From assembly GCA_951406725.2 (NCBI GenBank), contig OX597818.1, positions 31,186,001 to 31,250,000 on the forward strand: 64,000 bases of DNA, given 5' to 3'. Within the stretch, counting starts at the first letter, position 1. Every line of letters begins with the position of its first letter. This document shows, in pieces, positions 1 to 64,000 of the stretch. This DNA comes from Octopus vulgaris. Lineage: Eukaryota. Position numbers and translations under genes: made by a program. The notes below the pieces were generated by a model. The model made no database searches. It was not told where the DNA came from and saw only the letters and a list, made by a program, of their open reading frames with translations.

Positions 1-9
1 AATTGATTC

Positions 10-150
10 TAGTACAAGAGTGGTACTTTATTTACCGACCCTAAAGGGTAAAGTTGACTTTGGCGGGATTTGAACTTAAACCGCATAAAGCTGAAACGAG
101 TACCGCAAAGCCATATATACGACGCTCTAACGACTCAGTCAAACCGACCA
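10..150 (-). mobile_element. Degenerate tRNA-derived SINE fragment (Nin-domain-like family)
   Basis: ggtactttatttaccgaccctaaaggg...gttgactttggcgggatttgaact matches the repeat unit at 14390-14910; its reverse complement has a B-box-like GTTCAAAT. Confidence 0.6.
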
Positions 151-293
151 CCATAATGTGAGAACATAGGATAAAATGAAGGGTTTTTATTGAATAATGA
201 TTCTAATTAAAAGATAAAAATCATTAAAATTAATGAATTTTTCAGTGGCCAGCACATAAAAAAACTTTTAGGTAAAATACATTTATAGAGATA

Positions 294-466
294 GTTAAGT
301 TAAGTTAAGTTAATTTTTTGGCTCAAAAAGCAAAAAGCAAGGCCATGTAGGGGGACATGGAGTTATGTACAGGGAGGGTGTTCAAGCAAAGAGTTCAGGC
401 CATTTCTCATCAAGAGAGACTTTGAACCGAGCGGTCGTCGGCATCTTCACTATCTTGTCCGGCAGA
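294..466 (-). mobile_element. CR1/L2-like LINE 3' end with (TTAAC)n tail
   Basis: Minus strand reads LPDKIVKMPTTARFKVSLDEKWPELFA*, a typical CR1 ORF2 C-terminus, followed by a short UTR and a tandem tail. Confidence 0.6.
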
Positions 467-585
467 GATGTGTAATTGTACAGGGTAGCTTTTGTGCCCC
501 TCAGTATAATTGTACCCTATACAATTATATAAATACAATTATATAAATAAAAAGAATTAAATATACATAAATGTGTATGCGCGCT

Positions 586-586
<1 letters not shown>

Positions 587-676
<90 letters not shown>

Positions 677-826
677 GCCTATCTATCTACTAGCAGATGC
701 ATGTTTATATACAAAGAGAGGGAGAGATAGGGTGTATGGGATTTCTGGCCGATGTTTTAGATTCATTCTTCATTTAAGATATAATACCACTCCTATCGCA
801 TTCTCGCTCCCATACACACCTATATA

Positions 827-909
<83 letters not shown>

Positions 910-1007
910 AAGTAATATATACCAAGTCTACACCAATGTCGATTATGTATATATGCTCGTATGTATATATATATATGTGTGTGTATACATATGTATATAT
1001 GTATATA

Positions 1008-1070
<63 letters not shown>
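587..1070. repeat. (TATC)n and (TA)n microsatellites (representative of dozens in the window)
   Basis: Seen directly. Confidence 0.95.
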
Positions 1071-1073
<3 letters not shown>

Positions 1074-1381
1074 GGTGGGATGAGTTTGTATGTATGTATA
1101 CATGTGCACTTACACGTATTCGCATAACTGAATAAATTCGATATTAGCATACATACACACACCGGTTGTCATAAATACACACACGAACATACATACATAC
1201 ATACATACATACATACATAAATACATAGGCATTTGCATGTAAATAAGTATGTATGCTTGTATATATTTATGTATTATATATACATATATATATGTACACA
1301 CACAAGTATAATATACATGTACATACATCCATATATATATATATATACCCGTACATCCAGCCATCTATATATGTATGTATG

Positions 1382-1427
<46 letters not shown>

Positions 1428-1967
1428 CATATACACCGACACGTGTGTGTTTATACATTAATACATCTATGCATGCTTATACGGATATGCATGCGTCCAT
1501 TAATAGATCTACACTCACACAGGAATCAGAATGTTGAGCAAGTTTCAAATTCATACTTCAATTAAGATATAACAACAGATATCTACCAACTTCCCCGACC
1601 TATCAACGTGGCTATGAGGTTTCAATTTCAAGTGCCGGTATAAATTAATTATAAACCAAATACAATATAAGCAAAATAAAACGAATCAAAATTCACTTGA
1701 AGTGTATATTCACACTGTTTTTTTGTTGTTGATGTTTTTGTTCCTGTTGTTGTTGTTGTTGTTGTTGTTTATGATGGCGGCGTTCGTGGTGGTGGTGTTA
1801 ATGATAATGGTGGGGATTGTGGTGTTGTTGCTGTTGACGTAATCGCTGTGTTATCTAATGATATCAACATCCTCTTCGTCCTTTTACCATACAGAGTAAA
1901 AAGCAATAAACTAAGCAGATGTTTCATCTAATGTTAGGGGTACCCTAGCTGTACTTTTACTGCTATT

Positions 1968-2195
1968 ACCGCCACCGCCACCACCACCGCCACCACCACC
2001 ACCACCACCACCACCACCACCACCACCACCATCGCCGCTGCCTCCGCGGCTCCGCCATCACCGTCGCTGTCACCGTAGCTGCCACCGTCGCTGTTACCGC
2101 GCCGCCACTGTCGCCGCCACTGACGCTGCCACCGCTACCGCCGCTGCCCCATCGCTGCTGGTGCTGCTGGTGCTGCTGGTGCTGCTGCTGCTGCA

Positions 2196-2268
<73 letters not shown>

Positions 2269-2465
2269 TAACTACTATCAGTGTCGTCACTACCGCTATC
2301 GTTAGCCGTTCCCTTCACATTCACCATTATCACGAACCTCCATCACTATCTCGACACGTTGGCGCTATCACCAGCACCGGTAACAGCACCGCGAGCACCA
2401 CCACCACGACCCCTTGCACCACCACCACGACCCCTTGCACCACCACCACGACCCCTTGCACCACC
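1968..2465. repeat. (CCA)n/(CTG)n/(CTA)n tract and 21-bp minisatellite caccaccaccacgaccccttg x3
   Basis: Seen directly. Confidence 0.9.
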
Positions 2466-2619
2466 GACAGTGTCGCTATTATCACCATCACCACTAAATA
2501 GCGAAAACCGGTTGGATTTCACATCCATATGATATGTATATATTTATAAAAAGATATTAAACTATGTGGAACGAAGGCATTTCTCTTCCACTTTTTATAT
2601 TTTTTCCTATATATTTTTA

Positions 2620-2665
<46 letters not shown>

Positions 2666-2875
2666 ATATATATACATACATATACGAGCAATAATTATAG
2701 CGACAGAGAATATGGAGAGTGGTACATCCGCAAAATTAATTTCCTTTTATTTTACAACATATTTCTATGGTTACGATTACCTACACATATTTCCACTGTA
2801 TAGGCAGTTGCATATACAACCGGGCATAATTTTCTTTGAAGCTTTGTCTTTGAAGATCGACAGTTTGAATCTAAA

Positions 2876-2917
<42 letters not shown>

Positions 2918-2918
2918 T

Positions 2919-3269
2919 TCAGTTTCCAGTAGATAGATCCTCGCTTAACTGTGCTATATTTAGCCTACATTTAAGCATTCTATGGCCAGTGTAGAACGCT
3001 TGAACAAGATGTGGACAGCTAAAACTAACCTTATCTCTAGTTCTTATCACTATCCTGTCTAATAAATAGTTGTGCCTTCCGTCGCCACTAATCCAGGTCC
3101 ACTCTTGGACGCTCGGATGGTCAAGCCTGTAACGGTCTGCCAGCTGAAAACGCTTAAGCAGATCCACGAGACGTGAGTTTAGTTTTCTACCAGTCAAGCG
3201 AACACTATCGATGCGTGCGTCAAAGATAGCGTTAAAGTCTCCTAACACCACTAATGTTCTCGACGTCAC
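2919..3269 (-). pseudogene. L1/Tx1-like LINE ORF2 APE-endonuclease fragment
   Basis: LVVLGDFNA, D.YR...P....WTW, LDRIV and TGHR (SDH-like) motifs of the APE endonuclease domain. Confidence 0.8.
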
Positions 3270-4139
3270 GAGAAAATTTTACGGGGTTAACATTACTCTC
3301 TTCAAGAGTGCGTTTTTCATGTATAATTTCAACTGACATACTCGGCCGAAATTAATTACACAAGAAAATATCACACAATAATCGGTTTTCCATAAGGAAA
3401 ACTTATAATAATTCTCGCAAAAACAGTTTATAAATTTTTCGACGATAGTTCCAATCCCGCCCCCTGCGAGGGCGGTGCATAAATGTAAAATCTAATACGA
3501 CTTTAGGAAGTCCAATTTTGTCGCAGTATTTTGTTTAAAAATTGCCACAATGCTACAAATTGCTACAAAAAGAAATAACAATTTCTATCACCCGGTATAC
3601 AGGGCAACAGCACAAAGTTCAACAATAATAACAATCCAAAAATACAATAACAAGTCCAACAGTAACAAATCCAATATTTGACGATAAAGTTCCTTTCGGA
3701 GCAGAAACAACACTCAGTCAACGACCGGAAGCAAGCTTCTTACCACTCAGCCAAGCCTAGTCTTCATTTCGGACACCGCATATTCCAAACATTTTCATAA
3801 ATACTTCAATACATATGTAAACTTAACGATTAGTAAACATGCGTACGAATGTATGTATGTATGTATGTATGTATGTATGTATGTATGTATGTATGTATGT
3901 ATGTATGTATGTATGTATGCATGCATGCATGTATGTAGTTATGTATGTATGTATGTAATTATGTATGTATGTAATTATGTATGTATGTATATATGCATGT
4001 GTGTATGTCTATTTACTCGCAAACAGTTCAGTATACTTTTGAAATACTTTCATATATGCTTCACCAAATTCTTTTATATACACTTTAGATGCGCATACGC
4101 AAGTATGTATGTATATAATAAATCTATTACTATATATAT

Positions 4140-4222
<83 letters not shown>

Positions 4223-4351
4223 TTATAATTAAGGGCTAAAGAAGGTTATTCTAAAGCCAATACACTGATTAATCCACTTATAATCCACTTGTTACAGGAA
4301 AATTGAACTGAAAGCAAGAAACTAACCTTTAGAAAATTTAAATTTCGTTAT

Positions 4352-4411
4352 CTCTATATTGAATCAATTTCGGAATTAATCCTATAAAGGATATATTCTT
4401 CGTCAGTAGAG
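4352..4411 (-). ncRNA. Type I minimal hammerhead ribozyme
   Basis: Minus strand: ctcta CTGACGA a-gaat..attc-c GAAA ttga-t-tcaa TA tagag; stem I ctcta/tagag, near-palindromic stem III. Confidence 0.8.
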
Positions 4412-4698
4412 CTTACGAAGGAATATAAATAAAATACTCACATGTTATTATGGAAAAAGCAGAAGCTAAAAACACAACCACATTTAAGTACATCATTTAT
4501 ATCTAAAAATAAAAATTCCTTGGTCAGTCTCAGAACAACGTGTTGACCTTTCGCCGCTACATATTGTAATGGTTACCGGTCCCCTTGTAACAAGTAGTGA
4601 GTTTACTACTAACAATATAGGATGAAGTCCCTTTCTCTACAGAAAAAGATTCCATCAAAAAGCGTGGCAGTATATTAAGAAGACCTTTACGGTTGAAG

Positions 4699-4734
<36 letters not shown>

Positions 4735-4747
4735 GTACACACACATA

Positions 4748-4838
<91 letters not shown>

Positions 4839-5706
4839 GTGCAGACATATATACTCAAGCACAGACTCCCATAAGTCCGCAAATCATACATACATTGCTT
4901 TCTTGCAAAGTAGCATTAACTATCAATGAAAATTACAAAAAGAATAAAGTGATGAATTATGATATGTCCTACTGAGTTGTACCAGGAAAGTCGCCCATAA
5001 TTTAAAAACAGAAAGTAATTTAAGGAAGTGTATAGTTAAAACATTTAAGGTATTGAATTAATTCTGTCCAGGCACACATCTTAACATTTATCGCTTTTGT
5101 TATTGTTCTGGCGTTATTTTGACTCTTTTTAAAAGAAAAAATGAATATATAAATAAAATTTTGCTTTTTAAAAGGTCGTTGGAAAATTCCATTTTATTTT
5201 AAGCATATAATTGTTATCTTAGTTCTAATTTGTTAAAATAAAATTTTTTCTCTTACAGAGTCTATATTGGAATTGTTATTTTATACTGATTTTTTTGTTG
5301 TTTTTCTTTGCCCTTATTGTAATTTTGTATTGTTACATCCCTGCTTGTATTTTGTCCCTGTTTGGGTATTTTTATTCTAAATCTGTACTTTTACTCCTCC
5401 CCTTCCTTCTCTACCCCCTGCGCCTCCTTCTCCCTCTGCATGTCATTTCCTTTTTGTTTGTTTTTGTTTTTGTATCTGCATTTTTTGAAAAATAATTTCT
5501 TTTTGTTTTTTTGTCATTTAGCCAAGATTAATTTACCTGACATTAATTGTTATTAATAATGCCAGACACACACCAACAGACATGCATGCACACACACTAA
5601 CTTACTTTAGACACGCTCATTCTGTGCCAGTCGAACGGTGGTTCCTGTTCCCCCCCCCACATCTCTGAACAATATTACTCGGCTGCCACCACTAACAGCA
5701 CAACCA

Positions 5707-5838
<132 letters not shown>

Positions 5839-6222
5839 CGTATTGTATATATATTTTTTGATTGATTTCTTTTATTTATTAAAATGTTGTTGTTGCTAAT
5901 GCCACCGATATTGCTGTGAATGTTATTCTTGATGTCATCATGATTGCTACGGATGTCGCTGTTATTATTTTCGTCGGTGTTGCTGTTGTTGTTGTTGTTG
6001 TTGTTCTGGTTGTGGTCGTTATTGCTGCTATTGCTGTCATTAAAGAATTGAAATTTTTAAAAAATTAAGGTTTTCTAAGTTAAGCTAGCTCCGAGTTTAA
6101 TTAAAACATCTATAAAACCGTCAAAACTATAACAATAATTATTTTTATAACAGAAATTCCTTATGGAAAGTATATATATGTGTGTGTGTGTGTGTATGTA
6201 TATATATATATACATACACACG

Positions 6223-6293
<71 letters not shown>

Positions 6294-6567
6294 TTATCTA
6301 TATATATATATATATACAAACATATATATATATATAAAGTAGAGCGAAAACAAATAAAAAAAAAAACAAGAGACGAGGGACGTCCACAGTTAATACACAC
6401 CGTCCAAACACACACACACACACACATATATATGTTTGTGTGTGTATGTGTGTGTGCATGTGTGTGTGTGTAGGTGGGGGCTGTATAAAGCATGTATTTC
6501 TATCTATCCCTGTCTGTCTGTCTTTCTCTCCATAGAGATGTGTGTATGTATGCACACATAGAGAGAT

Positions 6568-6900
6568 GCAGGCACGACTGAGAGGTTAAGCATTTCACTG
6601 TGCAATCATGAGGTCTGGGTTCGATTACTCCGGCGTAACATCTGGAGCAAATATTTTTACTATCACTTGAGGCTAGCCTATCGATCGTGTGTGAAACCTA
6701 GAAGAAGGAATCTGTCTGGATTGTGCCAATAACTCAAAGATCCAGCCTTGTCACACACCGAATTATCCTGATCCGGCTTCAGAATTACATTAAGGGTACA
6801 ACATATCTGTGGAATACTCAGCCATTGATTCGTTAATTTAACGAATCACACGTTCATTTGATTGAGCAACCGACGAATGTTCATTCTAGAAATAAAAGAA
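6568..6900 (+). mobile_element. Old tRNA-derived SINE
   Basis: Diverged A/B box head (ggttaag...gggttcgatt) and body similar to the 26087 family. Confidence 0.5.
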
Positions 6901-6956
6901 AACAATAAACAATATATTATACAGACGCACCCCCACCACACACAGACACACAGACC

Positions 6957-6996
<40 letters not shown>

Positions 6997-7133
6997 TATA
7001 TATATGTATGTATGTACATATATATATGCGTATGTGTACTTGTATATATGAGGTATGTACCTGCCTACCTACCTTATTTCATCAAATTCGATCAAAGAGC
7101 CGTACCTGCCAGAATGTGTATATATATTTAAAA

Positions 7134-7175
<42 letters not shown>

Positions 7176-7179
7176 GTGA

Positions 7180-7405
7180 AAAAACTACAGAAGGCTTGTT
7201 TTATAAGGTTAAAGAATATATTTAAGTCGTTATGACATTTTGTGTATAGTAACATAGCTTTTGGAGAAATAACCGGTTTCGTGTAAACTTTTCAAATTTC
7301 TCAAATTTCTTTACCTACATCGTGTCATGTCTTCGTTATGAAGTGCAAAGAAGAGTTCCAACCAAGGGGAGGTAATAATTTCCTCCGGTATAAGGGAGAT
7401 AATCG
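7180..7405 (-). mobile_element. Penelope-like terminal (pLTR) fragment
   Basis: Reverse complement is homologous to 37150-37335, the segment following the GIY-YIG remnant (shared gaaaccggttatttctccaaaa). Confidence 0.55.
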
Positions 7406-7407
7406 CC

Positions 7408-7440
<33 letters not shown>

Positions 7441-7442
<2 letters not shown>

Positions 7443-8730
7443 TATATATAAAATAGGGATGTGTATGTATTCGCTTTTCACGCAAAACGGCCTCACCAAT
7501 TGCCCCCATACTTCTGATGCATGACTAATTTGACTTTGGACAAATAATAGGCTGTTCATTTGATTTTTTTATTAAAAATAAAAATATTGCCTTTTATATT
7601 ACGTTCACGTCTTTGAAAGTTTAAAAAATATTTACTTTCGGTTTTCTAGCATCAGTGACGTCTCTTATCTCTTTATGTATATCTCTCTATCCATCTCTTC
7701 CTCTCTATCTCTATCTGTATGCAACATAACTCTCTATCTCTCTCTCTCCCTATATATATATATATATATATATATAACATATATCTCTATCTATATCTCT
7801 CTCTCTATCTCTCTATCTCTATCTCTATTTCTCTGTATCTATCTGTCTATATCTTATCTCTCTCTCTCTCTATCTTTTATTTGTCTGTCTGACTTGCCAG
7901 CTCTCTCTCTCCCTCTTGCTCTATCTCCTGCTCAATCTCTATTGTTTTCACTTTCATTTTTCAGACGCTATTTGACTTTAACTTCAATCGTTATTATTTT
8001 CACTGTAAGTTTAAGTTTTCAATTGCTATTTACAAACAAACAACGACAAATTACTAGGAGAAAGAAGTTCACATTCCTAATTTACTGACAGAAATATCTT
8101 CATAAATTTCATTCCAATCCGTACGGTTTTGTGTTTTTCTGTTATTGACGTTTTTTTCTGGTTCCTTTGATACTGGCTCTTTGGTTTACTGAGTGACAAA
8201 TTTCGCTTGAACCCATACAATACTTTATTTTCCGTTAAAGTTTCTGTTCGTCGTATTAAGAAACATAATTTCCGTTACCTAGTTATTTTCATTGTTTACT
8301 ATCTTCTGCACTCTTGTGCTTCTGTATACGTATATAACCATACCTAGAAGCAAAGTGTCAAATTTGTCTACAATATCAAGGTCAGCCAAAAGAATGTCTC
8401 TGTCCAAGGAAAGAGAGATAGCTGCAGAAAGAGAAGCACGCGAAGAAACGAACAGGCCGTGCAGTACAAAAGTCAGAGCATCTCAAAATGGTGAACAGAG
8501 GTATGCACGACTGACAAGGAATAGGATCTCCACTTCAGAACGAAGAGCGGTTGCAACAACTCAGAGAAGCAACGTCTGTGAAGTAACTTTCTATTATGAT
8601 CCAGAAGTTCATTATGCAGATGACACTAGAGTTTCTATTGGTGCAATGATAACTGAGTGCATACATTGTAAAGCAAAGAAGTAGTCTGGAGATACACTCG
8701 CACTGTGCTGCAGTGGTGGAAAGCTGAGCC
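7441..8730 (+). mobile_element. Helitron 5' part with decayed RepHel N-terminal Zn-finger region
   Basis: 8580-8730 reads FYYDPEVHYADDTRVSIGAMITECIHCKAKK*SGDTLALCCSGGKL (IG.M..C.HC.A.K...CC..GK); 5' end atatataaaa..ttttcacgcaaaacgg resembles Helitron 5' ends. Confidence 0.7.
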
Positions 8731-8734
8731 CTAC

Positions 8735-8924
8735 CTGCAAGGTCATGCGTTGTTTATCTTGATACGAGATCACTAAGTCGCGCACATATATGGTTGTGAT
8801 GCATGTGCCTGGTGTACCCTTATCAGACGGGTAGTCATGATGGGTATACTGGGCTTTGTATATTTTACCCCAATGTCACTTTGATGGCATGCACTGATCT
8901 CTCATTCAATAATAATAATAATAA
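8735..8924 (+). mobile_element. Probable LINE 3' UTR ending in (AAT)n
   Basis: Non-microsatellite segment ending in an aataataat tail; family not assigned. Confidence 0.35.
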
Positions 8925-8929
8925 TCACA

Positions 8930-9110
8930 TAGACACAAGGCTTGAAATTTGGGGGTGGGGGACTAGACGATTACATCAACCCCAGTTAATTTATCGACCC
9001 CGAAAGGATAAGAGGCAAAGTTAACATCGGTGGAATTTGAACTCAGAACGTAAAGACATCTAAAATGCTGCTAAACATTTTGACCGGCGTTCTAACGATT
9101 CAGCCAGATC
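8930..9110 (-). mobile_element. tRNA-derived SINE (Nin-domain-like family)
   Basis: ttaatttatcgaccccgaaaggataagaggcaaagtt...ggaatttgaactcagaacgtaaag shared with the 14320-14915 units. Confidence 0.75.
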
Positions 9111-9354
9111 ACTTGTCTGATAAAAATCAAGACAGTAATAATAACGATAATGATGGTGACGGCGACGACGACGATGATGATGACAGTGTTGGTGGTGTTG
9201 GTAGGAGGGTAGTGATGGTGATGATGATGATGACGATGAAAAACGGTTGTTCTTTGTATTTTTGAAATTGAGTAAATGTAACACAAATGAAAACAGACGA
9301 TGTTGCGTTTGAGAACGTACACATAGGCATCATCATCATCATCTAAGTGAGCAC

Positions 9355-9415
<61 letters not shown>

Positions 9416-9746
9416 TGTGTGTGTATGCGTGGGTGTGTATGGGTGTGTGTGAATATATACTTAAATCATGTGAGCGTGTGCGTTTGTGTGCGTTTGTGTG
9501 CGAAAACTATTTCTTTTGTCGCATATCAACGACAATAAAAAACACATTAGAATTAAGAGTGATGTTACACGTTTTTTTCCTATTCCTTCCTTGAGAATCC
9601 TTTTAATGTTCTTTAAACTTATACATGTTAATATATATGTTAATGAATATTTTAAAACATTTTCTTCTTCAAAGAGTGAGAGAAAAAAATCCTACATCTA
9701 TCAAAATAAACACATGCATGTGCGTGAGTGTATGTATGTATGTATG

Positions 9747-9820
<74 letters not shown>

Positions 9821-10164
9821 GTGTGTGTGTGTGTGTGTGTGTGCATTTGTGTGTTTGTATGTATATGTATATATGTATATATATATATGTGTGTGTGTAT
9901 GTATATGTATTTGTATGTAACTATTTCTATAGACATACATACATACTCACATACATACATGTATGCATATAGATATACGTATATTTGTAAATATATGCAT
10001 ATATATGTATACATGTATGTAAATTCACATTTTCGAAAACACGTGTACACACATAATCAGACCACGAATCTCCCTATATATACGTATCTGGTTATATGTG
10101 TATGTGTTTCTATACACACATACATCAAGACAGACACACATACATACGCACACATATACATACA

Positions 10165-10232
<68 letters not shown>

Positions 10233-10274
10233 TACATATAAATATATACATACATATACATATATATATACATA

Positions 10275-10322
<48 letters not shown>

Positions 10323-10813
10323 ATGCGTGATATGTTTTCTCATGTTAAAAACAATGCACAATTACATAATTACATGTACTAAATAACATCAACAACAGCA
10401 ACAACAAGAACAAGAACAAGAACAACAAGAACAACAACAACATCAACGACACACCAACAATAAAGTGACACATTTAACGACGGCTGCAGCAACAAAAGAA
10501 ATGTGTTGTGACGTGTACATGTCGTTGGTGTGTTTCTTTGACACTTCTAAATGGAAAGAATATGTGTAATGGGAAAAAAATATTCACCCATAAAGTAAAC
10601 ATATACATATACATACATTAATACATACATACATACATATATACATGCATACAAGCACACACGCACATACCAAAAATATGAGTATATATGTGTGTGTGTG
10701 TGTAAACATTTAATCGGCTGAAGATACAAAGCTACTCAAGATTCTAAAGTCTTGTGCATTTATTTTGGCTATGGACGAAACTCTCTGCACTTGAGTGACT
10801 TTGTAATATTTAG

Positions 10814-10883
<70 letters not shown>

Positions 10884-11117
10884 CAAAATTTAGGTTAGGT
10901 AAAATGTGTTTGTGACATAACTGCTAAAAAGCAGTTACCGTGGAGAAAATATCTCTCTTCTGGTAAAATGTGTGAAAACACCCGGTTAGTTCAATGTCGC
11001 TATCTATCAGGAATCGCAGACATCGATGTTTCGAGTTTACTGGCTCTTTTCAATGGGATGTACCTAAGAGAGGCAACTTTGAACAAACTTAAATTTTGAT
11101 TATACCTTAACACTGCT

Positions 11118-11198
<81 letters not shown>

Positions 11199-11267
11199 GT
11201 CTGTCAATGTTTCAATTCATCACTCAGTCTATTTACTTTTGCATCTGGCTTTAGTTATCTGTCTGTT

Positions 11268-11309
<42 letters not shown>

Positions 11310-11381
11310 CATACACACACATCTATCTATACAGACATATATATATATACATATACACATCGCCGAGCATTCCGTCGGTTA

Positions 11382-11440
<59 letters not shown>

Positions 11441-11704
11441 TTAATTAAATATGTCCTATGAAAACATAGTTTACTGGTTGTCAATTAAGTGCTATATTAT
11501 AAGATATGTCCAAAGTCTTAAAAGATGCTTAGAGATTCATGAGAGCGATTATACATTAGAGAGTAAAATAATGGAATAGTTATATCTTAAAAATCCTAAT
11601 AAGGATAAGTATATAACATTAGCAATATTGTATTTATAGATAAATAAAGTACAGCTATGATTTTAAAAATGTTTTTAAATGCTTAAAACTTCTTGTATTT
11701 ATGC

Positions 11705-11747
<43 letters not shown>

Positions 11748-11790
11748 CGTGAATGTGTGTATACACGTATACAGGTATATATATATACAC

Positions 11791-11883
<93 letters not shown>

Positions 11884-12269
11884 TAAAAACACAGAAGGTT
11901 TGTATTACAGGATTTAAGAGTATATGAGAGCCATGATAATAAAGATATACAATTTTGTACAAAATAAGGTTTTGTCCTTTCAACATAATTGAAGTAAAGA
12001 CCGGTTTCGCATTGCTCATCAAACTCAGAGTTGAAAAGATAAAATTGCCTGGGGAGATAATTGCTCACTCATTTATTTTGCAGTAAGAGGAGGTAAATCT
12101 GTGATTTTTATTTTCTTGTTTTTTTTTTTTGTTGTGTGTTCTCTGCTTTATTTTGGCTTACATCTTCCATTAGAAGGGATAAGTCCTTTATTTTTTGTAT
12201 GGTTTCATATTTAATTCTGGTTTATATGCTTGGATGAATGAGTCTTCTTATTCAGTCTTGTGTTGAGAT

Positions 12270-12400
12270 CTAGAAACAGACATTTTTTACAAGACCACAA
12301 ACGCTAAGAAATATCTATTATTTAGCTCAGGTCACCTGAGACATATCAAAACTAACACCCCCTTCAACCTTGCAAGAAGGATTTGCACCATAGTATCCGA
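12270..12400 (+). pseudogene. Penelope-like element RT C-terminal fragment
   Basis: ETDIFYKTTNAKKYLLFSSGHLRHIKTNTPFNLARRICTIVS fits the PLE T.IY.K.T....YL.F.S.HP.H.K..IP...ARRI motif. Confidence 0.75.
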
Positions 12401-12483
12401 AAAAAATACCATCCTCCCCCTATAGAATAATTTCGAAAGAAATTGAACTCCACTAATTCCTTCTAGTGAAGCTCTTTTAACTC

Positions 12484-12531
12484 GTCTCTGATGATGGGGT
12501 GTCATTTATTTCCCCGAAACAGCTGTAAGAC
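12484..12531 (+). ncRNA. Type I minimal hammerhead ribozyme (PLE-associated)
   Basis: gtct CTGATGA t-gggg..cccc GAAA cagctg TA agac; intact core, palindromic stem III. Confidence 0.85.
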
Positions 12532-12597
12532 CACCTTTCTATTTATAAATGTCCTAGGAATATCAAATTGTTTTGGTCTTATCTTATTTCATTTAAT

Positions 12598-12638
<41 letters not shown>

Positions 12639-12680
12639 CTTCCATCTATACACATACGCATATCCACATATACACACGCA

Positions 12681-12771
<91 letters not shown>

Positions 12772-13274
12772 CATAAACACAGGCACATATAAATATATAT
12801 CTAACAAACTGTTTCTCTGAGATAAATGCTGTGTCGCATCATATTGCTTCGCAGAAACTTAATTTTCCCAGCTTTAATAGCATCTAACTAAATATATATT
12901 TCTCACACACGCCAGCCCCGTATCTTATGAAATAACTATCTTGAGGCAACCGTTTTCACCTTAGATCTCTCCAAGAGATAAACATCGAATTCATACAACT
13001 CCTACAATGATCTCAGCTGTATAGATTTCTTTGTAGTTTCGGTTACAGCGAATGCAGTGATATATATTTTGTTTATTTACTGGCCAAACACTATTTCTTC
13101 GATTGCTTTGTTTTTGTTTAGCCCGCATATCTGTCCTAATCGAAGACACCTGTGATCAAAGATATTCTATCTCGCTTTTATATGTACATGACAAACTACA
13201 TCGTCCAATATTTTAGTATTATATAATTTAAGGGAGTTTTGGTTGCCATTTCTAGCAGATCGAATGATTACAAA

Positions 13275-13470
13275 GTGTGGGCAACCTGCGGTCCATGGGA
13301 CATTTGGAATGGCACGTCTAACGAAAAATTACCTTGAAATTTTTCAGTAGTGCGACCCGCCTGATGACGAGCTATGCCTTATGTGGCCCGCCTGATGACA
13401 AGCCATATCTTATGCGGCCCATGCCTAATAGAAAATGGCTACTCATGCCTAGTAGAAGAGCCACGTTGGC
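13275..13470 (+). mobile_element. Possible hAT-type non-autonomous element fragment with internal ~30-bp subrepeats
   Basis: gtgggcaacctgcggtcc start and repeated (g)gcccgcctgatgac motifs. Confidence 0.35.
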
Positions 13471-13639
13471 TCTCTTTCCTGACTGTATTCTAATCAAGTG
13501 TAGACAAAACCTGTAAGATGCCAACCATTTGCTGTCTCTGAACGACAGAGATTGTTCAAAGACAAGCAAATATTAGAACAATTCTATTGTGATGCTATTG
13601 TTTAACACGACAAGAATCTAATAGCAGAAGTAAGAAGCG

Positions 13640-13780
13640 GAGGCTGGTTGAATCGTTTGCATGTCGGGCAAGATGCTTAGCGGAATTTCGTCCATCTCTA
13701 CATTCTGAATTCAAATTCCGCCGAGGTTGACTTTGCTTGGCGTCCTTTCGAGTTTAATAAGGTAAGTACCAGTTGAACAC
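13640..13780 (+). mobile_element. tRNA-derived SINE (Nin-domain-like family)
   Basis: ggcggaggctggttgaatcg head...ttcaaattccgccgaggttgactttgc..cctttcgag..taagtaccag. Confidence 0.7.
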
Positions 13781-14255
13781 ATGTACCAAAATTTGAAACC
13801 AATATCAGAAATGAACCTGAAGGTTGCATGACTTGGTTGTATTTGGAAACATAATTTAGCTATGAAAACAGTGGTTAGTCCCAGAGAAGTAGGGTTAAAT
13901 GTTCTCGTTCCTGTTGTTATTTAGCCGCACGTCAGCTTTGATAGAGCTGATAAACTTGGTAAAAGGCATTTCAGGCATGATCAGCCTACTAGAAATAACA
14001 GCTAAATTTCCCCAAGTAGCTTGCTACCGGCCAAGAACTACAAATAGGATAATTTAGTTCTAGAGATACTGCCTAAATAATTGTATTTCATTACATGACT
14101 ACTGCGCCCATGCTTGAACAACATCTTAAAGAGTTTTATTCGAACAACTCGGCTCCACTACTTATTTTTGTGAAGTCTAGCACATATTCTATGGATCTCT
14201 TTTGCCGAACTGCTTAGTTACGGTATGTAAATATATCAATACCGGTGGAGGACAA

Positions 14256-14287
<32 letters not shown>

Positions 14288-14314
14288 ACACACACACACA
14301 CACTCTCGACACTC

Positions 14315-14915
14315 TCTTCTACTCTAGGCACAAGGCCCGAAACTTTTTGGGGAGGGGCCAGTCGATTAGAGAAACTCCAGTACACAACTGGTACTTAATT
14401 TATCGACCCCGAAAGGATGAAAGGCAAAGTCGAGCTCGGCTGAATTTGAACTCAAGTCGTAAAGACAGACGAAATACCACTAAGCATTTCGCCTGGCGTG
14501 CTAACGTTTCTTATTTCTTTATTGCCCACAGGGGGCTAAACATAGAGGGGACAAACAAGGACAAAGGAATTAAGTCAATAACATCGACTCCAGTGTGTAA
14601 CTGGTACTTAATTTATTGACCCCGAAAGGATGAAAGGCAAAGTCGACCTCGGCGGAATTTGAACTCAGAACGTAACGGCAGACGAAATACTTATTTCTTT
14701 ACTATCCACAAGGGGCTAAACACAGAGAGAACAAACAAGGACAGACAAACGGATTAAGTCGATTATATCGACCCCAGTGCGTAACTGGTACTTAATTTAT
14801 CGACCCCGAAAGGATGAAAGGCAAAGTTGACCTCAGCGGAATTTGAACGTAGCGGCAGACGAAATACTGCTACGCATTTCGCCCGGCGTGCTAACGTTTC
14901 TGCCAGCTCGCCGCT
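14315..14915 (-). mobile_element. Tandem array of three Nin-domain-like SINE units
   Basis: aactggtacttaattta(t)cgaccccgaaaggatgaaaggcaaagt occurs three times (~14386, ~14600, ~14783); reverse complement gcctttcatcctttcggggtcgataaa..agtaccag resembles the Nin domain. Confidence 0.8.
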
Positions 14916-14939
14916 TTTCAACACACCCAATATTGTTAA

Positions 14940-15185
14940 TTTTTTCAAGCCTAACCAGGCTCATAGGGCCGATTTCCCGGTTTCTGTGGAGTGTGTGCTC
15001 CCCTCAGCTGGGCGGGACGCCAGTCCATCGCAGCGTTACTCATTTTTGCTAACTGAGTAGACTTGAGCAACGTGAAATGAAGTGTTTTGCTCAAGAACAC
15101 AATGCGTCGCCCGGTCCAGGAATCGAAACCACAATCTTACGATCATGATGCTGACACTCTAACCACTAAGCTACGCGCCTCCACC
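14940..15185 (-). mobile_element. Full-length tRNA-derived SINE with V-domain-like segment
   Basis: Minus strand: ggaggcgcgtagcttagtggttagag (A box)...gtttcgattcc (B box)...ctgcgatggactggcgtcccgcccag. Confidence 0.8.
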
Positions 15186-16154
15186 AATATTGTTATACTA
15201 AATGATAAATATCCGAATAAAAGACGGGATGGTCAGATTTAAACCACTTTTGATCATAGGTCTGTTCAATCAAACTTGACCTGAAACGAAGCAGTATAAT
15301 TCGCAAATATATCTAAGCTTAGTGAGCAGACAGATTGACAATACGGACATTTTCAAAAAAATTCTCGTCAGTCAGAAAATAGATAAAATCACAGAAAACA
15401 AATAAACTTGAGCTGTCTATAAGAAAGTTGTTTATATGTGGCATATCACTGAATGCAAAATTACAGCTAAAATAATAGAAACTAGGAGAGAACATGGGAA
15501 AATGGGAGTGTTGTCTCTTCCAGATGTCGACTGTCTGCTGCTGTGAAATGTTAAAGAATGAGGAAGTTTGGCGGGTAGAACGATAGTCTGTTATTGTTGT
15601 TGTTGCTGTGGTTGATATTGTCGTTGCTGGTGGTGGTGCTGGCGTTTTATTTATTGTTGTTTTTTAAACTCCATGCCAACTTTGCCAAACTAGACCCCCG
15701 ATGAAAGGCATTCCATCCATGACTATTGCGTATTCATCTCTCGGTCATTGCTTATTTTGGACCACACATATTCAAGATATACCATCCATTCTCGTGACTG
15801 AAGAGTGTAATTTTAGGGGGAGCAAAAAGACATGATTTTGCTGTTGTTTCGTTTCAAGTCAAATCCAAAGCGACTTATCATTAAAAGTATTCTTACTATG
15901 ACCATTCCGTTATTTTCTTGGAAGTAGTATATCTAGGAGTACGTTAACCAATGTACCTCCACCTTTTCAAGTCGGTAGCGTAATTTGGAGAATATTTAGC
16001 TACTATTTCTTGGAAGTTAGGAGACAACATAGAGGGTCCCTCGTTGACTCGTATTCGTTTTGTTTTAGGGAAAAAGTGCACTGGAATTATTTGGTTTAAT
16101 ATGCAAGCAAGGGAGCGAACCCTTACCATCTTCTAGTAGACAACGGGATCACCA

Positions 16155-16196
16155 GACCGGACGGTTTCTGGCTATTTGTGCCCATCGTCAGTGGTG
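16155..16196 (-). ncRNA. Minimal hammerhead-like motif
   Basis: Minus strand: acca CTGACGA tgggcacaaatagcca GAAA ccg TC cggt; stem I has a mismatch and stem III is very short. Confidence 0.55.
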
Positions 16197-16445
16197 AATA
16201 TCTGGCCGCTAGGGATAGCAGGAATTTGCTCCATTTCGCAAGGTATAGAAAAACCAAGCCACAATCAGTCACTGACTTTGCAACGAGAATAGTAGGCAGT
16301 TAGAAAATCTTAGTAAAAGAATGAATGAATGTACGTTACTGCATAAAAATACGAGCAACAGGTGCTAAATATAAAATGTAGGCTGATATGAGATTTAGCA
16401 AAATTTCAAACTTTATTAACATGGATTTTGTTTGTAAGTTAAAAC

Positions 16446-16487
<42 letters not shown>

Positions 16488-16576
16488 AACCACTACATAT
16501 GACTATATGCACACATATATGCGTATATCTTTATGTCTATCTATCTTTATATACATATACATACTTGCATACATAC

Positions 16577-16664
<88 letters not shown>

Positions 16665-17587
16665 CCGGCCTACCTATATACGTACGTTTATCAACCTACC
16701 TATCTATATATATATGTGTGTGTTTCTCTCTCTCTCTCTCTCTCTGTGTGTATGCGTACGTGTGTGTGTGAGAGAGAAAGAGAGAGCAAAAGGGAGACAA
16801 ACGTACGTATGAGTAAGAGTGTGTTTGTGTAATTATACGCTATGTTTAGATTTATGTAAATAGTAATTATAAATTAACCCTTGCCGCTTAACGTATACGC
16901 AGTGAATAATCAACATATATTAACAAAAAAGTTAAAATTCTTTAAACAAAACCAGATGAACAAAACACTTATTAAGTGAATATATCACAAATTACACAAA
17001 TTATCCATCATTTGAAATGTTTGTTTATTAATCATTTGAAAGATAGATATTCAAGATCTCCTCCACCATCATTTCACCCCTCACTACAGTAGGTTGCAAG
17101 TATTTATTTATTTACTGTTATATTGCAAACCAAAAGTATAGCCTGGATGTCAGCAAGATACGATATATATTACAGCTTATAAATGATTCAGTTAAGCAAA
17201 TTTAATCAATTCAATCAAGCTTTAAATACGAAAGATTCTCAACCTTTGTCAAATGTAGATCTACATGCAAATAGAAGTGCCAGCAAGAACGCACCTTACC
17301 ACCAACCATTACCATTCACACTTTGCCGCCTCCTCTTGCCGTTCACCATTTTCCTCTAAATTGAAATACGTTAATATGTCAAGTCGGTTTAAAATAAAAT
17401 ATAAATAATTGAGTAAAATAAAAGTAAAATAAATAATTAAGAACAAAAAAAATAAAAACTGCCATTTTATTAGGCCTACCTCTTGCGTAATAAACAAGTG
17501 AGGAAGATATAACTTATATGGAGAATTCGGCAATTAATTACATTCATATATTCAGTTGATGAGTAGGAAACGAAGAACTACACAGTA

Positions 17588-17671
<84 letters not shown>

Positions 17672-17683
17672 TGTGTGTATACT

Positions 17684-17718
<35 letters not shown>

Positions 17719-17823
17719 AATGGATATAAAGGCCCGAATAAATATTCAAGCTCATTAGTTTAAACTTCATCCTGTATATCCTGACACAAAACTTCATTGC
17801 AATCAAGCTGTTGAGGATGATAG

Positions 17824-17873
<50 letters not shown>

Positions 17874-17982
17874 ACACTATTATTACATTTGAAATTGTTG
17901 TTATTATTTTCATTATAACCGTTGCTATAATTTTAATTACTATTGCTTTTGTTGTAGTTGTTGTTGTTGTTGGTTGCTGCTG

Positions 17983-18040
<58 letters not shown>

Positions 18041-18046
18041 AACAAC

Positions 18047-18100
<54 letters not shown>

Positions 18101-18414
18101 TATTATTATCTTATCAGATGCAACCGCTGAATGATATATGCAAAAGGTCAATTGATTTGTGCGAAGAAACGGAAGGAAGATAGGTAGGTAATTAAGTAGG
18201 TAGAAATTTAAAATGCAGGGAGAAAGAAAGAGTGAGAAAGGAGTAAAAGGAAGAAGAAGAGAGGAATAGGAGAAACTGAATGAGGAGGACAGAGAAGTGA
18301 AAAGGGTAAGAGAGTATGGGATAGTACAGGATGAAGTATAAACAACTAACCCAGGGCACACTGATCTTGTGGGTTTGTTGGATTAAAGGGAAGAGAAGGA
18401 GCGCACGCGAGTTT

Positions 18415-18445
<31 letters not shown>

Positions 18446-18583
18446 AAAGAAAGAGAGAGAGTAAGAGAGAGAGAAAGAGAGAGAGAAAAAGAGAGAGAGA
18501 GAGAAAGATAGGAAGAAATGGGGGGGAAGGAGAAAGAAGAGAGAAGAGATATGAAAGAATAGACGACGACGATGATGATGCTA

Positions 18584-18618
<35 letters not shown>

Positions 18619-18630
18619 GTAGATGAAGTA

Positions 18631-18665
<35 letters not shown>

Positions 18666-19141
18666 GGAGGAGGAGGAGGAGGAGGATGAAGAAGAAAATG
18701 AACAACAACAAAGCATCATAGATAATGATGATGATGAAGATGATGACGATGATAATGAAGAAGAAGAATAAGATGATGATGAGCAACAACAACAACAACA
18801 ACAACAGATGGAAATTTCGGATATTTGAATTACGCATCCACGCAGTCACACCAGGAAAACAAACAAAATACAAGTAAACATCATTGAGTATTAAAAGATC
18901 AATGAACATTGATAAATGTTTTGAAATGAGTTGAAATGATTAATTACAAACAAGAAAGTAGCAAAATGCAACCTCGCAAATTGCTATTCTTCCGTTAGGG
19001 AGCTGAGTTGAACGAAAGGAGCCCCTTTCAAACACGCATACACCCTCCTGTTATCATCAACGAGAGATATACATTCTTCCTGCCATTTATTAATAAGGAA
19101 GAACGCACACACATATACATCTGTTTCTCTCTTTCTGTCTG

Positions 19142-19612
<471 letters not shown>

Positions 19613-19804
19613 GCCGAGCGAAAGAGAGAGAGAAAGAGAGACGGAGGGAGAGAGACACATATATACATTTACACACACTGGGACAGATAGATGGATATTA
19701 GGTAAATTTAGTCAATTTAATGAAATCTACAACTTTTAAAGCCTTTACTGTGAAACTTTAAATAAATATTTAGCATTCTCTTCGCAAAGAAAAAACAAAA
19801 GAAA

Positions 19805-20140
19805 GTTTTAGGACAATGTTAAACAGGGCAGGGCCTGTTGAGGAAAAGAAAGTGTGTCGCAGTGTACCTATATGTTGTGATTCCGAATTGGGCAGGGGAC
19901 GTATGAGCCGTGCTTCTAACCGTGGATGAACCTTGAAACTAATGTTCAGGTCGTTTGGGCAATGCAGGCGGTATATCCTCCACATCGTGTAAATGATGTA
20001 CCGTTCGTAGAGGCGCTGGAAAGAGAAGAGCTTCAAGGCTTTGAGGCGGTCCCAGTAATCGAGATCAGTCATACCCTTAATTCGTTTAGTAAGTGTCCTC
20101 TGGGGTGATTCAATTTTCGAAATATTTTGTTTTGTATGGT
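19805..20140 (-). pseudogene. CR1-like LINE ORF2 C-terminal fragment
   Basis: ISKIESPQRTLTKRIKGMTDLDYWDRLKALKLFSFQR; close paralog of 26890-27225. Confidence 0.85.
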
Positions 20141-20476
20141 GTCCCCCTCCTCCTTCCTTCTTTCTCACTCCCAGCCTAAAAATTTCTCTCTTTCGCACGC
20201 CGCCTCTGCTATTGAAAAGTCTTGCTTTCCACACGCTGCCACACAACATCTTTCATCTAGCCAAAAAAAGGCCTTTTTCGTCTGTTTGGTTTTTCTCATT
20301 TGTCTTCGTGTTTGTTTGATTTCCCGTATTGTATTCCCTTTTTATTTCTCGTCTTGTATTTTTTTGTACATGTATTTTTATCTTGTATTTTATTGTGCAG
20401 TTTTATTGTTACATCCTGTTTGTGTTCTTACCCGTTTTACCCCGCTGCTTGGAATTTTATTTTAATTCTCCCGCAG

Positions 20477-20546
20477 GAAGGCCTAGTTAACGAGTGTCCT
20501 GTCTTGCCTTCGAAACACGCCTGAGTTAACTAGCGACAGCTGATGA
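20477..20546 (+). ncRNA. Candidate non-circularly permuted hammerhead ribozyme, copy 1
   Basis: gaaggc ctagttaac ga gtgTC ctgtc tt gccttc GAAA cac gcctga gttaactag c gacag CTGATGA. Confidence 0.7.
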
Positions 20547-20834
20547 CGGTGGATTTTTCCTTGTGTAGCATGTCCTGCACTTGTTTTCTTGTTGTAAAAA
20601 ATTTTTGGATTTTTCCTTGTGTAGCCTGTCCTGTACTTGTCGTTAAATTTTTGTTTTTCCCGTTTCTTTCTACGTCTTGTTGTGGCGTCCTGTACTTACG
20701 TATATTTATTTATATATGCATGTATATATACATGTAGATGTAGGTACGTACATATATGTTTGTATGTATGCATATATTTTTAATTACCACATTATATATA
20801 TATATATATATATGTATGTATAACGGTTACTGAT

Positions 20835-20878
<44 letters not shown>

Positions 20879-21376
20879 CTTGCCTTCTGTTGACTGGTCA
20901 ACGAACAGTGAATCATGAAGACAATCGTGTTTAGTTTTCACTAGGAAAAAACAATAAAACACATTTCCCACGAAGAAGAGTATGAAAATTCTCGTTTAAA
21001 TATTGTAAATTTAGCTTTCTTGTACATGCTGTGTTGTAAATATCTAATGACTCTGTCAACGAACGTACAGTATGTAAATTAGTCTAATCTTTATAGTTAA
21101 GTTCTGGCTTCTCATTCATTTAAATAGTTATTGCTTTTAAGCTCCTTTTGTGGACTGAGGAATTTGGATATTATTCTTCTCACGGGTAATCAACGAAGCT
21201 GTGAACTCGCTTTTGTTTTCTCTTTGCGAAGAGAGTGGTAGATATCTATTTATAGTTTCCCAGTAAAGGGTTTAAAAGTTGTAGTTTTCATTAAATTGAC
21301 TAAATTTACTTAATATCCATCTGTCTGTTTGAGTGTGTGTAAATGTATATATGCACCTCCTCCCTCTCCTCTCTCT

Positions 21377-21431
<55 letters not shown>

Positions 21432-21744
21432 ATTATTATTTGAGGGAATAAAATCCAAACTTACAAGGAAAAAGAATTCAATTTAGAAATACTAAATTCA
21501 AATTCTCCACAATATAATATATATATAAAATATTAGAAAAAAAACACCGATTATCAATTCAAAATGAATAATTAAATTATACCATCTAGAAAATTACATA
21601 TAATAGAAAAGTTAAACTTAACATAACAATTAAAAAGTAAAGATTAAGTAAATTACAAAAATAATGTAATGTATATAATAGGTAGAAAAACGACACGTGT
21701 TTCGCTGCTATATTTAAGAAATATATATATATATATATATATAG

Positions 21745-22051
21745 CTTACGATCGTGAGGTTGTGAGCTCGAATCCCGGACCGGGCTGCGTGTTGTGTTCT
21801 TGAGCAAGACACTTTATTTCACGTTGCTCCAGTTCACTCAGCTGTAGAAATGAGTTGCGACGTCACTGGTGCCAAGCTGTATCGGCCGTTGTCTTTCCCT
21901 TGGATAACACTGGTGGCGTGGAGAGGGAGGCTGGTATGCATGGGCGACTGCTGGTCTTCCATAAACAACCTTGCCCGGACTTGTGTCTAGGAGGGTAACT
22001 TTCTAGGTGCAGTCCCATGGTCATTCATGACCGAAGGGGGTCTTTACCCTT
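21745..22051 (+). mobile_element. tRNA-derived SINE, 5'-truncated
   Basis: B-box-like gctcgaatccc, then ttgtgttcttgagcaagacactttatttcacgttgctcc shared with the 14940-15185 family. Confidence 0.75.
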
Positions 22052-22097
<46 letters not shown>

Positions 22098-22130
22098 TAT
22101 ACATATACATATGCATACATACATACATAC

Positions 22131-22655
22131 ATGGTGGCTGCCCCCTCGTTATCGAGTATGGCCATTGCACGAAGCTTAATCAATGTTGTTATCGTGCAAT
22201 GCCTGTGCAAGAAGATATTTTTTTAAGTGAGGAAAGGCTGTGCACTGAGTCAATCCCACTCACTAAGCAACAGCAGCCATAATCCGAAAAGAAGAACAAG
22301 TCAGCATCATCGGTAACCACTGAGCCGCAGGTTTTATGTCGGAGTTATCCCAGTTACCTGAGTTGCCTTCTCCTAGAAGGATGCCCTGACAAAGGCTAGG
22401 TGTCCTTCACTCCCAATGGTTTAACTGCGCGATCGGGTGTTCAATCCGATTATTTCTATGTCCCCGCGCATGATACAGCTTTAAGACATTTATTGGATGG
22501 CCGTTGACTGTCAAGAGTTCCTCCGCCCTTTGACGGGTTTTGTTTTTCATCCCGCAGGGTGACCAATAAACACTTTCCTCACCAAGCGAGCTTGGTGGGG
22601 TTGCCGGTTTAGTCGCCGACGACCCGACCATGCAACAGGTAGTACTGGGTTACCC
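22131..22655 (-). mobile_element. Probable non-autonomous RTE-derived element
   Basis: End atggtggctgccc resembles the RTE 3' end at 62522; the gttgccttctcctagaaggatgcc..aaggct segment resembles RTE 5' UTRs; no ORF. Confidence 0.4.
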
Positions 22656-22695
22656 TCCGCAAAAAATCCCAAATTTTATTTAATTTGCTTTGCGG

Positions 22696-22772
22696 GAAGG
22701 ACTGTTTCAACGAAATCACGTCTTGCTCTTGCCTTCGAAACGTGAAATAGTTGAAACAGGGACAACTGAAGA
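22696..22772 (+). ncRNA. Candidate non-circularly permuted hammerhead ribozyme, copy 2
   Basis: gaagg a ctgtttcaac gaaa tcacgTC ttgctc ttg ccttc GAAA cgtga aata gttgaaacag g gacaa CTGAAGA. Confidence 0.7.
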
Positions 22773-22945
22773 AGGGGAAATTCTTTATGTTGTATGTCTC
22801 GTTTCTCTATTTGTTTTTTTTTCGTTGTCCGAGAAAAAGTTCGTTTCTATGCTTTTTTTATGTTTTCACTTCTCATTGTGTTCAACGTTTTTTTTTATGT
22901 CCTGTAACCCATATATGCATGTATATATACATATATATGTAGGTA

Positions 22946-23013
<68 letters not shown>

Positions 23014-23050
23014 TATATCTATATATTATTTATATTATTATATATACATA

Positions 23051-23191
23051 TACGTGGTCTGATCAATAAGTATCCGGACTGTTGCAATAGTAACGATGCT
23101 AAATCTCGGATAGTGAAACTGCTTGGCACACTGCATGCTTTAGCTTCATTACGATAGCAACAGTTCGGATACTTATTGATCAGACCTCGTA
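23051..23191. mobile_element. Tc1/mariner-derived MITE
   Basis: ~35-bp TIRs tacgtggtctgatcaataagtatccggactgttgc / gcaacagttcggatacttattgatcagacctcgta with TA termini. Confidence 0.85.
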
Positions 23192-23322
23192 TAGTTCAAG
23201 TTAGTCCTCGTATAGCTGAAATTTGCAGAAAACAAAAAAGACGAAGACAGGCTAGGGAACAACAAACAGGTGTAATAGTTTGATGTGCGGGGGAGAGAGC
23301 AGGGGCACAGTCAACGGATCGT

Positions 23323-23353
<31 letters not shown>

Positions 23354-23734
23354 GAATAAGAAATAGAAAGTCCTAGGCACATTAGTATAAATTTGAAAAA
23401 AAATTAATAAAATGGTGTTTCTGATCATTTTCCACTTTAATAATTAGATGTTTCAGTTTAAATCTAATTCTTAAAATGGAAAAAAATGACCAGAAAAGCC
23501 ATTTGTATTCATATATATATATATATGTATAAGAAATGCATACATACATACATACATACATACATACATACATACATACATACATGCCTTCAATTCTTGG
23601 ACCAGACGACGTGTTGTGTCTTAAAGCAAAGCCCATAAATTTTTTGTGCTGAGAAAACATTGTTGCAGTCAACTGGAAAGGATGACATGCTGCTACAGTT
23701 CTCTCTGTCTCTCTGTCTCTCTGTCTTTCTCCAG

Positions 23735-23947
23735 TTTTCACCTACTCGATATTTCACTGTCAAGGATAAGAATTGCAGCATGTTTCCATCTCTATTCACT
23801 GCTACTTTAGAGACACCTAAAACGATCATCGAAAACATGATAGAAGCTAAAAGATACTCGGTTGTCAATGGCTGTCAAACAAGCTACAAGCTGTATCCTT
23901 GGAAATTTCACGGTTATTTTGCGAATTATAGAATGTTTAAAGGATTG
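23735..23947 (+). other. Candidate internal exon (213 nt, phase 0, open frame)
   Basis: Pyrimidine tract + CAG acceptor at 23734, TTG|GTAAGA donor at 23948, stop-free 71 aa; no recognisable homology. Confidence 0.25.
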
Positions 23948-24105
23948 GTAAGAAAATCCTGAAACATGTGTTTATTTGCATGTTTACATAAATACACATA
24001 CTGATGTGCATAAATATGCACATAAGTATATTCATGTAGCGATCTTTCAACTAACCCTTATTCTATGAACTAAGACACCCTTCAAAAAGAGGTTTAAACA
24101 AAAGC

Positions 24106-24176
<71 letters not shown>

Positions 24177-24608
24177 GACAGACAGACAGAGAGAGGGAGA
24201 GAGAGACAGGGAGAGGGCGAGACAGAGAGTGGGGTAATTAAGGGCATAATGAAGTCAGAAATTTTGCTTCGATTCATATTGTTCATTCCCTCCTTTCACT
24301 TTCTTATCACTTTTACCTGGTCAACTTTCTGCTCTTTCTCTTCCATGTTTGCTTTAACTCCCATTCTTACTGAGCCTCTCACTTTTTATAATACTCTGTT
24401 TTACTCTCTATTTCTTCCTCTCCTTTTTCTCTTGTTTCTGACGAGCATTATCTCCGAGTTAGCATTATCAATATTTTCACTTCTACTCTCGGACGTCACG
24501 GTCCACCGTTTACTGTAATCATCTCCCATTTTATTCTTTGTCTGAGTCTTTTTCCATTCATCATGATCAACGTTACCATTGCCACCACTACCACCGCGAC
24601 CGAACGTG

Positions 24609-25050
24609 GCCGCCAAACGCCGCCGCCAAAAGCCGCCGCCAAACGCCGCCGCCAAACGCCGCCGCCAAACGCCGCCGCCAAACGCCGCCGCCAAACGCCG
24701 CCGCCAAACGCCGCCGCCAAACGCCGCCGCCAAACGCCGCCGCCAAACGCCGCCGCCAAACGCCGCCGCCAAACGCCGCCGCCAAACGCCGCCGCCAAAC
24801 GCCGCCGCCAAACGCCGCCGCCAAACGCCGCCGCCAAACGCCGCCGCCAAACGCCGCCGCCAAACGCCGCCGCCAAACGCCGCCGCCAAACACCGCCGCC
24901 AAACACCGCCGCCAAACACCGCCGCTAAACGCCTTCGCCAAACACCGCCGCTAAACGCCGCCTCCAAACGCTTCCGCCAAATGCCGCCGGCAAGCCCCAC
25001 TGCTAAATGCCGCCACCAAACGCCGCCGCCAAACGCCACCGCCAAACGCC
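24609..25050. repeat. 13-bp GC-rich minisatellite (GCCGCCGCCAAAC)n
   Basis: Over 20 near-perfect units that decay toward 25050. Confidence 0.95.
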
Positions 25051-25315
25051 GCTGCAGCCACCGAACAGCATCACCTCCGCCACCACAGCTGTCGCCGCCG
25101 CGACCACCACAACCATTCATCCCCACACCACCCCCACCACCACCGCTGCCGCCGTCGCCAGTATCGTCGCCACCACGCCACCACTACCGCCGCCACCACT
25201 GCTGCCGCTACCACCGTCACCGTCACCATTACTGTCGCCGCCTCCACCTCCTCTACTTCCGTTACCACCACCACCACCACCACCACCACCACCACCATAT
25301 AAATACACATATATA

Positions 25316-25348
<33 letters not shown>

Positions 25349-25662
25349 GTGTAAGTGTGTCTGTGTATATGTGCGTGTGTATGTGTGCCTGTATGTTTGT
25401 GTATGTGACTGTGTGTGTACTTGTGTATTAGATGGTTAGCGTTTTTTTAGATAATGCAAAATGTAATGAAATACATTTTTGATCTGCATACTCTTTTCTA
25501 GCTTTGGGATGAAAGGTAAACAGAATGGTCATAGCACAGGTTTTTATCTCCCAGTCGCATTATAATTGGCATCAATCCTGTGATATAACCGTTTTGTTTA
25601 CCATTCACAGTGAGACTAGCACTTGTATATTTATCAAGAACGTATACCTTACATATCAAATC

Positions 25663-25735
<73 letters not shown>

Positions 25736-25830
25736 CTTGCCATTTTATCAGTTAATCTATTTTATGTATTAGTATTCTTCTTCATTCTCTCCCTGCTCCT
25801 CCCCCAGCTCTGTCTCCCTCATCTCTCTCT

Positions 25831-25874
<44 letters not shown>

Positions 25875-25950
25875 CTTATGAATGTATGTATGTATGTATG
25901 TATGTATTTGTGTATATGTGTATATATGTATATATATGTATATATATATA

Positions 25951-26071
<121 letters not shown>

Positions 26072-26086
26072 AGATAGATAGATATA

Positions 26087-26373
26087 GGCACAGACGTGTC
26101 TGTGTGGTAAGAAGCTTGCTTCCCAACCACATGGTTCCAGGTGTAGTCCCACTGCGTGGCATTTTCGGCAAGTGTTTTCTACTATAGCCTCGGGCCGACC
26201 AAAGCCTTGTAAGTAGATTTGGTAGACGGAAGCTCGAAGAAGCCCGTCGTATATATATATATATATATATATATATACAAAATAAATATAAGAGAGTGGT
26301 CACTATATTGCTCACTCTAGCACCAGTTAATCCAAAAGGTTTCAACCACGAAAATACATGTTTCCCATGAAAG

Positions 26374-26409
<36 letters not shown>

Positions 26410-26636
26410 TTTGTGTGTGTGTGTTTGGGTTTGTCCTCCTTCGATCGCTTGACAACTGATGGTGGTGTGTTTATGTCCCCGTAACTTAGCAGTTCGGCAA
26501 AAGAGAACCATAGAATAAGTACTAGGCTTACAAAGACTAAGTCCTGGGGTCGATTTCTTCGACTATCACCCTTTAAGTTCTGCAGCTTGAGCATGGCTGC
26601 AGTCAAATGATTGAAACAAGCGAAAGAATAAGAGAA
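26087..26636 (+). mobile_element. tRNA-derived CORE-like SINE with internal microsatellite
   Basis: tgtgtggtaagaagcttgc..ggcaagtgttttctactatagcctcgggccgaccaaagcc..., 3' part ..gcagtcaaatgattgaaacaag; paralogs at 34648, 48823 and 49545. Confidence 0.85.
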
Positions 26637-26653
26637 TATATATATATATATAT

Positions 26654-27731
26654 AACTTAGATATGTTTCGACCAAAGATTGGGCCAGGCCATGTCTAACT
26701 TATTAGCACCACCTGATAGGATTATCTAAATCCTTTTTAAGTAAAGTTTTGTGGTATTATGGTCCATTCAAGTAGTGAGTTCTTGTTGAGTGAATTGTAA
26801 CCAGGTCTAGGTGGCTTATCTGGTATTCCTTGAAAAAATTTGTCCAGATTCTGTTTAAAGGTGATGGGATCATTTTCCTCTTTGATCAGTTTTGGGACAA
26901 TGTTAACTAGAGCAGGGCCTATTGAGGAAAAGAAATTGTGTCGCAGTGTACCTATATGTTGTGATACTGAATTGGGCAGGGGCCGTATGGCCCGTGGTCC
27001 AAGCATTGGGTGAACCTTGAAGGTAATGTTGAGGTTGTTTGGGCAATGCTGGTCGTATATCCTCCACATCATGCAAATGATGTACTGCTCATGGCTGCTC
27101 TGGAGAGAGTAGAGCTTCAAGGCTTTAAGGCGGTCCCAGTAATCAAGGTCAGTTATGCCCTTAATTCGTTTAATGAGTGCCCTCTGGGGTGATTCAATTT
27201 TCGAGATGTTTTATTTTGTATGGTGAGACCACAGGGGGCAGCAGTATTCGAGGTGTGACCGTATAAAGGAGGAAAAAAGTGGAATGGTGATACCTTGTTC
27301 TCTGGACCGGAAGGTTCTTAAGATCCAGGAGCTCATCCTATAAGCTATAACAATCTCCAACTGAGATCATTATCAACAATTACATCTAGGTCTCTGACAT
27401 TGTTAGATGCTGTGAGCGGTTCCCCTGAAGGAAGAGAGTATGGCTGTTTTAGTATAGACTTTGTTACAAAATGCATCAGCTCAAATGTTCCCTCGTTTAG
27501 TGGCATTTTGTTTTTGTCTGCCCATTTAATCACCACCTACAAATCAGACTGGAGTTGAGTTCGGTCTTCTTCTTCATTGATGATTTTCTGGAGTTTAGTG
27601 TCATCAGCAAATATTTTCACTTTGCAGTGATTTACGACGCTGGAAAGGTCGTTTATATAGATTATAAAGAGGAGCGGACCCAAGACAGTCCCCTGAGGGA
27701 TACCACTGGTGACTTTTGCTGGGCTTGAGAG

Positions 27732-27735
<4 letters not shown>
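26654..27735 (-). pseudogene. CR1-like LINE 3' half with RT domain (disrupted)
   Basis: Minus strand reads [21 protein letters not shown]...KIFADDTKL, continues to the ORF2 C-terminus and 3' UTR, with stops/frameshifts. Confidence 0.9.
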
Positions 27736-27795
<60 letters not shown>

Positions 27796-27800
27796 GAAGG

Positions 27801-27851
27801 AGCTTCTACAGGACAAGAACTGTTTCATTCAAAAGAAATCATCAGGAAGCT
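27801..27851 (-). ncRNA. Type I hammerhead ribozyme
   Basis: Minus strand: agcttc CTGATGA t-ttc tttt gaa-t GAAA cag ttcttgtc ctg TA gaagct; 6-bp stem I and closed stem III. Confidence 0.85.
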
Positions 27852-29394
27852 AGTAGACAAGAGTTGTTTTGGCATTTATACATTTAGGCAGGTTTAAATG
27901 GGTGGTGGTGGGGGACTTTTTTGGGGGTAGGCATGGCGCAAAACTGTCATTATTAGGGGAGTGGTCAAAGGAATCGGTGGTAAAGTAGATAAAATAATAA
28001 ATAAAAGAATAAAAGAATAAATAGAAAAATAGAGTTTTAGGTAAGTAAGGAGACTCTCACTTGTACATCCATATATATATATATTTATATATATATACAC
28101 CCACATATTCACATATATCTATATATATACATACCCATATATACATACATATATATATATATATACATACATACATATACATACACATATACATATATAT
28201 ACATATATATACACATACCCATGTACATCCACACAAACACACATATACATACATATATATACATATATGTATACACACTCGCACATATATATACATACAC
28301 ACATATATACACATGCATATACATGCACACACATACACACACATTTTTATTCTCTTATTTTAATTTTATTATTACTTTTGTTTATATCTTTATTTTTATC
28401 TTGACCTCGGGTCAGCCGGTCTCAAGGGATGATCTAAAGAGTCCATTTATCTATCTACTCACTGATACGAACGCAAACACTCACTCACGCTCACACACTC
28501 ACACGTACACTGATACCCATACACACACGCACGTGTTATATTCATACACACATACATCTACATACATTCACGTATATTCACATACGTACACGTACCTACT
28601 GATTCATATCTACACGCATACACATACATACCTCAATACACCCACAGAAGACTAGTCCATACATATACACTAATAAATATATATACACATATACACATAC
28701 ACATACACATACATACATATACATACACATATATATATATATATATATATACATATATATATACATGTATGTATGTATGTATATATATATAAATATATAC
28801 ATACATGCCTACACACATATATATATATATAAATATATGTACATACACACATATATGTATATACGTATGTATGTATGAATGTGTGTATGTACGTATGTAC
28901 CTGTGTATGTGTCTTTATATTTATGCATATGTTTGTTTATAAGAGCAGAATAAGAAAGTTGTAATTATGAGGTAAGTTATTGTTAATGTATGTAATATAT
29001 CGAGCATTAAAGCGTTAACTTATTCCAACTTCATCGCTGGTAGTTGTCCATAAAACGTTTCCAGTATATATTCCTCGCTATAAAGAAAATAGCATTAAAT
29101 ACCAGCATAGAAGCAGATATTAGATACAAGCATTAAAACCTGATGGACGCGTTGCCTCAACATTCATGAAATCAACTTGACTCATACATAACGTCCTTAG
29201 TAAAGAAATGGATACGTCAGATGAAATACTCGTAAATAACACTAAAATGGCCAATGGGCTTCGATAATATTATGTAACTCTGAGCTTATTGACTTTATAC
29301 AATATAATAGACTTTATACAATCAGCGATGCTCAGGGTTACATAATAACTGTTACAAGAATAATACAATAAGCTGTAGTAATATACATTTTACT

Positions 29395-29915
29395 ATAAGC
29401 ACAAAGGTATGCATTTTGCGGGAGGGGCGGAATGTGCAGTCGTTTACATCGATCCCAGTATTCAACTGGTACTTATTTTATCGACCACGAAAGAATGAAA
29501 GACAAAGTCGACCTTGGGGTAATCTGAACTCAGAATTTACAGCCGAAAGACATCCCTGTTTCTTTACTACCCACAAGGGGCTAAACACAGAGGGGACAAA
29601 CAAGGAGAGACAAACGGATTAAGTCAATTATATTGACCCTGCATTTTCCCCGGTATGCTCACGATTCTGCTGGCTCGTCGTCATAGAAACAATTGTAATA
29701 TCGGTTTCAATTTTTGGAATAAGGCTAGAAACTGCGAGGAAATGGGACAGTCGATTATATCGACCCAACTGCTCAACTGGTACTTACTTTATCGATCCCG
29801 AAGGGCGAAAGGCAATGTCTATTCAGGTGGAATTTAAACTCAGAACGGAAAGTCGGAAGAAATGCGTCTAAGCACTTTAACCGACGCAGTAACGATTTTG
29901 TCAGCCCGCCGCATA
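29395..29915 (-). mobile_element. Two or three diverged Nin-domain-like SINE units
   Basis: caactggtactta..tatcgacc(a)cgaaag twice, plus the cccacaaggggctaaacacagagggg linker seen at 14525 and 14705. Confidence 0.7.
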
Positions 29916-30180
29916 ATAATAGTAATATCAACAACGAGACCAGCGACAATGATTTGATTTGAGCCGAAGAAGGAACTTCTTCCCGTTAGAGTAAGCATCG
30001 AAATCATTTGAGGTAAAGCAAATGAAAAAAAAAACGAGCTTTAAAAATGCTCACAACAAATAAACCATTGATCATCGATCCACTCGTTCAGTGCCAACGC
30101 AGGGTTAAATACAGATAATAACAGTAACAAAAGCATCAGCAGCAGTAGCAGCAGATATATCATCACCTAATATCAACACG

Positions 30181-30491
30181 GTGGAGGCACATGGCCTAGT
30201 GGTTAGAGCAGCGGAATCGCGGTCGAGGGACCGCGGGTTCGAATCTCAGACCGGGCGATGTGTGTGTTTATGCGCGAAAAACCTAAGCTCCACGCGACTC
30301 CGGCAGAAGGTAATGGCGAACTTCTGCTGACTCTTTCGTCACAACTTTCTCTCACTCTTGGCTTCTGCATCTTGCAGCTCACCTGCGATGGACCGGCGTT
30401 CCGTCCAGGTGGGGGAATCATATACGCCAAGGAAACGGGGAAACCGGTTCTTATGAACCAGGCATGGCTCGAGAAGGAACAAACAACAAAC
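30181..30491 (+). mobile_element. Full-length tRNA-derived SINE with V-domain-like segment
   Basis: tggcctagtggttagagc (A box), gggttcgaatc (B box), ctgcgatggaccggcgttccgtccagg, (ACAA)n tail. Confidence 0.8.
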
Positions 30492-30791
30492 AATATCACC
30501 ACTACTACCAAAACCACCACCACGACCACGACCACCACCACTATGTAGAGGCACTGTAGTTTAATTCCTTCTTGATGCTTTCAAACTGGTTGATTCGTGC
30601 TTTCGGTAATATTTGTTGCTATTCTCTACCTTGTCCTATTACGTCATAATATGTTACGTTTCTCTTATGCTTCTTTTGTATACTTTTATGACGTAGATTG
30701 TTATTTTAGAGGAGCTGCTGCTGTTTATGCTCCGGTATGAGCACACTCAAACTATACATTCAAATACACATCATAAACATACACTCACACA

Positions 30792-30828
<37 letters not shown>

Positions 30829-30837
30829 TCTTCTATT

Positions 30838-31190
30838 TTTTTTTTATTATTATAAATCTTCCACTGAGGAGCGAGCCGGTTTCAAACAAAGATAGAAGGC
30901 TACATCTTTGGGATGTAGTTAACACAGAACACAGACAAATTCACATTTGGAACTTGAGAAAAGTCTTGCATATTTTTTACTGTTCCACTCACATATTGCA
31001 CTTGTAGTGTACGAATTAGCCGACCAATTTCTCTTTCTGAAAATCCCAGTTTATCCAGGTTATCCTTTAAGCATTTACTGACAGAACCTAGTGCTCCAAT
31101 TATTATTGGTATGAATATAATTTCGTAGTCTGGATATAGAAGCTGGAGGTTTCGAAGCCGCTGTCCATAAACATCCTCTTTTTCTTTGAT
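30838..31190 (-). pseudogene. R4/Dong-like (RLE-type) LINE 3' end
   Basis: KEKEDVYGQRLRNLQLLYPDYEIIFIPIIIGALGSV fits the K..KY..L....PIVIGALG C-terminus of RLE LINEs; (TAA)/A tail. Confidence 0.7.
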
Positions 31191-31409
31191 TGTATGTATG
31201 TATGTATGTATGTATGTATGTATGTATGTATGTATGTATGTATGTATGTATGTATGTATGTATGTATGTATGTATGTATGTATGTATGTATGTATGTATG
31301 TGTGTGTGTGTATGTATGTATGCACATCTATCTACATATATATGTAAATAAGCGCATGTCTATGTATGTATGTATCTATACATTCTACGTTTATTTGTGG
31401 TGTCCTGTA

Positions 31410-31473
<64 letters not shown>

Positions 31474-33040
31474 TAAGGAAAAAATTTTAAAAAAATGCAG
31501 AATGCTCAAATCAAAGAAAATTTTATTAAAATGAGAAATTGATAAAATATATAAATATATATATATATATATGCATGTATATATACATATAGATGTAGGT
31601 ATGTACATATATGTATGTATGTATGCATATGTTTTATTTGTTAAATTGTTATTACATATATATGTATATATATACATACACACGCCCATACAAACACATG
31701 CACGCACGAGCATGTTGTGTGTGTGTATGCTTATAAATAGTTTTCATGTGAACAAAAAGTTTTGATTCAAATATGCTAACATTAACTCTTTGTTAGAGTA
31801 ATACCTAATTGTTTACATTGTGAAATACCATGGAGATATGTAAAGAATACAGAAATAAAACAATTATTTGTAGATTATGCAAAAGATTTAATGAATCAAA
31901 ATAAAATAGTTAAGTGTCAGATCAGAGATCTTCACTAAATACTCACACTTCAATAAATATCTTCTGAAAAAAAAAAGAAAAAATCAAAACAAAAATACTG
32001 AAAATGAACGAATTACGCCACCAGAGCGGAGCAACGTATCGCTACAAAAATCATTGGCACAACAAGAAGAGTAGTAACATGAAATTGAAAATCTTTCGTC
32101 TTAGAGCACCGAAACCATGATGAGTCTTGTCTCCATGTCTCATAAGAGGATTTTCATGTTTATTTGTCCTTTGAGCTTTTCGATTAATCGTTTCCATGCC
32201 CCACTTCGAATTTTCACTACACACACGGACGCACGCACACACATGCGCGCGCACACACACACACACACTTCACACACACACACACACACACACACACTTA
32301 TACACACACTCACACACACACACACTCACTCACAGACACACACACACATACACACACACAAACACACACAGATACACGTGCGTGTGTGTACGCATTACAT
32401 AAATAAAAACACGGAAATAGATGCACAACCATATTACACATGTGTATCTTATACACATGTGTATGTGTGTGCGTGCGAGTGTGTGTGCGTGTATGTGTGT
32501 GTGTGAGTGTGTATATGATTTTATATATATATATATACATACACAGACACAAACATGCTATTATATTAGTAAAACTCTTTCGGCACAACGTAGTTAGCTT
32601 TTCAGTTGTTGGAAATAGTAATAATTCACGAGGAAGTCTTCTTATGATAATAATCTCCATCCCTTAATATTTATTTATTCATTCTTTTATACATTTTATT
32701 CCTCCTTTTAATTCACAGAAACTCTAAAAGCTTTAAATCTCTCAGAACACACATACACACACACACACTTGCAAACACACAGGCATTATACGCACGCACA
32801 TAGATACGTACAGGCCTGCACACACATATAAACATTGTCTACGAGAAGCTTCTTACTTCCTCTCAGATGTGTACAACAAAATATATTCAGAGGGAAATAT
32901 ATTTGATGGTGAAATTAGGCCACCCAACAAGACTGGATTTATCTCCTAGATCGTGTTTACCCTCATCACTGATCCCACGCATTTTCTTAGAATATAGTGT
33001 ATTTGCATACGTGCGTATTGTTATATATATATATATGTAA

Positions 33041-33102
<62 letters not shown>

Positions 33103-33107
33103 GTGTG

Positions 33108-33168
<61 letters not shown>

Positions 33169-33175
33169 GTATATG

Positions 33176-33229
<54 letters not shown>

Positions 33230-33240
33230 CATGTATGAAT

Positions 33241-33274
<34 letters not shown>

Positions 33275-33276
33275 AT

Positions 33277-33838
33277 AAATCCTTAAAAATCCTTAAAAAT
33301 GTTTTAGCCCGAAGGCCGCGGCCATGCTGGGGCACCACCGCTGAATGAGCTACACTAGTTTGTGAATCCACCTCTGATACGTGGCACTTGATCAACAAGG
33401 GAGTTCGATGCTGCTGCCCGCATCCGTGTCTCCTGTCGTGAGGTAGGTTCATCTGGGACTCCCAACAAGAAGAGATCCAGTTTAGTTTTAAAGAAACCCA
33501 CATCCACACCATGTAAGTCTCTCAGGCATTTAGGGAGGATGTTAAAGAGCTGTGGTCCTCTGAAACCCAAGCTGTTGCAGTATCTGGACCTGTATTTTGA
33601 TGGTGATGTTGGAATCCTTGGCACCACGCAGCGGCGCCCGTTCTGCGGTTGGAGTAACTTTGAATGCCAAAGTTTGGGACAAGACCCTCCAGGATTTTCC
33701 AGATGTATATCACTGCATATCTCTCCCGCCTCCGCTCCAGGGAGAAGAGGTTTAATACCTTCAGTCTTTCCCAGTAGCTGACATTTTGCATTGAGACGAT
33801 TTTCTTTGTGTAGCTTCTCTGAGTTGCTTCGAGTTCTG
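33277..33838 (-). pseudogene. Second CR1-like LINE family 3' end
   Basis: [34 protein letters not shown] and GPQLFNILPKCLR..FKTKLDLFL; tandem aaggattttt tail. Confidence 0.85.
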
Positions 33839-34026
33839 CTGTTTGTTTTATATTTATATATATATGTATGCATGTATAAATATATATATGTATATATCTA
33901 TATATACATATATATGTATGCATGTATAAATATATATATGTATATATCTATATATATGTATGTGTATATATATATATATGATTGCATGTATAAATATATA
34001 TATGTATATATCTATATATATGTATG

Positions 34027-34074
<48 letters not shown>

Positions 34075-34480
34075 CACACACATATATATATATGTGGGGG
34101 GGGTTTGACCGGAGACTATTGCTGCTGCTGCTGTTTACAGCTGCTTATATGTATACAAATATATAGGAACATGTGAATCTATATATCCCTGTGAATGTTT
34201 ATATATTTATATGTAAGCATACACAGAAACACACCCACACATAGACATACACACGTTCACGCGCGCATATAGGTGCCTCAGTTGGCACTATAGAGTGTTG
34301 TGGAAGCATTTGGCTCTGAATGCATTTCTTATCACAGAAACGGCGTTAAGTTAATGAAGGTGGTTTTGTGACTCTTGTTCTTTTGTCATTCATTAATTAA
34401 TATAACACGCTGGACTCGCCTAATTCCTAATGCCTAACTCTCAGAAAAGCGCGTGTGCGCGCACACACATGTATACACAG

Positions 34481-34549
<69 letters not shown>

Positions 34550-34647
34550 TTATCTATCTGTCAGTCTGTTTATCAAATCTATATATAAATATTTATATAC
34601 ATGTGTATATATATATAGACACACGCATATATCTATATGTATATATG

Positions 34648-34793
34648 ATGTTGTGCGGTAAGAATCTTGCTTTCCAACCACATGGTTCCGAATTCAGTCA
34701 CTTGGCCTCTTTGGCAAGTGTCTTCTACTATAGTCCCGGTCCGATCAAAGCCTTGTGACTGAATTTGATAGATGGAAACTGGAAGAAGCCTGT

Positions 34794-34842
<49 letters not shown>

Positions 34843-35048
34843 TTGTGTGTGTGTGTGCGCTTGTGTGTTTGTGTTCTCCAACCGCTTGACGAACGATGCT
34901 GGTACATATCCCCTTAACTAGCGGTTCGGCAAAATAGATCGATAGAATAGGCTTACAGAGAATAGGTCTTGCGGTCAATTTCTTTGACTAACCTCCATCG
35001 AGTCGGTGCTCTAGCATGGCCGCAGTCAAATGACTGAAAGAAATAAAA

Positions 35049-35050
<2 letters not shown>
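34648..35050 (+). mobile_element. CORE-like SINE copy
   Basis: Homologous to 26087-26636. Confidence 0.8.
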
Positions 35051-35084
<34 letters not shown>

Positions 35085-35342
35085 CGAGAGAGAGAGAGAG
35101 TGATAGCTATCTTCAAACACATATTTATGTATGCACACACGCACACAAACACACACACACTCACACACACACACACACACACACAGACACACACACACAC
35201 GCACATATACACACACACACTCACACACACACTCAGGTATATGTATATACGTATGCGATTACTGTATCTGACGGTGTATCAGGAATACAGACGTCCAGGA
35301 GTAAAAGTGAACGAAGCAAATTATACCTTTAAATATAATATA

Positions 35343-35426
<84 letters not shown>

Positions 35427-35432
35427 TATACA

Positions 35433-35485
<53 letters not shown>

Positions 35486-35945
35486 GTAATACATATATCA
35501 CCATTCTATTCAGGTATTCTCTTAATGCAAAAGCTGAACTGATGGGTGGTGTGTGTGTGCGCATGTGCGCGCACGTGCGTGTGTGTGCATGCGTGTATGT
35601 ATGTGTGTGTGTGTGTGCTTTTAGGTGCATGAATTGCAAATACTACGATGGAATGGTAATTACAGTGGTGACATCTATGATGCATGAGTCAGCTATTCAC
35701 AAGAAGATTCGTCTGCTGTACGGACCAACAAGGAGGAAATGCATTTCCTAATGTATTCAGATACATACATGAATAATTTCATATCTACGTATGTGTATAG
35801 AAGCATCCATTTATATCACAGTACGGGTTTGTTGGCGTTCATATCTGTCTCTGTGCGTGTGTTAATGGATGGGATCTATTTTACTTCATACACATATGTT
35901 TACGTATATCCACGCTGAAAAATACGTGCGTCAAAATATGCATGC

Positions 35946-35997
<52 letters not shown>

Positions 35998-36012
35998 CAT
36001 ACATACATACAT

Positions 36013-36071
<59 letters not shown>

Positions 36072-36125
36072 TATATACATATAAATATATATACACACAC
36101 ACATATATATATATATATACATATA

Positions 36126-36165
<40 letters not shown>

Positions 36166-36711
36166 GTATATGTATGTGTACGTATGTGCGTGTATGTGTG
36201 TGTTGTTAAACTCTAAGGTGTAGCAAAGAAAGAGACTTGCGAGAACTATCTTAAGTTCTATATTGCGTCTAGGTTCGGATGTCGAAGATGGCACTTATTA
36301 AAAATCTATGAATAAAATACCCTAAAAATGAAGAATTTCTTGAATTATGTATTGTTATTCTTTTATTTGTTGGTCACATATAACTCATAGACAAACTTGA
36401 GAAAATACATTCATTTCATCACAAAAACAAAAAATCAGAAAAATTAACAAGGGCATGACTAATTTTGAGGACGACTGTACACACACACATACACGCACAA
36501 ACACACACATATATATATGTATATATAAATGTAGAGTAGTGTTACAACAAGGCACCAATGTTTACTGGAAATAGCTGACAATAAATTTATGACGTTATAG
36601 TAAAGCTTCACTGTGTATATACTGGCAAAGACGCGTGAGAGCAGCGAACATATAAAAATGTTTGTCTTACCTCTAGGAAGAACATTAGATAAATGCACAA
36701 CCCAGAATCGG

Positions 36712-36744
<33 letters not shown>

Positions 36745-37335
36745 CTGATTTATGTTATAAGATGCTCGAGCTGCCACCAAAACTACATAGGGTCCACGGG
36801 ATTATCGCTCAGGCGTAGATGCACTCTGCATCGATAGCAGATTGCATTCCCAGAATACAGAATAATACCCTTTAGGGAACATATTGAGAAATGTGCAAAG
36901 CGAATGCTACCACAATTTGTAATCTTTCCATTTTATCAATGTGCCATTGGAACACCAACATAAGTTATATTAAATAAGGAAACCTATTTCATTGAAAAAT
37001 ATAAGCCAAAACTTAACTATTTCTAACATTTTTAAATAAGGAAACTTACTCATTGAAAAAAAATATATAAAGCTAAACCTAACCACTTCTAACATTCTAT
37101 TCTTTCTAACCCAATTCATGTTAAATTAATAAAGCCTAGTCATTCCCAACATTTATGATTATCTCCCTCATACCGAAAAAATCCCTGATTACCTTCCCCT
37201 GTCTGGAACTCCATATTTCACAACATAGCGAAGAGATGACACAATATACGTAAAGAAATTTGAAAAGAAAATACGAAACCGGTTATTTCTCCAAAAACAA
37301 TGTTTCTATACGCAAAATTTTACATTTTTCTAACA
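36745..37335 (+). pseudogene. Penelope-like GIY-YIG endonuclease remnant plus terminal region
   Basis: LIYVIRCSSCHQNYIGSTGLSLRRRCTLHR*...KETYFIEKYKPKLN. Confidence 0.85.
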
Positions 37336-37342
37336 CACACAC

Positions 37343-37401
<59 letters not shown>

Positions 37402-37556
37402 CATATACATACATATATATGTGTTGAGAATTTAAAACCTCTTATGAATTATATATTTATAGTATTTTTATAAGTACAGAAGTGTGTAGGAATATTTCAA
37501 TGAGTCCAGAACGAGCCTATACAAGTAATGCATCGATATCCAAATCTGTGTGTGAA

Positions 37557-37603
<47 letters not shown>

Positions 37604-38114
37604 TAGCATGCATGTGCATGTGTGTGTAAATGTATGTGCGTGCTTGTATGCATGAGAGTGAGTGAGTACGTGCGTGTATGCGTGCAAGTGTATGTGTCTG
37701 TGCGTGTGAATGTGGTGTGCGTGCGTGTGTGTGTGTCTACATGTGTGCGTGTGTGTGTATGTGTGTGTAATTTAGCTTCTTGTTATTCAGATTCAATAAC
37801 GGGAGTTCGAATTGATAACGTTATAGTTTAGTGTATTTCATTGTAGTTGCGTATTCAGTGATTTGAGCATTCAGTGGCTTTGTCATACGGAGACGAAGAA
37901 AGGAAGGGAGAGAGAGAGAGAGAAAGAGAGAGAGAGAAAATGAAGAGAAGAGAGTGTGGAGAAGAAAAAAAAAAGAGAGAAGGGGCGGGTGGAAAAGAGA
38001 AAATTGGGTTTGACAAAGAGCGATGAGGATTAATAATAAGGTTGGTGGTACAAGATAGAGAAAAGGAGCAGCCGCAGTAGGATAAAGAGAGGATGGAGTG
38101 TGTATGTGTGTGTG

Positions 38115-38725
<611 letters not shown>

Positions 38726-39622
38726 AGATAAATAGAGAGATAGATAGAGAGAGGACTGTCTGTTTATCTCTTCATTGAACAGTCGTGATCATTTTTGGCT
38801 AGACATGGTCCATCTCGCAATAACGTAATCCTAAGACCAGGATGAGAACGATTAAAAGTAGATAAAAATTAAATTGATAAATGACATTTTAGTGAGCAGG
38901 GGAAATGATTTGCGGAAACACGCCAAGAGAGGAAAGACGAGCTCAGATTCGCCTGGAACAGATTCAAGACGCTGAAGTCATAGGTCAGTTATTGTAATCA
39001 CATCCGGATTGAAGGTGGAATCCGTTGACCAGCAGGGAAAGAAGAATTGATGCGTTTATTGGATGAAGTTAGTTACGCGATTTTAGTAAAAGGGAATGTT
39101 TGAATGTATGACTCGGGTAATGCATCAATACATATAAACGTGTGTTGTACGAGTGTATGCATGTAAGTGCATTAGATTATGTAGGTTTATATATATGCGT
39201 GTACGTGCATATTAGGATGTTAACGTATATGGATGTATATATATATATATTTATATAAATCTATGTAAAAATGGGTACAAAACCAAATTAGATATATATG
39301 CATAAGTGCTCGTAGTCTATATATGAGTGTGCGCGTGCCTTTATATAAGTGTTCCTTGCCAGTAGGTATATATGTTTTTAGGTATGAAAGGGAAGTATTT
39401 AAGTGCAGAGGGTCTATGCGGGTGTGTGTATGTGTTGATGCGAATTTGTGTGCATATACGAAGGTATGTATAGATTATGTGGAAACGGAGCACTTTGTAA
39501 CAATATGCATACATGCACGCACACACACTTACACACACAGAGATACATATACGTATGCATATATATATGTGTGTGTGTGCGTGTGTGTGTGTGTATGTTT
39601 ATATAAACACATACACACACAT

Positions 39623-39682
<60 letters not shown>

Positions 39683-39695
39683 ATATATATCTATA

Positions 39696-39757
<62 letters not shown>

Positions 39758-40039
39758 CGTGTGTGTGTATGTGGTTGTGTGTGTGTAATTCAAAACCGTT
39801 TCATTCGGCTCCATGAGATGTAAAGTTTTGCAGGTTTCTAACAGAAACCGAATAAGCTGCGAAACCTGCGACAGTTTAAGTCTCACAGAGCCGAATCAAA
39901 CTGCTTCAAATAATTATAATAATATATGTAATATATGTAACTCCTATTAAATGTGTTGAGTGTTCTTTCTTTCCTTTGTCCTCTCACTCGGGCGTGCTCA
40001 CGCACACACACACACACGTGTGTGTGTGTGTCTTCTAGA

Positions 40040-40546
40040 ACAGTCATAAAAACCAAAGGTTATGCCATTGGCTATTAAATCAAAATATTGGACTCAGTAA
40101 ACCTAGGGTATGGAACATTGTTTGAAAATCCATGAATAAAATACCCCTGAACTGAAGAATTTCTTGAATTGTGTATTGCTGTTATGTTTTCACCTGTTGG
40201 TCGCATATAACTCATAAACAAACCCTAAAACCTTAAAGCTAAAACCAGTACGAACGCACGAACCGATGTCATAAATAACAGTGACAAATGAAAAATACAC
40301 CGCCAGAAGTTCTTGTTGACAAACAACGGCAGTAATTTTATTCAGCTGAATACATGTTATTGATTGGTTGAAATTACCAAAATAGGACTACTTTGACGTG
40401 AAATTATTTCGTAAATATAATTTTTTTTCAAAAATTCTAAGAGTAAAAGATGTTTTATATGACACATTCTACCAGTGTCCGAAGTTTGAAAGTGTTTAAT
40501 TACAAAAAAATATTTTTTAAATCTGTAGGTCAAAAGGTAAAGATCC
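40040..40546 (+). mobile_element. Partial MITE related to the 42450 element
   Basis: Shares tgattggttgaaatt, aaaagatgtttta and cacattctaccagt and ends in aaagatcc; 40100-40220 also matches 36300-36395. Confidence 0.6.
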
Positions 40547-41484
40547 GATGGTTTATCTGGAATTTGTTGGAGACATTCGTCTAGGGCACATTAGTGGCAG
40601 AGGTAGTATTAATACCGAGGGGTAAAATTTATCCCCTCTTAAACGTGGATGTTCTTTTAGAACAAACTATACTGCGGTAATTACCTTGAGAGACGCTCCC
40701 ATATTGGCTTTCTTTGCAAAATGCAAAATGCACACATGTTTATATCGCTAGATGAATCCCCGCTATCTCCCAGCGTCGAGACCACGCGATCACGTGATTT
40801 CGACCTTCTATCTTTCTATTTCCATTTAATTAATCCTATTCGTGTTGTTTTTGGTTTATTCTCTTTATAGGCATTATCTATTATTGACTGAATTGTTGAA
40901 TGTGTAATATATTTAATTCGATTTTGTGTTGTGATGTAATCGGTTTATATATGGTTATGTTTGTAATTAAGATCCAAACGCAGATTATTGGCTTTGTATA
41001 TTTCTAGGTAGCGTCAGGTTTTTAACATCGAGAGAAGTAGTGATCCTGTCTATTAGTGTCGAAATCAAATTGACATCCGTTAGGTAGCCGAAGAGAGATT
41101 TCTAGGTTTTCATTCCTTAGTTGTTGATGTTTCTAAGGTCGAAAGCCTTAGAAAAACCACTGTCATTTTTCATCCAAAAGGCTTTTTCAACCCAATGTTT
41201 ATATGCTATTAATTATATCAGTTATGTGCTTCGAGAACCAATTCCAAAAGATATATACATACATATATATATATAAGAGATAATGGTGTCATTGAGACCC
41301 GAAAGTGTCAGGTAATGCTGAATAAGTGCTATAGACAGACCATAGTTAAGTTCCAGATTCGGTAATATTGCGAATAAAGGGTTCAACGTTGGTTCTATGT
41401 CAGCGTGTGTATATATGAATTTTTTGTGTAATGAGATTAAAAAAACCAGGGCTGTATAGATATTAGAGCATTCATAGATAGAAG

Positions 41485-41536
41485 GTCTTACAGCTGTTTC
41501 TAGGATATTAATTAATAATATCCCTTCATCGGAGAC
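41485..41536 (-). ncRNA. Type I hammerhead, CCGATGA core variant (left arm of inverted repeat)
   Basis: Minus strand: gtct CCGATGA ag-ggatatt..aatatcc-ta GAAA cagctg TA agac. Confidence 0.7.
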
Positions 41537-41874
41537 GGTGTGAGAGGAAGAATTAAGTCATAGTTAGTTTCGATGTGATACAAATAGAGAGTGAGGTGGA
41601 AGAAAGAAAATAGATGTAAGATATGTATGGTTATTGAATTCGTAAATCCGTTTTATAGGTATAATGGTATATATGTGTAACATTCCAATATCCTTTGAGT
41701 AAAATCCAAAAGTCCAACAGAGTTTAATGAGTCCATCCAGATGTAGAGTTTATAAGCAATGTAAGATTCTTTTAAAGTTGGTCATTCCCAGTAGGAAATT
41801 TATATAGAGTGTAGTAGATTCATGGTTTGTGTTTAAATTGACCTAGAAATATGACTTAATTTTTCTATCGCACC

Positions 41875-41926
41875 GTCTCCGATGAAGGGATATTATTAAT
41901 GAATATCCTAGAAACAGCTGTAAGAC
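41875..41926 (+). ncRNA. Type I hammerhead, CCGATGA core variant (right arm of inverted repeat)
   Basis: gtct CCGATGA ag-ggatatt..aatatcc-ta GAAA cagctg TA agac. Confidence 0.7.
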
Positions 41927-42449
41927 GTCTATCTATAAATGCTCTAATATCTATGCAGCCTTGGTTTTTTATCTCATTACGCAAAAAATTCATACATATA
42001 TATTTATCCTTACAAGGTGGAAAAATTTGTCAACAACCAGTCATGGGACTTGAATACAAATCCATCAAACGCTCCGGCTGAATGCTTTATCATTAATCTA
42101 AACGACCCGCTGACATATTCACCGCCGAATTTAGACGCTAAATAATTTTGTTTTATGGAACAACTATGTATGTATGAATGTAAACAATGAAATATTTGTT
42201 CTTTTATTAGAAGCGTTGAAAATGTGTATTGTACAATACTAAGAAGGTAATATTTTTCGAACTCGGAATTGCCGCTAGAACAGCTGAAATATTGGGTAAA
42301 TTACTATCACAAGGCGGAAAAATTTGTCAATATTTGTTTGTTTGCATCTATACACACATGGTTGTTCTATAAAGCTAAAGCATTTAGCGTCTAAATTCGG
42401 CGGTGAATATGTCAGCGGGTAGTTTAGCTTAATGGTAAGGCACTTTAGC

Positions 42450-42858
42450 GGATCTTTTCGGTTTGAACGGCAGTTTTTTCTGGCGGTGTCATATGAAATT
42501 GTCACCCATAATTATGACCCTAGTATCGATCTATTGCATTTCAATCTGTTTTAGGGTTAGGGGTGGGGGAAAGGGTATCTTTTTTCTTCACAAATGTAAA
42601 TAAGCCCAATCTGTTTCTTAAACGAGCGACATATTCATATGGTAAAGAATGTCTTTTTTTACCGCAATGGACGTCGTTGATTGGTTGAAATTGAAGAAAT
42701 TGAAGAAAAAAACAACAAATATCTTACAAACTATAGAATTTTCTCAATAAAGCCAAGAGAAAAAGATGTTTTATAAACACATTCTACCAGTATACGAAGT
42801 TTAAATGTTTTTAATCTAGAAATTATGTTAAAAACTGCCGTTCAAACCGAAAAGATCC
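42450..42858. mobile_element. MITE with GG termini and 8-bp TSD (Merlin-like)
   Basis: TIR ggatcttttcggtttgaacggcagttttt / aaaaactgccgttcaaaccgaaaagatcc, flanked on both sides by actttagc. Confidence 0.85.
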
Positions 42859-43084
42859 ACTTTAGCTTAATGATAAAGTCTTTCAGAGATACAGGTTCGA
42901 GTTCCAGGCTGGTTGTTGACAAATTCTTCTGCCTTGTAAGGGTAATTTGCCCAGTATCTCTGCTGTTCTTACGGCAACTCTGCGTTCGAAAAAATATCTT
43001 CGTATTTGTATTGTACAATACACATTTTCAACGCTTCTAATATAAGAACAAATATTTGTTTGTTTACATACATATATGTATGGA

Positions 43085-44077
43085 TGTGTTTTATCTATGT
43101 GTGTGGAAATCTGTTGGTGCCAAGTCAGGAGAGTACAGGCTTCCTTGGTCATATTGTCAATATGAGAGCGGGCGTTGTCGTGCAGCAGAACTCCATCTGC
43201 CGATTAGGTCTTTTCTCTTGAATAGCCGTGTTGAGTCGTTCCATCTGTTGACCGTTTGGTTCTGTGCAAGCAATTCGTAAGTGGGTAATCCCTTCCCAGT
43301 CCCATCATATGCACAACATCGTTTTAGGCGGATGAAGATCTTGTTTCACGCACGGTGTCGCTTGTTTACTGGGGCTAAGCCATTCCTTACGCTGCTTCAT
43401 ATTGATATACAAGCACCGTTTTTCGTCGCTAGTAACGATTCGGTAAATAAAACGTTGCTTGTGTCCTTGAGTTGAGCGGTGACGAGCAAGCAAACCAGCG
43501 AAGATTGTAGCTCGTTGATTTTTGCTGTTGTCACTTAAAGCATGCGGAACCCATGCTCCATACTTCTGAACTTTTCCCATCAAGTGAAGATGCTTCTCTG
43601 TAACAGTGTGGGAGCATTCCATTTTCTCTGCCAGTTCCCTTGTTGTTTGACGAGAATTTTCATGCAAAAGTTGGTTAATCGCTCTTCATCGAACACAACT
43701 GGATGGCCAGAACGAGGTGCGTCTTTGATGTCAAAATTTTCATTTTTGAACTTGGCATACCAATCACGAGCGGTTCTTTCAGCTATGGCACCCTCTTCAT
43801 ACACAGCACAAATGTCGCAAGCAGCTTTTGCGGCCTTAGAACCTTGATTAAAAGCAAAAGAAGTGGGTGTCGAAAATGCTTGTTTTTCACTTGACATTCC
43901 ATTTTAATGATCTGAAAATGAACAAAAATTAACTAAAATTAACTTGAAAAAAAAAAAAAGATTTCCAAAATGATTCAAAAATAGAATTCTCGAAAAAACA
44001 AAATAGATTCCAAAATTTAAAAACGCAATAAATTCCAAATTTAAAAAAACGGCGGGAACTTAGTTGCCAACCCAATA
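43085..44077 (-). mobile_element. Decayed mariner transposon, 3'-truncated
   Basis: 5' TIR tattgggttggcaactaagtt; frameshifted transposase with D.PRSG.P, WVPHAL, IVTSDEK, HDNAR and YSPDLAPTDFH motifs. Confidence 0.92.
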
Positions 44078-44348
44078 CATACATTCAAATACACATACAT
44101 GCATACATACACATCCATCCACAAACTCTTGCAAATTATGTAAATACAAGCCCGTGCAATATAGCCTGGATAGATGTGAAATTCGAATCCTGTTTCAAAT
44201 TACTCATTAAGTATTTTAGCAACCAGTGTTGAATATATATGATTTATGCATGTGTTACGAGTATATACATGTACATACAGCGTATAACCAGAAACTATAT
44301 CTTTGAATTTGAATTTTCGAATGTGTGTAAACGTGGGTGTGTATGCTT

Positions 44349-44399
<51 letters not shown>

Positions 44400-45102
44400 T
44401 GTGTGTGTTTTAGCATGAAATTCAAAATCGCTGCAAGCCGATATCAGTTATAAAGAGCCTTAAACTCGTTTATCAAACGTTTCATGTCTTCTAGGCCGCT
44501 CCAGTAAGTACGTTGATCGCCAAGCGACTACATAAGCCCTATGACGTCACCTTTCATTCAGATGTCATCTAATGACGTATTGCAAAAGCAATGACAACGA
44601 CCACGACGAGGACAGCACCACCACCACCAACAGCAGCAGTAGCATCAGCAGAAGCAGCAGCAGTAATGGCAGCGAATATGGGTAACAGCAACAACATCAA
44701 TCTTTCTACAGAATCAAATCTGAGTCATTCGGCAGAGAAGTTTCGAGACATTCCTACGTCAGTATTTATATTCCTCGCAAGATATTACAACTAACTCAAT
44801 ATAACCAAACGCTAATAGCACTATTCAAAGATGCACACACACACACACACACTCACACACACACTCACACACACGCACATAGGGCCTATATAGCATGAAA
44901 TACATACAGTTATATGTATATACAAACGTACATGCGCTTACACACTTTTCTTTGGCCAGTCTCTTTCTTGTCCTCTCTCCCTGTCTCACCTCTTCCTCTA
45001 TATGTGTGTATATGTGTATACATGTGTTCGCGTGTGCATGTGTGTGTGCGTGTGCGGTGGTGCGCATATGTATAATGTATGATTTGTGCATATATATTTA
45101 TG

Positions 45103-45189
<87 letters not shown>

Positions 45190-45403
45190 GTATATACAGT
45201 ATTGTTGTGTGTGTGTTTATATACACATGTATGCATACATACTTGCATACATATATATAGATATATATATACACATACACACACATATATATTTATATTT
45301 ATATATACATATGCATACACATATATATGTTTGTGCGTGAGTGTAGTTCTCGCGCTCTCTCTCTCTCTGTATATTTGTGTGTGAGAGACCGATACATAGA
45401 TAG

Positions 45404-45454
<51 letters not shown>

Positions 45455-47483
45455 AAGAGAGAAAGAGAGAGAGAGATGGGTTGGAAGTTTTCCTACCTTT
45501 ATAAAGAAGAATTATTACCGACTAGCGTTGCAGGATGTATTTTATATGTAGATGCGATGCCCGTAATACTTACCTGACTTTCTGTTAAAATTATTTCAAG
45601 TGCTATTTCCTACAATGCTTGCCGGCGAACAATTTTGTTTGATTTACTATTTCAGATATTGAAATATTGAGTGAAATTGAGATGCTTCTCTATCAATCAC
45701 AAGTTACAGCTATTTGATGCATTTAAATATTGGATTACATTTTCGACAATGCTCCAGCTTGTAGGAGTTTCGGTAAATTCATTGTCATTCAAATTTTAGA
45801 CGTACTTTCTGAGAGTGAAAGAACTGGTGTGTTTTCACTGGAGCTAAATGAGTGAGTGTGTTGTGCGTTTCTGATTTTAAAAGTATTTTACACGCGACGA
45901 ATGTCTTCTAGGCCGCTCCAGTAAGTACGTTGATCGCCAAGCGACTATAAGCCCTATTACGTCACCTTTCATTCAGATCTCTCTTTGGCATCACTCATGC
46001 AGATTAGACTCCTCTTATTGTAGAAGTCCCTCATCGGCATATATTTTTACCACTCTTGGTGGGCCTGCCAAAAGTTATGAGCGGAGCCCTTTCCTTCAGA
46101 CTTAACTGTTAAGAAAATTCATCTAACAGTACTACTCAAATTATCTTTAAACAACCCTTTTTTTTCTAGCAAAAATATCAAGGAGTTGTCGATTTCAGAG
46201 TTTGATTCTTATTTTTCAGATTAGCACAAGTCTAAATATTTGAAGAGGATGAATATAACCGATTTAATTGAACCCTAGTACATGCGTAGGTTACATTTTA
46301 TACATTCGGAAAAATTAAAGTCAAAGCAGATGCCGATGTGGTTTGAACTCAGAATGCAGGGAATTATTTTCCTCTATCATTACTGCTTTTGGAATCAAAT
46401 TCTTAATAGTTTCATAGCCAAACGATCTTTAAATCAAATACCCATGAAACAGGTATTTTAACATTTTATCATCAATTACTTTCACTTTTGACAGCTATAG
46501 ACCTGCTAGAATTAGTAGCCAAAGCTCAAATCACACAATACTGTCTTAGAAGAACATAATAAGCAATATGTATGCACGCTATCTGAAAAATTAGAAAAAT
46601 GGTCACTACTTCATTACCTTTGATCATAGAACTGCTGATTAGGGATGAGCTGTAGTTAACCACCAACATCTAGTCCCCACATAAGTAAACTGAGACAATC
46701 CCTAGAAACTAGCTTAACTAATGGTGCAACACAATAGTATCGATGGAAATATAGAAACTGACAACTATTAAGTTTGGAAACTGACACCTTTTGCTCATGC
46801 CATATTATCTCACTTTAAACACAAGTATTCATAAACTGTCATTTCTAATACAAACTCGCCTCTAAGTCATTAACATGTACATACAACTGACAAGATATGT
46901 TCAGTGAATGCTATTAGGATTCAATGAAAAGTATCGCCTCGAAGACTGGCTAAAGTTTCGTATTTCAAGAAGAAAATACCTTCCCAACAATTCATTTACG
47001 TATAATTACTATAGTGACATGTTTTCGACTTCGTCACCAAACAAAATGACAATGGCGAAAGGATGCAAACAGGTTTGAATACAAAGTAACAAACGAACAA
47101 CTATTTCAATACAAATTCTAAAAGTTAAAAGTTTCAATAGACATTGCCGAAAGTAAAAGATGCTTTACCCGAGGCTTTCTTCTAAAGATTTCATTCTATA
47201 TAAAAATTTCAGAAATCACTGATAAATGTGGCGCTTATGGTGGAAGAATGAGCAGAATGTGAATGGCTGGAGATTCGTTTGAGAAATGGAAACACGTAAT
47301 ATGGTTTTGTCGTCAACAATTTATATTCGCAACGATTGCTGCAGGGTGCTTTGCATTGGAGAAATTCGACTCAAATGACCTTTTCCTTGCGTGCTTCGAA
47401 TGTATTTACTGAGGTATATTACGTAATATAGGATAGCACTAATAGATATCTTGATGATGGTGATGATGATGATGATGATGATT

Positions 47484-47519
<36 letters not shown>

Positions 47520-47873
47520 TTGATGATTGTGAACTAAGTGTACATGATGGGATAAGGATAGAAGTTATGATAATGATGGTCGTTATTATGAACTTCGTTG
47601 CTATCATTACAAGGATTATATTGAGAAACCATTATTAAAATACAACTAAGAATAATATAAAGCTCACAAAATAATGTTGATAATAATGTTGATGCAGATT
47701 AAGATTGTAACGAAGCATTTATTTAGCATGTAAAGCTATATCAATGACTCAGTAAACTAAAAGCTTAGCTCGTTGATATGCAAACTTACACAAACACATG
47801 CACACTTGCATATACACGTGTGTGTGAGACACAGAGAGTGTGAGTGCACGAGAGAGTGTGTGTGAGAGAGAGT

Positions 47874-47904
<31 letters not shown>

Positions 47905-48822
47905 CGTATGAGAGAGTCAGAGAGAATGTGTATGTGTATGTGTGTGTGAGAAAGAGAGAGAGAAAATTCTAAATCTCAGTTTAATCACTAATACTTGTAA
48001 ATCCCTCATTTCATTTATATTATTAATATTCTTTACAAATTAATTATTGATGCAACTACACTTTTTTACCACCACATTATACCTATAGGGTCAAATGACA
48101 ACTGAAATGGAAAATCTAAATAAATAATTTCTACTCTGTCTCTTGATCGAAGAAAATTACTATTTTGAGTTTAAACTTTAAGCCATTTTTCTCTGATGAT
48201 TACAGGAAACTTCGTCAGTGAGTAATTCGTCATCCGAGTTACCACAAGACACTTAGGTAGCTGTAGTGAAGTTGACTCTGCTGTATTTGGGCCATATTTC
48301 CTGTCTAACTATAACTTGCTCCTTCCCTTCCATCAGCATCGGAGTTCCTGAAGAACGGTCATTGTTGTTTCCCTTCGTTATCCAGCAAATCAATAACAAT
48401 TCGTTACGCCTGGCTTTCGCAAATACCTCAAAAAGACATCTCTAGCTAACAACAATGAAAACACTCCAGTTTCCTATCTGTTTTTAAGGCAATACTTTTT
48501 CCTATGAGTTCAAATCTCACAATGGTTAAACATTGCCTTTCATCTTTCTACGTTCTATAAAATATGTACCAGTAGTATAATGGCATCTATTTTATTGATT
48601 GTAACCTTCACAAAATATAAATCCCCCTGAAGTATACTATCGATTTACTGTTGGTGTAACACACCTTGTATTTTAGCACTTTAGGCTCAACCAGTGTCTG
48701 TAAATCCTGAAATATTTTACCTCGTGTGCACTAAGTTTTGGAATATATACTTAATCTGTTATCCGGGTTCCCACACAACCCTAGGGTAGATGTAATGAAT
48801 ATATTTAAAAAAAAGACACAAT

Positions 48823-49036
48823 TTCTTTCTTTCTTTCTTTCTTTTACTTGTTTCAGTCATTTGACTGCAGCCATGCTGGAGCACCGCTTTTAGTCGAGCA
48901 AATCGACCCCAGAACTTATTCTTTGTAAGCCTAGTACTTATTATATCGGTCTCTTTTGCCGAACCGCTAAGTTACGGGGACATGAACACACCAGCATCGG
49001 TTGTCAAGCGATTTTGGAGGGACAAACACAGACACA

Positions 49037-49085
<49 letters not shown>

Positions 49086-49273
49086 ATATATATATATATA
49101 TACTTATACACGACAGGCTTCCTTCAATTTCCGTCTATCAAATCCACTCACAAGGCTTTGGTCGGCCCGAGGCTATAGTAGAAGACACTTGCCCAAAGTG
49201 CCACGCAGTGGTACTGAACCCGGAACCATGTGGTTGGTAAGCAAGCTACTTACCACACAGCCACTCCTGCGCC
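48823..49273 (-). mobile_element. Full-length CORE-like SINE
   Basis: Reverse complement of the 49545-50002 element; starts ggcgcaggagtggctgtgtggtaag. Confidence 0.9.
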
Positions 49274-49330
49274 TATATATATATATAAGTACAAACAAAC
49301 GGAAAGCACACATTGGATATCACCAAATCC

Positions 49331-49404
49331 TCGTCAGTTATCATCCAGAAGATCGTAGCAATTTCACGCATTTAACGATAATATTGATTCTCTTTGGTGG
49401 CGTC
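49331..49404 (-). ncRNA. Candidate non-circularly permuted hammerhead ribozyme, copy 3
   Basis: Minus strand: g acgc ca ccaaaga gaat caaTA ttatc gttaaat gcgt GAAA ttg ctacga tcttctgg at gataa CTGACGA. Confidence 0.65.
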
Positions 49405-49544
49405 AGTGACGAGAAGCCAACGGGAAATAGCGAGCAAACGAACAAGGGACCAAAGACGACTGAGAGTGAACATACAAATATGAGGAAAATATGCGATAAA
49501 CAATACACATCATACAAACGAAATAATATTCAAGACGAGACGAA

Positions 49545-49942
49545 TGAGTGGCTGTGTGGTAAGTAGCCTGCTTACCAACCACACGGTTCCGGGTTCAGTC
49601 CCACTGCGTGGTATCTTGGGAAAGTGTCTTCTACTATAGCCTCGGGTCGACCAAAGCCTTGTGAGTGGATTTGGCGGACGGAAACTGAGAGAAGCCTGTC
49701 GTATATATATATATATATATGTATGTATATGTGTGTGTGTGTTTGTGTGTCAGTGTTTGTCCCCCATAACATCGCTTGACAACCGATGCTGGTGTGCTTA
49801 CGTTCCCGTTAATTAGCGGTTCGGCAAAAAGAGGCCGATAGAATAAGTACTAGGCTTACAAAGAATAAGACGTGGGGTTGATTTGCTCGACTAAAAATGC
49901 GGTGCTCCAGCATGGCCGCAGTCAAATGACCGAAACAAGTAA

Positions 49943-50002
<60 letters not shown>
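49545..50002 (+). mobile_element. Full-length CORE-like SINE with (GAAA)n tail
   Basis: gagtggctgtgtggtaagtagc..gggttcagtccc..., same family as 26087. Confidence 0.9.
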
Positions 50003-53000
50003 ATGGCCAGCGGACAAGGGGCAAAGACGAAAACAAACACGATGGGATGTGGACATACAAAGAAAATGAAATAAACAGAATAAGGCCTTAGGACTTAGAC
50101 ATGAGACGAAAATATGGGTAATGTCTGGAAGAATATCCTAAAGGATTGGAAACGAAGGAAACAATGGAGAGACTACAAAACGTGTTGGTTGACCATTGTA
50201 TTTGGGCCAGGATTCCGGTCTGAGAATCATTTACTTTCTCCTTTCCACGAAACTCAGACGCCTTGAAGGATGTCATAGTTGCTCTCCTTCATCCATGAGC
50301 TAAGTAATTTTTTTTAAAATTTGGTAATTAGTAGGTTTAGAGAAAAGGAAAACTTGAAATTATTAGAGAAAACAGGCTGTTAGAATTAGATCCGTTTTTA
50401 TGAAGAATTGTGAAATTACATTGTTTCTCCAATAAATTCCCATTTTCTTGAAAAATAATCTCGTGCAGAGAAACAGTATTATCGGAACTGTGTGAAGAAC
50501 TGCCAACCAATCAATATCGTTGTAACCTTGCCGGAGCTTACAAATCACGCAAAACAAGATAAAAATATTGAAACCTTTCCAAATTATTTCGCTAAAAGTG
50601 CTTAAGTAATTACTTTTTCCTTTTTCTTCGTCTTATTCTTCTTTTATCTTATTTTAGTTTATTTTTTTAAGAATGGACTGATCTTATGAAGAGTGTGTTT
50701 TTAACCAATATTGCTTAAGGTGACATGAGATGAAAAAAGATTGATAAATACTTTGTGCGGTGATGATGTCACACATTTTGAACTCGACCTCAAATATCAA
50801 TCTTTTCCAACCAGCCATACATATATTTATAGAAAGCCAAAGAAACACCGCTTGGCTGCACATAACAGCTGCGTGTTGTTCTTTTGTGTTGCTACTGAAG
50901 ACCTCATTGTAGTTCTCAATGACGTTGTTTTAGCTGAGAGTCCAATAAAAGATTGTCTCGTATGAAGGGTGGCCGGCCACGAAAAACTTTCTGAGATCAA
51001 ATCCTGCTGGCTAGGGTCTCTGCTTTTCCTTTTCTGAAGAGCGGGACGTCCCCTAGAAAGCTTGTAGATGCATGAAGAAATCGGTCCGTTCTGTCCCGAC
51101 CGGAAATTGTTGGCCACTATTCTGAATGTACTACCTTAACTGCCTCATCAACCATCACTGTCATTCAAGCTGTTGTGTGGACGCCTCCAGACGATGAAGT
51201 AGGCTAGCTCAATACGTAAATATAGAGGGAGAAGCCTAGACGTCAAGAACACAGCTGTGTAGACAAGAGTAGCAGAGTAGAGAGAGTAGAGTTGAGTAGA
51301 GGTCATCCGAACGTGCGACATAAGACAAGCCTAGTAAGATAGTCTGTGACTCGATTTTAAAGCCATTTTATAACTACAAAAATGCTGACAGCCTTGTATT
51401 TAGATAGTCGATCCATTGTGATTTTGCTTTCCATTGTAGCAGTGGTTGTAAAAAAACAATCAAACTGCCTTTTGTCTTCAAAAAAATCAACAAATACAAA
51501 ACTGATTTGATCTGTAGAATACCGTGATAATGAGATTGCAAAAACAGCTGCTATATGGCAATTAGGTGAATAAACTGAACTAAGTAGAAGTAGAGGACAA
51601 ATTGCAACAGTGACTGAGAAATGCAGAATTCAAAGCTCTGACTGAAGATTCTTGAGTGCGAGACAGGATCATAGAGTTGCCATGAGAAACCATTGCAAAC
51701 ATGTATTGAAGCAGAGTAAAGTTAGTATCTGCAGAATATGTGGAGATGAAGAAGAAATAATTTATCCACATAATCTCTGGTTGTTCAGTCTTAGCCAAGA
51801 AAAATACATTCACTAGAGTGACAGAACTGGACACACATACACTGGAAGTTAAGCCAGCATTATGAAATACCAACAAAAGTTGCTGATCTGGCTGAATCGC
51901 TATACGCCGGGAAAAATGCTTAATGGTATATTTCCAGCTTTGCGTTCTGAGTACAAATTCAAACGAGATCGACATATTTTCTCATCACAAATGGGTCGAT
52001 AATAGAGAGTACCAACCAAGTACTAGAGTCGATGTAGTTGACTTCTCCCCCCGCCACGTCAAAACTATTTGCCTTGAACCAAGAAAAAAAGAATTATGAA
52101 ACACTAACTGAAAAGAGATGCCACTGGTATATACCACTAATAATGTCAGAAAATGAGAAAGATGCGATAAATAAGTATACAGAGACCTTTAGTAAATTCA
52201 ACAAGTCTGATTTCGACCCAGATCTCATATAAAAAGGCACTTGTCCGGAATATCACACAGATCGAGTACGGAATCTCATGATTTAGAATCAAACTTCTTA
52301 CCAACCCGGCCATTACATCTGTAATGATAGACAAGTATTTTGAAAGGTGACTGTTGCATTATTTATAAGGATAGAAGAAAGCAAGTTATAGAAAATAGCA
52401 GTACTATGATATATTATTATTGTCAGGGCATTATCACATTTTTATCTGTGTTTTCCAAGAGATGCTCAATATTTCTATCTAAAGAAGTTAACTTTGATAT
52501 ATTTCCCGAACATTGATAATGAAAGTACAAACTAAAAGAAAAAGCAGTTTCTTCTGATTTAGCTACAAATAGCCTTCAGTTATATTAGGAAAGGAAAATT
52601 TATTGCTATGATGCTCATAACATTCACCCTAGCAGTATCAACTGCATCAATCTGGCCAATTTCGAAAAGTTTACGAAAGTAATGGGCAAAATTTCTACGT
52701 CCCGATTATAAGCTTTAACAAAATGAAGCAATTTTTCTAGCGCCTGAAATGAAAATAATCTCTACATCTCGGATTAGAATTAGCGAGAGATCACCTTTAG
52801 GTATGGAAGCACACCTAACTAAGTTTAAACATATATGGATACCAAGAGCATAATATGTGACAAGTCCATACGGAGTAGCCACGCCGTCAAGAAGAGAACC
52901 CAACAAAACCTTAAGTCCCATGTTCTGAAATAAGTTTGAAAAATCACGACTGAGGGCAACTCATGTTACAAATTGAATAGTCTTTACTCCAAACAGTCAC

Positions 53001-53524
53001 AAATAAATGTATTATGGTTCCATATTCACGTGTAGTTTTGTTGGAAATGAAAGAATTGATATATAATCAGAGGTAGTTAAATTTTGAATTACAGTATATC
53101 TCATCCAACGTAGCAAGAAGAGTGCAGAATGAGACTGAAGATTAATACACACACTCACACATACACACACGCACACATACATACACACACACAAACACAC
53201 ACACACACATCAAGCACACACATACATACTAATCGTATATATATATATATATATATAATTAACCAAATGACATACTAAATATGTCTGCTTGTTTGAAATA
53301 AATCGCCAAAATACACTGATAATAACTACAGAAATCAACCGTCCAGAGGCAAACGGGCTAAGATAATCTCTTACCATACATTCAAGTATTTGGTCCCACG
53401 TGGACCACTTTCTGGACTGGCATAATTGCCTCACCTTCCTTAGCACGCGTTACCATCATAGAGAGCCCCAACCTGGTGGCTGCCATGATTCGGCGCAAAA
53501 CGAATTAGTTGCAGGGCAGATTTC

Positions 53525-54375
53525 AACATGACGATGTTACTATCTTTTTTAGCCCCCAGGAAAATATCTTTTCCAGCTGGCTATCGATGCACAACTGCAT
53601 CTTTATATCTCTAACACGGGAGCTAATGTCCCCACACATCCTTAAACGGTACGTATGTACAATGGTTGCTGGGTTATTTCCCGTACATTGGCACAGGATA
53701 ACCATTGGCTAGAGATGGCAGCACTAGGCCTTGTTCAAGGTATATACTTTTAAAGCGACACACAACTCGTAAAGAGGAAAAACAATTTTAACGATGAAGA
53801 GGAATAACACAGAAACCATGATCCGCAGGTACCGTTTGAGGCTGAGTGGGGACACTAACTCCCTTGTTCGAGGTATAAGGATGCAGTTGTGCGTCGGTAG
53901 CCAGCTAGAAAATATGTTTCCTGGGGCTAAAATAAGGTAGTAACATGATCCTAATCATGACTGTCAATTTACGTTGCCAAATAGTACTTACTTTTCGTTC
54001 AGAGATTTAAAACTAATTGTTTTTCCTATTTTCGAAATCAGTGAGTGTGTGTCACTTTAAAAGTAATATACCTCGAACAAGGCCTAGATCTGCCATCTCT
54101 AACGAACGGTTATCCTGTGCTTTTGAAGGGAAATAATACAGAAACCATGGTCCGCAGGTACACTTTTATGCTGAGTGGGGATACTAGCTCCCTTGCTCTC
54201 GGTATAAGGACGCAATTATGTGCCGGTAGCCAGATGGAAGATGCTTTCCTGGGGCTAAAAAAGGTTGTAAAATCGTCCTAAAAAAGACTGGCAATTTACG
54301 TTGGCAAATAGATTTTACTCAGGAGCACTGTTACTACTTACCTCTCGCTCAGAGATTTAAAACTAATTGCTTTTG
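53525..54375. repeat. Fold-back/tandem complex of a ~250-330-bp unit
   Basis: 53525-53768 is an inverted copy of 54043-54285; 53800-54022 is a direct copy of 54130-54372. Confidence 0.8.
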
Positions 54376-54398
54376 CTCTTTATATATATAATATATAT

Positions 54399-54765
54399 AA
54401 ACTTAGATAAACTTAGATAAACTTAGATATGTTTCGACCAAAGATTGGTCCAGGCCATGTCTAACTTAATAGCACCGCCTGATAGGATTATGCGAATCCT
54501 GTTTAAGGCAAGTTTTGTTCAAGTAGTGAGTTCTTGTTGGGTGAGTTGTATCGAATTATGGATGGCTTATTTAGTATTCTTTGAAGGAATCTATCCAGAC
54601 TCCGTTTAAAGTTGATAGGATCCTTTTCCTCTTTGATCTCCTTCGGGACAATGTTAAATAGGGCAGGGCCTGTTGAGGAAAAGAAATTATGTTGCAGTGT
54701 ACATGTATGTTGTGATCTTGAACTGGGCAGGGGTCGTCTGGCCCGTGGTCCCAGTCTTGGATGAA
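54399..54765 (-). mobile_element. CR1-like LINE 3' end (same family as 26654) with 10-bp tandem tail
   Basis: atgtttcgaccaaagattgg..ccaggccatgtctaactt shared with 26661; aaacttagat x3. Confidence 0.8.
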
Positions 54766-54775
54766 CATATATATA

Positions 54776-54858
<83 letters not shown>

Positions 54859-55314
54859 GTATATATATATGTATATATATATATGAGTATATATCTGTAT
54901 AAATATGTATATATATATATTTATAGGCCTGCGTACGTATATGTATACATGAATATATTTATGCATAATTTGGGCGTACATATATGTGTGCAGATTCATA
55001 TTCCTACACACAAATCTGTATCTATGTATATATACTTGTATTGATTCTTTCAGGCACGCATATACTTCTGTCTCACACACATATATATCTATTTGTCTAT
55101 ATGCATATATTTGGTATAGACGTGTGTTTGCACTGTGTATGCATGACTCTGTGTGTGTGCACGTGTAAGTGAATGTACAAATTATTTGTGCATTTAAACG
55201 TATGCGTGCATCTATTTAGAAATGAAAATGAATTCATAAAGTAATTTTATGTACGAAAGTTTATGTAAACAGAAACAAATATATTTTGAAATATTTACAC
55301 GTCTCTCTTTCTCA

Positions 55315-55378
<64 letters not shown>

Positions 55379-56071
55379 TTACATTCGTACAAACAAACAT
55401 AATAATGTAAATAAATACACAGGCAAATATCCTTATATACCTTTATACATAAACACACGTTAGTTCACGTAGCAGTTTGAAATCATATAGGTTGTTCGCT
55501 TTCTGTCGGATTGAACCATTCATCAATACAATTAATGTATTCTTAGAACGGATTAAATAAACAAATGGCTTTAAAACAAAAAAATAAAACAAAACAACTA
55601 AAAAAACAACCAAGATAATAACAAACAAACACAATCGGCAAATGCAAAAGCTCAATGCATAAATAGCTCCTCACTCTTGCATGCTTGCAAAATTGCACAT
55701 TTGCGGATATGTGCACCAAACTTTTACAGTATTTAATATGAATGGTCCGAAAGAATAAACACGTGGTAAAGCGTTGCGTGGTAATTCAAGTGTATATGAG
55801 TATGATATATATACTCATGTAGTAATATATTTATACATATGTATATACAGAGGCACATAGCCTCACGCTTACACGTTCACATACACACATACACACATAC
55901 GCGCACACACACGCGCACATGCACACACATACGCACAAACACGCATGTATACATACATGCATATATATATACATGCATAAATACATATATACACATATAT
56001 ATATATATCTATACACACATACATATATACGTGCATATATATTCATATATATATACATGCATATATAAATG

Positions 56072-56120
<49 letters not shown>

Positions 56121-56166
56121 CATATATACATATATATATATATATGTGTGTGTGAGTGTGTGTATG

Positions 56167-56205
<39 letters not shown>

Positions 56206-56280
56206 GCAACTATATATATTGCGTACCTATCCACTCATCTATTTATTTAAAATTTCCTTTCCGCCCCCATATATATATAA

Positions 56281-56318
<38 letters not shown>

Positions 56319-56352
56319 GTTTGTGTGGGAGATGTATGCGTGTGTGTGTGTG

Positions 56353-56390
<38 letters not shown>

Positions 56391-56978
56391 CGTTTGTGTG
56401 GGAGATGTGTGCGTCAGTGTGTGTGTATCTGAGAAACGCACAAATATATGTATTCAGGCTTTTCGCTTCTGGCAAATTATCTGTTCTAGCAGAAATGCCC
56501 CTCCAATAATATAACATCCGTTAGGTAGCGGGAAGAACCTGTTGATATATCATGCAGGAGGTGATTCAATTCACCAATCATCTGTTACACTTTTGACACG
56601 GACAACAGATCAATCTTCCGCCATCTTGGCCAAACGGAATAAATATGAAAAATTTGAAGGATGGTTCGTTTGGACATGGAACGTAAAGAAAGTGTTTTCT
56701 CATAATGTCGTTTCTCTTCATTTAATCAAATCGAAATTCTTCCAAAATCAACATGACAAATGTATTAAATTGTTGACTCATCATAGAATTTTTCGACGCT
56801 TTATTATTATGTTTTTTTGAAATGAATAATAATAAAATTAATAACAACGATGATGGTGATGATGATGATGATGATGATGATAATTTTTAATATACAAAAG
56901 AACAACACAAACATCGGACAAAAGCAAAAGTAATGATAAAATTAATATAAAATACCAATAATCATATGTTGTTATTGT

Positions 56979-57022
<44 letters not shown>

Positions 57023-57109
57023 ATAGTGTTGGGGAAATTACAGAGGCAGCGTCGGCGGCGGACTTGCTCGTAGTTTTTGGCGTGATGGCGATTGTTATCA
57101 TTGTTGTTA

Positions 57110-57120
57110 CTGACGACGAC

Positions 57121-57218
<98 letters not shown>

Positions 57219-57725
57219 GGAGGAGGAGGAGGATTATGATGATGATGGTGATGATAATGACTGTGATGGTGATTATCTCAATATAATGCTAATGGCTATG
57301 ATGTTGTTTATAATGCTAACACCAAAGCCACACCACAATGAACGCCATCACCATCGCCTCCATCATTATCATTTCCATCACCATCACCACCAGTATCAAC
57401 ACTGTAATCAATGTCACCCGCCAGCACCATTAATGGTATCATCACCATCACCGCTACCATTAAGGCAACCATCACCACCACCACCATTATCACCACCACT
57501 ACCACCACCACTACCACCACACCACCACTACCACCACCACTGCCACCACCACCACCACCATCACCACTACCACCATCACCACCACCACCACCACCAAATA
57601 ACTATCCCCCACCACAATAACCAGCACCACCACTACCACCGCCGCCGCCGCCGCAGCCGACGCCACCACCAACACCACCACCACCACCACCACCACCACC
57701 ACCAACCACCACCACCACCACCTCA
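57110..57725. repeat. (GAT)n and (CCA)n trinucleotide tracts
   Basis: Seen directly. Confidence 0.9.
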
Positions 57726-58124
57726 ACCACAAAAAAATACAGAAACAGTATCAGAAACTACAACAATAGCAACAGCAATAGCCACAACAAACAAATATAA
57801 CCATATATTAATAGTGAATTTTGAGTCTTTTACAGACATTTTTAAACAAATATTTACAAAACTAGGAGAAAATCCAATTCAAATCTTAAAGTAAAAAAAA
57901 AAAAAAAGAAATCAGTTGGAGAGTAACTTTCTTGGTTTGTTCGATGAATTACCTCCCCTGCCTCCTTGAATAACAAACATTCGCCATCATACCAAAATAC
58001 ACATTCAACATAATGTACAAGCTTGCCTCATTTATCAAACGGACGATGGAATGCACAGAGCGTGTTCTGGGTTCTGGGTATTCAAACAAAAAAAATATAA
58101 TTTTAATATATATATCACTCTCAA

Positions 58125-58193
<69 letters not shown>

Positions 58194-58206
58194 GTCTGTC
58201 CGTCTG

Positions 58207-58253
<47 letters not shown>

Positions 58254-58266
58254 GTCTGTCTGTCTG

Positions 58267-58317
<51 letters not shown>

Positions 58318-58734
58318 ATCTATCTGTCTGCTTGTCTCCCTGTCTGTCTTCCTATCCGTCCATCCGTCCGTCTGTCTGTTCGTCTGTCTGTCTGTCCGAC
58401 TATCTGTCTGACTTTCTGTCAGACTGTCTGACTGCCTGTCTGACTGTCTGTCTGCCTGACTGCTTTCTCTCTCTCTCTCTCTCTCTCTCCCACTCTTTCT
58501 CTGTCTCTCTCTGTCACTCTTTCTCTCTATCTATCTAACTGTACTAATGTTTGTTCTTATGGCGCGTTATATGGAAAACAATTTTACATAAAACTGAATG
58601 ATTATTCAATACTTTTTGTAGAGTACATTTTTATTATTGATTAACAAGAACAATGTTGGCTATGACTTCGAAGTTTCGGCCTGTTTCATAAAGGCTAGGC
58701 AGACACTGTCTTCACTATTCCTGTGAAAGAAGAA

Positions 58735-58826
<92 letters not shown>

Positions 58827-59971
58827 CTTCTATTTTTTCCGTCGAATGGAAATATTAGACTTCTTTAGCCGATACACATTATTATTATTTTTGCAGAAAT
58901 TTCTGTCGTAACTGCTTCTCCTTTTAACGCATGACACATATGTTTGCTTTAAAAAATGCACTAAAAATATAGCTCTTTAATCTAGCGAAAGGGTGTGGGT
59001 GGGTAGTTTGGTGTATTCAGTTGGCACACTTCTCATGAATAAAAGTGGTGTAGGTTCGATTCCCATGCATACTAAATATGTACACACGCGTGTAATACAA
59101 AACTTCACTGCGAGGTAACTTTCATCAGTTGTCGACTGCAGATTATTCAATTTTAGCATTTTCCACGGGTGTTACAAGGAATGGTCGAGCACTTTTGGCC
59201 TACTATAGGACAGTGTTTCCATCATTACTTACGCTCATATTGCAACAAACTGGGCACAATTTAACCACACAAATTACAGAGAAACTATTTTGTTTTACAC
59301 TCACTAAAAATTTGTTCGTTGCACCGGCTTTGGTTTATGTCTGACATACATCTGTGATACATATGATGTATCATGTTTTACTGTTCTTCCTAAGTCGTAT
59401 GGCAACTAGGTAGGACATACCGTATCTCGCTACAACACAACAGCCGCACATTGCTGACCATTCTCTCACACGGTTCCCTAAATCCTCTATATTTTAGTGC
59501 CTTTCTCACTTGTGTTAATTCAAATGATCCTACTTAGATAACGTCAGTTTTAAATAATCAGATTTTTAAAAGTCCGATAAAGCCATATTGAAAACACAAG
59601 TCATACTGCAATCGTTATTGTAATATGGCCTGAGAAGCCAGCCACTTTTCAGCTGCACAATCCACCCTAGCATTATGAAGAAGTCAAGATGACGGTTTTT
59701 CTTTGTATGAACATTTTCGCTGTCCTTTCTCAGCTTTTTTGTAGAAAACAACCAGGCGCAATTTTGTGTTGATTTCTACTGCATTGGTGCCACTGTTTTG
59801 TATTATGAGTTCATCAATAAGACTATTCGGAAATTCGTCTTAACATCAAGAATACTCATCAACAATAACTTACATGTTGCCAGGACATGCTCCCGCTGAT
59901 GAATAATGTCTGCAGTGAAGATATTCAGTTCCACTCCTTCCTACCTTGTAATATCGTCCTTCCATTTCCAG

Positions 59972-60041
<70 letters not shown>

Positions 60042-60170
60042 CAATATATGCGTGTATGTATAAGAGAAAAGGTTAGTCAGGATTTGGATAAAAACTATTT
60101 AGCACTTTCACCTCGCTAAACAAATAGTGCTTCTTTTTAGATACGTGACTACCTTCTTTTTCTTAATATA

Positions 60171-60285
60171 TATGTGGTCTGATCAATAAATATCTGGACT
60201 GTTGCCATAGTAACGTAGCTGGAGTCGCAGAGTAAAACCGCTTGACACAGATTAAAATTGAACTCTTCTGTATAGGTACACTGAG
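60171..60285 (+). mobile_element. One-ended copy of the mariner-derived MITE
   Basis: tatgtggtctgatcaataaatatctggactgttgccatagtaacg matches the 23051 TIR. Confidence 0.7.
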
Positions 60286-60338
<53 letters not shown>

Positions 60339-60475
60339 TATCGTGTACATTAAGACACATCAAGAGGCTTCCATCATAGGAAAGCCTTGTGCTAGAAAGA
60401 GCAGTAAACAACACTAATTAGGGATAAATTCACGAAGGGAAAGAAAATTAAAAACATTTACCAGCTAATGTAGTT

Positions 60476-60541
60476 CCTAGACTATGGTTTCTGACTTATT
60501 TCAGTAAAAAAGATTTACTGAGGCCAGTCTTCATCAGTAGG
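60476..60541 (-). ncRNA. Type I hammerhead ribozyme
   Basis: Minus strand: ccta CTGATGA a-gact..tcagtaaa/tttactga..agtc-a GAAA ccatag TC tagg. Confidence 0.75.
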
Positions 60542-60954
60542 TAGCCTTTAGATTTTAAATATACACACAACGAGATTGATTCCGCATTTAAACCCATTAT
60601 CTGTATATTCTAACTTTTCAAATCCACCGCGCAGATGCAGCTTATTTCCGGAAACAGAGAGGATGCCGGTAAAACTTCGAATAAATTTATCAAAAATCAT
60701 TTAAACATAATAAGTAATATTAGGGTAATAAGAATTATTGAAAGTTTTATTACCAGTGGCCTAGCGCAAATAAAAAAAGGTCAATAGACTATATATTATT
60801 CATATCAAAATATCGTGTACATTAAAAGACATTAAGAGGCTTCCATCACAGGAAAGCCTTGCGCCAGAAAGAGCAGTAAACAACTCAAACCACTTATTAC
60901 GGATAAATTCACGAAGGGAAAGAAAATTAAAAACATTTACCAGCTAATTTAGTT

Positions 60955-61021
60955 CCTAGACCATGGATTCTGACTTATTTTAGTAAAAAAATATTTTCTG
61001 AGGCCAGTCTTCATCAGTAGG
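60955..61021 (-). ncRNA. Type I hammerhead with GAAA>GAAT mutation
   Basis: Minus strand: ccta CTGATGA ... GAAT ccatgg TC tagg. Confidence 0.6.
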
Positions 61022-61247
61022 TAGCCTTTAGATTTTAAATATACACACAACGAGATTGATTCCGCATTTTAACTCATTATCTGTATATTCTAACATTTCA
61101 AATCCACCATGAAACCATTTAGACGTGTAAAGCTTGAAGCCGATGGGCAAAAGACTAAACTAGCAAATAATCTAGAAAAATAATTGGTGGGTTAATCTTT
61201 TTTTTATAAGTGTACCTCTTCTCTTCTTCTATTTAATGAATTTGTAT

Positions 61248-61367
61248 TCATTCTGATGAAGCTCCATGCACTAGATCGGATGTGCTATAAAGATGACGAA
61301 TATTATTTTCGGAATTTTCTTTAGAGGCAGCGACTGACATTGGTAAGTGAAACGGCCGTAAGCAATG
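61248..61367 (+). ncRNA. Hammerhead-like motif with long stem II region
   Basis: CTGATGA at 61253-61259 ... GAAA cggccg TA at 61349-61360; palindromic stem III, poor stem I. Confidence 0.45.
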
Positions 61368-62485
61368 TTAAAGTATTGTATTAAAAAATAATTAAACCAA
61401 TTTGTTTGTTGATCAAAAGTTTTCGCTATTTTCTGCTTATTATATATGTATGTACGTATGTATGTATGTATGTATGTATGTATGTATGTATGTATGTATG
61501 TATGTATGTATGTATGTATGTATGTATGTATGTATGTATGTGCGAGTGTGTGTGTGTGCGTTTCTCGAGGTTCTTTTTGAGATATTTCCTTTGTTCAAAA
61601 AATTTATCTGGCTCCTTTCATTACTTCTAATGGGTTAATTCTACAAAGAAATGAAATTAAGTGATTTCCCAGCTCTTAAATAGTGTATGCATTTTTTTGA
61701 ATACCTCGTATATTTATATATGCATATACGTAATACATACACACATGCATGCATATATACACACGCACATTTATACATACATACATACATACATGCATAC
61801 ATACATATACATGCATTCATACATACATACATACATATATACATACACGCGTACATACATGTGTATCTCAATGTGTATAAGCAAATAGGTTGTTGCCAGC
61901 GCATATATCGTATGTGCATCTGCCACGTTTATGTTATATCTTAACTGCATATTTTATTCTGAAGACGAATGACATGAGAAACATCGATTTATCATCCGGA
62001 CCACTGTTTGCCGATCTAACTTTTAGATATATTTCAATGTGATAAAGACGATAACTCATACGCTCAAAGATTTCATTTGTCAGATTTTTGATACATCCTA
62101 GATTTGAGTGTGGATTAAATGTTATCTTCTAGCATGTAACCGAATTATACATACACACACAGATATACATTCATGCATGCATGGTTGCATACATACATAC
62201 ATACATACATACATACATACATACATACATACATACATACATACATACATACATACGTACATACGTACGTAAGTAGGTACATATACACACAGACACGCAC
62301 AAATAAACAAACAGATGAAGAAGCAGACACATACATGTTTCTGCGATTAAGCAGTGTGCTTCAAAATTGCGTAGTTTCGGGTTCTGTACAACTGCTTGGC
62401 ATCTTGGAAATGGCTCTTCTATAGCTCCTGGACGACTACTGTCCTGAGAGTGAGCTTACCACATGGGAAATTATGCCCAAACCAG

Positions 62486-62521
<36 letters not shown>

Positions 62522-62525
<4 letters not shown>

Positions 62526-62810
62526 TGGTTGTCTACTCCTTATGCAGAATCTGACCACCTGCTGTACCTACATCCTAGATCCATCATGGCTTCTGTTGTA
62601 GCTTTTTAAACCAGACGAAGTTATGATAAGGCATCCACATAGATTGCATATCCGATTTGGACCCGAAGAATTGCAGTTAAGTTCTGATCTTTCTGGATCT
62701 AAGAATGTCTCTTGAGTCCTCCATTAGATTTGCAGATCTTATGGCATATATGATATTGAGACGTGAGCACAGACTCATACGCAGAATAGATGGCGGAGGT
62801 TTGTTCTTCA
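62522..62810 (-). pseudogene. RTE-like LINE 3' end with C2H2-like finger
   Basis: YHICHKICKSNGGLKRHS resembles the C..C.R.C.S..GL..H terminus of RTE ORFs. Confidence 0.55.
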
Positions 62811-62814
62811 TATG

Positions 62815-62881
<67 letters not shown>

Positions 62882-63046
62882 ACACGCATACATTGACGGA
62901 GACACACACGTACATTTCGAACGAATCCCCTGCGAGTTAATGTGTGTATATATATAGTTTATATCAAGATTTTAGTGGCATACCAATTTGAGCACTCAGA
63001 GTATATACTTATTAGTTTGAGTCACCTTGAGAAAAGCGCCTCGTAC

Positions 63047-63097
<51 letters not shown>

Positions 63098-63579
63098 GTA
63101 TATATATATTTGTAGTAAGGGCAACTACTGGGTAGCGCCATATGCTCTATAAAATGAAATACTCTGTATTAAGTTTTACCTAAATAGTTTTTTTACATGC
63201 TAGTACATGATAAAATCCTATATAGATTTTAACCTTGATTATAATATGTGTGTGTGTGTGTCTGTGTGTGTTTGTATGATTAATATCTGATCGACAATGT
63301 CGTAGTGTGCTCTAACTCAAAGCGGTTAGTGGATTCCTCCTGGGGTACGGGTGGATCACCATTTTTTGTCTTGTAATTCTATTTGTTACTATTAACAACA
63401 TCTCTGTAAACATACATATACTCCTTTAATTATTTCATGTAATTAAAAGAAAAAACCCATTTTAATATATTATGTAAAGTCTATACTTCTTTCTCTTTTA
63501 TATAAGTTAACTTTATCCAACGTCACACGTTTTGTGACACGTTTGTAAGTGTTTAATTATTGTACGTATGGATAGACTC

Positions 63580-63890
63580 CTGGCGGCAATAAAACAGAAA
63601 TTATTATGATTAGAGCGATGGACAAGATGCTTAGAGCCATTTCTTCTAGCTCTTTACCTTCAAATTCTGTCGAGATCGACTTACCTTCCACCTTTCTGGA
63701 TCGATAAAATAAGTACCACTAAATTTGTTGGCATTCGGTACCATTACTGATGGTACCAGAATTTTGGTGCCATTACTGATTTTGGTGACAAGACTGCTGA
63801 ATCGTTAACACAGAATGTTTGACGAAATTTTTTCTGTCTTTACTTTCTGAGTTCAAATTCTTACAATGTTGACTTTGCCTTCATCTTTTT
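63580..63890 (+). mobile_element. Two diverged Nin-domain-like SINEs
   Basis: ttcaaattctgtcgagatcgactt..gatcgataaaataagtacc and ttctgagttcaaattc..gttgactttgccttcatc. Confidence 0.6.
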
Positions 63891-63902
63891 TTAATTTTTT
63901 AT

Positions 63903-64000
63903 GCGCCCTTTTCAAGCCTAGCCATGTTCATGGGCTCGTTTTCCCGGTTTCTTTGGCGTATGTGTCCCCCATGCTGGACGGGACGCCAGTCCATCGCAGC
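63903..64000 (-). mobile_element. 3' part of V-domain-like SINE (runs off the window)
   Basis: gggacgccagtccatcgcagc and ttcaagcct match 14944-15034. Confidence 0.75.

Follow-up and report, generated by a model that had tools for sequence, protein, structure and literature searches.

The window analysed here is a stretch of 64,000 nt of Octopus vulgaris DNA (assembly GCA_951406725.2, contig OX597818.1, positions 31,186,001 to 31,250,000, forward strand), and positions are counted from its first base. On the minus strand lies a hammerhead-like motif, copy 3, inside the remnant of a dispersed repeat, and two further motifs of the same architecture, copies 1 and 2, are found on the plus strand. 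The features are listed below.

49287..49545, minus strand: 5'-truncated remnant of repeat family F3, 259 nt, ending in (TA)n
49433-49320, minus strand: full motif of copy 3, from the 5' strand to the 3' strand of P5
49423..49433, minus strand: 5' strand of P5, pairing with the strand after CUGANGA, with a 2x2 U loop (9/9 pairs)
49404..49422, minus strand: P6 hairpin, ending directly before 10.1 (6/7 pairs in copy 3)
49400..49403, minus strand: 5' strand of stem II, from upstream; ACGC 49403-49400 pairs with GCGT 49369-49366
49390..49397, minus strand: 5' strand of P0 (6/8 pairs in copy 3)
49375..49386, minus strand: site block, with the 5' strand of stem III, U16.1, H17 and one strand of stem I
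49359..49369, minus strand: G block, with the 3' strand of stem II, GAAA and the 3' strand of stem III (direct reading)
49345..49352, minus strand: 3' strand of P0, placed by its pairing with the 5' strand
49331..49344, minus strand: partner strand of stem I and the CUGACGA core (CTGACGA 49337-49331)
49320..49330, minus strand: 3' strand of P5, beginning directly after A9, placed by pairing
20436..20560 (ends approximate), plus strand: copy 1, young family F1, same architecture, H17 at 20498
22656..22785 (ends approximate), plus strand: copy 2, family F2, same architecture, core at 22766

Core and stems of copy 3

Read 5' to 3', the core blocks of copy 3 come in the order site, GAAA, CUGANGA, and a residue check found the hammerhead core residues CUGANGA, GAAA and UH all present. 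On direct reading of the minus strand the GAAA occupies 49365-49362 and is abutted on its 5' side by the GCGT of stem II (49369-49366). Stem III is formed by CAAT 49386-49383 and ATTG 49362-49359, and stem I by 49381-49375 and 49344-49338, which gives 7, 4 and 4 contiguous bp for stems I, II and III around the core. H17 is the A at 49382 in an AUA site, and the cut is predicted 3' of it; in the accessible text of PMC1636495, where four triplets were compared in one viroid hammerhead, AUA is the slowest.

The core with this block order on the minus strand had been proposed in a first-pass annotation and is borne out by the direct reading. The stem I described there does pair, over 7 bp instead of the 5 bp given. 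P0 is likewise a helix, while the bulged register proposed for it re-registers decay, the family register being 8 bp of which copy 3 keeps 6. The extent of 49331..49404 covered the core; the motif reaches 49433-49320, and P5, P6 and the repeat context had been missed. We also agree that copy 3 is no more like copies 1 and 2 than shuffles are, as 232/300 and 62/300 shuffles align as well, and copies 1 and 2 are related to each other (0/300 shuffles).

A comparison with dinucleotide shuffles had been suggested as a check, and was run with a descriptor demanding site, GAAA and CUGANGA in this order and stems I and III of at least 4 bp each. It gave 2 matches in the window, in keeping with the annotation, whereas 200 local shuffles averaged 0.04; the shuffle mean drops to 0.015 once the upstream stem II and P0 are demanded as well (window, 200 shuffles). 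The matches are copies 1 and 3; copy 2, with a stem I of 3 bp, is missed. A relaxed descriptor run over the adjoining 200 kb speaks the other way, with 1 match only, while 30 shuffles gave 0-3 each. Searched against Rfam, the window had no match at gathering score, and near the motif there was only one chance match. Elsewhere in the window, two near-identical units about 480 nt apart (60537 and 61017, minus strand) have CTGATGA followed by a short stem-like stretch and do not match the descriptor, and a 31-nt direct repeat at 13361-13410 has CTGATGA in each unit.

The minimum-energy fold of the copy 3 motif is unremarkable (z -1.18), as expected for a motif that is doubly pseudoknotted and decayed. 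Its lowest-energy folds depart from the model, and in one of them the core is hidden by pairing with bases upstream. This alternative helix, 49412-49404 / 49336-49328 on the minus strand, covers most of CUGACGA and rivals P6; it is retained in most F3 rows and may possibly be an off state.

Repeat families and copy number

Copies 1, 2 and 3 each belong to a separate dispersed family, F1, F2 and F3. The relatives of copy 1 are 90-98% identical and those of copy 2 about 89%. For F3, 42 matches of 70-98% identity were obtained from 40 scored of 345 candidates (candidates for F1 and F2 numbered 948 and 4,365), and a tight F3 pattern search returned 1 locus. Family copies are 5'-truncated, have (TA)n ends and also form tandem arrays, whose units measure 713-772 nt and contain no ORF; the F3 unit is non-coding and about 740 nt long, with a tandem spacing of 737 nt at one locus (L016). 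In a fourth family, F4, a tandem of 713 nt (L288:1560-2798; 99% near-identical) carries the full motif in every unit. Around copy 3 itself, inverted copies of a SINE-like repeat with a microsatellite are found at 48822-49274 and 49538-49964 (84% over 457 nt), the window having four copies of this repeat, and in a read-through transcript of the inverted copies copy 3 would sit in the loop of a long hairpin.

A genome-wide count of the spacing GAAA-N22-25-CUGANGA gave 44,136 occurrences; its reversed control gave 2,875. Among the first 90 spacing matches, which come from the first 4 Mb of one contig, 62 were placed in motif families and 28 were not. The total of 44,136 is too high a count because 8 of the 90 matches, all among these 28, fall within the coding sequence of a LINE that ends in an (AAT)n tail, and extrapolation from the first-4-Mb sample gives roughly 30,000 genomic motif copies. 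This LINE is abundant (L197, L210, L219, L224, core spacing at about position 1500) and gives weak zf-RVT matches; in 4/4 of its matches examined there is no CUGANGA downstream. Another repeat, in L214, L272 and downstream in L219, has GAAA and CTGACGA at hammerhead-like spacing, and the descriptor finds no stems I and III there.

The origin of the stem II strand

To see which strand completes stem II we used the 30 well-formed rows (good stems I and III) of the 90-row sample. The first-pass annotation had assigned this role to the strand upstream of the site, and this is supported: the upstream strand pairs over at least 4 bp in 24/30 rows (shuffled mean 10.3, max 17), whereas no row (0/30) has even 2 bp between the strand before GAAA and the bases that immediately follow CUGANGA. 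With Watson-Crick pairs only the upstream figure is 21/30 rows vs 4.4 in shuffles (max 11), and a control window of the same size downstream gives 19 and 11 rows, respectively. The upstream stem II has at least 7 distinct sequences, which differ between families and all pair; stem II covaries across families. For F3, 52 rows were aligned and 37 used, after removal of 15 that were truncated or unrelated; stem II is closed by A-U in 19/37 rows and by G-C in 8/37 (Fisher p 0.005), a switch that falls on essentially one branch. P0 has a similar A-U/G-C switch (23 vs 7 rows).

A closing helix between the strand adjoining stem II and the downstream strand was considered and rejected; in the nearest 20 nt pairing was about that of shuffles (2/23 rows), and the strand forms P6.

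P5, P6 and a predicted four-way junction

When the flanks were folded unconstrained, a P6 ending at 10.1 together with a P5 starting after A9 appeared in 19/29 rows, with 1.04 expected; the 29 rows are mutually related, and F1, F2, F3 and F4 each show the result. The 9/9 pairs of P5 in copy 3 are also present in both F3 subfamily majorities, in which P6 (7/7) and P0 (8/8) are complete. Over the whole model the F3a majority forms 42/42 pairs, F3b 40 and copy 3 37 (F3 range 27-39). On the F3 alignment A1, 81% of the cells are paired vs 33-43% after sliding, the model having been derived from the very sequences aligned there. The alignment has 63 double-sided cells, a value reached in 1/500 shuffles, and F3 pairs with double changes number 22 vs 19.2 shuffled, which is not significant; the F3 covariation amounts to few events, part of which CpG decay imitates.

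On this structural model, A9 and 10.1 are separated by a predicted four-way junction built with P5 and P6; in F3 the junction is without unpaired bases. P5 and P6 would close the nick, with stem II staying stacked on the G12/A9 face via the continuous 11.1-G12 strand, P5 would stack on P6, and P0 would tie stems I and II. The kink-turn consensus is a 3-nt bulge followed by tandem G.A pairs. Set against it by eye, the stretch from P0 to stem III contains a 1x4 loop in F3, and in F4 there is a tandem GA whose bulge is on the opposite strand.

5' ends of truncated copies

Reverse transcription of cut RNA would be expected to yield truncated copies that start at or after the site. The starts of F2 and F4 copies were tallied by eye relative to the predicted cut. 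For F2 (51 loci among the matches listed, 100 of 478) none was at -6..-1, 9 were at the cut (8 of them clear) and 42 at +1..+21; for F4 (26 loci among the matches listed, 100 of 4,990) 23 were at 0..+11, including 6 at the cut, and 3 at -1..-19. A scripted sample, with which 5 of the F4 loci overlap, gave 21 starts in 20 nt (-3..+16) vs 7 in the 42 nt upstream (p 0.0004). F1-type copies start upstream of the cut at 9/33 loci, and the truncated rows of F3 give no timing of the cut, since their site is too rich in A and T (12 rows shown of the 15 dropped). It should be noted that TA microhomology favours T starts, and that the base after the cut is T in F2 and F4. In the scripted sample 34/62 copies run through the site, and therefore any cleavage must be partial. 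As read from these insertion ends, the step at the predicted cut suggests cleavage in vivo. At L128/L129 two Naiad-type tails 602 nt apart both start at the predicted cut after (TA)n, where the exact base is ambiguous (TA). Sequencing-run contigs, from runs not recorded as RNA, span copy 1 in pieces.

Relation to Naiad elements

In the accessible text of Craig et al. 2021 (PMC8557442) Naiad elements are reported to be without a canonical hammerhead, and eight 'half-core' ('HHR_half_core') cases are flagged. We examined by eye 14 of the 54 Naiad consensus ends in the displayed part of the supplement, taking the names of preceding entries from the order of the sheet. The four-way form was seen at two octopus ends, one coral and one acanthocephalan end, the latter two with a 6-bp upstream stem II. 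A squid end, with the four-way form and a weak stem II, is a partial case; two nematode ends and one spider end have plain CSG, and at six ends nothing was visible in the text displayed.

In the genome, 399 sites match the octopus Naiad-type tail exactly. Among eight loci with a Naiad ORF-end motif, 3 have a complete core 950-1,260 nt downstream, one of them (L295) with an RT motif upstream, and a sister tail family is linked to the Naiad ORF end. Among the 16 longest plausible frames scanned, of 187 listed, none with an N-terminal GIY-YIG and a C-terminal RT could be linked to F3, and no ORF was linked to F1, F2 or F4 in the search for a coding partner. Nor was RT found by a Pfam scan of 13 decayed Naiad fragments, or a Naiad ORF at L287. 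A 499-aa frame abutting a truncated F3 piece (L201:3-1499, minus) was rejected as partner; it is on the opposite strand, matches Pfam RVT_1 and looks like an unrelated LINE, the type to which it presumably belongs.

F3 and Naiads are alike in their (TA)n targets, 5' truncation and partial tandems, and the four-way form stands at several Naiad 3' ends; unlike Naiads, F3 is without an ORF and without a shown sequence link to them. The (TA)n insertion, truncation and partial tandems are common to other Penelope-like elements and hence not diagnostic. The Naiad link for F3 rests on the architecture together with the (TA)n targets and tandem units.

Comparison with known hammerheads

As described in the accessible text of Eckert et al. 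2023 (PMC10085705), the types SGC (HRIMA-1 and variants) and CSG (two metagenomic sequences) are proven by cleavage, and a contiguous CUGANGA and stem II strand is assumed. The form described here, with its core split between A9 and 10.1, shares with SGC the order site, GAAA, CUGANGA, a short link from stem I to stem II, the full core and a helix linking the far sides of stems I and II, which judging from the strand order would be P0. It differs in that block C is interrupted, the stem II strand coming from upstream and P5/P6 closing the gap. An uninterrupted block C failed in our rows, with 0/30 pairing over at least 2 bp and F3 pairs 2-3 failing. CSG keeps A9 joined to 10.1, whereas the split-core form opens there and inserts two helices. 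Drawn as a circle, SGC, CSG and the split-core form would share one strand order, P0 included; the split-core form would work like SGC and CSG, yet it fails one defining assumption of SGC.

Non-LTR retrozymes (bioRxiv 10.64898/2026.07.22.740005) and the minimal hammerheads of Penelope elements (PMC4209133) are similar to the present families in having non-coding tandem units with one hammerhead each, and according to the accessible text of these two reports non-LTR retrozymes depend on Penelope-like elements. Their hammerheads are described there as belonging to type I; stem III is often weak in them, and dimers are the proposed acting form, whereas the split-core fold is self-contained, with six helices, and doubly pseudoknotted. 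The tandem units of the F families hold the rearranged form, not the type I hammerhead of non-LTR retrozymes. Neither the split-core form nor a rearranged hammerhead in a Naiad turned up in our literature search, mostly of open-access papers. A rearranged Xenopus hammerhead has reportedly been noted as well, and was not found in that search.

Origin of copy 3 and alternative explanations

We consider it probable that copy 3 is a decayed hammerhead-type fold with reversed order, its core predicted to be split at A9/10.1 and to carry a four-way junction, of a kind that likely cleaves a non-coding parent RNA probably mobilised by Naiad. What was observed is that the core of copy 3 is intact, that it belongs to a repeat family, that its strands come in this order with stem II completed from upstream, and that the 5' ends of truncated copies show a step at the predicted cut. 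We infer that the fold would be complete only after the strand following CUGANGA is made, and that cleavage would trim tandem or read-through transcripts and so fix the 5' end of the template. The trimmed RNA would then be copied into (TA)n by a Naiad reverse transcriptase and endonuclease, and the joining step would cost 0-20 nt. Copy 3, which carries about 160 nt upstream of the site, would derive from an uncut template.

The same motif could instead be a structural signal that serves the reverse transcriptase, packaging or RNA stability; stalling, a protein nuclease or microhomology, and not self-cleavage, would then account for the step in 5' ends. The F2 starts do spread over +1..+21, beyond what the cut alone would give, most full copies read through the site, and minimal Penelope hammerheads are poor cleavers in vitro (PMC4209133, accessible text). 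We regard this as unlikely, however, as every catalytic core residue is retained across families whose stems differ, and as stalling is expected within the 3' strands of helices, whereas 23/51 F2 starts are at 0..+7, upstream of those, and peak at the cut with none at -6..-1. Another reading is that the ordinary link is the active one, the bases after CUGANGA and the strand before GAAA forming a stem II of one pair or rich in G-U, and that pairing of the upstream strand, together with P5/P6, represents an off state or a switch. A9 is indeed followed by G in 31/37 F3 rows, which could pair with 11.1 (33/37), 6/30 rows reach 4 bp or more with the downstream bases when 1-2 extra bases are tolerated, and one extra base at this place is known in Penelope hammerheads (PMC4209133, accessible text). 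The next two F3 pairs nevertheless fail (3/37 and 11/36), across families 11.1 is C in 30/30 rows while the base after A9 is G in 3/30, F4 is without a downstream partner, and the coral and acanthocephalan Naiads have the four-way form with their 6-bp upstream stem II (by eye, in the displayed supplement); this reading seems quite improbable to us.

Very unlikely, in our view, is a dimer in which the ribozyme folds across neighbouring units of a tandem or between separate molecules. Tandems, with units of 713-772 nt, do exist and Penelope hammerheads have been proposed as dimers (PMC4209133, accessible text), but all six helices find their partners within about 115 nt, and stem III, of 4-7 bp, is not palindromic. 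It remains to consider whether copy 3 itself is kept by selection for a host function, to which we give only the slightest chance. Its core is intact, whereas only 12/29 other F3 copies keep theirs, and its 37/42 pairs are in the upper part of the F3 range. Against this, copy 3 differs from its subfamily majority at 19/130 bases, with breaks in stem II, stem III, P0 and P6 among the differences, and it was selected for study because it looked intact.

Selection and decay

In F3 the mismatch at non-CpG positions is 4.7% in the core vs 13.4% at other positions, while the stems, at 15.4%, are no better kept than those other positions. As far as the sequences tell, the pattern fits constraint on source lineages followed by neutral decay of the copies. 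The earlier proposal that the fold is under selection stands for the source elements and is not borne out for copy 3 itself, which keeps 37/42 pairs and is one of hundreds of decaying copies. Copy 3 now probably drifts neutrally and may still be weakly active; it is an ordinary decayed copy, and its value is in the family.

Implications

For the family as a whole we think it rather likely that the active topology is one outside the six-permutation scheme, its backbone interrupted within the core and joined again through a perfect four-way junction, and is the missing ribozyme of many Naiads, from corals to cephalopods, present in tens of thousands of copies and with its cut recorded in the 5' ends of insertions. 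If true, this would overturn the working assumption that the hammerhead core blocks cannot be interrupted, and non-circular permutations would move from orphan metatranscriptome contigs to animal genomes, at very high copy number. It would also explain the 'half-core' Naiads, and with insertion 5' ends piling up at the cut, the role of hammerheads in Penelope-like elements would become directly testable.
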